Shown here one piece after another: positions 1 to 33,798 of a DNA stretch of 33,798 bases. The DNA is taken from the IMG/VR virus record IMGVR_UViG_3300002092_000122, positions 1 through 33,798 of that record. One strand, given 5' to 3'. This stretch comes from a virus. Lineage: Duplodnaviria; Caudoviricetes. How positions within the stretch are numbered: position 1 is the stretch's first letter; each line of letters starts with the position of its first letter. A program made the translations under genes and the position numbers. The notes beneath the pieces were generated by a model. That model saw nothing but the letters and a program-made list of their open reading frames with translations, had not been told where the DNA came from and did no database searches.

Positions 1-290
1 AAGCCGCTAAAGCAAAACTCAATCAAGAGCAAGCCAATCGGGGTGGTGTTGGTGGTCAGCAAACGGCAAACAGTTTGGCAAATATCTACCAAGGTTTGTT
101 AAACAATCAATACACTTACGGTTTACAAGTCCTCCAAATCGGGGATAACTATGCTGTGGGTGCGATTAAAACCGGTTTGCAATTGGATCAAACTTTGAAT
201 ACGGCAACAACCAATTTTTACACCAATCTTGCTAGTATTTTAGCCGGTGGCGGTGGTGGATTTGGCGGTAATGCAACTAGGACAGTTTAA
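1..290 (+). CDS. 5'-truncated internal virion (ejection/pilot) protein, C-terminal part
   Basis: Frame is open from base 3 (AAKAKLNQEQANRGGVGGQQTANSLANIY...), so the track's start at 75 is probably not the true start. Gln/Asn/Gly-rich and directly upstream of the other internal-virion genes. Confidence 0.6.
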   Translation, partial: AAKAKLNQEQANRGGVGGQQTANSLANIYQGLLNNQYTYGLQVLQIGDNYAVGAIKTGLQLDQTLNTATTNFYTNLASILAGGGGGFGGNATRTV

Positions 291-292
291 TT

Positions 293-1639
293 ATGGCTGA
301 TACTCAACCCGTACCAACAGACAACAAACTAGCCGATCCATTGAATTTGAATATCGGCAAGATGCCGAAATACTTTCAACAGGAACTAGCGGCGGATCGT
401 GCCGCCAATCAAGCCAAACTTGAGGCGGAAGATTTAACCAAAACGGCAAACTTAACCGAAAAGAAAAAGGTTTTGGAAGCCGATGCCGGTGCCGCAAAAG
501 AAAAGTACGCACAAGTCGAATCGGAAATGAAACCCGAGCCAAGATTTAATCCTACTCAAGATACGGGAATGGATCTAGGCGGTTTATTCAGCATGATTGC
601 AACAATGGGCGTGGCTTTGGGCGGATCCGGTAAGTTATCGGCTATCAATTCCCTCAATGCAATGGGCGGTATGCTTAAGGGGTGGCAGTCTGGTCGCAAG
701 GATTTGTTTGAACGTGAGCAAAAAACGTTTGACAAGGAAATGGCTAGTATCAAATACCATAACGAAAATCTTGTTAATGAGTTAAAGCGTTGGAATGAAT
801 TGCGGGTAAGCAATAAAGAAGCGGCTTTAGCTGAAGGCGAATTATTGGCTACCAAGTATCCAGGCGTATTGGCATCTAAAATTCGTGCCGGTGATACGGC
901 GGCATTGGCGGATATATCCAAAAGATTGTCGGATATGAATGTCAAAATAACCGAAGCCTCGATTAAACATGGATTAAGCAAAGGCGGTAAAAACTATTTA
1001 GAGGATTATTTCCCTGGTATTCAGTTTACCGGCACGCCATCCCAAAATGAGGAAAAGCGTAACGCCATTAACACCGGTGCATTGTCATTGGCAACGGCGG
1101 AAGATTTAAAGAAATACGCCAAAGAGCATCCAGATCAATTGGGTCGGCATGGTCAAGTTGCTCAAAACGTGGACAGATACATTAAATCCCTAAAGTCCGG
1201 TGAATCATTGGATGGTATAGATGATGGCGGTCAACCCGCTTTAATTTTTGCCAAGCGTTATGCCGCTTATTTGGTTGGTTATGAACGTACTCTTGCCGGT
1301 AGCAATCGAGGCATGACGGTGCAATTCCAAAATCGGTTTAATAATTTAATGGGTCAAAACCAATTCAATGCTCAAGGTTTCGAGCAGTTGATGAACGAGC
1401 AAATGAATGAGGTTGCTAGAGCCGTTTCCGCAAAAGATCCCGCCATTAAAGGTCAATCATTACTTAATTACGGGCATGATATTTACCGTAATGCGGAATT
1501 GGATTTTGGTAAAGAAAACAAACCCAAGTCTGAAGAAAAAGCCAAAGCACCTCAATCGGCTATTGACCATTTAAAAGCCAATCCAGAATTAAAAGAACAA
1601 TTTAAAGCAAAGTACGGCTATTTACCTGAGGGTGTGTAA
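293..1639 (+). CDS. putative internal virion / DNA ejection protein
   Basis: 448 aa, helical, with a Gly-rich hydrophobic stretch (LGGLFSMIATMGVALGG). Podovirus ejection-protein position. Confidence 0.55.
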   Translation: MADTQPVPTDNKLADPLNLNIGKMPKYFQQELAADRAANQAKLEAEDLTKTANLTEKKKVLEADAGAAKEKYAQVESEMKPEPRFNPTQDTGMDLGGLFSMIATMGVALGGSGKLSAINSLNAMGGMLKGWQSGRKDLFEREQKTFDKEMASIKYHNENLVNELKRWNELRVSNKEAALAEGELLATKYPGVLASKIRAGDTAALADISKRLSDMNVKITEASIKHGLSKGGKNYLEDYFPGIQFTGTPSQNEEKRNAINTGALSLATAEDLKKYAKEHPDQLGRHGQVAQNVDRYIKSLKSGESLDGIDDGGQPALIFAKRYAAYLVGYERTLAGSNRGMTVQFQNRFNNLMGQNQFNAQGFEQLMNEQMNEVARAVSAKDPAIKGQSLLNYGHDIYRNAELDFGKENKPKSEEKAKAPQSAIDHLKANPELKEQFKAKYGYLPEGV

Positions 1640-3426
1640 TGGCTGATAACGTATTTGACCAATTTGACGAGCCAAAAACAAAAGAAAATCCTTTTGATAA
1701 ATTTGATGGCGGTCATACTACTGAGCCTGTTATCGGTGAAGGTGGTGCGGCTTTTGGCGTTTATCCTGAAAATCTACCAAAACGGGAAAAGGGTTACGCA
1801 TCCGGCGTAGTAAGTGGATTGACCGGAGAAAAAGGTCCATCCCTCATGCAACAAACGGAAAATGCCAAGCAGTTTAGAAAAGGTCAAGAGGTTGGTGAGC
1901 CGGTAGGTTTGGGCGTTGATTTGGCTATGACTGCCGTACCGGTTGCAAAAGCCGGAGGTGCCGCAATAAAAGGCGGAAAAACATTAGCCGATTGGTTATC
2001 TCTAGGAAAAACATCACGCAGTTTGGCTGAAGATTTACGATCAACGGGAACCAAAACTGCCGGATCCATTGCCAAAACTAGCGGTGCTGAAATGACTGCC
2101 GCCGAGCAACGTGCTGCCATAGCGAGAACGGCTCAAGAAAAGGCGGAAAGAGGCTCAGAAGGCTCTTTAAGACCGTTATCAGGTGTTAGTACCGAAATGG
2201 AAGCGGGGCGTTTTAAACCCGTTGCACAAACAGAACAAGATATTGGTACCCGCATTAAAGATAGCGCCGATAAAACCCGAGAATCTTTAAAAGCAAAACG
2301 GGATGCCAATGCTAAAGAATTAAAACAAAAGGCATTTGGAGAGGCGTATCGTAAAGAATCAACAGGACAAGATATTTCAAGCACAAAAGCCTATAAAAAT
2401 GCTTTAGAAGAAATTGATAAGATGATTAAAAATCCAACTACCGGATTATCCAATGCGCCGGTTGTTGAAATTGAATCCCAATTAAAGAAAATTCGAGGCA
2501 TGTTGGATCGCCGTTATGTGAACCCGTTGGATGGCGAAGTGATTGTTAGACCCAAAGCAAGTTTTGAAGGTTTGGAAGGTGCAAGGCGTTTTTTACGTGA
2601 TCGGTCTTTTGGTGTACCCGCAGAAGGTTACGATGCTATTAGTCAGCAAATAGCGGGAAGATTGGCAGATAAAATTGAAGCAATTATGGTGGAATTTTCA
2701 CCAGACATTAAAACATTTCTTAATCAATACAAAAAAGATTCGGAGCCGTTGCGTGTATTCCAAAGCAAGGTTGGAAAAGCATTAACAGGAGAGCAATTGC
2801 AAGGCACCGGATCCAATTTTGCTACCGTAAATGCTCAAGATATTCCCAAAAAAGTATTTGGCTCGAGAGAAAATTACGATGCCTTGATAGACGCATTTGG
2901 TGGGAATAAACAATTGGCAGAAGCAGAAGCTAAAAAATACTTTGCAAGCCAATTGGAGGGTGTTAAATCCGCTAAAGATGTTGAAAATTTTATTCGCAAA
3001 AATCGGGCTATGCTTAAAGAAACAAACGCATTACCAATGGCTGAAAAATACGCTACCGATTTGCGTAAATTTGAGAATCGGGCTACTTCAGCTAAAGATA
3101 TTGCTAAATCAGAAACCAAAACGGCGGAACAAAAAGCCCAATTGACAAACGATTACATGACTTTTGAATCGAATTTGGAAATAGCCGCCAATGATCCGGC
3201 TAAGATTGTTTCAACAAGTCAACAGTTTGCTAAAAAGATGCTTGCCGATGGGAAAATTACTCAAGCAGAATACAGAGAATTGGCTACGCAAATTGACAAA
3301 GTTAAAACGATGTCTAAAGATGCTGAAGCCATGAAAAACCAATTGAAAACCCTAACATTTAGGGCATTGGGATTTGGTTTAGTTTCCGCAGTTGGTGGTT
3401 ATGCCGTTGGGGAGGCTTTAAAGTGA
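1639..3426 (+). CDS. putative internal virion / DNA ejection protein
   Basis: 595 aa. N-terminal NVFDQFD/NPFDKFD motifs are typical of injected proteins, and the C-terminus is Gly-rich and hydrophobic. TAATG-coupled to the previous gene. Confidence 0.6.
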   Translation: MADNVFDQFDEPKTKENPFDKFDGGHTTEPVIGEGGAAFGVYPENLPKREKGYASGVVSGLTGEKGPSLMQQTENAKQFRKGQEVGEPVGLGVDLAMTAVPVAKAGGAAIKGGKTLADWLSLGKTSRSLAEDLRSTGTKTAGSIAKTSGAEMTAAEQRAAIARTAQEKAERGSEGSLRPLSGVSTEMEAGRFKPVAQTEQDIGTRIKDSADKTRESLKAKRDANAKELKQKAFGEAYRKESTGQDISSTKAYKNALEEIDKMIKNPTTGLSNAPVVEIESQLKKIRGMLDRRYVNPLDGEVIVRPKASFEGLEGARRFLRDRSFGVPAEGYDAISQQIAGRLADKIEAIMVEFSPDIKTFLNQYKKDSEPLRVFQSKVGKALTGEQLQGTGSNFATVNAQDIPKKVFGSRENYDALIDAFGGNKQLAEAEAKKYFASQLEGVKSAKDVENFIRKNRAMLKETNALPMAEKYATDLRKFENRATSAKDIAKSETKTAEQKAQLTNDYMTFESNLEIAANDPAKIVSTSQQFAKKMLADGKITQAEYRELATQIDKVKTMSKDAEAMKNQLKTLTFRALGFGLVSAVGGYAVGEALK

Positions 3427-3635
3427 GCAAAAAAGAAAAAGGCGTTAATCCCCAACTAAAAGAAGCCGTTTCCAAACTGCTAACTGAAGTGATGGCAGAT
3501 GAAAAAGCCTCATTAACCGACAAATGCAAGGTAATTGACCGGATGATTGGTATTGAAAAGCTAGAGCAGAAAATTTCCGATGAGGAATGGGGCTCTGGTT
3601 TTGGTACTCTTGATGATAAAGACGAGCAAGGTTAA
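3423..3635 (+). CDS. hypothetical protein (weak small-terminase candidate)
   Basis: 70 aa helical protein, GTGA overlap, GGAGG upstream. Confidence 0.5.
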   Translation: MSKKEKGVNPQLKEAVSKLLTEVMADEKASLTDKCKVIDRMIGIEKLEQKISDEEWGSGFGTLDDKDEQG

Positions 3636-3669
3636 ACTATGATCTTCATTAACTCATTAGGGGATAGAT

Positions 3670-3897
3670 ATGGAAGCAGTAGCCTTGGTACGCCTAGCGT
3701 TAGGGGTCATTACAGACCGGTTGATAACGATTCTGTCTTTAATAGCCTCAAGTGTAATGTGCGGGTGGACCATGTGGGATCCCAAATGGGAAAGAGTGGT
3801 AACACTAGCGATATTCGTGGTTTTTTGTTACCTTATAGTCAATGTGAAAGAGAGAAAGCGCAATGAAAACCAAACTGAACAAGGATCACAAGAGTAA
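3670..3897 (+). CDS. small two-TM membrane protein
   Basis: Two hydrophobic segments and a basic tail. AGGGGA RBS upstream. Confidence 0.6.
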   Translation: MEAVALVRLALGVITDRLITILSLIASSVMCGWTMWDPKWERVVTLAIFVVFCYLIVNVKERKRNENQTEQGSQE

Positions 3898-4072
3898 TCA
3901 GCAAGATCCTACCGCCGTAAGACCTCAATTGCCTCGTGATGGTAGCAAGGACCATAAGCAATGGACACCTGGCACAATGCCAAAAGGCGGGTTTACCGCA
4001 GTATGGGATTTTAGCGACAACCGCAGTAACAAGTTATCGCCAACTACCAAACCCCAAAAAGGGAAACTGTAA
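3863..4072 (+). CDS. hypothetical basic protein
   Basis: 69 aa, TAATG-coupled to the next gene. Confidence 0.55.
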   Translation: MKTKLNKDHKSNQQDPTAVRPQLPRDGSKDHKQWTPGTMPKGGFTAVWDFSDNRSNKLSPTTKPQKGKL

Positions 4073-4413
4073 TGGCAAACAATATCGCATTTCAGCCGAT
4101 GGGAAAAACGGTAAAAATTACCGCCGCATCAGCAAATACAGAATCCAATATCGTTGTTATTAAATCCGATAGCCCCGCAAACCAATACTCGCTAACCAAT
4201 GACGGTAACGCAACGGTTTACATTGGTTTATCCGCCACCACGCCATTTAATATCGCTTTGCCAGACACGGCTAGTGGCTATGTAATACCGGTAATTGCCA
4301 ATTCAACCCGCATTATTACGTCAATTCAAACCGGATTTAATAATGTGTACGCCAAAATCATTACCGATGGTGGCAATGCGGATTTGTATGTAACACCAGG
4401 CGAAGGGCTTTAA
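4072..4413 (+). CDS. putative beta-rich virion protein, paralog of 30694..31023
   Basis: Shares AFQxxGxTV, NQYxxxNxG and a terminal YxTPG(E/D)G(L/V) with 30694..31023. Confidence 0.65.
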   Translation: MANNIAFQPMGKTVKITAASANTESNIVVIKSDSPANQYSLTNDGNATVYIGLSATTPFNIALPDTASGYVIPVIANSTRIITSIQTGFNNVYAKIITDGGNADLYVTPGEGL

Positions 4414-4414
4414 A

Positions 4415-4816
4415 ATGGCACTCGATCCGGTAACTGCCGGTATAGACCTTGTTTCAACGGTTATTAGCCGGATATTCCCTGATAAAACGGAAGAAGAAAA
4501 GGCGCAACTTTCAGCCACTTTAGCCGTAGTACAAGGGCAACTATCAATCAATCAAGCGGAAGCCGCCAATACTAGCGTATTCGTGTCTGGATGGAGACCT
4601 TTTATTGGTTGGGTATGCGGGGTAGCTTGTGCATGGAATTGGATTGGGATACCGATTGCAAATTTCCTCATGGTGTTTGCTAGATTGTGGTTTACATTTC
4701 CAGATTTTGCATTGTCGCAAGCCGATATATCAGAAATGATGCCAATTCTTATGGGGATGCTTGGGCTCGGCGGACTTCGGACCGTAGAAAAAATACAGGG
4801 CGTTGCCGCTAAATGA
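4415..4816 (+). CDS. holin (3-TM, GTA-holin-like family)
   Basis: FVSGWRPFIGWVC motif, C-terminal LGLGGLRTVEK, adjacent to the lysin candidate. Confidence 0.8.
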   Translation: MALDPVTAGIDLVSTVISRIFPDKTEEEKAQLSATLAVVQGQLSINQAEAANTSVFVSGWRPFIGWVCGVACAWNWIGIPIANFLMVFARLWFTFPDFALSQADISEMMPILMGMLGLGGLRTVEKIQGVAAK

Positions 4817-5241
4817 AAATTGAAGTCAAGCGCATCTTTTTTGGGGAAAACTTTACCATTGGTGAAATGTACATTGATGGCGAAAAGAAATGCTATACCC
4901 TTGAGGATAAGGTACGGCAAATTGACGGTGAGCCCGTAGCCAATTGGAAAGTATTTGGGGAAACGGCAATTCCTACCGGTGCTTATCCCGTAACCATTAC
5001 CTTTTCAAACCATTTTCAAAAGAATCTGCCTCAAATATGCAACGTGGAAGGATTTGAAGGCGTAAGGATTCATCCTGGAAATAGCGACAAGGATACCGAA
5101 GGATGTATTTTGGTAGCCGATACGTGGGATGGGAAAAGCGATTGGGTGGGCGGCTCGGTCAATGCGTTTAACCGCATATTCCCCTCCATTCAAGCCGCCG
5201 CCGAAGATGGCATTACGATTGATGTAAACAATGCCGGATGA
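4813..5241 (+). CDS. DUF5675-family protein, putative endolysin (L,D-transpeptidase-like)
   Basis: TIGEM..CYTLED..TAIPTGAY..VRIHPGN..DTEGCILV His/Cys motif. Follows the holin. Confidence 0.75.
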   Translation: MKIEVKRIFFGENFTIGEMYIDGEKKCYTLEDKVRQIDGEPVANWKVFGETAIPTGAYPVTITFSNHFQKNLPQICNVEGFEGVRIHPGNSDKDTEGCILVADTWDGKSDWVGGSVNAFNRIFPSIQAAAEDGITIDVNNAG

Positions 5242-5746
5242 CATACAAAATGATGAAGTAATCGGGCAAATGCTTTTTGATAAAGCAAAAACCGAATATC
5301 CGTATCTTGCAAATCAAGATATTGCATTTAAGTACACCCCTTCAGAAAATCCAGAATACATGCTTGAGCATTATCAAGGCGAGGACATTCCGGATTGGGG
5401 AAAGGGCAGAAAACAAGCTATTGAAGTGTTCAATACCAAAACAAGCCCATTGGATATTCTGGGGGATGCAGTAAGCCATTACGGTGTTAATTCCGATCCG
5501 CAATTACAGGCTTTGTACCAACAGTTTTCCGGTCAATTGGATCCGGCAATGATGCAACAACGGTATCAATATCATGCTGACAATTTAGGGGAAAAACGCC
5601 CTTACGATCAATGGTATCAATCTACCGGACTTCCTGAAATGTTTAGGGGTTATACATTTAACCAATGGGATAATGCTAAATCCATGTACACCCCCGAACA
5701 ATTGCAAACATTGGATGCAGTTCGTTCTTACTTAAAAATCAAGTAA
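5231..5746 (+). CDS. hypothetical protein
   Basis: 171 aa, last + strand gene, converging on the early arm. Confidence 0.65.
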   Translation: MPDDIQNDEVIGQMLFDKAKTEYPYLANQDIAFKYTPSENPEYMLEHYQGEDIPDWGKGRKQAIEVFNTKTSPLDILGDAVSHYGVNSDPQLQALYQQFSGQLDPAMMQQRYQYHADNLGEKRPYDQWYQSTGLPEMFRGYTFNQWDNAKSMYTPEQLQTLDAVRSYLKIK

Positions 5747-6473
5747 ACCACTCGCAATAATCATATACCGCTTGATTGCAAATAGATTCTTGCATTGGTG
5801 TAGTGGCTAGAATATCAAAATACCACATGGTTATGTCACTATGCCCCCGTTTCATGCGCCAAATGTAATCCATCATTTGCCGTATCTGGTGTACGTTGTT
5901 GGTTTTGCAAACAAACTCACCAAAATTATCAAATAGATAAAAAGCTGTATAGCCCTTAGTCATTAAAAACTCGGGTATCTGGATGAATTGCGTGTACTGT
6001 TCTTGATTTCGATAATCCGCCTCAAAATAAATCAATGGCGTAATCTTGTAGGAAAAACTCCGCAATATATCCCAATCAAAACCATCCGTATCGGTCTTAA
6101 TGAGGCTTGTATCGTTCAATAACTCATGCGTAAAAAGGGTGTCCATTGGCACACCTACCCTACCGATTTTGCCTCTGAAAGTATCAATTTGCGCTTTTGG
6201 AAACACATTTAGAAGTTCACCTTTATTGTGTTCCAAAATGTCGTAAACCTTCTGTTCCATTTCACAACACAAAAACTTCAATTCGGGGTTATTGGCAAGC
6301 ATGGCGGCAAGTAGCAGACCGCAATTGGATCCAATGTCCACTATTCGCCCATTAAGGTACTTTGCAAAAAACGGTAAGAATCTATCGTACAGTTTGTGCT
6401 TTTGCTGATAGTGGGGTATTAGATTGCCGTTGTTTACCTTTAGTTTTAGGTCTGCTATCTCCATGTTACGCAC
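5739..6473 (-). CDS. FkbM-family SAM-dependent methyltransferase
   Basis: IVDIGSNCG (motif I), LIKTDTDGFD and IYFE motifs. Confidence 0.75.
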   Translation of the reverse strand: MRNMEIADLKLKVNNGNLIPHYQQKHKLYDRFLPFFAKYLNGRIVDIGSNCGLLLAAMLANNPELKFLCCEMEQKVYDILEHNKGELLNVFPKAQIDTFRGKIGRVGVPMDTLFTHELLNDTSLIKTDTDGFDWDILRSFSYKITPLIYFEADYRNQEQYTQFIQIPEFLMTKGYTAFYLFDNFGEFVCKTNNVHQIRQMMDYIWRMKRGHSDITMWYFDILATTPMQESICNQAVYDYCEWFT

Positions 6474-7221
6474 TCGGGGTTAGTTGACCTTCAAACGCAT
6501 ACGTGCCAACATGGGCAAATTGCGCCCAAGGTGCCGCATACACTTTACCCCCCGCTTTACGCCAAATGTAGCAAAAATGGTAATCTTCCGATAACAGGCG
6601 ATTCGTTTCCGGCTCAATGGAAGTAGCAAAATACTCTTTAATAACTTCCTTATTTTGAATCGTGCCGCTTAAATCCATTACGTCATTACTGTATGACGGT
6701 ACCAAATCCGCTAATTTCTCAAACACTTCCCGCTTAATCAGCATGAATCCGGTACCGGCATTGAATATCTCTGCCGGTTGATTTACGGGTACTTGCACTT
6801 CACCCTGATACCCCACCAAATTGACAACAAATGAGCCGGTATGGTATTTGAGTTGGTCATTGGGTACACCGTTCTCCATTGCCTTTTTAACCGTATCCCA
6901 ATTGATTTCCTTTTTAGGGTACACCCCGCCGATTACATCAACATCAGCATCTATCATGGGGAATACGTCTTGAGGTCTAAACCGTATGTCTGAATCTATA
7001 AACATAAGGTGCGTAGAATCCGACTTGAGAAAGGCGTGAGCCAATGAGTTACGGGCTCGGGTAATCAAACTCTCGTTAAACATGAAACTGTACGCCGCAT
7101 CAATGCCGGATTTTTGAAACAGATTATTCAATTCTAAAATGGATTGTGCGTAGTAACCATGACACATTCCGCCGTACATTGGTGTAGCAATAAAAATCTT
7201 CTTTTTTTTCGTTTCCATCAA
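6466..7221 (-). CDS. GT-A fold glycosyltransferase-like protein
   Basis: IFIATPMYGG, ESLITRARN, FIDSDI (DxD), GTGFMLIKR and LSEDYHFC motifs. Confidence 0.75.
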   Translation of the reverse strand: MMETKKKKIFIATPMYGGMCHGYYAQSILELNNLFQKSGIDAAYSFMFNESLITRARNSLAHAFLKSDSTHLMFIDSDIRFRPQDVFPMIDADVDVIGGVYPKKEINWDTVKKAMENGVPNDQLKYHTGSFVVNLVGYQGEVQVPVNQPAEIFNAGTGFMLIKREVFEKLADLVPSYSNDVMDLSGTIQNKEVIKEYFATSIEPETNRLLSEDYHFCYIWRKAGGKVYAAPWAQFAHVGTYAFEGQLTPSA

Positions 7222-7233
7222 AATCCCCTTTAG

Positions 7234-7353
7234 TTAAAAATCGAATGGTACTACATGGATGCCCTTTGCCGTTATTTTGACAATTTGATATGCGCTTCCC
7301 CGCCTTAAAAAAAAACGACTTTTCCATCGTTTCCAAATGCTTACATTAACCAT
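7234..7353 (-). CDS. 39-aa micro-ORF MVNVSIWKRWKSRFFLRRGSAYQIVKITAKGIHVVPFDF
   Basis: Translated by hand. Fills the gap between the HNH and GT genes, start overlaps the HNH stop, and its N-terminal part is duplicated at 7831-7863. Confidence 0.55.
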   Translation of the reverse strand: MVNVSIWKRWKSRFFLRRGSAYQIVKITAKGIHVVPFDF

Positions 7354-7863
7354 GATTTGCAAACTCCCCATGATATTTATTTCGTGCTTCAATAGCTACT
7401 AATTCAGCAAGTTCAAAATCTGAATATCTCCCAAAACTTAACTTTACTGAATTTAGCCTTAATTCAACCTTCCATTTATTGTTTAATTTATCAAACCAAA
7501 GACCTTTAACACCTGAAGTATTTGTTTTAAAAAGTTTTGCATTTCTGGAATTTTCGCTTGCATTACATTTTCTTAAATTTTCAATTCGATTATCTGATCT
7601 ATTGCCGTTGATATGATCTAAATACTTAGGCAAGTATCCATAGTGCATAAGGAAAATAATTCTATGAGCCCTATACGATGACCTATTAAAACCAACGTTT
7701 ACATATCCATATTTACCAAGATAACCGGCAATTAATCCTATTCTTATTTTTTTGTTTGGCGATACTTTCCAAAACAAAATTCCATTGCGATATTCAAATA
7801 ATTCTTTAGTTTGTGCTTGATTTATCATAAGCTCCCCCGCCCCAAGAAAAATCGGTTTTTCCA
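7294..7863 (-). repeat. imperfect 33-bp direct repeat flanking the HNH gene (7831-7863 and 7294-7326)
   Basis: TGGAAAAACCGATTTTTCTTGGGGCGGGGGAGC vs TGGAAAAGTCGTTTTTTTTTAAGGCGGGGAAGC, 26/33 identical. Confidence 0.75.
7346..7828 (-). CDS. HNH homing endonuclease with AP2-like C-terminal domain
   Basis: AHRIIF..LDHINGNRSDNRIENLR..NTSGVKG..HGEFA. Likely start is ATG 7828 with a GGGGGAG RBS. Markedly AT-rich relative to its flanks. Confidence 0.9.
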   Translation of the reverse strand: MINQAQTKELFEYRNGILFWKVSPNKKIRIGLIAGYLGKYGYVNVGFNRSSYRAHRIIFLMHYGYLPKYLDHINGNRSDNRIENLRKCNASENSRNAKLFKTNTSGVKGLWFDKLNNKWKVELRLNSVKLSFGRYSDFELAELVAIEARNKYHGEFANHG

Positions 7864-7868
7864 GAATT

Positions 7869-8426
7869 TCATAATGGCGTAAACCCGCTTTTTCGCCAAG
7901 GCGTAAACGCAAATGTCGCCTGATACGGATTGGGTTTGGGGTTGACGTTGGAATCGGCTAATGCGTGGATATTCCAACCGTAATTGGACATAGTGCAAGT
8001 ACCATCCCCGTTATCGGTAATCGTGGTTTGTTGAAACAGACCGGCGGCATATACGGTTCGGATACCGGCAATACCATGAACGCCATCGGCAATATCGTTA
8101 TTTCCTTCAACGGTTACAGGGCTATTCCCATCAATGTAGCGCACACAATAACCGTATAAAGGATTGCGATAGAGCCATTTAACCATTGACCAATAACTCT
8201 CGCCATTGACAGTCCTAAACGTATCGTCACCCCACAATGAATTGTCTGGTGTTTGAAACCAGGATAACCACTTAGGCAATCTAGGTTCGTTTAACAACCA
8301 TTTACCATTATTTGTTAATCCAATTTGCATTGTTGCAAATACCGGCAACAACCAACAAAATAAATACGCAATTACCGTAAATATCGCACACCAGAACGCT
8401 AACCACCTGTATTGATTATTCATCAT
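7869..8426 (-). CDS. hypothetical membrane-anchored phage protein
   Basis: N-terminal TM segment and WLSWFQTPDN..GD..WLYRNP motif. Confidence 0.7.
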   Translation of the reverse strand: MMNNQYRWLAFWCAIFTVIAYLFCWLLPVFATMQIGLTNNGKWLLNEPRLPKWLSWFQTPDNSLWGDDTFRTVNGESYWSMVKWLYRNPLYGYCVRYIDGNSPVTVEGNNDIADGVHGIAGIRTVYAAGLFQQTTITDNGDGTCTMSNYGWNIHALADSNVNPKPNPYQATFAFTPWRKSGFTPL

Positions 8427-8806
8427 TCTCTTGCCTTTCTTAGTTCATCCCTTAACTGAATAATTGTTTCAATAGCTACTGTATAAACATCAATCCATCT
8501 TTTAGGGTCAAAAGACTTTTGGCGTAATTCATGCACAACGGAATCTATTTCCTCAACCGTTAATTCACGCATAGGGTGGGTGTAGAGAGGTGTTACATAA
8601 TTTTCCACTTGTGAAGGTCTAACCTTTAGCCATATTTCACGAACCCTTTTTGAAATGAAATCCACTCCATTTTTGTGCATCCAAGCATCAGGCTCTTGCT
8701 TTTCCTCTGTTTGTGGGGTTTGCAATAATCCGTCAAAATCGTGGCATTGTGGCATTCCACCCATAGCGCAACTGCATAAATCTAATTCACATTTTTTCAT
8801 CTTCAT
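8423..8806 (-). CDS. hypothetical protein
   Basis: Cys-rich N-terminus and EPDAWM..TPLYTHP..ELT motif common in phage accessory proteins. Start probably near 8803-8806 by coupling to the upstream stop. Confidence 0.55.
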   Translation of the reverse strand: MKMKKCELDLCSCAMGGMPQCHDFDGLLQTPQTEEKQEPDAWMHKNGVDFISKRVREIWLKVRPSQVENYVTPLYTHPMRELTVEEIDSVVHELRQKSFDPKRWIDVYTVAIETIIQLRDELRKARE

Positions 8807-9450
8807 TCCTTTGGTGGCTCTCCACATATTCTTCTAAGCTGTGTTTCTTGCCCATCCCTAGCAGCCCTAGTAGCATCCCAAGCAGCATTAGCAGAAGCAT
8901 CCCTAGCATAATCAGCAGCAGCAACCCTAGCAGCAGCAGCCCCAACAACAACATACCTAGCATCAGCCCAAGCAGCATCAGCAGCACCCATAGCAGCCCC
9001 AACAGCATCAACAGCAGCCCTAGCATAATCAGCAGCAGCAGCATAAGCAGCCCAAGCAGCATCAGCCCAAGCAGAATCAGCATCAGCAGCAGCATAAGTA
9101 GCCCCAACAGCAGCAGCCCAAGCAACAACCCTAGCAGCAGTTAATTCTTCTTGAGTTGCGTTGCCGTTAGCGAATGCCTCAGACACATCCAATGCCTTAA
9201 TGCTTCTCTCGTCTTTCATTAAATGTTGAACCTGACGAGCGCACCAAACTGCAAACAAACGAATCTTTTTATCTTCGTTTTCTACGGCTCTAAGACACCA
9301 CAAAGCACCATCAAGACCATTAGAGTTTAAGATTGTGATGATTGAAAGTGGTTCGTCATCTGCTTTAGTTTTACCTAAATTTGCTAACAACTTTGACCAT
9401 CCTTGAGCGCATGGTGAGTGTTTGCGTATTTGATTTAATGTTGTGTTCAT
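8803..9450 (-). CDS. Ala-rich repeat protein (AAW/AAR/AAD repeats)
   Basis: AAGGAG RBS. Globular N-terminus (SPCAQGW..ALWCLR..RLFAVWCARQV) followed by ~95 aa of degenerate Ala repeats. Confidence 0.85.
   Translation of the reverse strand: MNTTLNQIRKHSPCAQGWSKLLANLGKTKADDEPLSIITILNSNGLDGALWCLRAVENEDKKIRLFAVWCARQVQHLMKDERSIKALDVSEAFANGNATQEELTAARVVAWAAAVGATYAAADADSAWADAAWAAYAAAADYARAAVDAVGAAMGAADAAWADARYVVVGAAAARVAAADYARDASANAAWDATRAARDGQETQLRRICGEPPKE
8855..9140. repeat. degenerate (AGC)n-based coding repeat tract
   Basis: AGC triplet runs, with an exact 23-nt repeat CCCTAGCATAATCAGCAGCAGCA at 8901-8923 and 9018-9040. Confidence 0.9.
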
Positions 9451-9460
9451 TTCACACTCC

Positions 9461-9525
9461 TTAAATTAGTGCCGGATTACCCTAGTAGTTGTCCGGCGGC
9501 AACCCCTAACTACCTAGCTAATTAA
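9461..9525 (-). ncRNA. putative C4/CI-like antisense RNA (three-way junction)
   Basis: Outer stem AAUUAG/CUAAUU, hairpin GGUAG/UUGCC containing UAGUUAGG, and hairpin GCCGGA/UCCGGC with loop CAACUACUAGGGUAA. Complementary to motifs in early-gene leaders. Confidence 0.6.
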
Positions 9526-9886
9526 CGCTAGATTCCCCTAGAGTTGGTGATAACTCAATTCTGACTACACACATACCGCCAACAACAATACAACCTCTGG
9601 CGATCACAATTTTGGTGATTTGCTTATCATCATCGTAAGCAAAACCAATAAACGAATCTAGGACCGGCTTTAAACAGTTATCAATATCCATCAACCGTTT
9701 ATTTTTTGGGTGCAAGACTACATACACCTCAACCGGCTTATCCCGAAAACCCGCAAGTTTACTTTCCAAAAATATATTGGCAACGTCTTTTTTAAACTGC
9801 ACACCCCGTTTACTAACGTATCTCCGGTGTCCACTTGCTATCCAATAGTTATTAACTGAAGGCGGGTAAGGTAGATTGAATACCAT
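9518..9886 (-). CDS. rusA: RusA-family Holliday junction resolvase
   Basis: LPYPPSVNNYW, DIDNCLKPVLD and DDKQI motifs. Confidence 0.9.
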   Translation of the reverse strand: MVFNLPYPPSVNNYWIASGHRRYVSKRGVQFKKDVANIFLESKLAGFRDKPVEVYVVLHPKNKRLMDIDNCLKPVLDSFIGFAYDDDKQITKIVIARGCIVVGGMCVVRIELSPTLGESSVN

Positions 9887-10042
9887 TTAGCATCCAATCG
9901 GCGGGAATATCCCGTCTTTTTCGGTATCCCAACAACACACATTGCCTTCATTGTCTTTTGTGCATTTGGTGTATGCGTAACCATCCAACGTCATAGCGCA
10001 ATACAAAATAATTGCGGCAAGAATTAAGAAAATGATCTTCAA
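9887..10042 (-). CDS. 51-aa signal-peptide-bearing Cys-rich micro-protein
   Basis: TTG start coupled to the SSB stop, GGGGAG RBS. MKIIFLILAAIILYCAMTLDGYA-YTKCTKDNEGNVCCWDTEKDGIFPPIGC exactly fills the gap. Confidence 0.65.
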   Translation of the reverse strand: MKIIFLILAAIILYCAMTLDGYAYTKCTKDNEGNVCCWDTEKDGIFPPIGC

Positions 10043-10314
10043 AATGGAATCTCCCCATCATCTTTTTTGTTGGCTACTTCTTTAGGATATTGCTCATTGC
10101 TTTGTGATGGCGGCTTCCAAGTGTCCTCTGACAAGCTGATTAAACTGCCTTTTGGGGTTTGCTTTGTCCAACCAGATATTTTCAATGTCTGACCGGCTTT
10201 GTAATCCTCAGACAGTAAAAGGGTGCCTTTCCAATCCGGTGATTTTTCGCTTGTCTTGCGATCATTTTGGAAAAGTACGCCTTTCCCCATTTGTGCGATA
10301 TGCCCGTTAGCCAT
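10039..10314 (-). CDS. single-stranded DNA-binding protein-like
   Basis: GVLFQN..KSPDWKG..ISGW core and acidic tail DDGEIPF. True start is likely ATG 10314. Confidence 0.7.
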   Translation of the reverse strand: MANGHIAQMGKGVLFQNDRKTSEKSPDWKGTLLLSEDYKAGQTLKISGWTKQTPKGSLISLSEDTWKPPSQSNEQYPKEVANKKDDGEIPF

Positions 10315-11125
10315 TTGCAATTTCCCTTCTGTGGATTGTGAGTTTGGATAAGAATTTAGCCACCTGATTTCCGTCAAATGTTTTTGTAAGGTTTTCATTC
10401 ACTTCACGAAACGCTTGAATTTTGGCATTTTTTTCCTCGGCGTTCATTTTGGTGGATTCGTGAATTTTGGCGTGCAATTCCGCAAACCCGTCAATCCAAT
10501 CATCCACGCAAACGTAGGTTGCGTAGGGTGCATCCTGATTGGGTACATACATTGGATACATACCATCCGGTATATTTTCGGCAATAGCCGATAAATCAAC
10601 GGCATTGGGAATAACCTTGCCCATTTCTTTTGGTGCCGGTTTTATTGGCTCAAAATCAACCACTTCTTCTGGCGCATACATATTACCCAAACAACCAGGA
10701 TAAACCGTTCTAATCCCTTCGGACAAGCAACGGGCTCTAAGCATGGCTCTCGGATACTTTACCCAACCGGAATTGGGTTTAACCAATCCGATTTTTGTTG
10801 CCTGTTCGATTGTCCATGACAATTCCAACGTGCCGCCATTGGGGTGCGAGAAAACGCCGGTAACGCATTGATCGGTGTATTCCTTCCAATTGATTACACC
10901 TCCGGCGCTTTGAAAGCGGGCTTGCATCGAGGCGGATTTTAATGCCGGTCTGCCTAGAATAATGTCATAGTCCCGTACTGCACTTGCAAACGGCAACCCA
11001 TCGGCTTGTGCCACCAAACCCAACGCAATGACCTGATTAACGTCTTTCATGCCAAACAGGTTTGATTTAACCATTGCTTGCGCCATTTGTTCCATATCCC
11101 CGTAGGGTATTAAATCTTTACTCAT
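10307..11125 (-). CDS. RecT/Red-beta-like single-strand annealing protein
   Basis: IILGRPAL..W.KYPRAMLRARCLSEGIRTVYP..LG.MY.PEE motif, clustered with YqaJ and SSB. Confidence 0.75.
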   Translation of the reverse strand: MSKDLIPYGDMEQMAQAMVKSNLFGMKDVNQVIALGLVAQADGLPFASAVRDYDIILGRPALKSASMQARFQSAGGVINWKEYTDQCVTGVFSHPNGGTLELSWTIEQATKIGLVKPNSGWVKYPRAMLRARCLSEGIRTVYPGCLGNMYAPEEVVDFEPIKPAPKEMGKVIPNAVDLSAIAENIPDGMYPMYVPNQDAPYATYVCVDDWIDGFAELHAKIHESTKMNAEEKNAKIQAFREVNENLTKTFDGNQVAKFLSKLTIHRREIANG

Positions 11126-11208
11126 GTTAATTTCTCCAATAAGGTAATAGTTAGGTCAATAATGCTCGTGATTGCCATAATCCATACTGCTATATCAAGG
11201 TGATTCAT
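11122..11208 (-). CDS. 28-aa hydrophobic micro-ORF MNHLDIAVWIMAITSIIDLTITLLEKLT
   Basis: Fills the gap and is ATGA-coupled to the RecT-like gene. Confidence 0.5.
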   Translation of the reverse strand: MNHLDIAVWIMAITSIIDLTITLLEKLT

Positions 11209-11509
11209 GTAAAACGCCTTCATTGTGGTAACTGTTTCGGCGTACTCGAAACGCAAACAAATCCTCATGTTCGGGGTGGTTTAATGCAAACTTCCTTGCA
11301 TAGTGACTAATCCACCCATCGTCAATCTTAAAATCCCCTTCATCGCCGCCAATCGCCGTTTCCCAACGGATTCTATGAAACACGCTTTTAGCGGAATAAT
11401 GGGTACGCTTGCGACCAACCTCCAATGCAAAATACTCGAACAATTGGTAAATTTTTGGATGCTCTAAATCAAACTTGTCAAAATTCTCCTTGGTCCATTT
11501 ATTTTTCAT
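11195..11509 (-). CDS. hypothetical phage protein
   Basis: 104 aa with FHRIRWET..FKIDD..SHYAR motif. Coupled to neighbours. Confidence 0.7.
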   Translation of the reverse strand: MKNKWTKENFDKFDLEHPKIYQLFEYFALEVGRKRTHYSAKSVFHRIRWETAIGGDEGDFKIDDGWISHYARKFALNHPEHEDLFAFRVRRNSYHNEGVLHESP

Positions 11510-12408
11510 TTGACTAAAAACCTCCGACTGCCTGGTTGTTCGGTCACAAATTGCTGATAAATGTCTGGCATGGCGGATTTAAACAAATCGGCGCTAAACC
11601 GTTTAGATGCCTTGCTACTTTTCCATGTAACTAAGGTGCGCCCATCAACGGTTCTTATTTCTTCCTTCTCTGCCAATAAGTTCCGAATCTGCACTTCAAT
11701 CTGTTCTTCGGTTGCCTCCAAATCCTTGATATTATTCTTGATAGCCCGTAGATGAGAGATAGCTTGCTCAATTTGTAATGTAGCCGTAATGACCCCATTA
11801 ACGGATTGTGGGTATATGAGTTTTGTTTGCTCAATCGTTTCTGCCGGTGGCAAAGTACCCGCCTTGCAAAACCCCCAAACTGCCGCCATTTTTTTAATGA
11901 GTTCATCCTTTTCCGCCTCACTTACTTCAAATTTGAACGTATGAAATTCCTGACCTCCAAATAACACACCCAAATAAACAGTATTAACATTGTGGACAGT
12001 AGCCTCGTGTACGACTTGGGCGTAATCAGCATCAGGAATCCGGTTGCTATCGGTATCAAACTTATTGCGTACTGCACTAGAGTAGTTTTTTGTTTCGACA
12101 AGAATAGAGCCATCAGCACTAATGAAATCAAAATGAGAACGCATCCATTCGTGTTTGGGGTGAGTAAGGGCATAATCCGCCTCCTTCAATTCCACTTGCA
12201 ATTTATTCGCTGATAACCTTCCTAAGACCGGTTGCATGACATGGCCCATTTGCACCGCCTCGACCTCCGACAAATCCTCCAACGGTTTTTTACCCTGTTT
12301 TTCTAGGATAACATCAACCATTTTGCCGTTAGCTACTTTTCGACTGTCACCAGACCAGATAGCACTATTACGAACACTAGGTTCAAAATCATCACGATCA
12401 TTCGCCAT
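11506..12408 (-). CDS. YqaJ-like viral recombinase exonuclease (lambda-exonuclease family)
   Basis: R..AIWSGD, GHVMQP, HPKHEWMRSHFD, LVETKN, YAQVVHE and terminal SRRFLVK. Confidence 0.85.
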   Translation of the reverse strand: MANDRDDFEPSVRNSAIWSGDSRKVANGKMVDVILEKQGKKPLEDLSEVEAVQMGHVMQPVLGRLSANKLQVELKEADYALTHPKHEWMRSHFDFISADGSILVETKNYSSAVRNKFDTDSNRIPDADYAQVVHEATVHNVNTVYLGVLFGGQEFHTFKFEVSEAEKDELIKKMAAVWGFCKAGTLPPAETIEQTKLIYPQSVNGVITATLQIEQAISHLRAIKNNIKDLEATEEQIEVQIRNLLAEKEEIRTVDGRTLVTWKSSKASKRFSADLFKSAMPDIYQQFVTEQPGSRRFLVK

Positions 12409-12730
12409 CTGTAACCTCCATCAATGATTTAATAATTTCCCGATACGTGGTGATCTTTTCTTCCAACGTTTCATTTTCATTTGCTAGAAAAACATTCTCG
12501 CTTTTGGCATCTTTTAATTGCTCGGTCAATTCATCCACTCTTTGCTGAAATTCGTTAATGCCTTTGGAAAGATCGTCAATTTTCTTTTCGCTTGCCTCAT
12601 ATAGTTTTTCAAGAGCAATTAAATTGTGATTGATATTAACAATCTCATTAAAATGAGAATTGTTTATTCTTTTTGATTCTTTTAATTGCTCACGCAATTT
12701 TTCAATCGGGGTTAATTTTTTAGTTGCCAT
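12398..12730 (-). CDS. coiled-coil hypothetical protein
   Basis: Heptad pattern throughout. Likely start is ATG 12730. Confidence 0.65.
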   Translation of the reverse strand: MATKKLTPIEKLREQLKESKRINNSHFNEIVNINHNLIALEKLYEASEKKIDDLSKGINEFQQRVDELTEQLKDAKSENVFLANENETLEEKITTYREIIKSLMEVTDGE

Positions 12731-13019
12731 GATTAGCCCCAAATGGAATTTTTGAAAGATCGTCTAAATCTTCGGATTCTTTAGGTTCAAACCATTTAGC
12801 ATCTTTTCCGCATCCGGTTAGGTCCAGAGTACGGGCTAAACCGGCACTAATGGCAACCGGAATACCATTGACCATATCCATTGGGCGTAATGGTGATAAA
12901 CAGTTATCTACAACAGATTGATAATGGTGGGTTGATGTTGCCCCTATATTTACTTTACTTTCGTACTTTTGAAAGTGTTTGCAATTTACGCAAAACTTTA
13001 ATGGGGTTTGTTCTGACAT
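12720..13019 (-). CDS. Cys-containing hypothetical protein with acidic IPF motif
   Basis: FCVNCKHF..C..CGKDAKWFEPK. AAGGAG RBS. Confidence 0.75.
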   Translation of the reverse strand: MSEQTPLKFCVNCKHFQKYESKVNIGATSTHHYQSVVDNCLSPLRPMDMVNGIPVAISAGLARTLDLTGCGKDAKWFEPKESEDLDDLSKIPFGANHGN

Positions 13020-13063
13020 ATTGATACTCCTTTTGATAGTTAGGTTTGTTACTGCTAGATACC

Positions 13064-13092
13064 ACTTTACTACATTATATTGATTAGTGCAA
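13064..13092 (-). promoter_or_regulatory. sigma70-type early promoter
   Basis: TTGCAC-17-TAAAGT, immediately upstream of a TAGCAGTA..CCTAACTA leader. Confidence 0.6.
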
Positions 13093-13093
13093 T

Positions 13094-13246
13094 TTATTTA
13101 TTAGTTGTTGTATTTTTGCTATTTTCAAAAATAACCTGGTTGTGTTCATTAACGTGATACGGCTTACCCGTTTCTTTAGCCTGGATTAAACGCCTCTGTT
13201 CAAATATCCTAAACATTTCATACATTTTTTCCTGGTCTTGATTCAT
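13094..13246 (-). CDS. 50-aa hypothetical protein MNQDQEKMYEMFRIFEQRR...
   Basis: Translated by hand. ATGA-coupled to the DUF551 gene. Confidence 0.55.
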   Translation of the reverse strand: MNQDQEKMYEMFRIFEQRRLIQAKETGKPYHVNEHNQVIFENSKNTTTNK

Positions 13247-13515
13247 TCTTTATCTCTTTCGTCATAAAAACATTGTTCGTCTGCTTCTGCCAAAGTAATT
13301 GGCTCTTGAAGGTTATTTATTTCTTCCTTTGGTGGTTCAGGTAGTGGCATCCAATGGGTTACTTTGCATTGACCAAGAACGGGATATAACCAAGGACTTG
13401 CAAAAGTATTGTGAAACATATACTGCCCCATCACAATGTTCCTATCTTGCGTATAAAGTATTACTTCTGTATAGGCTTCAGGCAACCTACTCTTAACGCT
13501 GATCCAATTATTCAT
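13243..13515 (-). CDS. DUF551-family protein
   Basis: WISVKSRLPE...VTHWMPLPEPP signature. Confidence 0.9.
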   Translation of the reverse strand: MNNWISVKSRLPEAYTEVILYTQDRNIVMGQYMFHNTFASPWLYPVLGQCKVTHWMPLPEPPKEEINNLQEPITLAEADEQCFYDERDKE

Positions 13516-13587
13516 TTAGTACCTCCGTAGTTAGGGTTTTACTACTATACATCTAATCATACTACTCTATTAAAAAAAAGAAAATAC

Positions 13588-13776
13588 TTATTTAAAATCT
13601 TTTTTCATAAATTCAATAATTGCATGTACTACTTTTCCATAACCTTTACCGCTTTCTTTTAATTTGATCTTATCCCTAAAAACTTCCATTTTGTTATTGT
13701 GTCCATAAGCAATATGACCCGTATCAAAAAACCATGTTTTATGCTGACCTATTTGTTTAAAGGATATTACTTTCAT
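13588..13776 (-). CDS. hypothetical protein
   Basis: 62 aa, AAGGGGG RBS. Confidence 0.6.
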   Translation of the reverse strand: MKVISFKQIGQHKTWFFDTGHIAYGHNNKMEVFRDKIKLKESGKGYGKVVHAIIEFMKKDFK

Positions 13777-13789
13777 ATTGACCCCCTTA

Positions 13790-14170
13790 TATAGATTTAA
13801 TATTTTTCACCCAAAGACCCCCCTACCCCACAAATGGAATAGAGAGGGATAGGTTCTCACCCCCGTAAACGGGATAGTCATGCTACGGATTGATTACCGT
13901 ATGCCCCTAGTCTTGACTATGCGACCAGACCGCCGGATTATTCAGGAATTGCACCCTAGCTAGAATCAGCATACCGGCTACCCTTTTCTCCCACGCCATG
14001 AGGTTTACATGCTTATTATCGTATGGGGTACGATTGGGGGCTTAAGCAATAAAAAAAGGGCTTTAAGGATAGCTTTTGCTGAAACGGCTTACGAAATGCC
14101 TCTGATCTCATTTCATAAACCCAAAAACCATCCTTAAAACCCTTAATCGAGTGTTTCAGTCCTCAATAGC
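13790..14170 (-). ncRNA. putative ~380-nt structured RNA / leader
   Basis: No ORF of 60 aa or more. A 36-bp hairpin whose only non-Watson-Crick pairs are G-U on the - strand, several further stems, and an upstream promoter. Confidence 0.6.
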
Positions 14171-14173
14171 CAA

Positions 14174-14204
14174 ATTGTAATCGAAAACAATATAGGTTTG
14201 TCAA
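14174..14204 (-). promoter_or_regulatory. sigma70-type promoter for the structured RNA
   Basis: TTGACA-19-TACAAT (spacer longer than optimal). Confidence 0.5.
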
Positions 14205-14218
14205 TACTTTTTTAAAAT

Positions 14219-14243
14219 AAAAAAATAGCCCCTAGAAGGGGCT
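14219..14243 (-). terminator. intrinsic terminator
   Basis: AGCCCCT/AGGGGCT stem followed by a T run on the - strand, downstream of the first early genes. Confidence 0.75.
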
Positions 14244-14279
14244 TAAAAGGATTGGGTTACTTACCCCTTACCCAATGGG

Positions 14280-14372
14280 TTAAATTGCCATAGCGAGCCA
14301 AATAAGGGCAATTAGGGCAAACATGGAGAGAATCATTAAAAGTTTATCAAGTGGACTATCTTCTTTATACAT
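14280..14372 (-). CDS. 30-aa single-TM micro-protein MYKEDSPLDKLLMILSMFALIALIWLAMAI
   Basis: Translated by hand. GGGGAA RBS. Confidence 0.55.
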   Translation of the reverse strand: MYKEDSPLDKLLMILSMFALIALIWLAMAI

Positions 14373-14373
14373 A

Positions 14374-14565
14374 TCATTCCCCTAAGTGAATTTCATTAAC
14401 CAGAGCCTTAGCATGTACTTTTGCATCATTCAAGTTATCCCCTTTTAAGAGAATCTCATCCCCTCGAAAAAAGAGAAAAAACCCTTTTAAATGATCGTCA
14501 AATGTAACCGTACTAGGGATAGAATCAATGGCGCTTAATTCCGCTTGTTTGTAGTCTAGTGGCAT
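14374..14565 (-). CDS. hypothetical early protein
   Basis: 63 aa, tightly packed in the operon. Confidence 0.6.
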   Translation of the reverse strand: MPLDYKQAELSAIDSIPSTVTFDDHLKGFFLFFRGDEILLKGDNLNDAKVHAKALVNEIHLGE

Positions 14566-14567
14566 GA

Positions 14568-14795
14568 TTAACCCTTTTTAGCCATGTAAGCACAATAATG
14601 GATATACGCCCATTTATTTAAAAAATCACTAATATCCTGACCAATTTTTAATTGGTTTGTTTCCATAACAAAATTGGAGGATGCCGGACAAAAGTGCAAA
14701 TAATCAGTTTGAAAGCCGTCAGTAACGCACCAACCCGTATTATTTTTTCCTACTTGTAACCCGTTAGAAAATTGCTTAATCGTTTTCATAAACAA
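14568..14795 (-). CDS. hypothetical early protein
   Basis: 75 aa, tightly packed in the operon. Confidence 0.6.
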   Translation of the reverse strand: MFMKTIKQFSNGLQVGKNNTGWCVTDGFQTDYLHFCPASSNFVMETNQLKIGQDISDFLNKWAYIHYCAYMAKKG

Positions 14796-15004
14796 TACCT
14801 AACATTAACGCCAGCTTGTTTTTTGTAACCATTCCAGGCGGAATTTGCTCTAAAATTTGCAATTCTATAAACTTTTTTCCAATCTTGTATTTTTTCTTCC
14901 TGACAAAAATCATAAATAGCCCTTTTCTCATCTCCACAAAAATCCCTTGTATTGATAATTAGTTCTACGGCATTTTCAATAACTTTTTTCGATATATAAC
15001 TCAT
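14786..15004 (-). CDS. hypothetical early protein
   Basis: 72 aa, GGAGG RBS. Confidence 0.65.
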   Translation of the reverse strand: MSYISKKVIENAVELIINTRDFCGDEKRAIYDFCQEEKIQDWKKVYRIANFRANSAWNGYKKQAGVNVRYCL

Positions 15005-15036
15005 AAAATCCTCCGATTAGTTAGGTTAAGACTTGC

Positions 15037-15090
15037 ACAATGCAATCCCTATAAATCACTCACTAGGAATGATCTATAAGACGGCATTGT
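15037..15090 (-). other. long intergenic RNA hairpin (RNase III site-like)
   Basis: ACAAUGC/GCAUUGU plus a 15-bp UCUUAUAGAUCAUUC/GAGUGAUUUAUAGGG stem with G-U pairs. No U-tract. Confidence 0.55.
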
Positions 15091-15960
15091 TTAAGCCGCT
15101 TTTTGATTGGTAATTGCATCCAATTCATTGATAAAATTGGCGGATTTTTGGGCTAAAGCGGCGGCATTAAATATCGCCTTATTATCTTCTTTTAGGCACT
15201 TTAACCATGAGGCGATATAGTTGCTATGTTGCAATTCCCCTTGAATGCCATAATCAGCACAAAGAAAAGCCGCCCCCATTTCAGCAACCAATTCCTCAAA
15301 AGCATAGGCGGTATCAGCAAAGCGCTTACCCTTGGTACGATCTAGCCTATGTTTTGCACCAGACCAATGGGTTAACTCATGCAACAACGTGCCGTAATAA
15401 TGGGATTCAGTTAAGAACGTTTCTTTTTCCGGCATCGTGATTGAATCGGTAGATGGCATGTAAAACGCTCTACCCCCGCCATGTTTGATATTGGCGCCCG
15501 TTTTAATAACCCGATCTTCCAGAGCCGGTACAGGGTTAAATTCAGCAATGATCGGTTTTGGTTTTTCAATTTCAATACCATCAACCTGATCTATATTGAA
15601 AACATAGTACGTCTTGAGTAGGTTGTACGCTAATAATTCAGGGTGCGTATCGGTTGCTTTAATCTCTTTTTTAGCGACTTTAGAGTAGAAAACGACTTGA
15701 GTGCCTTTTTCGCCCTTTTTAACAGTCCCGCCTAAATCTTCCCATTGTTTGTAACTAGCCCAAATCGGTTGAGAATATCCAGACATTCCTAGAATCAGTC
15801 TGTTAATACCCTGATAGGGTTTTTTACTAATGGCGTTCTTATCTTCATTAGAGCCACCCACCCAAGGCTTTATCCAAGGTGTTACCCCTTTTTCCAATTG
15901 TTCGATAATCCGATTAGTAACGCTATCGTAAACGTTAGGTCTTACTTGATTCTTTTCCAT
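15091..15960 (-). CDS. ardC: ArdC-family antirestriction protein (ssDNA-binding domain plus zincin metallopeptidase)
   Basis: IIEQLEKGVTPWIKPW, YQGIN, W.SYKQW, VKKGEKG, VFN, LLHELTHW and YAFEELVAE. Confidence 0.9.
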   Translation of the reverse strand: MEKNQVRPNVYDSVTNRIIEQLEKGVTPWIKPWVGGSNEDKNAISKKPYQGINRLILGMSGYSQPIWASYKQWEDLGGTVKKGEKGTQVVFYSKVAKKEIKATDTHPELLAYNLLKTYYVFNIDQVDGIEIEKPKPIIAEFNPVPALEDRVIKTGANIKHGGGRAFYMPSTDSITMPEKETFLTESHYYGTLLHELTHWSGAKHRLDRTKGKRFADTAYAFEELVAEMGAAFLCADYGIQGELQHSNYIASWLKCLKEDNKAIFNAAALAQKSANFINELDAITNQKAA

Positions 15961-16002
15961 ATTGATTCCTTTAGTTAGGTGAAAGGTTTACTACTGCTAT
16001 TG

Positions 16003-16031
16003 ATTATCTAGATTAGTCTGATTATAGTCAA
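16003..16031 (-). promoter_or_regulatory. sigma70-type early promoter for ardC
   Basis: TTGACT-17-GATAAT. Confidence 0.65.
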
Positions 16032-16432
16032 TAGGTTATCTTCATTGTATTTTCTTATTGTTGCTTTAAAACAAATAGAAATAAACTATCGCATAGACTA
16101 TGTTTATAATAGTCTATATAGGTGCTCATCTATTACATAGTTGTCTATACTTATAGTTCTATATATCTATTGTTTATATAGTTGATTTATAAATAGATAT
16201 GATGATTGAATGTAGGGAAAGCTGGAAGATTATCTACACTTTCCACAATATGAAATATTATATATATGGGGGTTAGGCTATCAATCAGTAAGAATCTACT
16301 CTTATTCCCTAGTCTGGTAATGGTAATTAGGGATAGACCAGATTAAATCAAAGTAAGTAAGCATTCGCCTACTTGAGTTGGACTTGATACCGCTATGGAG
16401 GGAGCCCCACTCCGAATTCCCCCCAAAAAAAA

Positions 16433-17149
16433 TTAGCATTTATTGAGTACCGTAGTATTTTTAGAAAGATAAGGCTTTGCCTCATTGGTGTAAATCACAC
16501 GACGAATGACCGTATCCTGATTCCAAACATTGTGGGTGGTCCATAAGGGTCCCGTATCAATTCCTTCTATTCGACTGCAAACTTGAGAGAGTTGACCGAT
16601 GCCGGTAATGTCCAATCCCCAATCCAAGGTGCAGTTCGTCATGCCCGTAGGGTGCGTAGTAATCACTTTAAAACCTTTATTGCACAAGTCCTTTACTCGA
16701 GCATTGAAAAAATCGGGGGTATAGGAGGGCAGTTGGTTGCTCATGGGAGGGGAATTGACGATGAGGCAATCAAATGCAGACCATCCCCGATTCTGAAGGG
16801 CGGGGTAATCGAACAGGAAATCTTCCTTGCAAGCCATAGGAGAGGAAACTTCCAAACGGTTTGAGAGGTGTTCAAACCAATCGAGGTGCAGTTTTACCCA
16901 ATCACCCCTATTGGGCGAGTTGTAAAAGAAGTTTTTATCCCCAATCCAAGCGTTTATGGCGGATCCACAGATATTCAAGCCATCCAAATGAATCGGCATA
17001 TCGTCTATGAGGGGAAATAATTGTTGGTGATAACTAACGTTGCAATGGTGGGTAAACTCGAGGTCGGGGTTTTGACTACAAACCTTCCTTAAAAAGTGTA
17101 GGTGAATAAGGTTATCCCCTAGATGATATTCATTGTATGTGTGTATCAT
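16433..17149 (-). CDS. GT-B fold (GT9 heptosyltransferase-like) glycosyltransferase
   Basis: HLGDNL near the N-terminus and IEGIDTGPLW near the C-terminus. Likely start is ATG 17149. Confidence 0.6.
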   Translation of the reverse strand: MIHTYNEYHLGDNLIHLHFLRKVCSQNPDLEFTHHCNVSYHQQLFPLIDDMPIHLDGLNICGSAINAWIGDKNFFYNSPNRGDWVKLHLDWFEHLSNRLEVSSPMACKEDFLFDYPALQNRGWSAFDCLIVNSPPMSNQLPSYTPDFFNARVKDLCNKGFKVITTHPTGMTNCTLDWGLDITGIGQLSQVCSRIEGIDTGPLWTTHNVWNQDTVIRRVIYTNEAKPYLSKNTTVLNKC

Positions 17150-17157
17150 GGTATTAT
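17129..17157 (+). promoter_or_regulatory. putative promoter of the rightward (late) operon
   Basis: TTCATT-17-TATTAT with an extended -10 TG. Overlaps the start of the divergent GT gene. Confidence 0.5.
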
Positions 17158-17186
17158 TCAATTAGTGAAGTTATACGGAGGATACC

Positions 17187-17402
17187 ATGACTATTAAAAT
17201 CGAAACAAAAATTCCGTTACCCCCTGAGAAAAGGCGCAATGTGTACCCATATAAGGTGATGGAGGTCAACGACAGTTTTTTCGTGGAAGGCGGGAAGTTG
17301 CAAATTGTCTGTAATGCCAATTACCGAGCCAAAAAACAATTGGGCAAGACGTTTATTGCCCGCAAACAGGATGGAGGGGTACGAGTATGGAGAACGGCAT
17401 AG
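17187..17402 (+). CDS. small putative DNA-binding protein
   Basis: IETKIPLP..YPY..MEVNDSFFV..GVRVWR motif. GGAGG RBS, first gene of the late arm. Confidence 0.75.
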   Translation: MTIKIETKIPLPPEKRRNVYPYKVMEVNDSFFVEGGKLQIVCNANYRAKKQLGKTFIARKQDGGVRVWRTA

Positions 17403-17596
17403 ACGTGAAGGTGCAAGAGGAAGCCAAGAAAGCCTATCTGGACTTTATTTGGAAAATGGACAAGGAGGCGATGTTCAAGGAATTGATGCGGGTGCATGCC
17501 GCAAGTGCCCAATTATTGAGTGACGCACAGGCGGAAATTGATCGGCTAAAGAAAATCATTACCACGCCGGTTGCCTCCAATGGTCCCAAACACTAA
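17387..17596 (+). CDS. hypothetical coiled-coil protein
   Basis: 69 aa, GGAGG RBS. Confidence 0.6.
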   Translation: MENGIDVKVQEEAKKAYLDFIWKMDKEAMFKELMRVHAASAQLLSDAQAEIDRLKKIITTPVASNGPKH

Positions 17597-17843
17597 TGCC
17601 ACGCCAAAAGTATTGAAGGATTTGCATGAGAATCGGGTTGCCTTCAAAACGGAAATGCTCAAGGCGATTGCGTGCAAAACCGATGCTCAAAAAGTGGCGT
17701 TGGCGAAAGAGTGGCGGGAAAAGTACAACACCATCTTCTACCGAGAGTTGATTGCGATGGCGAAAGACCACAAGAATCGGCTGAAGGTGGCGTATTGGGA
17801 TTTGCCAAACTTTGATGAAAAACGGGTGGGAAAAACGATATGA
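17580..17843 (+). CDS. hypothetical protein
   Basis: ATGA-coupled to the GT2 gene. Start uncertain. Confidence 0.6.
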   Translation: MVPNTNATPKVLKDLHENRVAFKTEMLKAIACKTDAQKVALAKEWREKYNTIFYRELIAMAKDHKNRLKVAYWDLPNFDEKRVGKTI

Positions 17844-18562
17844 AAAGCGTAGCCGTAGTAACGGTAACCAATGGAAACCGAACACCAGAACTGATCCATT
17901 GCGTAAATAAACTTGACGTGCAAACGTATCCGGTGATGCACTACATTTTGTGTGACGGGGATTTTGAAACCTTTTTAAGAACCCGCAAACGGTTTGAATC
18001 CCCGACCAGACGGGTATGCTATTGGGATGCGTTCATTGGCGGCAAGGACCTTGAAGGGCGTAAGTGGTTAGCCGCCGCACCCATGATGGTCAACGAGGAC
18101 ATTACCCTATTTTGCAATGACGATGATTGGTACAAACCGGACCATGTGGAAACTATCGTGGATAAAATTGAATCGGGGTATGATTGGGCGTATAGCTTTC
18201 GGTCTATCCATGACAAAGAGGGGCATTTTTTGTTTGACGACAATTGCGAGGCGTTGGGCGAGGCTAGTAGCGCATGGAATCTGCCAGGGCATCATTTTGT
18301 GGATTGGTGCATGTGGGGGATGCTCACTTCCAAACTGCGGAACATTTCAAGCATTTTGGCGGAAAAAGGCTATGGCATTGACCGGCAGTTTTACCAATTG
18401 GCGAAACAGGTGTACCCCAATTTCACCGGAACCAATCAGCACACTTTTTGTTTTCGATTGGGCGGAAACGCCTATTCCGTACAGGAACAATTCTTTATTG
18501 AAGGCAATGCGTTCATGCGGGAGAGGTACAACAACCGTTTGCCTTGGCTAAAGTATGAGTGA
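17840..18562 (+). CDS. GT2-family glycosyltransferase
   Basis: VAVVTVT..QTYP..HYILCDG..FCNDDDWY..DRQF. Immediately upstream of the terminase. Confidence 0.8.
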   Translation: MKSVAVVTVTNGNRTPELIHCVNKLDVQTYPVMHYILCDGDFETFLRTRKRFESPTRRVCYWDAFIGGKDLEGRKWLAAAPMMVNEDITLFCNDDDWYKPDHVETIVDKIESGYDWAYSFRSIHDKEGHFLFDDNCEALGEASSAWNLPGHHFVDWCMWGMLTSKLRNISSILAEKGYGIDRQFYQLAKQVYPNFTGTNQHTFCFRLGGNAYSVQEQFFIEGNAFMRERYNNRLPWLKYE

Positions 18563-20318
18563 TTTTAACCTTCAGCATTTCTACCATTTTTGCCGACAAT
18601 TGCGGATCGAAACCAAAGAACACGGCTTAAAAAAACTCGACCATTTGCTAGGATCCCAAACCTACGTCATGGATGAAATGGCAAAAGGGTTGGCTGACGG
18701 AGTGCATTTTTTCGTTATCCTCAAAGGGAGGCAACTTGGAATTACCACTATTTCATTGGCATTGGACCTTTATTGGCACTTCACCCATCCTGGTTTGCAA
18801 GGAACCCTTACCACCGATACCGAAGAAAATCGGGATATGTTCCGGTCAACCCTTGCAATGTACATGGATGGACTGCCAAAACAGTACAAAATTCCCATCC
18901 TCACGCACAATCGAAATGCGTTGGCGCTACGCAATCGAAGCCGATTGTTCTATCAGGTGGCGGGACTTAGAGCCAAAGGCAGTCTAGGGCGAGGCAAAGG
19001 GATTACCTTCTTGCACGGTACCGAAACTTCTTCATGGGGTGACGAGGAAGGATTGGCTTCGTTGCTCGCTTCATTGGCTGAAACCAATCCAGACCGGCTT
19101 TATACGTTTGAAAGTACGGCTCGAGGATTCAATATGTTTCACGATATGTACACGACTGCAAAACGAGCCCGTACCCAACGAGCCATTTTCTGCGGGTGGT
19201 GGCGCAACGAATTGTATTCATTGGATCCCAACGGTCAAACCTACAAAGTTTATTGGGATGGCAAACTCACCGGTGAGGAAAAGGAATGGGTCAAGGACAT
19301 TAAAAAACTCTACAATTTTGAAATCAATACCCGCCAAATCGCATGGTGGCGTTGGAAGTTGCACGAAGGTATTAAAGATGATAGTTTGATGTATCAGGAG
19401 TTTCCGCCAACCGAGGATTACGCCTTTGTAATGACCGGTCAATCCTTCTTTTCCAATGCGAGGTGTACGGATGCCGTTAAAAAACTCAAGAAGGTGGACT
19501 ACGATTGCTACCGCTATGTGTTTGGGGTTAACTTCCAAGATACTGAGGTGGTCAAGTCCACCGAGAGGCTTGCATCACTCAAGATTTGGGAGGAACCTAT
19601 TGACACCGCTTATTACGTTATCGGTGCTGATCCCGCTTATGGGTCTAGTGATTGGGCTGACCGCTTTTGTATTCAAGTATTGCGGGTGTATTCCGATGGG
19701 ATGGAACAAGTGGCTAGTTTTGCTACTTCGGAAATGAACACCTACCAATTTGCGTGGGTAATCTGCCATTTAGCCGGTGCCTACAAAAATAGCACCCTAA
19801 ACCTTGAAGTCAATGGTCCAGGTCAAGCCGTCATCAATGAATTGAAGAACCTCAAGCGCCAAGCCGCCGCAATGGGTAGCGCATTGGGTAAGGACCTCAT
19901 GGATGTGTACGGCAACATGCAAAACTACATCTGGCGGCGCAACGATACCATGAGTGGCATCAGCAATTCGATTGGGTGGCTCACCACAAGCGCCACCAAA
20001 GAAAGGATGCTCACCTACATGAAGGATTTTTTTGAACGTGGGATGCTCGACATTTGGGATATGGACACGATTGAGGAAATGAAAACCACAGTACGGGACA
20101 ACGGGTCCATTGAGGCTTCCGGCAGAAACAAGGATGATCGGGTAATTGCTTGCGCCCTAGCGTGCGCCGCTTTTGCCGAGCAAGTGCAACCACGTTTGAT
20201 TGCCTTAAAGTTGACCAAAAAAATGTCTAGGGTACAGGATGAATTTACGCCAGAGCAATTGACCGTAGGCAGAAATGTTAGTGATTATCTGAAAATGATC
20301 GGGGTGTACGGCAAATGA
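18555..20318 (+). CDS. terL: terminase large subunit
   Basis: ILKGRQLGITT (Walker A), FLHGTE (Walker B), ESTARG coupling motif, and YVIGADPA / DDRVIA nuclease motifs. Confidence 0.95.
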   Translation: MSDFNLQHFYHFCRQLRIETKEHGLKKLDHLLGSQTYVMDEMAKGLADGVHFFVILKGRQLGITTISLALDLYWHFTHPGLQGTLTTDTEENRDMFRSTLAMYMDGLPKQYKIPILTHNRNALALRNRSRLFYQVAGLRAKGSLGRGKGITFLHGTETSSWGDEEGLASLLASLAETNPDRLYTFESTARGFNMFHDMYTTAKRARTQRAIFCGWWRNELYSLDPNGQTYKVYWDGKLTGEEKEWVKDIKKLYNFEINTRQIAWWRWKLHEGIKDDSLMYQEFPPTEDYAFVMTGQSFFSNARCTDAVKKLKKVDYDCYRYVFGVNFQDTEVVKSTERLASLKIWEEPIDTAYYVIGADPAYGSSDWADRFCIQVLRVYSDGMEQVASFATSEMNTYQFAWVICHLAGAYKNSTLNLEVNGPGQAVINELKNLKRQAAAMGSALGKDLMDVYGNMQNYIWRRNDTMSGISNSIGWLTTSATKERMLTYMKDFFERGMLDIWDMDTIEEMKTTVRDNGSIEASGRNKDDRVIACALACAAFAEQVQPRLIALKLTKKMSRVQDEFTPEQLTVGRNVSDYLKMIGVYGK

Positions 20319-20704
20319 TTCACCCAAAGCACCAATTGAAAAAGATTATGAAACGCTTTTTGGCGGATCCCAATAGGGGGATTTCGCACACCTTGTTTGC
20401 AGAATTGGCGGGGGTTAGCCGTAAGCATTTGCTCGATGTGTTCGATTACGAAACCGAGCCCTTAACCGAATACATGCAACGGCGGGTAAGCAAAGCCTAT
20501 ACCGCATGGTGCAATGGGGAGGTGGCGATCATGCAGAATCGGGATGCAAGCCGGTTTGTGGAATACCGCAAGGAAGCCAAACCCGTTTTGCAAAAAACTA
20601 CCCGCTTGCAATTGGTTAATGGAGAGATTAAGATTAGCGTGGGTGTTAAGCCTAAATACGATTATGGCAAAACAACACTTGACGAACAGTTGAAAAGGGG
20701 ATAA
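20315..20704 (+). CDS. helix-turn-helix protein
   Basis: ISHTLFAELAGVSRKHLLDV HTH pattern. Confidence 0.65.
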   Translation: MIHPKHQLKKIMKRFLADPNRGISHTLFAELAGVSRKHLLDVFDYETEPLTEYMQRRVSKAYTAWCNGEVAIMQNRDASRFVEYRKEAKPVLQKTTRLQLVNGEIKISVGVKPKYDYGKTTLDEQLKRG

Positions 20705-20706
20705 AT

Positions 20707-21276
20707 ATGTCAGTAGTCAACGATTACAAATGTCCGAAACACGGATATTTTGAAAGCCGTAAACCACAATGTCCGATGAAAGATTGCCATGAGGAAGTTT
20801 TTATCGTCTTTTTGCAAGCACCTAGCCTTGTTAGTGACAAGACAAAAAGAACCGACAAAACAACCAAGCAACTCGCTATCGAGTTTGGAATGTCCGACAT
20901 TAAGACCACAAGAGAAGGTGAACACCAAGAAGGTTTCCTCACCAAGAAAAACAAGTTCACCGAAAAAGAATACGCCCACGCAGAAAAGTTTGCCACCCGC
21001 AAAAGAGGTGTCAACAAAGACAAAATTAAAGTACAAACCCCGCCGCCGCAAGTCGAACCAAGGGCGGGGGACAACGCCATCTGGGGCGGGGGCATGAACG
21101 GCATGAACATGCAGTCAATCTTAGCCGGTAGGTTTAATCAACCGGTAGGACCGTCACTAGGAAAAGAGGCGGAGGCAACCGTATTTGCGCCAAGCCAAGC
21201 CGGAATTAGAAAGGGACCAAATCCCCTTGCCGGTGGTACATTAGCAGATCCACAAAATTTACAGATTAAAAAATGA
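20707..21276 (+). CDS. zinc-ribbon (FmdB-like) hypothetical protein
   Basis: DYKCPKHGYFE..CPMKDC. Confidence 0.65.
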   Translation: MSVVNDYKCPKHGYFESRKPQCPMKDCHEEVFIVFLQAPSLVSDKTKRTDKTTKQLAIEFGMSDIKTTREGEHQEGFLTKKNKFTEKEYAHAEKFATRKRGVNKDKIKVQTPPPQVEPRAGDNAIWGGGMNGMNMQSILAGRFNQPVGPSLGKEAEATVFAPSQAGIRKGPNPLAGGTLADPQNLQIKK

Positions 21277-22904
21277 GAATACCTAAAGGTCACGCAGATC
21301 GGGAAAACTTCTATCTGGACATTATTCAGAAATGCTTAGTGTCCAAGGAAATCCGTAAGGGCGATTACACGATTCTAAGATCCTTTTATTTGTTTGGCGA
21401 TAACCCTGAAGCACCTCCCGCCTACTTCAATAAAATCAATCCGCATTTAGATCAACTGACTAGCTTTTTGTATTCATCCGAAACTACACGGTTTTCCATT
21501 GCGCTAGGCGCATCCGTCAACGAGCAAGAGCAAAGCAAAACCCCCGTACTTACACAAGCCCTAAATGATGAGTGGCTTAACTCTAATGCGGATCAGGTTT
21601 TCTCAACGGCATTAACGTGGTCATTGGTGTACAACTCAACCTTCGTTAAATTGGTTTACAACAAGGGTATTAACCCATTCATGGTGGAACCTGGCAGTAT
21701 CGGGGTGCTACGAGAAGATATACCCTATACGGATAGGCAAGAAGCCCTAACGCAAACCTACTACATCACCAAATCGGAACTGTATGCAAGACTGTATTCG
21801 CATCCAAGGCGTGAGGAAATTGTTAAGCGGCTAACGGCAAACAAAAAGAGTAATGAAGCCGATACACCCAATGGAGTTGATCGTATTGTAATGAGCCAAT
21901 CCAATCCCACGATGTACGGGAATGTGAACATGGATCTATCCGGAATCAATCGCTACATGCCTGAAGTGGCTGAAGATACCGTTGAAATGACTGAACTTTG
22001 GTTATGGAATGACGAAACCGAAGATTACCAAGTAGTCACAATGGCGGCACCCGATGTAATTATTTACGACAGACCAGGCGAATCCTTATTTTTAAAGGGT
22101 GAAAGCCCGTTTATTCAGCTATGCCCGAACCCATTACCCAATTATTTTTGGGGTGCAAGCGAAACGCAAAAACTCGTTCAACTGCAACAACTGTTAAACG
22201 CTAGGTGGGTAGAAATTTTAGACCTTCTAGCGAAACAAGTTAGCCCTCCAACGGCATTGACCGGCTTTACCGGCATTTTGGATGAAAAGAATTTTGCATT
22301 AAATCGTGCCGGAGGACTGTTATCGTCTGATATGCCAAATGCGAAGGCGGATAGACTTGCGCCAGAGATGCCGGCTAATTTGTTTGAAGTGGTACACGAA
22401 ATTAGTGCCATGTTTGAGGAAGTATCGGGTATTGGCAACGTATTACAAGGAAAAGGCGAATCCGGTGTTCGTTCTGCCGGTCATGCAAGCCAATTGGCTC
22501 GATTAGGCTCGAGCAGAGCCAAAAAACGGGCATTGATTATTGAAGATAGCCTTGAAAAAGTCGCAACCTTGTATTTAAAGCTAATGCAAGCCTATGACGA
22601 TACCCATTTCAAGACAGTAGATGGAAAATCGTTTATTGCCGAGCAATTCACAAAAGATTTTGTGGTTAAAGTGGATGCACACTCAAATAGTCCGATATTT
22701 ACGGAAGATTTGAAACAATTGGCGTTTAATTTATTTAAAGCCCAAGCTATTGACAAAGAATCACTACTTGATATGCTAGAGCCACCGATGAAGCAATTAT
22801 TAAAAGAAAAATTGAAGAAACGGGAAAAAGAAGGAAAAGACGAGCCCCCACAAGGGCAAGGACCAAAAGAAAAGCCGCAAAAGAAGGAACACGGAGAAAA
22901 ATAA
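21273..22904 (+). CDS. portal protein
   Basis: 543 aa, positioned between terminase and capsid, with podovirus portal-like motifs (EEVSGIGNVLQG, DFVVKVD). Confidence 0.85.
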   Translation: MRIPKGHADRENFYLDIIQKCLVSKEIRKGDYTILRSFYLFGDNPEAPPAYFNKINPHLDQLTSFLYSSETTRFSIALGASVNEQEQSKTPVLTQALNDEWLNSNADQVFSTALTWSLVYNSTFVKLVYNKGINPFMVEPGSIGVLREDIPYTDRQEALTQTYYITKSELYARLYSHPRREEIVKRLTANKKSNEADTPNGVDRIVMSQSNPTMYGNVNMDLSGINRYMPEVAEDTVEMTELWLWNDETEDYQVVTMAAPDVIIYDRPGESLFLKGESPFIQLCPNPLPNYFWGASETQKLVQLQQLLNARWVEILDLLAKQVSPPTALTGFTGILDEKNFALNRAGGLLSSDMPNAKADRLAPEMPANLFEVVHEISAMFEEVSGIGNVLQGKGESGVRSAGHASQLARLGSSRAKKRALIIEDSLEKVATLYLKLMQAYDDTHFKTVDGKSFIAEQFTKDFVVKVDAHSNSPIFTEDLKQLAFNLFKAQAIDKESLLDMLEPPMKQLLKEKLKKREKEGKDEPPQGQGPKEKPQKKEHGEK

Positions 22905-23068
22905 TGGCGCAACGGTTTACCTCGAAAGCAGACCAACCAAGGGTAACGGATGCCTCGTTAAAAAAAGATAACGGGATGCCAAAATTGGAGTATCGTAATA
23001 ATTCTGGAAGCAAGAATTTGAGCAGAAGTCCCAAAACCCGCAATTTGGGTAGGGCAATCAGGGGATAG
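22904..23068 (+). CDS. 54-aa basic micro-protein MAQRFTSKADQPRV...RSPKTRNLGRAIRG
   Basis: TAATG-coupled to portal, GGAG RBS. Confidence 0.65.
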   Translation: MAQRFTSKADQPRVTDASLKKDNGMPKLEYRNNSGSKNLSRSPKTRNLGRAIRG

Positions 23069-23085
23069 GTAAACGGAGAAACGTC

Positions 23086-23127
23086 ATGCGTAAATCACAC
23101 AAGAAATCCCGCAAGTCTAGGCGGTAA
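23086..23127 (+). CDS. 13-aa protamine-like peptide MRKSHKKSRKSRR
   Basis: GGAGA RBS at normal spacing. Paralogous to 23207..23248. Confidence 0.65.
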   Translation: MRKSHKKSRKSRR

Positions 23128-23206
23128 TCGGTTTCCTTCACGGGAAAAAGGGTGTAGCTGCCTTCCCTATTTCAAAATAGGTGGCTCTGCTAATTGGAGA
23201 AATCTC

Positions 23207-23248
23207 ATGGCACGTAAAGCACGCAAAGGTCGTAAAAGCCGTAAGTAA
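23207..23248 (+). CDS. 13-aa protamine-like peptide MARKARKGRKSRK
   Basis: GGAGA RBS at normal spacing. (xRK)4 periodicity. Confidence 0.7.
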   Translation: MARKARKGRKSRK

Positions 23249-23323
23249 TCCGTAAGGATTATTTTGGTTAGACCAAATGAACCTCCCGCAGGGGGGAGGG
23301 AATAGAAAATAAAAACCCCCCAC

Positions 23324-23353
23324 TTGACAATTCATAGTTTAGTATTGCAATAT
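23324..23353 (+). promoter_or_regulatory. putative promoter for capsid-assembly genes
   Basis: TTGACA-18-CAATAT. Confidence 0.5.
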
Positions 23354-23377
23354 GCAGTAACTTGATAGGGAAATACT

Positions 23378-23908
23378 ATGGGCGTACCTTCAGACCAATT
23401 GATGCAGTTGATAAAGTCGCAGAAAGACGGGGCTACGCCATCCGGCACACCTCCCGCACCTAGCGGCGGCGCACCAACGGGAATGAGTGATACATCAGCG
23501 CCCCCAATGGGATCCCCAATGTCCACGCCGGAACCCAAGATGGGAAACCGTGAAGCCGCCATGATTAACATATCAATGGCAATGGACTTGCTAGAACAAT
23601 CTTTACCGGCTTTAGGAAGTGAATCTGAAGAAGGTCAAAAAGTATTATCGGCAATTCGCACAATGACCGGAGTAATCGGTGCCAAAAAAGGCAAAGTGAA
23701 CGAATTGCAACCAACCGAAATCATGCAAATGCTACAAACCTTGCCACAAGCGGGTGGTGCTACCCCTGAAGGCAAAGCAATGCAACAAGCACCGTTAATC
23801 CCTGGTATGTCCCCTGGTGGAAATCCTCCTCCTGGCGGCGGTGGCGGTATGCCTCCTCCCCCATCTGGCGGCGCACCTGGCGGTATGCCTCCTCCTCCAC
23901 CAATGTAA
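23378..23908 (+). CDS. Pro/Gly/Met-rich hypothetical protein (head assembly region)
   Basis: Low-complexity termini around a helical core. Confidence 0.75.
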   Translation: MGVPSDQLMQLIKSQKDGATPSGTPPAPSGGAPTGMSDTSAPPMGSPMSTPEPKMGNREAAMINISMAMDLLEQSLPALGSESEEGQKVLSAIRTMTGVIGAKKGKVNELQPTEIMQMLQTLPQAGGATPEGKAMQQAPLIPGMSPGGNPPPGGGGGMPPPPSGGAPGGMPPPPPM

Positions 23909-23917
23909 GGAATCAAA

Positions 23918-24103
23918 ATGGACTTATTTAAACCAAGAGGCGCAGCCTCCCCCCGCAGACCAACCGACAATAATCAAAAGAACGGGCAAGTTATCAATAC
24001 CCCCCGATATTCTGAATTTGGCGGTTTAAACTCTGGTGCTAAAGGTGGTTTTAAAAACACCATGAATTTAAGCAAACCAGGCGATACCAAAAAAATCATC
24101 TAA
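23918..24103 (+). CDS. small basic hypothetical protein
   Basis: 61 aa, AAGGA RBS. Confidence 0.7.
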   Translation: MDLFKPRGAASPRRPTDNNQKNGQVINTPRYSEFGGLNSGAKGGFKNTMNLSKPGDTKKII

Positions 24104-24120
24104 TTGGATAGGGGATAAAA

Positions 24121-24636
24121 ATGTCTTTAGAAGATTTGAGTTTAGAACAACGTGACGAACTAGCCATGTTGTCCAAGCAGTTATCGGACAATCCGGCTAC
24201 TCGCAAGGAATTTTTGCGTTTAACCAAAAAAGTGCGCCCCGATTTATCGGTGCCGGAGTTGGATATTGAGGACAATACCAATACCAAAATCTCTGCCGCA
24301 GAAAATCGTGTACAAGCACTCGAGGCAAAATTGCGTGAACGGGATGCCGTTAGCGAATTGGAAAAACGCAGAGCCAAGCTAGGTAGATCGGCGGAGGAAG
24401 TAGCGGAGATTGAAAAACTCATGCTTGACAAGGGTATGACAAATCACGAAACTGCCGCAGAATACTTTGATTGGATGAAACAAGCCGCAACACCTACCCC
24501 GATGGGGTATAACCCAAGCGCCATTAGCAAATTTGACCTTTCTAAGTATTGGAAAAATCCGCAAATGGGTGCTAGGGATGAGGCGGCAAAAGCACTTTCG
24601 GAATTGCGTACTAATCGCAGACCGATTGGGATTTAA
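24121..24636 (+). CDS. putative capsid scaffolding protein
   Basis: Charged coiled-coil protein directly before the major capsid gene. Confidence 0.7.
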   Translation: MSLEDLSLEQRDELAMLSKQLSDNPATRKEFLRLTKKVRPDLSVPELDIEDNTNTKISAAENRVQALEAKLRERDAVSELEKRRAKLGRSAEEVAEIEKLMLDKGMTNHETAAEYFDWMKQAATPTPMGYNPSAISKFDLSKYWKNPQMGARDEAAKALSELRTNRRPIGI

Positions 24637-24678
24637 CGTGGTGAATAGGGGATATTTACTTTTTAGTGGAGTATTATT

Positions 24679-25689
24679 ATGCCGATAGGTGGCGGAATAG
24701 TACCGGCTTCGGGCTCATCACAATACAATGAGTTGACCTACGTTACCCGTAGAGCATTTATCCCTAAGTTGGTCGTACAGTTGTACAATAGCACGCCCTT
24801 GATGGCGGCGTTGATTGCTAACAGTCAACAAGCATCAGGTGGTGTATCCCAAGTGACAGTACCGGTCCAAGGCGCACAGTTTGTGAACGCCCAATGGTCC
24901 GATTATTCTGGATCATTTAATCAGCCTTCAGTTCAGCAAGGCGCTTTCAATGCGGAATTTAATCTAAAGTTGATGATTGCCCCCGTACCGTTTTTAGGTA
25001 TGGAAGGTGCAGTACAACAAGATTACGCAATTATTCCGTTGATTGAAGCCCGTATGAATGATGCGACTAACGTGATGATGGATGCAATGGCTACGGCTTT
25101 GTATAACAACTACACGAATACGCAACAATTTATCGGCTTGCCTGGTGCGATTGACGATGGTACCAATATGGCTACCTACGGCAATATCAACCGTTCTACC
25201 TACGCATGGTGGAAGTCAAAGGTTTATAGTGCCGGTAACGTCAATCCAACCCGTCAAAACATTCTTCAGTACATTTCCGGTACCGTTAAGAATGGCGCAG
25301 AAGTTCCTACTTTTGGCGTTTGCGGTTTCGGTACATGGACACTTTTGGCACAGGATTACGTTGGTCAAGAGCAATATGTAATTACCCCAGGACACGGTTT
25401 TGATGGTGATTCCAACGGTCCTCAAGCCGCATTTAGAGCATTGATGGTTGCCGGAGTTCCTATTTATCCAGACCCGTATTGCCCTGAAGGTACTGTTTAT
25501 TTCATTAACTCAAATTATTTGAGCCTGTACATACACGATCAAGGATCGTTTGTGTTTACCGGATTTGAAAGCACTTTACCGAATTGGCAGATTGGTTATG
25601 TAGGTGCAGTTTTGATGATTGCCGAATTGGTAAGCGTTAAACCTAAATCTATGACCCGTGTATCTGGTTATAACTCTATTTCGATCTAA
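24679..25689 (+). CDS. major capsid protein
   Basis: 336 aa with an HK97-fold-like pattern (STPLMAAL, FIGL, GVPIYPDPYCPEGTVYFINSNYL), in the expected syntenic position. Confidence 0.9.
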   Translation: MPIGGGIVPASGSSQYNELTYVTRRAFIPKLVVQLYNSTPLMAALIANSQQASGGVSQVTVPVQGAQFVNAQWSDYSGSFNQPSVQQGAFNAEFNLKLMIAPVPFLGMEGAVQQDYAIIPLIEARMNDATNVMMDAMATALYNNYTNTQQFIGLPGAIDDGTNMATYGNINRSTYAWWKSKVYSAGNVNPTRQNILQYISGTVKNGAEVPTFGVCGFGTWTLLAQDYVGQEQYVITPGHGFDGDSNGPQAAFRALMVAGVPIYPDPYCPEGTVYFINSNYLSLYIHDQGSFVFTGFESTLPNWQIGYVGAVLMIAELVSVKPKSMTRVSGYNSISI

Positions 25690-25701
25690 GGAGAAATAAC
25701 T

Positions 25702-26040
25702 ATGTCACTCGGACTAAATAAAATCCTGATTTCAGGTACTAGCACGAATACGCCTGGTGCGTATTGGCAACTCGTTACTTTGTCGGCAACAACGGCGGGT
25801 AATGTGATTCCGGCGGGTACTTACCTGTTATTCCCTTCTGCTAACGTCAGCATTTCAGCCGTTTCCGCATACAACACTTCCACCAATGCCGCTACATGGT
25901 CAACCCTGTTAGCCGCAAACACCGGTGGCGTGATTATTTCGGATGGCGTAAACGTTGCCGCTAACGCAACCACAAACGCAACAATCACTTTGGCTACGGT
26001 CAATGGTGGTCAAGCCGTTTCTGGTACGTTCAACAGTTAA
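25702..26040 (+). CDS. putative capsid decoration protein
   Basis: Ala/Thr/Ser-rich beta protein with a strong AAGGAG RBS, directly after the capsid gene. Confidence 0.6.
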   Translation: MSLGLNKILISGTSTNTPGAYWQLVTLSATTAGNVIPAGTYLLFPSANVSISAVSAYNTSTNAATWSTLLAANTGGVIISDGVNVAANATTNATITLATVNGGQAVSGTFNS

Positions 26041-26051
26041 GGAGAATTGCA

Positions 26052-26489
26052 ATGGCTAATCCCCAATCGGTAGGGCGTTTTACCCTTGCTAGTTTCGGAA
26101 ACGGGAGAATTGCTAGAGCAAACAACGTTCTGTTTAACACCGTAGGTTCCAATGTTGTTAGCCTCCCGATTTTAAGTGGGGGGTTAAGCAATTCCGGCGG
26201 TGTTATTATTCGCAGAATTACGGTAAACAATCCTTCCGGTGATGTGTCTGGTGCGTATGTAACCATATCAACAGATGCCGCCGGATCCAACCTTGTTGTT
26301 GCTAACGTGGCACTAACGCAGTTAAACGGTACAAACAAATTTACCGATTTGACTATTGCGGCACCATACCTAGCGGCGGTACCCGTTGTTGGTAGCATAA
26401 CTTCTGCCTTGTATGTCAATGTAACAACCGGTAGCGGCAACACCAATACGGCTAACATTGATGTTTACGGTGATGTTGTGAGTTTTTAA
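26052..26489 (+). CDS. putative virion structural protein
   Basis: Beta-rich, AAGGAG RBS. Confidence 0.6.
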   Translation: MANPQSVGRFTLASFGNGRIARANNVLFNTVGSNVVSLPILSGGLSNSGGVIIRRITVNNPSGDVSGAYVTISTDAAGSNLVVANVALTQLNGTNKFTDLTIAAPYLAAVPVVGSITSALYVNVTTGSGNTNTANIDVYGDVVSF

Positions 26490-26490
26490 T

Positions 26491-26826
26491 ATGACGATCT
26501 ATGTAACCAATCATTCCGACAAGAAATTAACCGATGGCTATGCCGGCGTGTTTTATGAGTTTAAAAAAGGCGAAACGGTAGAAATACCGGAGAATGTTGC
26601 CAAGCATATTTTTGGTTACGGCGATCCGAATAAAGAAATGTATTTAGCGAGGTTAGGATGGATTACTTCCAAAAATGATCTTGAGGATGGTATTGCTATC
26701 CTAGACCAATGGGAAATATCTACTGAGCCCCCAAAAAAGAACCAATCGTTATCCCCGTTGGTGGAAAGAGTACCCCTCCCATCTGCAAAGAAGGGCGGGG
26801 GAAAGATCCTTCAGGCGGTAGCCTAA
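26491..26826 (+). CDS. hypothetical protein
   Basis: 111 aa, in the structural operon. Confidence 0.65.
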   Translation: MTIYVTNHSDKKLTDGYAGVFYEFKKGETVEIPENVAKHIFGYGDPNKEMYLARLGWITSKNDLEDGIAILDQWEISTEPPKKNQSLSPLVERVPLPSAKKGGGKILQAVA

Positions 26827-26839
26827 ACATGGAAAGTAA

Positions 26840-27757
26840 ATGTCAACTCTTTCGACTTATATTACGGGAGTGCGGAGATTACTTCACGATGCCAATGCCA
26901 ACTTTTATAGCGATTCCCAATTAACGGATTACATCAATTCCGCTAGGGAAAGAGCAGTTAGGGATACGGGTGCGTTGCGTGAGGTAATTGTTGCTCAAAC
27001 ACCTTGCCAGGTTCCGCCTAGCGCAACCGTTGGAGGCATTACACCATCCAATCCGGTGCAATGGACTGCAAATACGGTTTGGACTACCAACCAATTTATT
27101 TTTAGCAATATCTTTATCTATCAAGTCATAAGTGGCGGGACTAGCGGATCTACTGCACCCCCTTATCCGGCTAATCAGACAAACAACTACACAAATTACC
27201 CGCCATCCACGCCGTTTGCAGATGGTGGCGCAATGATTCAATATGTCGGCAATTGCGAGAATGTTTCGTATGCCGCCTTAACGCAATTGATGGGATCAAG
27301 CCCTTTATCCCCAAGTAGCGGCGCAACCATATTAGATATTCTCAATATCAATCTGTATTGGGGTAATACTCGGGTACCGTTGAATTATTTGCCGTGGACA
27401 GACTTTAATGCCCGTTTGCGCTTTTGGCAGAATTACATTGGCAGACCGTTGGCGTTTAGCATTTACGGTCAAGGACAAATTTATTTAGGGCCGGTGCCGG
27501 ATCAGGTTTACCAAATAGAGGTGGATTGCATTATTTTGCCTTTGCCATTGTCATTGAACACGCCCAATGCGGTTGATACGATTGTGGATCCCTACACTAC
27601 GCCGGTGGAGTTCTATGCCGCCTACCTTGCCAAGTATTATGAGCAAAGTTATGGCGAAGCAGAGATTTATAAACAGGAATACGTCAAACACGCTAGTTCA
27701 GTAGTCAATACGACATTTACTCGTAGAATACCTAGCGTTTACTCGAGCCCTAGTTAA
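26840..27757 (+). CDS. head-tail adaptor (tail tubular A-like) with inserted CBM-like module
   Basis: VRRLL.D...YSDSQLTDYINSA, GRP..F...IYLGPVPDQVY and FYAAYLA motifs. Confidence 0.75.
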   Translation: MSTLSTYITGVRRLLHDANANFYSDSQLTDYINSARERAVRDTGALREVIVAQTPCQVPPSATVGGITPSNPVQWTANTVWTTNQFIFSNIFIYQVISGGTSGSTAPPYPANQTNNYTNYPPSTPFADGGAMIQYVGNCENVSYAALTQLMGSSPLSPSSGATILDILNINLYWGNTRVPLNYLPWTDFNARLRFWQNYIGRPLAFSIYGQGQIYLGPVPDQVYQIEVDCIILPLPLSLNTPNAVDTIVDPYTTPVEFYAAYLAKYYEQSYGEAEIYKQEYVKHASSVVNTTFTRRIPSVYSSPS

Positions 27758-27758
27758 T

Positions 27759-29762
27759 ATGGCGGCGGCTGAACAAAAAAAGGAATATAAGGTTGTTAAG
27801 CAATTTAAAGGGCTTAACACTAAGGCGGATCGTACTGCAATTGAGGAAGATGAGTTTTCATGGATTGAAAATGCTCAACCGATTGGCTTTGGCAATATCA
27901 AGGTTATTCCAAATAGTACGCATGTACTAGACAACAATAATAATCCGGTGGTGATGCCTTCGGAGATTATCTATTTGACTGCGGCAAATCTCGGCGTAAA
28001 CGATTACATTGTGTTTTTTCTTGACGATGGGTCCGTTAAGTCGTATTGCATCCAAACCAAGTTTCAGGGCAATGTAGCGGTAGCCGGTTCATTATCCAAT
28101 GTTGGTATCAACACGACACAATGGTACAACGACAGGCTAATGATTTTAGATCCCTCAAAAGGACTATTTTCATGGGATGGAAACAACGTTGTAACAATTG
28201 GTAGCGTTGGGGTAATTGCCATTACAAACCCTGGTTCTGGTTACACAACTGCGCCAACCGTCACAATTTCAGGACCGGACCAAGTGGGCGGCGTACAGGC
28301 TAATGCTACTTGCTCATTGACTAGCGGCGGTGCCAATGTCGGGTTTGTGAGTTTGGTAAATGCCGGATCCGGTTACACCAACGGGGCAAATTTAACCGTA
28401 ACCTTTAGCGGTGGCGGAGGTACGGGGGCTCAAGCAGTAGCCGGAATTACCACATTTGCAACCGGTACCGTTTCGGTCAATGTTATCTCTGGCGGTCAAA
28501 ACTACACCACACCAGGCAATGCCGTGGTTTCGTTTAGTGGTGGCGGTGGATCCGGTGCGGCGGGTACTGCAATTATTTCCGGCAATACCGTAACGCAAGT
28601 GGTTATGACGAATCCTGGCTCGGGATACACCAATTCCGCCAACCTAGTAGTAACCCTAAGTGGTGGTAGCGGCAACGGTGCCGTACTGCAAGGAATGGTA
28701 GCAACCGATCAAAACGTTGGCGTGGCGAGTTTTTCAGGGCGTGTGTGGGTTGCTCAAGGAAGAACGGTTTACTACTCAACGGCGGGGGAATATAGCGATT
28801 TTGCGGGGGTTTCCGCCGGTGCAGTCACTATTACGGATTCGACTTTGCATGGCGTGATTCAGCAGTTGCTATCCGCCAACAATTTTCTCTATATTTTTGG
28901 GGATGATTCGATTAACGTATTTTCCGATGTTCGGGTAACAACCACCGGAAATACGCTATTTACCAACACCAACGTATCGGCTTCAGTCGGTTCCAAATTG
29001 GCATACGCCATATTTCCGTATTTCCGTTCCGTCTTGTTTATGAACAATTACGGGATTTATGCTCTGGTCGGCTCAACCACAAGCAAAATATCCGATCCTT
29101 TGGATGGCATGTTTCCCCATATTGACTTTGTGACGGAGGAAGTGACTGCCGGACAAGTGCTTTTAAATAACATTTTGTGCGCCGCATTTAATTTCCGGTA
29201 TTTTGATTCCAAATTCACCAAAAGTTATCGCTACATTCAAGCCGTATTTTTTGAAAAGAAATGGTTTTTGACTAACCAGGGTACGGCTCTTAAATACACC
29301 ACTTCGGTACCGGTTAGCGGCACGATTACCATGTTTGGCACCACCGATACCGACTTGTATCAAATGTATTCCGATACGACTGCGCCAATTACGTCTATTG
29401 TGCAAACGGCACTAATGGATATGAAAGATCCAATAAAAACCAAACAAGCCCTTAAATTTGCGCTTGAAGTGACTGCGGTATCCGGTTTTGAGGCAAATGT
29501 AACCGTAGATTCAGAAAGTGGATCTAGCAACCCCTATTTGTTGGGAAATTACGTCTTATGGACCAATAATTCCGGCAACACGATCCCTTGGATAAATGGT
29601 AGTTCTACTGTAATATCTTGGATAGGCGGCGTAGGATATGAGTTATACAAGTCCGATGCTCAACAATGGGGAAAGTATTTAGGATTAACACAGTATTCCA
29701 ATTCTGCGGGATTTGTGGTTAATACGTTTGAATTTGAACATGAGTTGAGAGTGAGGTTCTAA
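27759..29762 (+). CDS. tail nozzle / stabilisation protein (tail tubular B-like) with repeat insertion
   Basis: FKGLNT start, GRVWVA..VYYS beta-propeller-like motifs, and four GSGYT-type repeats. Confidence 0.7.
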   Translation: MAAAEQKKEYKVVKQFKGLNTKADRTAIEEDEFSWIENAQPIGFGNIKVIPNSTHVLDNNNNPVVMPSEIIYLTAANLGVNDYIVFFLDDGSVKSYCIQTKFQGNVAVAGSLSNVGINTTQWYNDRLMILDPSKGLFSWDGNNVVTIGSVGVIAITNPGSGYTTAPTVTISGPDQVGGVQANATCSLTSGGANVGFVSLVNAGSGYTNGANLTVTFSGGGGTGAQAVAGITTFATGTVSVNVISGGQNYTTPGNAVVSFSGGGGSGAAGTAIISGNTVTQVVMTNPGSGYTNSANLVVTLSGGSGNGAVLQGMVATDQNVGVASFSGRVWVAQGRTVYYSTAGEYSDFAGVSAGAVTITDSTLHGVIQQLLSANNFLYIFGDDSINVFSDVRVTTTGNTLFTNTNVSASVGSKLAYAIFPYFRSVLFMNNYGIYALVGSTTSKISDPLDGMFPHIDFVTEEVTAGQVLLNNILCAAFNFRYFDSKFTKSYRYIQAVFFEKKWFLTNQGTALKYTTSVPVSGTITMFGTTDTDLYQMYSDTTAPITSIVQTALMDMKDPIKTKQALKFALEVTAVSGFEANVTVDSESGSSNPYLLGNYVLWTNNSGNTIPWINGSSTVISWIGGVGYELYKSDAQQWGKYLGLTQYSNSAGFVVNTFEFEHELRVRF

Positions 29763-29763
29763 A

Positions 29764-30294
29764 ATGTCAGGTGTCCCGTATGTCTTTGGTAATGCTACTA
29801 CGAGCATACCGCTATCCAATTTGGATGCAAACTTTAATACCCCCGTTACGCTAGGAAATACTACCGTTGGTTTGGGAAACACGGTTACTACCGTTGGAAA
29901 TTTAACCCTTCAAAACGCTACTTTACAAAGTTTATCCGCACCATTAACGGTAGCCGAAGGTGGAACAAACTCGAACATTGGATCCCCGATAGCAAAAGCA
30001 TGGATTCAGTTATACGACAACGGAACAACCGTAGTAATTAATAAGTCTTTTAATGTAACTTCCGTTACTCGAAATGCCACTTGCGATTGGACTATCAATT
30101 TAACAAATGCGGTTGCCGACAAAAATTCTTGCGTAGTTGGGTGTGCTGGATTGAATACAGCCTCGCAGAGAGTCCTAGTAACTCCACTTGGAAGTTATGA
30201 CAACGGCACAACTAGCGTTCGGGTTCAGGCAACCGCTAGCATTGACGGTGTTTTAGCCTCTAATGCTTACGCAAACATAGCGATATTTGACTAA
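29764..30294 (+). CDS. short tail fibre / spike protein
   Basis: LSNLDANF, LTVAEGGT and AKAWI..SFNVTSVT motifs. Confidence 0.65.
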   Translation: MSGVPYVFGNATTSIPLSNLDANFNTPVTLGNTTVGLGNTVTTVGNLTLQNATLQSLSAPLTVAEGGTNSNIGSPIAKAWIQLYDNGTTVVINKSFNVTSVTRNATCDWTINLTNAVADKNSCVVGCAGLNTASQRVLVTPLGSYDNGTTSVRVQATASIDGVLASNAYANIAIFD

Positions 30295-30302
30295 GGAATA
30301 AA

Positions 30303-30704
30303 ATGAAAATCATTGTATATAAAAACGATATTGGTTCTGTTTCGATTTGTGTTCCAACAGGGCTTATACCCATTGAAGATGTTTTGGCAAAAGACTGCCC
30401 TAATGGATCTTTAATTATTGATGATTCTGAACTTCCACAAGGCGATAATGCACAGTTTTATTATGCGTGGGAATTGGTTGATAACAAAATAGTCATTAAC
30501 TTTTCAAAAGCGCAAACAATAGCTTTGGAAAAATTTAACGCTAAATCACTTGAAGAAGCAAAATTACGGCAATTGAATACGTTATCTGGAATAAACAATA
30601 CTTTAGATGATGCAACTTGGCTATCTATATTAACAAACGGAAGGCAAGAAATTGAAAATGCAAAAACAACTTCTGATTTAATGGGAGTTTTAAATGGGAA
30701 TTAA
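30303..30704 (+). CDS. putative tail-fibre-associated/assembly protein
   Basis: IIVY..GSVSICVP..KDCP..IIDDSELP..F..AW. Follows the fibre gene. Confidence 0.55.
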   Translation: MKIIVYKNDIGSVSICVPTGLIPIEDVLAKDCPNGSLIIDDSELPQGDNAQFYYAWELVDNKIVINFSKAQTIALEKFNAKSLEEAKLRQLNTLSGINNTLDDATWLSILTNGRQEIENAKTTSDLMGVLNGN

Positions 30705-31023
30705 CGCTTTCCAAAAGACGGGTAATACCGTTACTTTTATTGCGGGTGTTGCGGCACCTAGTCCGGTGCAATGCGTTTCCACTACGTTAGGCGGAAACCA
30801 ATACCGGATTATTAACTCAGGGGCGCAATTGGTATTTCTCGGGTACGGGATTGATGCGGCTAATGCGACAACCAATGCGGCAAACGTAACCACTACCGGT
30901 CAAGCGTTTCCATTATTACCAGGTACAGACGAGATATTGACATTTGTACCCAATGCGTATTTCACCGGAATTACCCAATCTAGCACTTCTACGATTTACA
31001 TCACACCTGGCGATGGAGTTTAA
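30694..31023 (+). CDS. putative virion protein, paralog of 4072..4413
   Basis: Shared N-terminal, central and C-terminal motifs. Confidence 0.65.
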   Translation: MGINAFQKTGNTVTFIAGVAAPSPVQCVSTTLGGNQYRIINSGAQLVFLGYGIDAANATTNAANVTTTGQAFPLLPGTDEILTFVPNAYFTGITQSSTSTIYITPGDGV

Positions 31024-31025
31024 AC

Positions 31026-31679
31026 ATGGTCCTCAAGGTCGTTTCCGGTGGTGCATCTGGAAGTAATGGCACAGTTACGTCAGTAACCGGTAATGGCACA
31101 GTCAACGGTATCACCTTAACCGGTACCGTTACCAATTCAGGAAACATTACGTTAGGCGGCACTTTATCCAATGTTGCCAACAATCAGCTTTCCAACAGTT
31201 CAGTAACAATCGGCAATACCATCGTAACATTGGGTAGCGCTACTTCAAACATTGGAAACCTTACTTTATCCAATGTCACTATTAACGGGGTAACGGGTAT
31301 TGGCAACGGTACGGTTAATTCCGTTACCGGAAACGGAACGGTAAATGGCATTACATTGACCGGAACGGTCACTAATACCGGAAACATTACATTGGGCGGA
31401 ACATTGGGGAATATCGCCAATTCCCAACTGTCAAACAGTACGACAACCATTGGCAATACGGTGGTTACGCTAGGCGGTACTACATCATCGCTTGGCAATT
31501 TAACCTTGCCAAACGTCACAATTGCAACGGGAAACGTGAATATCAGTACATTGAACCATACGGCTAACGTTACGGCTAACGCAACATTTGGATCAGCAAG
31601 TTTGCCTTTATCCCCTCAAGGATTTATTGTGTTTGATTTAAACGGAACGGCAGTAAAAATTCCTTATTATGCGGTTTAA
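31026..31679 (+). CDS. Asn/Thr/Gly-rich fibre protein with an ~80-aa tandem duplication
   Basis: Two NGTV.SVTGNGTVNGITLTGTVTN.GNITLGGTL...GNLTL.NVTI units and a terminal NGTAVKIPYY. Confidence 0.7.
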   Translation: MVLKVVSGGASGSNGTVTSVTGNGTVNGITLTGTVTNSGNITLGGTLSNVANNQLSNSSVTIGNTIVTLGSATSNIGNLTLSNVTINGVTGIGNGTVNSVTGNGTVNGITLTGTVTNTGNITLGGTLGNIANSQLSNSTTTIGNTVVTLGGTTSSLGNLTLPNVTIATGNVNISTLNHTANVTANATFGSASLPLSPQGFIVFDLNGTAVKIPYYAV

Positions 31680-31702
31680 AAAAAAGAAGAAAGAACTATG
31701 AA

Positions 31703-32023
31703 ATGAATTTTGATAAAGACCCAACATCGTTTAGTGCATTAACGTATGCGTGGGTTTTTAGTCTAGCGGTATTGGGCGGCGTTGTTAATTTTATGAGAAA
31801 GCTACAAAAAGGGTACGTTCGGGCTTTTAATATGGTTGAGTTCATTGGGGAAATTGTTACTAGCGCATTTGCCGGAGTTATTACGTTCTGGTTGTGCCAA
31901 AGTGCGGAAATTTCTCCCTTGATAACTGCGGCAATGGTTGGGGTTTCTGGACATATGGGATCTAGGGCAATTTTTATGATTGAGGATTGGTTAATGAAAA
32001 AGTTTCCAAGCAATAATGCTTAA
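31703..32023 (+). CDS. holin (LydA-like)
   Basis: LGGVVNF..EIVTSAFAGVITFWLC..AAMVGVSGHMGSRAI, about 3 TMs. Confidence 0.8.
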   Translation: MNFDKDPTSFSALTYAWVFSLAVLGGVVNFMRKLQKGYVRAFNMVEFIGEIVTSAFAGVITFWLCQSAEISPLITAAMVGVSGHMGSRAIFMIEDWLMKKFPSNNA

Positions 32024-32195
32024 CACTTGTAAGGAAACGGTTGCCGCTTTTGGCTTAGTGGTTGGAGGGTTTATTGCTATTTGGTCTGTTATTGTTTTAT
32101 GCGTTTTATCAATAATTCAATTGTTGTTTCACCCCATTAGGTTGTATAAACGGATTCGGAATTGGGTTTTAAATAAAAATGATAATGTTTATTAG
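32016..32195 (+). CDS. 59-aa membrane micro-protein MLNTCKETVAAFGLVVGGFIAIWSVIVLCVLSIIQLLFHPIRLYKRIRNW...
   Basis: Translated by hand. Overlaps the holin stop and fills the gap. Confidence 0.5.
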   Translation: MLNTCKETVAAFGLVVGGFIAIWSVIVLCVLSIIQLLFHPIRLYKRIRNWVLNKNDNVY

Positions 32196-32201
32196 TTACC
32201 A

Positions 32202-32543
32202 ATGAATATGGACATGCTTTCAATCGTTAAATTCGGTGATGCCGAATCATTGGGGGAGTTTTTGTTTGAAAACGGCACGCAACACCTATTATTTTGGGAA
32301 ACAATGGCGGATAAAGGGCTTTTATACCCTAAATTCCCCATTACGGATGCCAATATCGAGAATTTAGACGATTGGTTATTGGCTCACCAAGTCGAACATC
32401 AGTCGTTAGCAAGCTATTTAAATTTAGAAAATCCATTTAATATGCTTGATGTGGACTTCAATAAAGAAGATCAATTCTACGATTGGATTGGTACGCATTT
32501 AAGTATTCACCAACAAATTGCCGGTTCTTTAGGATTAACATAA
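32202..32543 (+). CDS. hypothetical protein with paired WxxxHxxxH motifs
   Basis: DWLLAHQVEH and DWIGTHLSIH. Confidence 0.7.
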   Translation: MNMDMLSIVKFGDAESLGEFLFENGTQHLLFWETMADKGLLYPKFPITDANIENLDDWLLAHQVEHQSLASYLNLENPFNMLDVDFNKEDQFYDWIGTHLSIHQQIAGSLGLT

Positions 32544-32920
32544 TGATTCCCGCCCCCCAAGAAAAATCGAATTTTGCATCGCAACAATCTAAACCGTTGG
32601 ATAAAGACGTCATGGGATTACTCAAGCAAAAAGGTAAACCTGCAAATACGCCAGAGGTAGAAAAAGCCAAAGAGCAAATTAAAGCAGTCATGCAACAACA
32701 TAAAATAGATCCCGATGCGGTTATTCAAATTGGAAAATTGGCTAGAGAATCCATTAAAGATCCATCCGTATATCAAATGTTGGTTCAAAAAGCCACTCAA
32801 GCCGGTTTAATAAAGCCTGAAAATTTAAAACCTACCGTTAATGGCATGGATTTAAAATTGGTTGCCGGTGCCGTAACGATTGGTAAATTGGCGGAAATGA
32901 TAAAAGCAGAAGGCATGTAA
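32543..32920 (+). CDS. hypothetical protein
   Basis: Likely start is ATG 32543 (TAATG coupling). Confidence 0.65.
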   Translation: MIPAPQEKSNFASQQSKPLDKDVMGLLKQKGKPANTPEVEKAKEQIKAVMQQHKIDPDAVIQIGKLARESIKDPSVYQMLVQKATQAGLIKPENLKPTVNGMDLKLVAGAVTIGKLAEMIKAEGM

Positions 32921-33327
32921 TGGAAGTTTATTCCGTACCCCCAAAATTTATCGAGCCTATTTGGGAACGGGTAGAGCCATTTTTTGCCAAAGCATTAAAA
33001 AAACACGATGCAGAATTTTCATTGGAAGATTTAAAAACTGCCGTAATGAACGAAAAATGGAAATTGTTTGCGTTTGTTAATGATGATGATGTTTTAAATG
33101 GTGCGGCAATTGTATCGTTTATTACTTACCCAAAATCTTATGTAGCATTTGTTACTTGTATTGGCGGCAGGGCATTGGTCAATCAAAAATATTATGAAAA
33201 GTTCATGGAATTATTAAAATCCTATGGTGCGGATCGTGTTCAGGGATACGTTACGGATTCTATTGAACGGTTATACCGAAAAATTGGCGTGGCAAAACGC
33301 ACAACAATGGTGGAGATTCGATTATGA
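32920..33327 (+). CDS. GNAT-like protein preceding the ejection genes
   Basis: Degenerate acetyltransferase pattern (VTCIGG..YGADRVQG..ERLYRKIG) in a typical podovirus position. Confidence 0.6.
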   Translation: MEVYSVPPKFIEPIWERVEPFFAKALKKHDAEFSLEDLKTAVMNEKWKLFAFVNDDDVLNGAAIVSFITYPKSYVAFVTCIGGRALVNQKYYEKFMELLKSYGADRVQGYVTDSIERLYRKIGVAKRTTMVEIRL

Positions 33328-33798
33328 CGTTATTTCAATTTTGGGCTCCATTTTTTATGCCAATCCGCTTGTATGGCGGTGGTGGTGGTGGAAAAGGTGG
33401 TGGTGGAAAAGGTGGAGATTTTGTTCAAATTATGGATTACGCAATTATGGCGGCAGTTGTTGTAACTGCGGTGGTTGCGCCTGAAGTAATCCCCGCATTG
33501 GGTACGTTGGTTACTACCGGAGGAGATGCGGTTGCCGCCGGTGCGGTATTAGATGGTACTGCGGCGGCTACTTCTGCCGCTACGATGGCGGGAGGCGCCG
33601 CTATTGGCGCCGGAGAAGGTGCTATTAACTCTGCGGTAACAGGCGGCTCACCAGAAAAAATTTTAGAATCGGCGGCAATTGGCGCTGGAACGGGTTTAGT
33701 AGGATCAAATGTTGGTGGTGCAGTATCCGATGTAACCGGATTTGCCCCCGCCGGTAATGTATTGGGCGGTGCGGCGGCGGGTGCTACGGGTGCGGCGG
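33324..33798 (+). CDS. 3'-truncated Gly/Ala-rich internal virion (ejection) protein
   Basis: ATGA-coupled. MTLFQFWAPFFMPIRLYGGGGGGKGGGGKGG... stays open to the window end. Confidence 0.7.
   Translation, partial: MTLFQFWAPFFMPIRLYGGGGGGKGGGGKGGDFVQIMDYAIMAAVVVTAVVAPEVIPALGTLVTTGGDAVAAGAVLDGTAAATSAATMAGGAAIGAGEGAINSAVTGGSPEKILESAAIGAGTGLVGSNVGGAVSDVTGFAPAGNVLGGAAAGATGAA

Follow-up and report, generated by a model that had tools for sequence, protein, structure and literature searches.

The stretch of DNA analysed here (hereafter, the window; 33,798 nucleotides) is the whole of the 33.8-kb virus record IMGVR_UViG_3300002092_000122, a member of the Caudoviricetes whose genome is estimated by CheckV to be 95% complete. 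Its leftward early region comprises ardC and the genes for a YqaJ/RecE-like exonuclease, a RecT-like protein, SSB and RusA, and its rightward region encodes terminase, portal, capsid and tail proteins along with holins. The close relatives are uncultured viruses: the sole close GenBank records are MW202753 and MW202825, and there is no cultured close relative among GenBank phages. Across the 11 genomes compared, 17 protein families are common to all, and a 71-aa DUF7303-like protein encoded at the head of the late region (17187-17402, plus strand), a candidate regulator, is likewise present in all 11. The distal early region includes an HNH endonuclease gene with a weak AP2-domain match (7346-7912, minus strand). 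A long gap at 13777-14373, which holds no ORF of 45 aa but does hold a terminator-like hairpin (14227-14243), is a possible origin or a further RNA. Glycosyltransferase- and methyltransferase-like genes (5739-7221 and 17840-18562), together with the annotation of the gene after rusA in MW202753 as dpG-synthase-like, hint at DNA modification.

Five early genes of the window share a leader motif, the 8-mer CCTAACTA (in RNA form, CCUAACUA), which lies on the minus strand just 5' of the SD sequence, and a single inverted copy of the motif follows rusA at 9505-9512. The predicted targets and the gene flanking the inverted copy are as follows:

9518..9886, minus strand: rusA, Holliday-junction resolvase (PF05866, E 4.5e-12; phrog_34), the 3' end of which overlaps the RNA element
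11148..11155, minus strand: predicted target CCUAACUA before the RecT-like gene (10307-11125)
13037..13044, minus strand: predicted target before a 99-aa ORF (12720-13019)
13528..13535, minus strand: predicted target before a DUF551 gene (13243-13515), top of 63 leaders
15018..15025, minus strand: predicted target before a 72-aa ORF (14786-15004)
15972..15979, minus strand: predicted target before ardC (15091-15960)

Only 0.6 copies of the 8-mer would be expected, and the maximum was 4 in 200 simulations under a first-order Markov model of the window; all five sites stand before early genes, in 5 of the 29 leaders on the minus strand versus 0 of the 34 on the plus strand. A preliminary description of this locus had proposed that the seed at the inverted copy is perfectly complementary to all five sites, and this holds, as does the extent of pairing given there, with 10 possible pairs at 13528 and 10, counting G-U pairs, at 13037 and 11148. 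Ranked by duplex energy with the seed region, the five motif leaders come 1, 2, 4, 6 and 7 of 63. The same description assigned a second element, UAG(C/U)AGU, to all five leaders; it is present, as TAG(C/T)AGT, in four of them (11186, 13051, 13541 and 15993) and absent at 15018. The shorter G(C/T)AGT occurs in 97 of 272 target leaders versus 146 of 1481 others, a -10-like hexamer in 50 of 272 versus 40 of 1481, and where both are present the hexamer most often lies 6-7 nt before G(C/T)AGT. We consider G(C/T)AGT more likely to signal where transcripts begin than to be a second site for a seed, in which case the targets would mostly be first genes of early transcripts.

The inverted copy is embedded in a structured RNA that starts within the coding end of rusA and overlaps the rusA stop. 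Its strand order is 5' tail, P1, an optional P2, the junction seed, P3 (the loop of which pairs with the 3' tail), the 3' strand of P1, the pseudoknot strand and AC:

9469..9556, minus strand: structured RNA element (5' tail, P1, P2, P3, pseudoknot and conserved AC), with approximate ends
9545..9556, minus strand: 5' tail; in most relatives rich in C and U and complementary to the SD, but matching the SD poorly in this phage
9538..9544, minus strand: P1 5' strand ACUCUAG; compensatory change in 7 of 7 pairs, 99.2% paired (95.4% in the unfitted alignment)
9512..9533, minus strand: P2 hairpin AUCUAGC/GCUAGGU with an 8-nt loop, containing the rusA stop
9505..9511, minus strand: junction seed AGUUAGG, which together with 9512 forms the 8-mer UAGUUAGG
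9487..9504, minus strand: P3 hairpin GGUUG/CAACU, its loop bearing the pseudoknot strand GCCGGA (9492-9497)
9479..9485, minus strand: P1 3' strand CUAGGGU, overlapping ACUACUA
9471..9476, minus strand: 3' strand of the pseudoknot, UCCGGC, then the conserved AC; 89.0% paired

A seed-agnostic descriptor of this fold has a single match in the whole window, both strands considered, and the CM match covers 9463-9556. In 74 CM-aligned rows, the helices are 90.0% paired versus 65.9% after shuffling, the covariation score is 0.632 versus 0.247, and compensatory changes are seen at 22 of 23 pairs. Although left out of the CM, the pseudoknot helix is still 89.0% paired, with compensatory changes in 5 of its 6 pairs; an unfitted 23-row MAFFT alignment gives 82.6% pairing versus 68.3% shuffled (pair counts throughout are from alignments made with model R2 or MAFFT). 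By these comparative measures, the RNA family is real, and it is absent from Rfam: no Rfam 15 family reaches its gathering threshold on the element in searches of the window and of 17 related loci, and the C4 family, to which the preliminary description had pointed, gave no match at E≤5 in the former or at E≤1 in the latter.

The only Rfam match that passes is a tRNA gene just before rusA in locus L019 (4271-4344, plus strand), away from the element. Window matches to isrG and mir-365 are sub-threshold, the former arising in the gene directly 3' of the RNA (8803-9450, minus strand), which has a long Ala-rich repeat region (phrog_18326); also sub-threshold is a Betaproteobacteria_toxic_sRNA match in L343 (7433-7498, minus strand; 41.8 bits versus a cut-off of 50).

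The conserved fold is not the one originally drawn, a 65-nt minus-strand junction with an outer stem AAUUAG/CUAAUU and a GCCGGA/UCCGGC hairpin displaying ACUACUA. That structure is the minimum free energy (MFE) fold but an unremarkable one (z = -0.87; 35 of 200 shuffles fold as well), and in relatives its outer stem is paired in 54.5% of cells versus 56.6% when shuffled. GCCGGA and UCCGGC do pair, as the pseudoknot helix instead, and ACUACUA, rather than forming a free loop, runs across the 3' strands of both P3 and P1. If the pseudoknot is left out, the MFE structure of the window RNA offers an alternative helix between the seed and the P1 5' strand, in which the seed is hidden. A promoter scan was no richer than chance; no promoter or terminator can be assigned, and the element carries no intrinsic terminator or U-tail. 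Two other roles were considered and rejected: a stop-codon recoding signal, because the rusA stop lies at differing positions and in differing frames relative to the fold, and an HDV-like or pistol ribozyme, the topologies of which do not fit the strand order, while the conserved junction covaries with the targets.

Relatives were gathered through their RusA, RecT-like and exonuclease proteins. Among the 357 loci examined, 255 have a RusA match, 23 of them truncated. The descriptor finds the element in 179 loci (77 distinct cores; the match in L031 is false) and not in 53, of which 10 carry it on inspection and 3 are distant RusA genes, giving a final tally of 188 loci with and 40 without the RNA among 232 untruncated ones. 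Some short and divergent variants escape model R2 (8 of 82 sources), and so the descriptor served as a further check on absences; 116 new loci fetched by pattern (L140-L255), many of them unrelated chance matches, are excluded from all counts. Each of the five complete RNA-bearing genomes contains exactly one copy. Minimal variants of ~50 nt that lack P2 (L108, L181, L120, L273 and L320) occur in at least two parts of the tree.

Comparative evidence on function comes from natural changes of the seed. Leaders were called with our own ORF finder, an SD-like 4-mer being required, and were de-duplicated by sequence. In these counts, the fractions of which are lowered by spurious ORFs and which are not independent, as the loci are kin, CCUAAC occurs in 192 of 1242 distinct leaders where the seed is GUUAGG. 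With the seed GUUAGA, UCUAAC is found in 20 of 93 leaders and CCUAAC in none; with GUUGAG, CUCAAC in 7 of 87 and CCUAAC in none; and with AUUAGG, CCUAAU in 18 of 147 and CCUAAC in 4. Overall, the match rate is 0.159 for the cognate seed versus 0.011 for a different seed (61 clusters). The covariation with leaders that the preliminary description looked to relatives for is borne out in 7 of 8 seed-change groups, in which the cognate hexamer is the commonest of six (L030, with seed GUUAAG and UCUAAC leaders, is discordant; in the L013 group the match comes from 1 of 7 leaders, and those of L120 and L320 may go back to one origin). The changed seeds sit at separate places on a quick single-gene tree of the exonuclease (80 rows). 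In L363, the seed keeps its G, yet 10 leaders have CCUAAU versus 4 with CCUAAC, and the sister locus L366 has A, which looks like a path from G-C through G-U to A-U; the commonest single variant of CCUAAC is this same G-U-compatible CCUAAU (34 leaders). As read from aligned relatives, the comparative evidence for multi-target antisense action is unusually direct, and one core of the preliminary description, a structured RNA after rusA with an exposed GUUAG(G) seed complementary to dispersed early-gene leaders, stands on this covariation.

Relatives without the RNA largely lose the leader motif, to judge from the same leader counts: CCUAAC is present in 5 of 277 leaders (1.8%) of the 40 RNA-less loci versus 15.5% of leaders in RNA-bearing loci with the GUUAGG seed. 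The three complete RNA-less genomes have no CM match and no element-like descriptor match, and the motif stands in 3 of their 85 early leaders; G001 and G003 retain one CCUAAC leader each, and complete RNA-less MW202825 has it in 0 of 19 listed leaders. In the RNA-less lineage L261-L270, several early leaders share UCAAUCAGG or a UCAGG-like motif ~25 nt before the start, for which no matching structured RNA was found in the complete genome G002.

By their leader sequences, the predicted targets are gene-specific. The cognate motif precedes 28 of 53 distinct recT-like leaders (GUUAGG class), 19 of 30 ardC leaders and 15 of 16 leaders homologous to that of the 99-aa ORF, and is rare or absent before the exonuclease (6 of 83), SSB (0 of 30) and rusA (0 of 45). 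In eight RNA-bearing genomes, it occurs in 27 of 222 early-strand versus 4 of 368 opposite-strand leaders (G011 being scored with two hexamers). Two RNA-bearing genomes, G005 and G009, have only one target each among ORFs of at least 45 aa.

The seed is not the sole candidate contact. In most relatives, the 12 nt before P1 are CU-rich, and pairing of this 5' tail with the SD region of target leaders is stronger for cognate than for non-cognate combinations (-6.97 versus -5.60 kcal/mol; 50 clusters, with 0 of 5000 permutations as strong). The effect persists within each of the two large clades and when every sublineage is represented by a single cluster, and it is absent for non-target leaders of the same genomes (p = 0.18). 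A tail on the SD and a seed on the site 5' of it is the order that fits antiparallel pairing. Of the two seeds proposed in the preliminary description, the junction seed is retained, whereas ACUACUA, which varies freely and has no cognate leader match (p = 0.19, 55 clusters), gives way to the CU-rich tail where that is present. The 3' tail as a third contact is weak (-0.33 kcal/mol, p = 0.003, with no non-target control), and a trade-off between seed length and tail strength is not significant (p = 0.18). A cis interaction between the seed and the tail immediately 3' of the pseudoknot was also considered and found no support. The window sublineage (the window, L046, L066, L395, L406 and L435) ranks 50-51 of 52 for the tail/SD match, and no other segment of its RNA stands out as a second contact. 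For the window phage, the complementarity apparent in the sequence is that of the 8-10-nt seed only, so that this duplex would have to carry the effect.

These observations are best read as a two-contact antisense RNA, the SD contact of which would be weak in the window sublineage. We propose that the 3' end of rusA encodes a pseudoknotted RNA that is likely a trans-acting antisense repressor of early-gene translation. Either excision from the early transcript or an internal promoter would yield the RNA, and its compact fold would let it persist. Its junction seed would pair at CUAAC-type sites lying 5' of the SD, the tail would bind the SD itself where it fits, and 30S subunits would thereby be kept off the genes that open the early transcripts (ardC, the recT-like gene and small ORFs). 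Since it is encoded at the distal end of the early operon, the RNA would accumulate late, providing delayed negative feedback in a phage without integrase. This course as a whole, in which a stable RNA set free from the distal early transcript would pair in trans, block 30S loading and bring about a delayed shut-off of early genes, appears to us the probable one.

Covariation is blind to the sign of regulation, and the RNA might pair with the same leaders yet activate or stabilise them, for instance by protecting short 5' ends against nuclease attack or as an adaptor that assists ribosome loading at non-canonical SDs. Many target SD regions are indeed of the GGGG or GAGGC type, and in the window sublineage the SD would stay free. 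In most lineages, however, the tail pairs with the SD region itself, and pairing there competes with 16S rRNA; furthermore, the RNA is encoded downstream of its targets and so would be made after them. We regard activation or stabilisation as rather unlikely, if the most credible of the alternatives to repression.

Pairing could instead act on transcription, by premature termination or by binding the promoter-proximal non-template DNA strand. The target leaders are promoter-proximal, as seen in the enrichment of the -10-like hexamer and of G(C/T)AGT given above, and termination is the mechanism of P4 CI (PMC4825925). The centring of the second contact on the SD region and the G-U compatibility of the commonest variant nevertheless point to RNA-RNA pairing at translation starts, which leaves an effect on transcription improbable; termination could still follow from a translation block.

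Similarly improbable is that the element serves in cis, in processing or stability of the rusA end or as the leader of the next gene, with CUAAC being an independent translational enhancer or protein-binding site. The element lies 10-30 nt before the next SD, some downstream leaders have a CUAAC-like site, a few RNA-less genomes retain CCUAAC, and enhancers just 5' of the SD are known. Against this, seed-to-downstream pairing shows no compensatory change (68.4% versus 68.5%), the tail has no cognate advantage for the SD of the downstream gene (p = 0.67), and the downstream gene itself varies. An independent motif would not follow the seed in 7 of 8 seed-change groups, and no protein family among the 11 genomes (considering families in at least 5) is confined to those bearing the RNA, in keeping with the protein-free circuit envisaged in the preliminary description.

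The role first assigned to this circuit, standing in for a missing CI repressor, is not upheld. A lysogeny role is unsupported, because no integrase was found in this genome or in five relatives and no HTH_3 protein in those five, and the genome scan gave no isolate prophage, only four contigs within MAGs. These contigs (L389-L392) belong to this phage family, bear four unrelated taxonomic labels and are probably mis-binned virus DNA. No antirepressor match was found in PHROGs or Pfam. Plasmid-type lysogeny may still occur. The original version of the circuit, a 65-nt C4-like RNA that replaces CI in lysogeny through the seeds UAGUUAGG and ACUACUA, agrees with the MFE fold and with TAG(C/T)AGT in 4 of 5 leaders but can practically be set aside, given its unsupported outer stem, an ACUACUA that is paired and does not covary, the lack of an Rfam C4 match, and searches that found no integrase here or in the five relatives and no HTH_3 protein in the latter.

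Returning to repression by a two-contact antisense RNA, a more far-reaching form of it has, in our estimate, about an even chance of being correct: a new class of compact, reprogrammable antisense RNA, in which a 50-75-nt pseudoknotted scaffold would fix the geometry of the junction seed and the anti-SD tail and, with no dedicated protein, would be the master timer by which phages of a family without integrase turn off an early regulon of scattered genes. If true, this would account for motifs that stand at gene starts and have a lone inverted copy, the start-associated sequences (SAS) of mycobacteriophages among them. The natural seed variants GUUAGG, GUUAGA, GUUGAG and AUUAGG are ready-made cognate and non-cognate pairs, making the mechanism directly testable in reporters, and the 50-nt minimal form with its two programmable arms would be a useful synthetic repressor scaffold.

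In strand order, the element resembles flaviviral xrRNA, with a three-way junction plus a pseudoknot between a hairpin loop and the 3' tail and a 1-2-nt linker. The ring-like fold of xrRNAs blocks 5'-3' exonucleases; xrRNAs are not known as antisense RNAs, and nuclease resistance of the present element is, by this analogy, only a hypothesis. The literature searched, which includes the accessible parts of PMC2864571, PMC12197685, PMC10690425 and 10.64898/2026.10.21.760802 and in which subscription papers are mostly not represented, holds no description of the element, a fragment of which may be catalogued without function in the alignment files of PMC10690425 or the supplement of PMC5737381. 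Like the bacterial 3'-UTR-derived multi-target base-pairing sRNAs (PMC4825925), the RNA would come from an mRNA 3' end and combine a short seed with many targets; unlike them, it has a pseudoknot and no intrinsic terminator or U-tail, and its predicted targets are the phage's own genes. An analogy of pattern, and of pattern only, is with the SAS of Cluster K mycobacteriophages, an asymmetric motif that stands in one orientation before many non-structural genes and has a single inverted copy, which is not at a gene start; its function, as RNA or protein, and the inverted copy were left open by the authors (PMC3203893). The SAS is 13 bp long and contains the SD, whereas CCUAACUA lies 5' of a variable SD, and the inverted copy here sits in a covarying fold and tracks its targets, while the passages of PMC3203893 consulted report no structured RNA or covariation. 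The open SAS question becomes testable in the same way.

The element also has points in common with P4 CI, which is part of a longer phage transcript and base-pairs with early RNA at short complementary sites; CI pairs with flanking seqA and seqC sites and terminates transcription for immunity (PMC4825925). The predicted targets here lie 1.6-6.5 kb upstream, at separate translation starts; some relatives have a CUAAC-like site in the next leader. A functional counterpart is C4 of P1/P7, described as three stem-loops, of which one pairs through its loop at the RBS and another pairs upstream, conferring specificity (PMC5320573, PMC8546580). Like C4 (RF01695), the element is a small RNA of phage origin whose helices meet at a junction and which exposes two short segments, one for the RBS and one upstream for specificity, and, as in C4, its specificity shifts by compensatory seed/target changes. 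Bipartite pairing, by which C4 is recognised, is seen here as family-wide covariation, with a weak SD contact in the window sublineage; RNase P processing to about 77 nt is a further mark of C4. In C4, both pairing segments lie in loops of P1-P3 (PMC5320573), whereas the present RNA has four helices including a pseudoknot, a dispensable P2, a paired P3 loop and an SD contact made by the 5' tail rather than a loop, and it gives no CM match. C4 controls an antirepressor operon, whereas up to 8 dispersed leaders per genome are predicted targets here, and no parallel to the lysogeny or immunity operon of C4 and P4 CI was seen, the searches having found no integrase in this genome or five relatives, no HTH_3 protein in those five and no antirepressor match in PHROGs or Pfam. 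On the strength of its pairing pattern, the RNA works like P1 C4, but it is not a member of that family, since it departs from C4 in CM, fold and context. The phage antisense repressors compared here, P1 C4 and P4 CI, guard a lysogeny operon; the RNA at the end of rusA would extend antisense repression in phages to a different fold and a regulon of separate early genes.

Follow-up and report, generated by a model that had tools for sequence, protein, structure and literature searches.

For IsrK of Salmonella Gifsy-1, as described in the sections of PMC4825925 that concern it, a single promoter drives both a short, terminated transcript and a read-through isoform, and the former competes in trans with its copy in cis. 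According to excerpts of PMC3035462, the MRB plasmids carry an ORF-free unit of about 400-500 bp which encodes two RNAs, a short one that is terminated and a longer one that is structured, and in the IncI, IncB and IncK systems, as covered in portions of PMC10724649, a pseudoknot is set against Inc RNA, one recognition loop having a partner in cis and a competing partner in trans. The locus described here belongs to a conserved phage leader which is predicted to consist of a 5' hairpin and a long hairpin ending in a U-tract, with a bulge that matches the loop of the 5' hairpin. Judging from the comparisons given below, this leader is real, strongly selected and uncatalogued in Rfam: the covariance models of Rfam 15 gave no match in the window (best score 22.7 bits, below the gathering threshold) and no match to the leader or to the type A cassette behind it in 20 + 20 relatives.

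The window, i.e., the whole stretch of DNA that was analysed, is an entire contig of 33.8 kb from a tailed phage, the ORFs of which match terminase, portal, capsid, holin, RecE/RecT, RusA and ArdC in PHROGs and Pfam. The 43 ORFs compared with PHROGs and the 25 compared with Pfam included no recognisable initiator, primase, helicase, polymerase or integrase, and no terminal repeat was found in the 33.8 kb. Among annotated phages, the nearest relatives come from Manatee Spring, are uncultured and have a capsid identity of 88-90%, and relatives with capsids this similar measure 34-36 kb. The leader lies in an ORF-poor gap of the early region on the minus strand, which is headed by an ArdC-like anti-restriction gene (15091-15960, minus strand). 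Elsewhere on the same strand, a 215-aa protein (phrog_18326, 8803-9450) has an Ala/Trp/Asp-rich repeat as its C-terminal half.

Read along the minus strand, to which all the following coordinates refer, the unit is preceded by an intrinsic-terminator-like hairpin at 14217..14243, the only terminator-like site found by a standard scan of 13000-15200, which would insulate it from the small genes upstream. Next comes a predicted sigma70-type promoter at 14174..14204 (TTGACA at 14204-14199, TACAAT at 14179-14174) with a spacer of 19 nt, which a standard promoter scan admitting only spacers of 16-18 nt did not list. Transcription is predicted to start near 14167, at the foot of a 5' hairpin, P1 (14146..14167), which has a 6-bp stem and a 10-nt loop, and the loop contains the heptamer CUGAAAC (14153..14159), hereafter the code, in which position 2 is U and position 4 a purine. 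The long terminator-like hairpin that follows (14056..14144) comprises a lower stem in which 14144-14122 pairs with 14078-14056 (23 bp, three of them G-U), an upper stem in which 14121-14109 pairs with 14098-14086 (13 bp, two of them G-U), and an apical loop at 14108-14099; both stems had been proposed in the first-pass annotation and were confirmed with zero mismatches. The same applies to the bulge GUUUCAG (14079..14085), which is located 21 nt above the U-tract and is the exact complement of the code, and to the run of the hairpin into seven U (14051..14057), the first two of which pair with the base of the stem. This tract is the predicted termination site, and the product would be about 115 nt long.

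Two further statements of the first-pass annotation stood only in part. The code does lie near the predicted transcript start, but it sits in the 10-nt loop of P1 and is not a free 5' end. Because the complement of the bulge is thus found in the loop of a 6-bp 5' hairpin, the predicted contact between the two is a loop-bulge kiss. The five G-U pairs, which would be A-C on the other strand, had been taken to indicate selection at the level of RNA; they do identify the folding strand, but G-U pairs alone do not separate RNA from single-stranded DNA. The minus-strand fold has a predicted energy of -50 kcal/mol (z = -6.3), which none of 200 shuffles matched, compared to -28.5 kcal/mol (z = -3.0) for the plus-strand fold of the same region, and a perfect complement to the bulge appeared in 0.17% of 100,000 shuffles of the 23-nt leader. 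The long stem is missed by a standard terminator scan. The layout of an attenuator is present, with a G-C-closed hairpin and then a U-tract, the latter in part required by the detector, downstream of a promoter-like site.

To guard against circularity, relatives were gathered via anchors outside the leader and not via the kiss, in three sets that partly overlap and share contigs. With a motif 25 nt downstream of the leader as anchor, 120 viral loci were obtained, or 121 with the window, and a terminator-like stem was detectable in 80 of them, 74 of which are unique. In 68 of these 74 the bulge pairs with its own leader over at least 6 nt, and in 64 over at least 7 nt, as opposed to 12% and 4.4%, respectively, of cross pairs and 7.3% and 1.7% of shuffles; the 41 loci without a detected stem were excluded, and while many of them look like chance matches in coding sequence, some are true carriers (e.g., L146). 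The G-rich 3' end of the cassette as a second anchor gave 119 loci, among them 65 unique ones with enough upstream DNA, of which 62 have the stem; the kiss extends over at least 6 nt in 49 and over at least 7 nt in 46 of these (cross pairs 8%). With a neighbouring protein as the third anchor, 80 loci were found; 59, which were not deduplicated, have enough upstream DNA, 58 of these have the stem and 50 of the 58 a kiss of at least 7 nt; of the misses, six do show a 7-bp kiss, but with an arm of greater length. Taken together, a perfect 7-bp kiss is present in 123 of 144 unique leaders. These figures depend on the detector: the first version missed leaders with branched tops and found 28 of the 65 stems in the second set, compared to 62 with the better one, and in a first pattern scan for relatives only 4 of 90 loci were members. 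Between about 330 and 490 stored stretches are estimated to carry one cassette motif. The complementarity between bulge and 5' end, conservation of which had been named as decisive for the original proposal, is thus kept across the family with wholesale compensatory change, which supports that proposal. The 5' hairpin, the diversity of the codes, the fixed geometry and the exchangeable cassettes had escaped the first-pass annotation.

A subtype with two kisses (L480, L483, L484, L490, L514, L524, L529, L552 and related loci) has a shorter first kiss of only 4-5 bp and a further kiss in which the apical loop pairs with a second segment on the 5' side; this further kiss comprises 6 bp in 15 of 17 leaders and is varied in its letters. 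Relatives found via RecE (L095, 2830-3130; L121, 1135-1350; L122) have kissing leaders with other codes, followed by sequence unlike the cassettes A, C and Betaproteobacteria-1 described below. In L096, L099, L100, L102, L103, L106, L120 and L130 an imperfect AT-rich hairpin of about 45-54 bp lies upstream of a recE-like gene, where no kissing leader was detected.

The geometry of the leader varies within narrow limits in one part and widely in another. In 118 of the 123 leaders the bulge lies 18-23 nt, or about two helical turns, above the U-tract, and the part above the bulge ranges from 12 to 55 nt and is sometimes branched. Three leaders carry arms of 28-29 nt, i.e., some 8-9 nt longer, which hints at helical phasing. 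The spacer between code and stem mostly measures 10-17 or 22-30 nt. A promoter-like site and the U-tract (again partly required by the detector) flank the leader family-wide. Promoter scores of at least 10/12 were reached by 30 of 67 members as against 3% of shuffles; the promoter spacers are mostly 18-19 nt, and the promoter-like site ends 11-17 nt before the code. On the opposite strand a consensus scan revealed no promoter of at least 10/12 in any of 68 members, and that strand folds worse in 68 of 74 leaders. The stems are rich in G-U pairs (243 of 2296). The promoters of L140, L145, L152, L232 and others contain operator-like short inverted repeats, which overlap both the -35 box and the spacer of 18-19 nt.

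The 68 members contain 36 distinct 7-nt codes, the register having been set by hand for six members and extended for four 6-mers, and the 62 codes counted in the pooled 123 leaders may include register-shifted duplicates. Of the 64 codes registered automatically, 59 combine U at position 2 with a purine at position 4, compared to a background of 17%. Position 1 is G in 24 of the 36 codes and a pyrimidine in 10, the code of the window having C, and the pattern is therefore best described as U-N-R rather than the full YUNR, the pyrimidine before the U not being general; it resembles the YUNR recognition loop as presented in parts of PMC4737173. In 62 of 68 members the code falls within a predicted hairpin loop. 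Among 12 close relatives the stem of P1 is invariant and three of the seven kiss pairs change on both sides, a covariation score that none of 500 shuffles reached in a control which ignores relatedness, and in two subtypes of near relatives the code is paired at 7/7 positions in 20 of 21 and 27 of 27 leaders, respectively. Between the closest pairs the per-site divergence of the code is about two to three times that of the remaining leader (0.107 vs 0.036; 0.131 vs 0.063), although the pairs are not independent of one another, their bins were defined by the remaining sequence, and a similar difference could arise by recombination.

The structured region that had been supposed to follow the leader proved to be real and conserved, with 19 of 43 consensus pairs changed on both sides. 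In the window it is a type A cassette of about 230 nt with several covarying stems (13805..14032), and the first ORF 3' of it (13588..13776, minus strand, 62 aa) has no Pfam match. Within the conserved core of the cassette (14032-13988), 14027-14023 pairs with 13994-13990, and this helix covaries, being fully paired in 62 of 85 cases and paired at 4/5 positions in the other 23. The terminal hairpin (13848-13818) has a G-rich 3' arm and is followed by a conserved tail. Since it varies on the C/U side only in the consensus alignment, with the G-run fixed, a second role of the G-run is suggested, such as in an RNA:DNA hybrid; a second alignment, in which the G-run was the search anchor, has many U opposite G. 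Such a role has parallels in ColE1 and in the mitochondrial CSB2. Of 38 long carrier contigs chosen, 26 of which are at least 90% complete, 33 contain the core motif, 30 of these in single copy; three extra matches fall within the level of the reversed control, and the two Betaproteobacteria-1 genomes lack the motif. Optional insertions of 100-150 nt, some of them containing sequence that resembles a tRNA T-loop, were seen inside one stem of the cassette in L140, L157, L160, L175, L199 and L203, about 60-200 nt after the core motif.

The content of the slot behind the leader is exchangeable. In 59 near-identical phages it holds type A in 30, its variant A2 in 8, the orphan motif Betaproteobacteria-1 (RF02932) in 9 as assigned by motif, and type C in 10, two being unassigned. 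Rfam matches to RF02932 at 100-107 bits were obtained for L420, L470 and MW202545.1, with G022 also confirmed, and the motif stands directly behind a kissing leader in L420 (1618-1739), L470 (1935-2056) and L395, i.e., MW202545.1 (6135-6252). In MW202545.1 a tRNA cluster precedes the leader, and the region is annotated as a hypothetical protein. Type C cassettes, which have two alternative first hairpins, a common 3' part and no Rfam match, occur in L413, L445, L452, L462 and L398 and in L432, L437 and L468, about 150-450 nt after cro. Since the same codes are found with different cassettes among the 59 close relatives, and codes and cassettes reassort across the protein tree, the leader behaves as a portable module.

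We give an even chance to the view that the leader is a promoter-proximal attenuator in which the kiss hinders the zipping of the terminator and so sets the amount of the structured RNA of about 230 nt. The bulge would be transcribed before the lower 3' arm and would first pair with the U-turn-like loop; this kiss would close a ring around the 5' arm of about 21 nt, or two turns, and the 3' arm, tethered to the polymerase, would have to pass around this 5' arm twice, so that zipping would be delayed and some polymerases would read through. The topological block is proposed from helix geometry. When nascent prefixes were folded, the kiss was dominant in 71-81% of the 68 members at 0-4 nt of exposed 3' arm; its predicted occupancy was 15% at 14 nt and it was lost by 14-18 nt, in a nested model that cannot represent the pseudoknot or its topology. 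Equilibrium favours the terminator, the lower stem amounting to -32 kcal/mol and the kiss to about -6.5 to -8.7. No classical antiterminator helix was found, as the 3' arm pairs with its own downstream sequence (-17.5 kcal/mol) much as it does with that of other members (-17.2), and the 5' leader yielded no antiterminator pairing with the terminator arms either (-5.9 and -7.6). One candidate, pairing of the 3' arm with 13985-13975 in the window, is not shared across the family. With an early kiss predicted, and with neither a classical antiterminator nor a second downstream target nor an antisense promoter, a kinetic gate is the favoured reading.

Its main rival is that the kiss is a static contact, which we regard as doubtful although it has several points in its favour. 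The 7-nt contact may merely be a tertiary one in the finished RNA, compacting in cis the RNA of about 115 nt or the 5' domain of an ornate RNA of about 370 nt, or it may link copies head-to-side into self-specific oligomers, in either case with no tuning of termination. A static contact fits the constant arm length, and the few arms that are about 8-9 nt longer, equally well; given fraying or extension of P1, the spacer is long enough to bridge the lower stem; the second apical kiss of the two-kiss subtype is what a folded architecture would show; and self-specific assembly could favour diverse codes, too. ROOL, GOLLD and the pRNA of phi29 do multimerise via loop contacts. Against a static contact stand the terminator-like stem and U-tract kept right behind a promoter-like site, the free reassortment of the leader with four cassette types, hardly to be expected of one RNA with a tight fold, the conserved U-N-R, which points to fast recognition, and the kiss being the predicted state of nascent prefixes.

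If the attenuator is assumed to operate as proposed, the terminated RNA might in a second step act in trans and in a code-specific manner, a tentative suggestion that we hold to be possible. Transcripts that zip first would terminate as RNAs of about 115 nt with an exposed bulge, and these could occupy the loop of nascent transcripts of the same code and push them to termination, resulting in a negative feedback specific to the code when templates of the phage build up or a like phage enters the same cell. Such competition for the loop would explain both the U-turn-like loops and the fast-diverging codes. The third and weakest step, that the gated RNA serves the firing of an origin, is a dubious one.

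The gene context bears on this last step. A Cro-like gene is the immediate upstream neighbour in 33 of 121 loci, with recombination genes divergent, and in other lineages the unit adjoins genes for primase, helicase or ParB-like proteins. In the Cro group the similarity of a downstream protein of 127-138 aa to phage replication initiators is confined to their C-terminal half, and longer homologs often carry HTH_36 or other N-terminal domains. Neither a tyrosine integrase nor a family A polymerase was found in any of the 38 carrier records, and the C-terminal initiator half occurs in short ORFs of 15 of them, a count taken among carriers of the unit alone. Rather unlikely, in our estimate, but specific is the idea that these integrase-free phages start DNA replication from RNA instead of an origin-binding protein, with the leader as a single-promoter, bar-coded copy-number and incompatibility switch and the cassette as primer or R-loop. 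The kiss in cis would then allow read-through by means of the topological block and the terminated product would shut it off in trans, and the primer or R-loop would be formed by one of at least four exchangeable ornate RNAs, Betaproteobacteria-1 among them. The cassette would fill the post-cro slot that normally holds the DNA-binding half of the initiator together with iterons, and the C-terminal domain of the initiator would be left as a stand-alone gene. Counting against such an origin are a probable full initiator of 271 aa located 7 kb from the unit in G001, a C-terminal initiator half fused to a ribbon-helix-helix domain in G015, and separate HTH ORFs in three of the 38 records.

It is also improbable, yet worth considering, that the hairpin is the promoter-proximal terminator of an early protein operon, opened by a phage antitermination factor, with the kiss as a recognition or 5'-protection element. 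Such an arrangement would follow the logic of lambda pR'-6S-tR'. The next ORF lies on the same strand in 61 of 75 loci according to crude ORF calling, only 10 of these 61 have a strong promoter of their own, the window has no strong promoter between the cassette and the 62-aa ORF, and promoter spacers of 18-19 nt suggest regulated promoters. In the other 14 of the 75 loci, however, the next ORF is on the opposite strand, and therefore the only same-strand product there is RNA. Furthermore, a signal recognised by a protein should keep its letters, which the code does not, no match to the N or Q families was found among the 43 ORFs of the window, and a conserved RNA of about 230 nt always intervenes.

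Very unlikely, and largely disfavoured by the data, is prophage immunity of the P4 CI or P1 c4 type, in which a processed RNA pairs with targets on either side and silences the lytic operon. The single promoter, the same-strand complement upstream, the many specificity codes and the location after cro and next to replication genes would all fit, and IsrK, in the parts of PMC4825925 that treat it, offers the precedent of a short terminated RNA acting in trans on a read-through isoform. Yet a second target within 260 nt downstream is present in only 2 of 68 members, at the chance level of 2.7% given by cross pairs; the 38 records devoid of tyrosine integrase include the 26 that are at least 90% complete; 185,579 prokaryotic genomes yielded 23 pattern matches, of which only two short MAG contigs are real members; and there is no match to C4 or IsrK in Rfam. 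Most improbable of all is that the structures act as single-stranded DNA, e.g., as a hairpin origin recognised by primase or PriA. In favour of it, G-T wobbles are strand-specific in DNA as well and the element sits once per genome in a replication slot; against it stand the promoter-like site ending about 11-17 nt before the code, the U-tract after the stem, the G-U-rich stems, and the U-turn-like loops and kissing contacts, the last two being typical of RNA.

A search of the literature yielded no description of this family, although parts of it may appear in the supplementary material of PMC5737381 and PMC10690425; the main text of the former contains no description of RF02932, and a motif search of part of the supplements of the latter returned nothing. 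Compared with GenBank phages, the leader region of the window itself gave short chance matches only, and relatives used as queries partly matched a total of four uncultured spring phages. The unit is present in hundreds of viral contigs, and where relatives are annotated the region is called a 'hypothetical protein'. If the proposed gate is true, it would constitute a natural attenuator with dozens of orthogonal 7-nt codes and no separate antisense gene, a kinetic or topological switch, and it would provide Betaproteobacteria-1 with a context and a testable role. If the origin reading is true, it would explain the replication of phages without a recognisable initiator, primase or polymerase, the phage of the window included.

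Among the known systems, the c4 RNA of P1 and P7 bears the same likeness to the leader as does the CI RNA of P4. For the latter, with its seqA and seqC, the likeness as far as set out in parts of PMC4825925 consists in an RNA from the same strand whose exposed bulge complements the 5' leader, in termination as the proposed output and in a specificity that varies between relatives. Unlike both, the leader has no second downstream target (seqC, a2/b2), no cloverleaf and no Rfam C4 match, its bulge forms part of the terminator, and neither the 38 records searched for tyrosine integrase nor the comparisons with prokaryotic genomes and plasmids gave a sign of lysogeny. RNA I and RNA II of ColE1 form an RNA-based replicon of the same layout as the MRB plasmids. 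Small loop differences could define compatibility groups in the MRB plasmids, according to portions of PMC3035462, which is a further likeness to the leader unit. RNA I of the MRB and ColE1 replicons is, however, an antisense RNA from the opposite strand, whereas both partners of the leader are encoded on one strand, with an opposite-strand promoter in 0 of 68 members, and a comparison with plasmid sequences gave no match to the unit. The switch of IncI, IncB and IncK differs as well in that, in the parts of PMC10724649 dealing with it, it controls the translation of rep and employs a separate antisense RNA; two leaders, L151 and L161, carry the loop start UUGGCG that is named in reference titles of the same source. 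Betaproteobacteria-1 occupies the cassette slot behind the leader in relatives, but the RF02932 model is without the leader, and the cassette of the window is a different one with no Rfam match.

With IsrK, to judge from what parts of PMC4825925 report, the leader is proposed to have a common layout of one promoter with a short terminated and a read-through RNA, but IsrK activates the translation of orf45-anrP, whereas the next product behind the leader is a structured non-coding RNA. The leader differs from it, too, in that pairing takes place via a 7-nt loop-bulge code within the leader itself, in the lack of an Rfam IsrK match and in its carriers, 38 records of which yielded no tyrosine integrase. 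Although the leader fails the tested defining features of the P4 CI and ColE1 types, it would, by analogy, work like IsrK, P4 CI and the RNA-controlled replicons.
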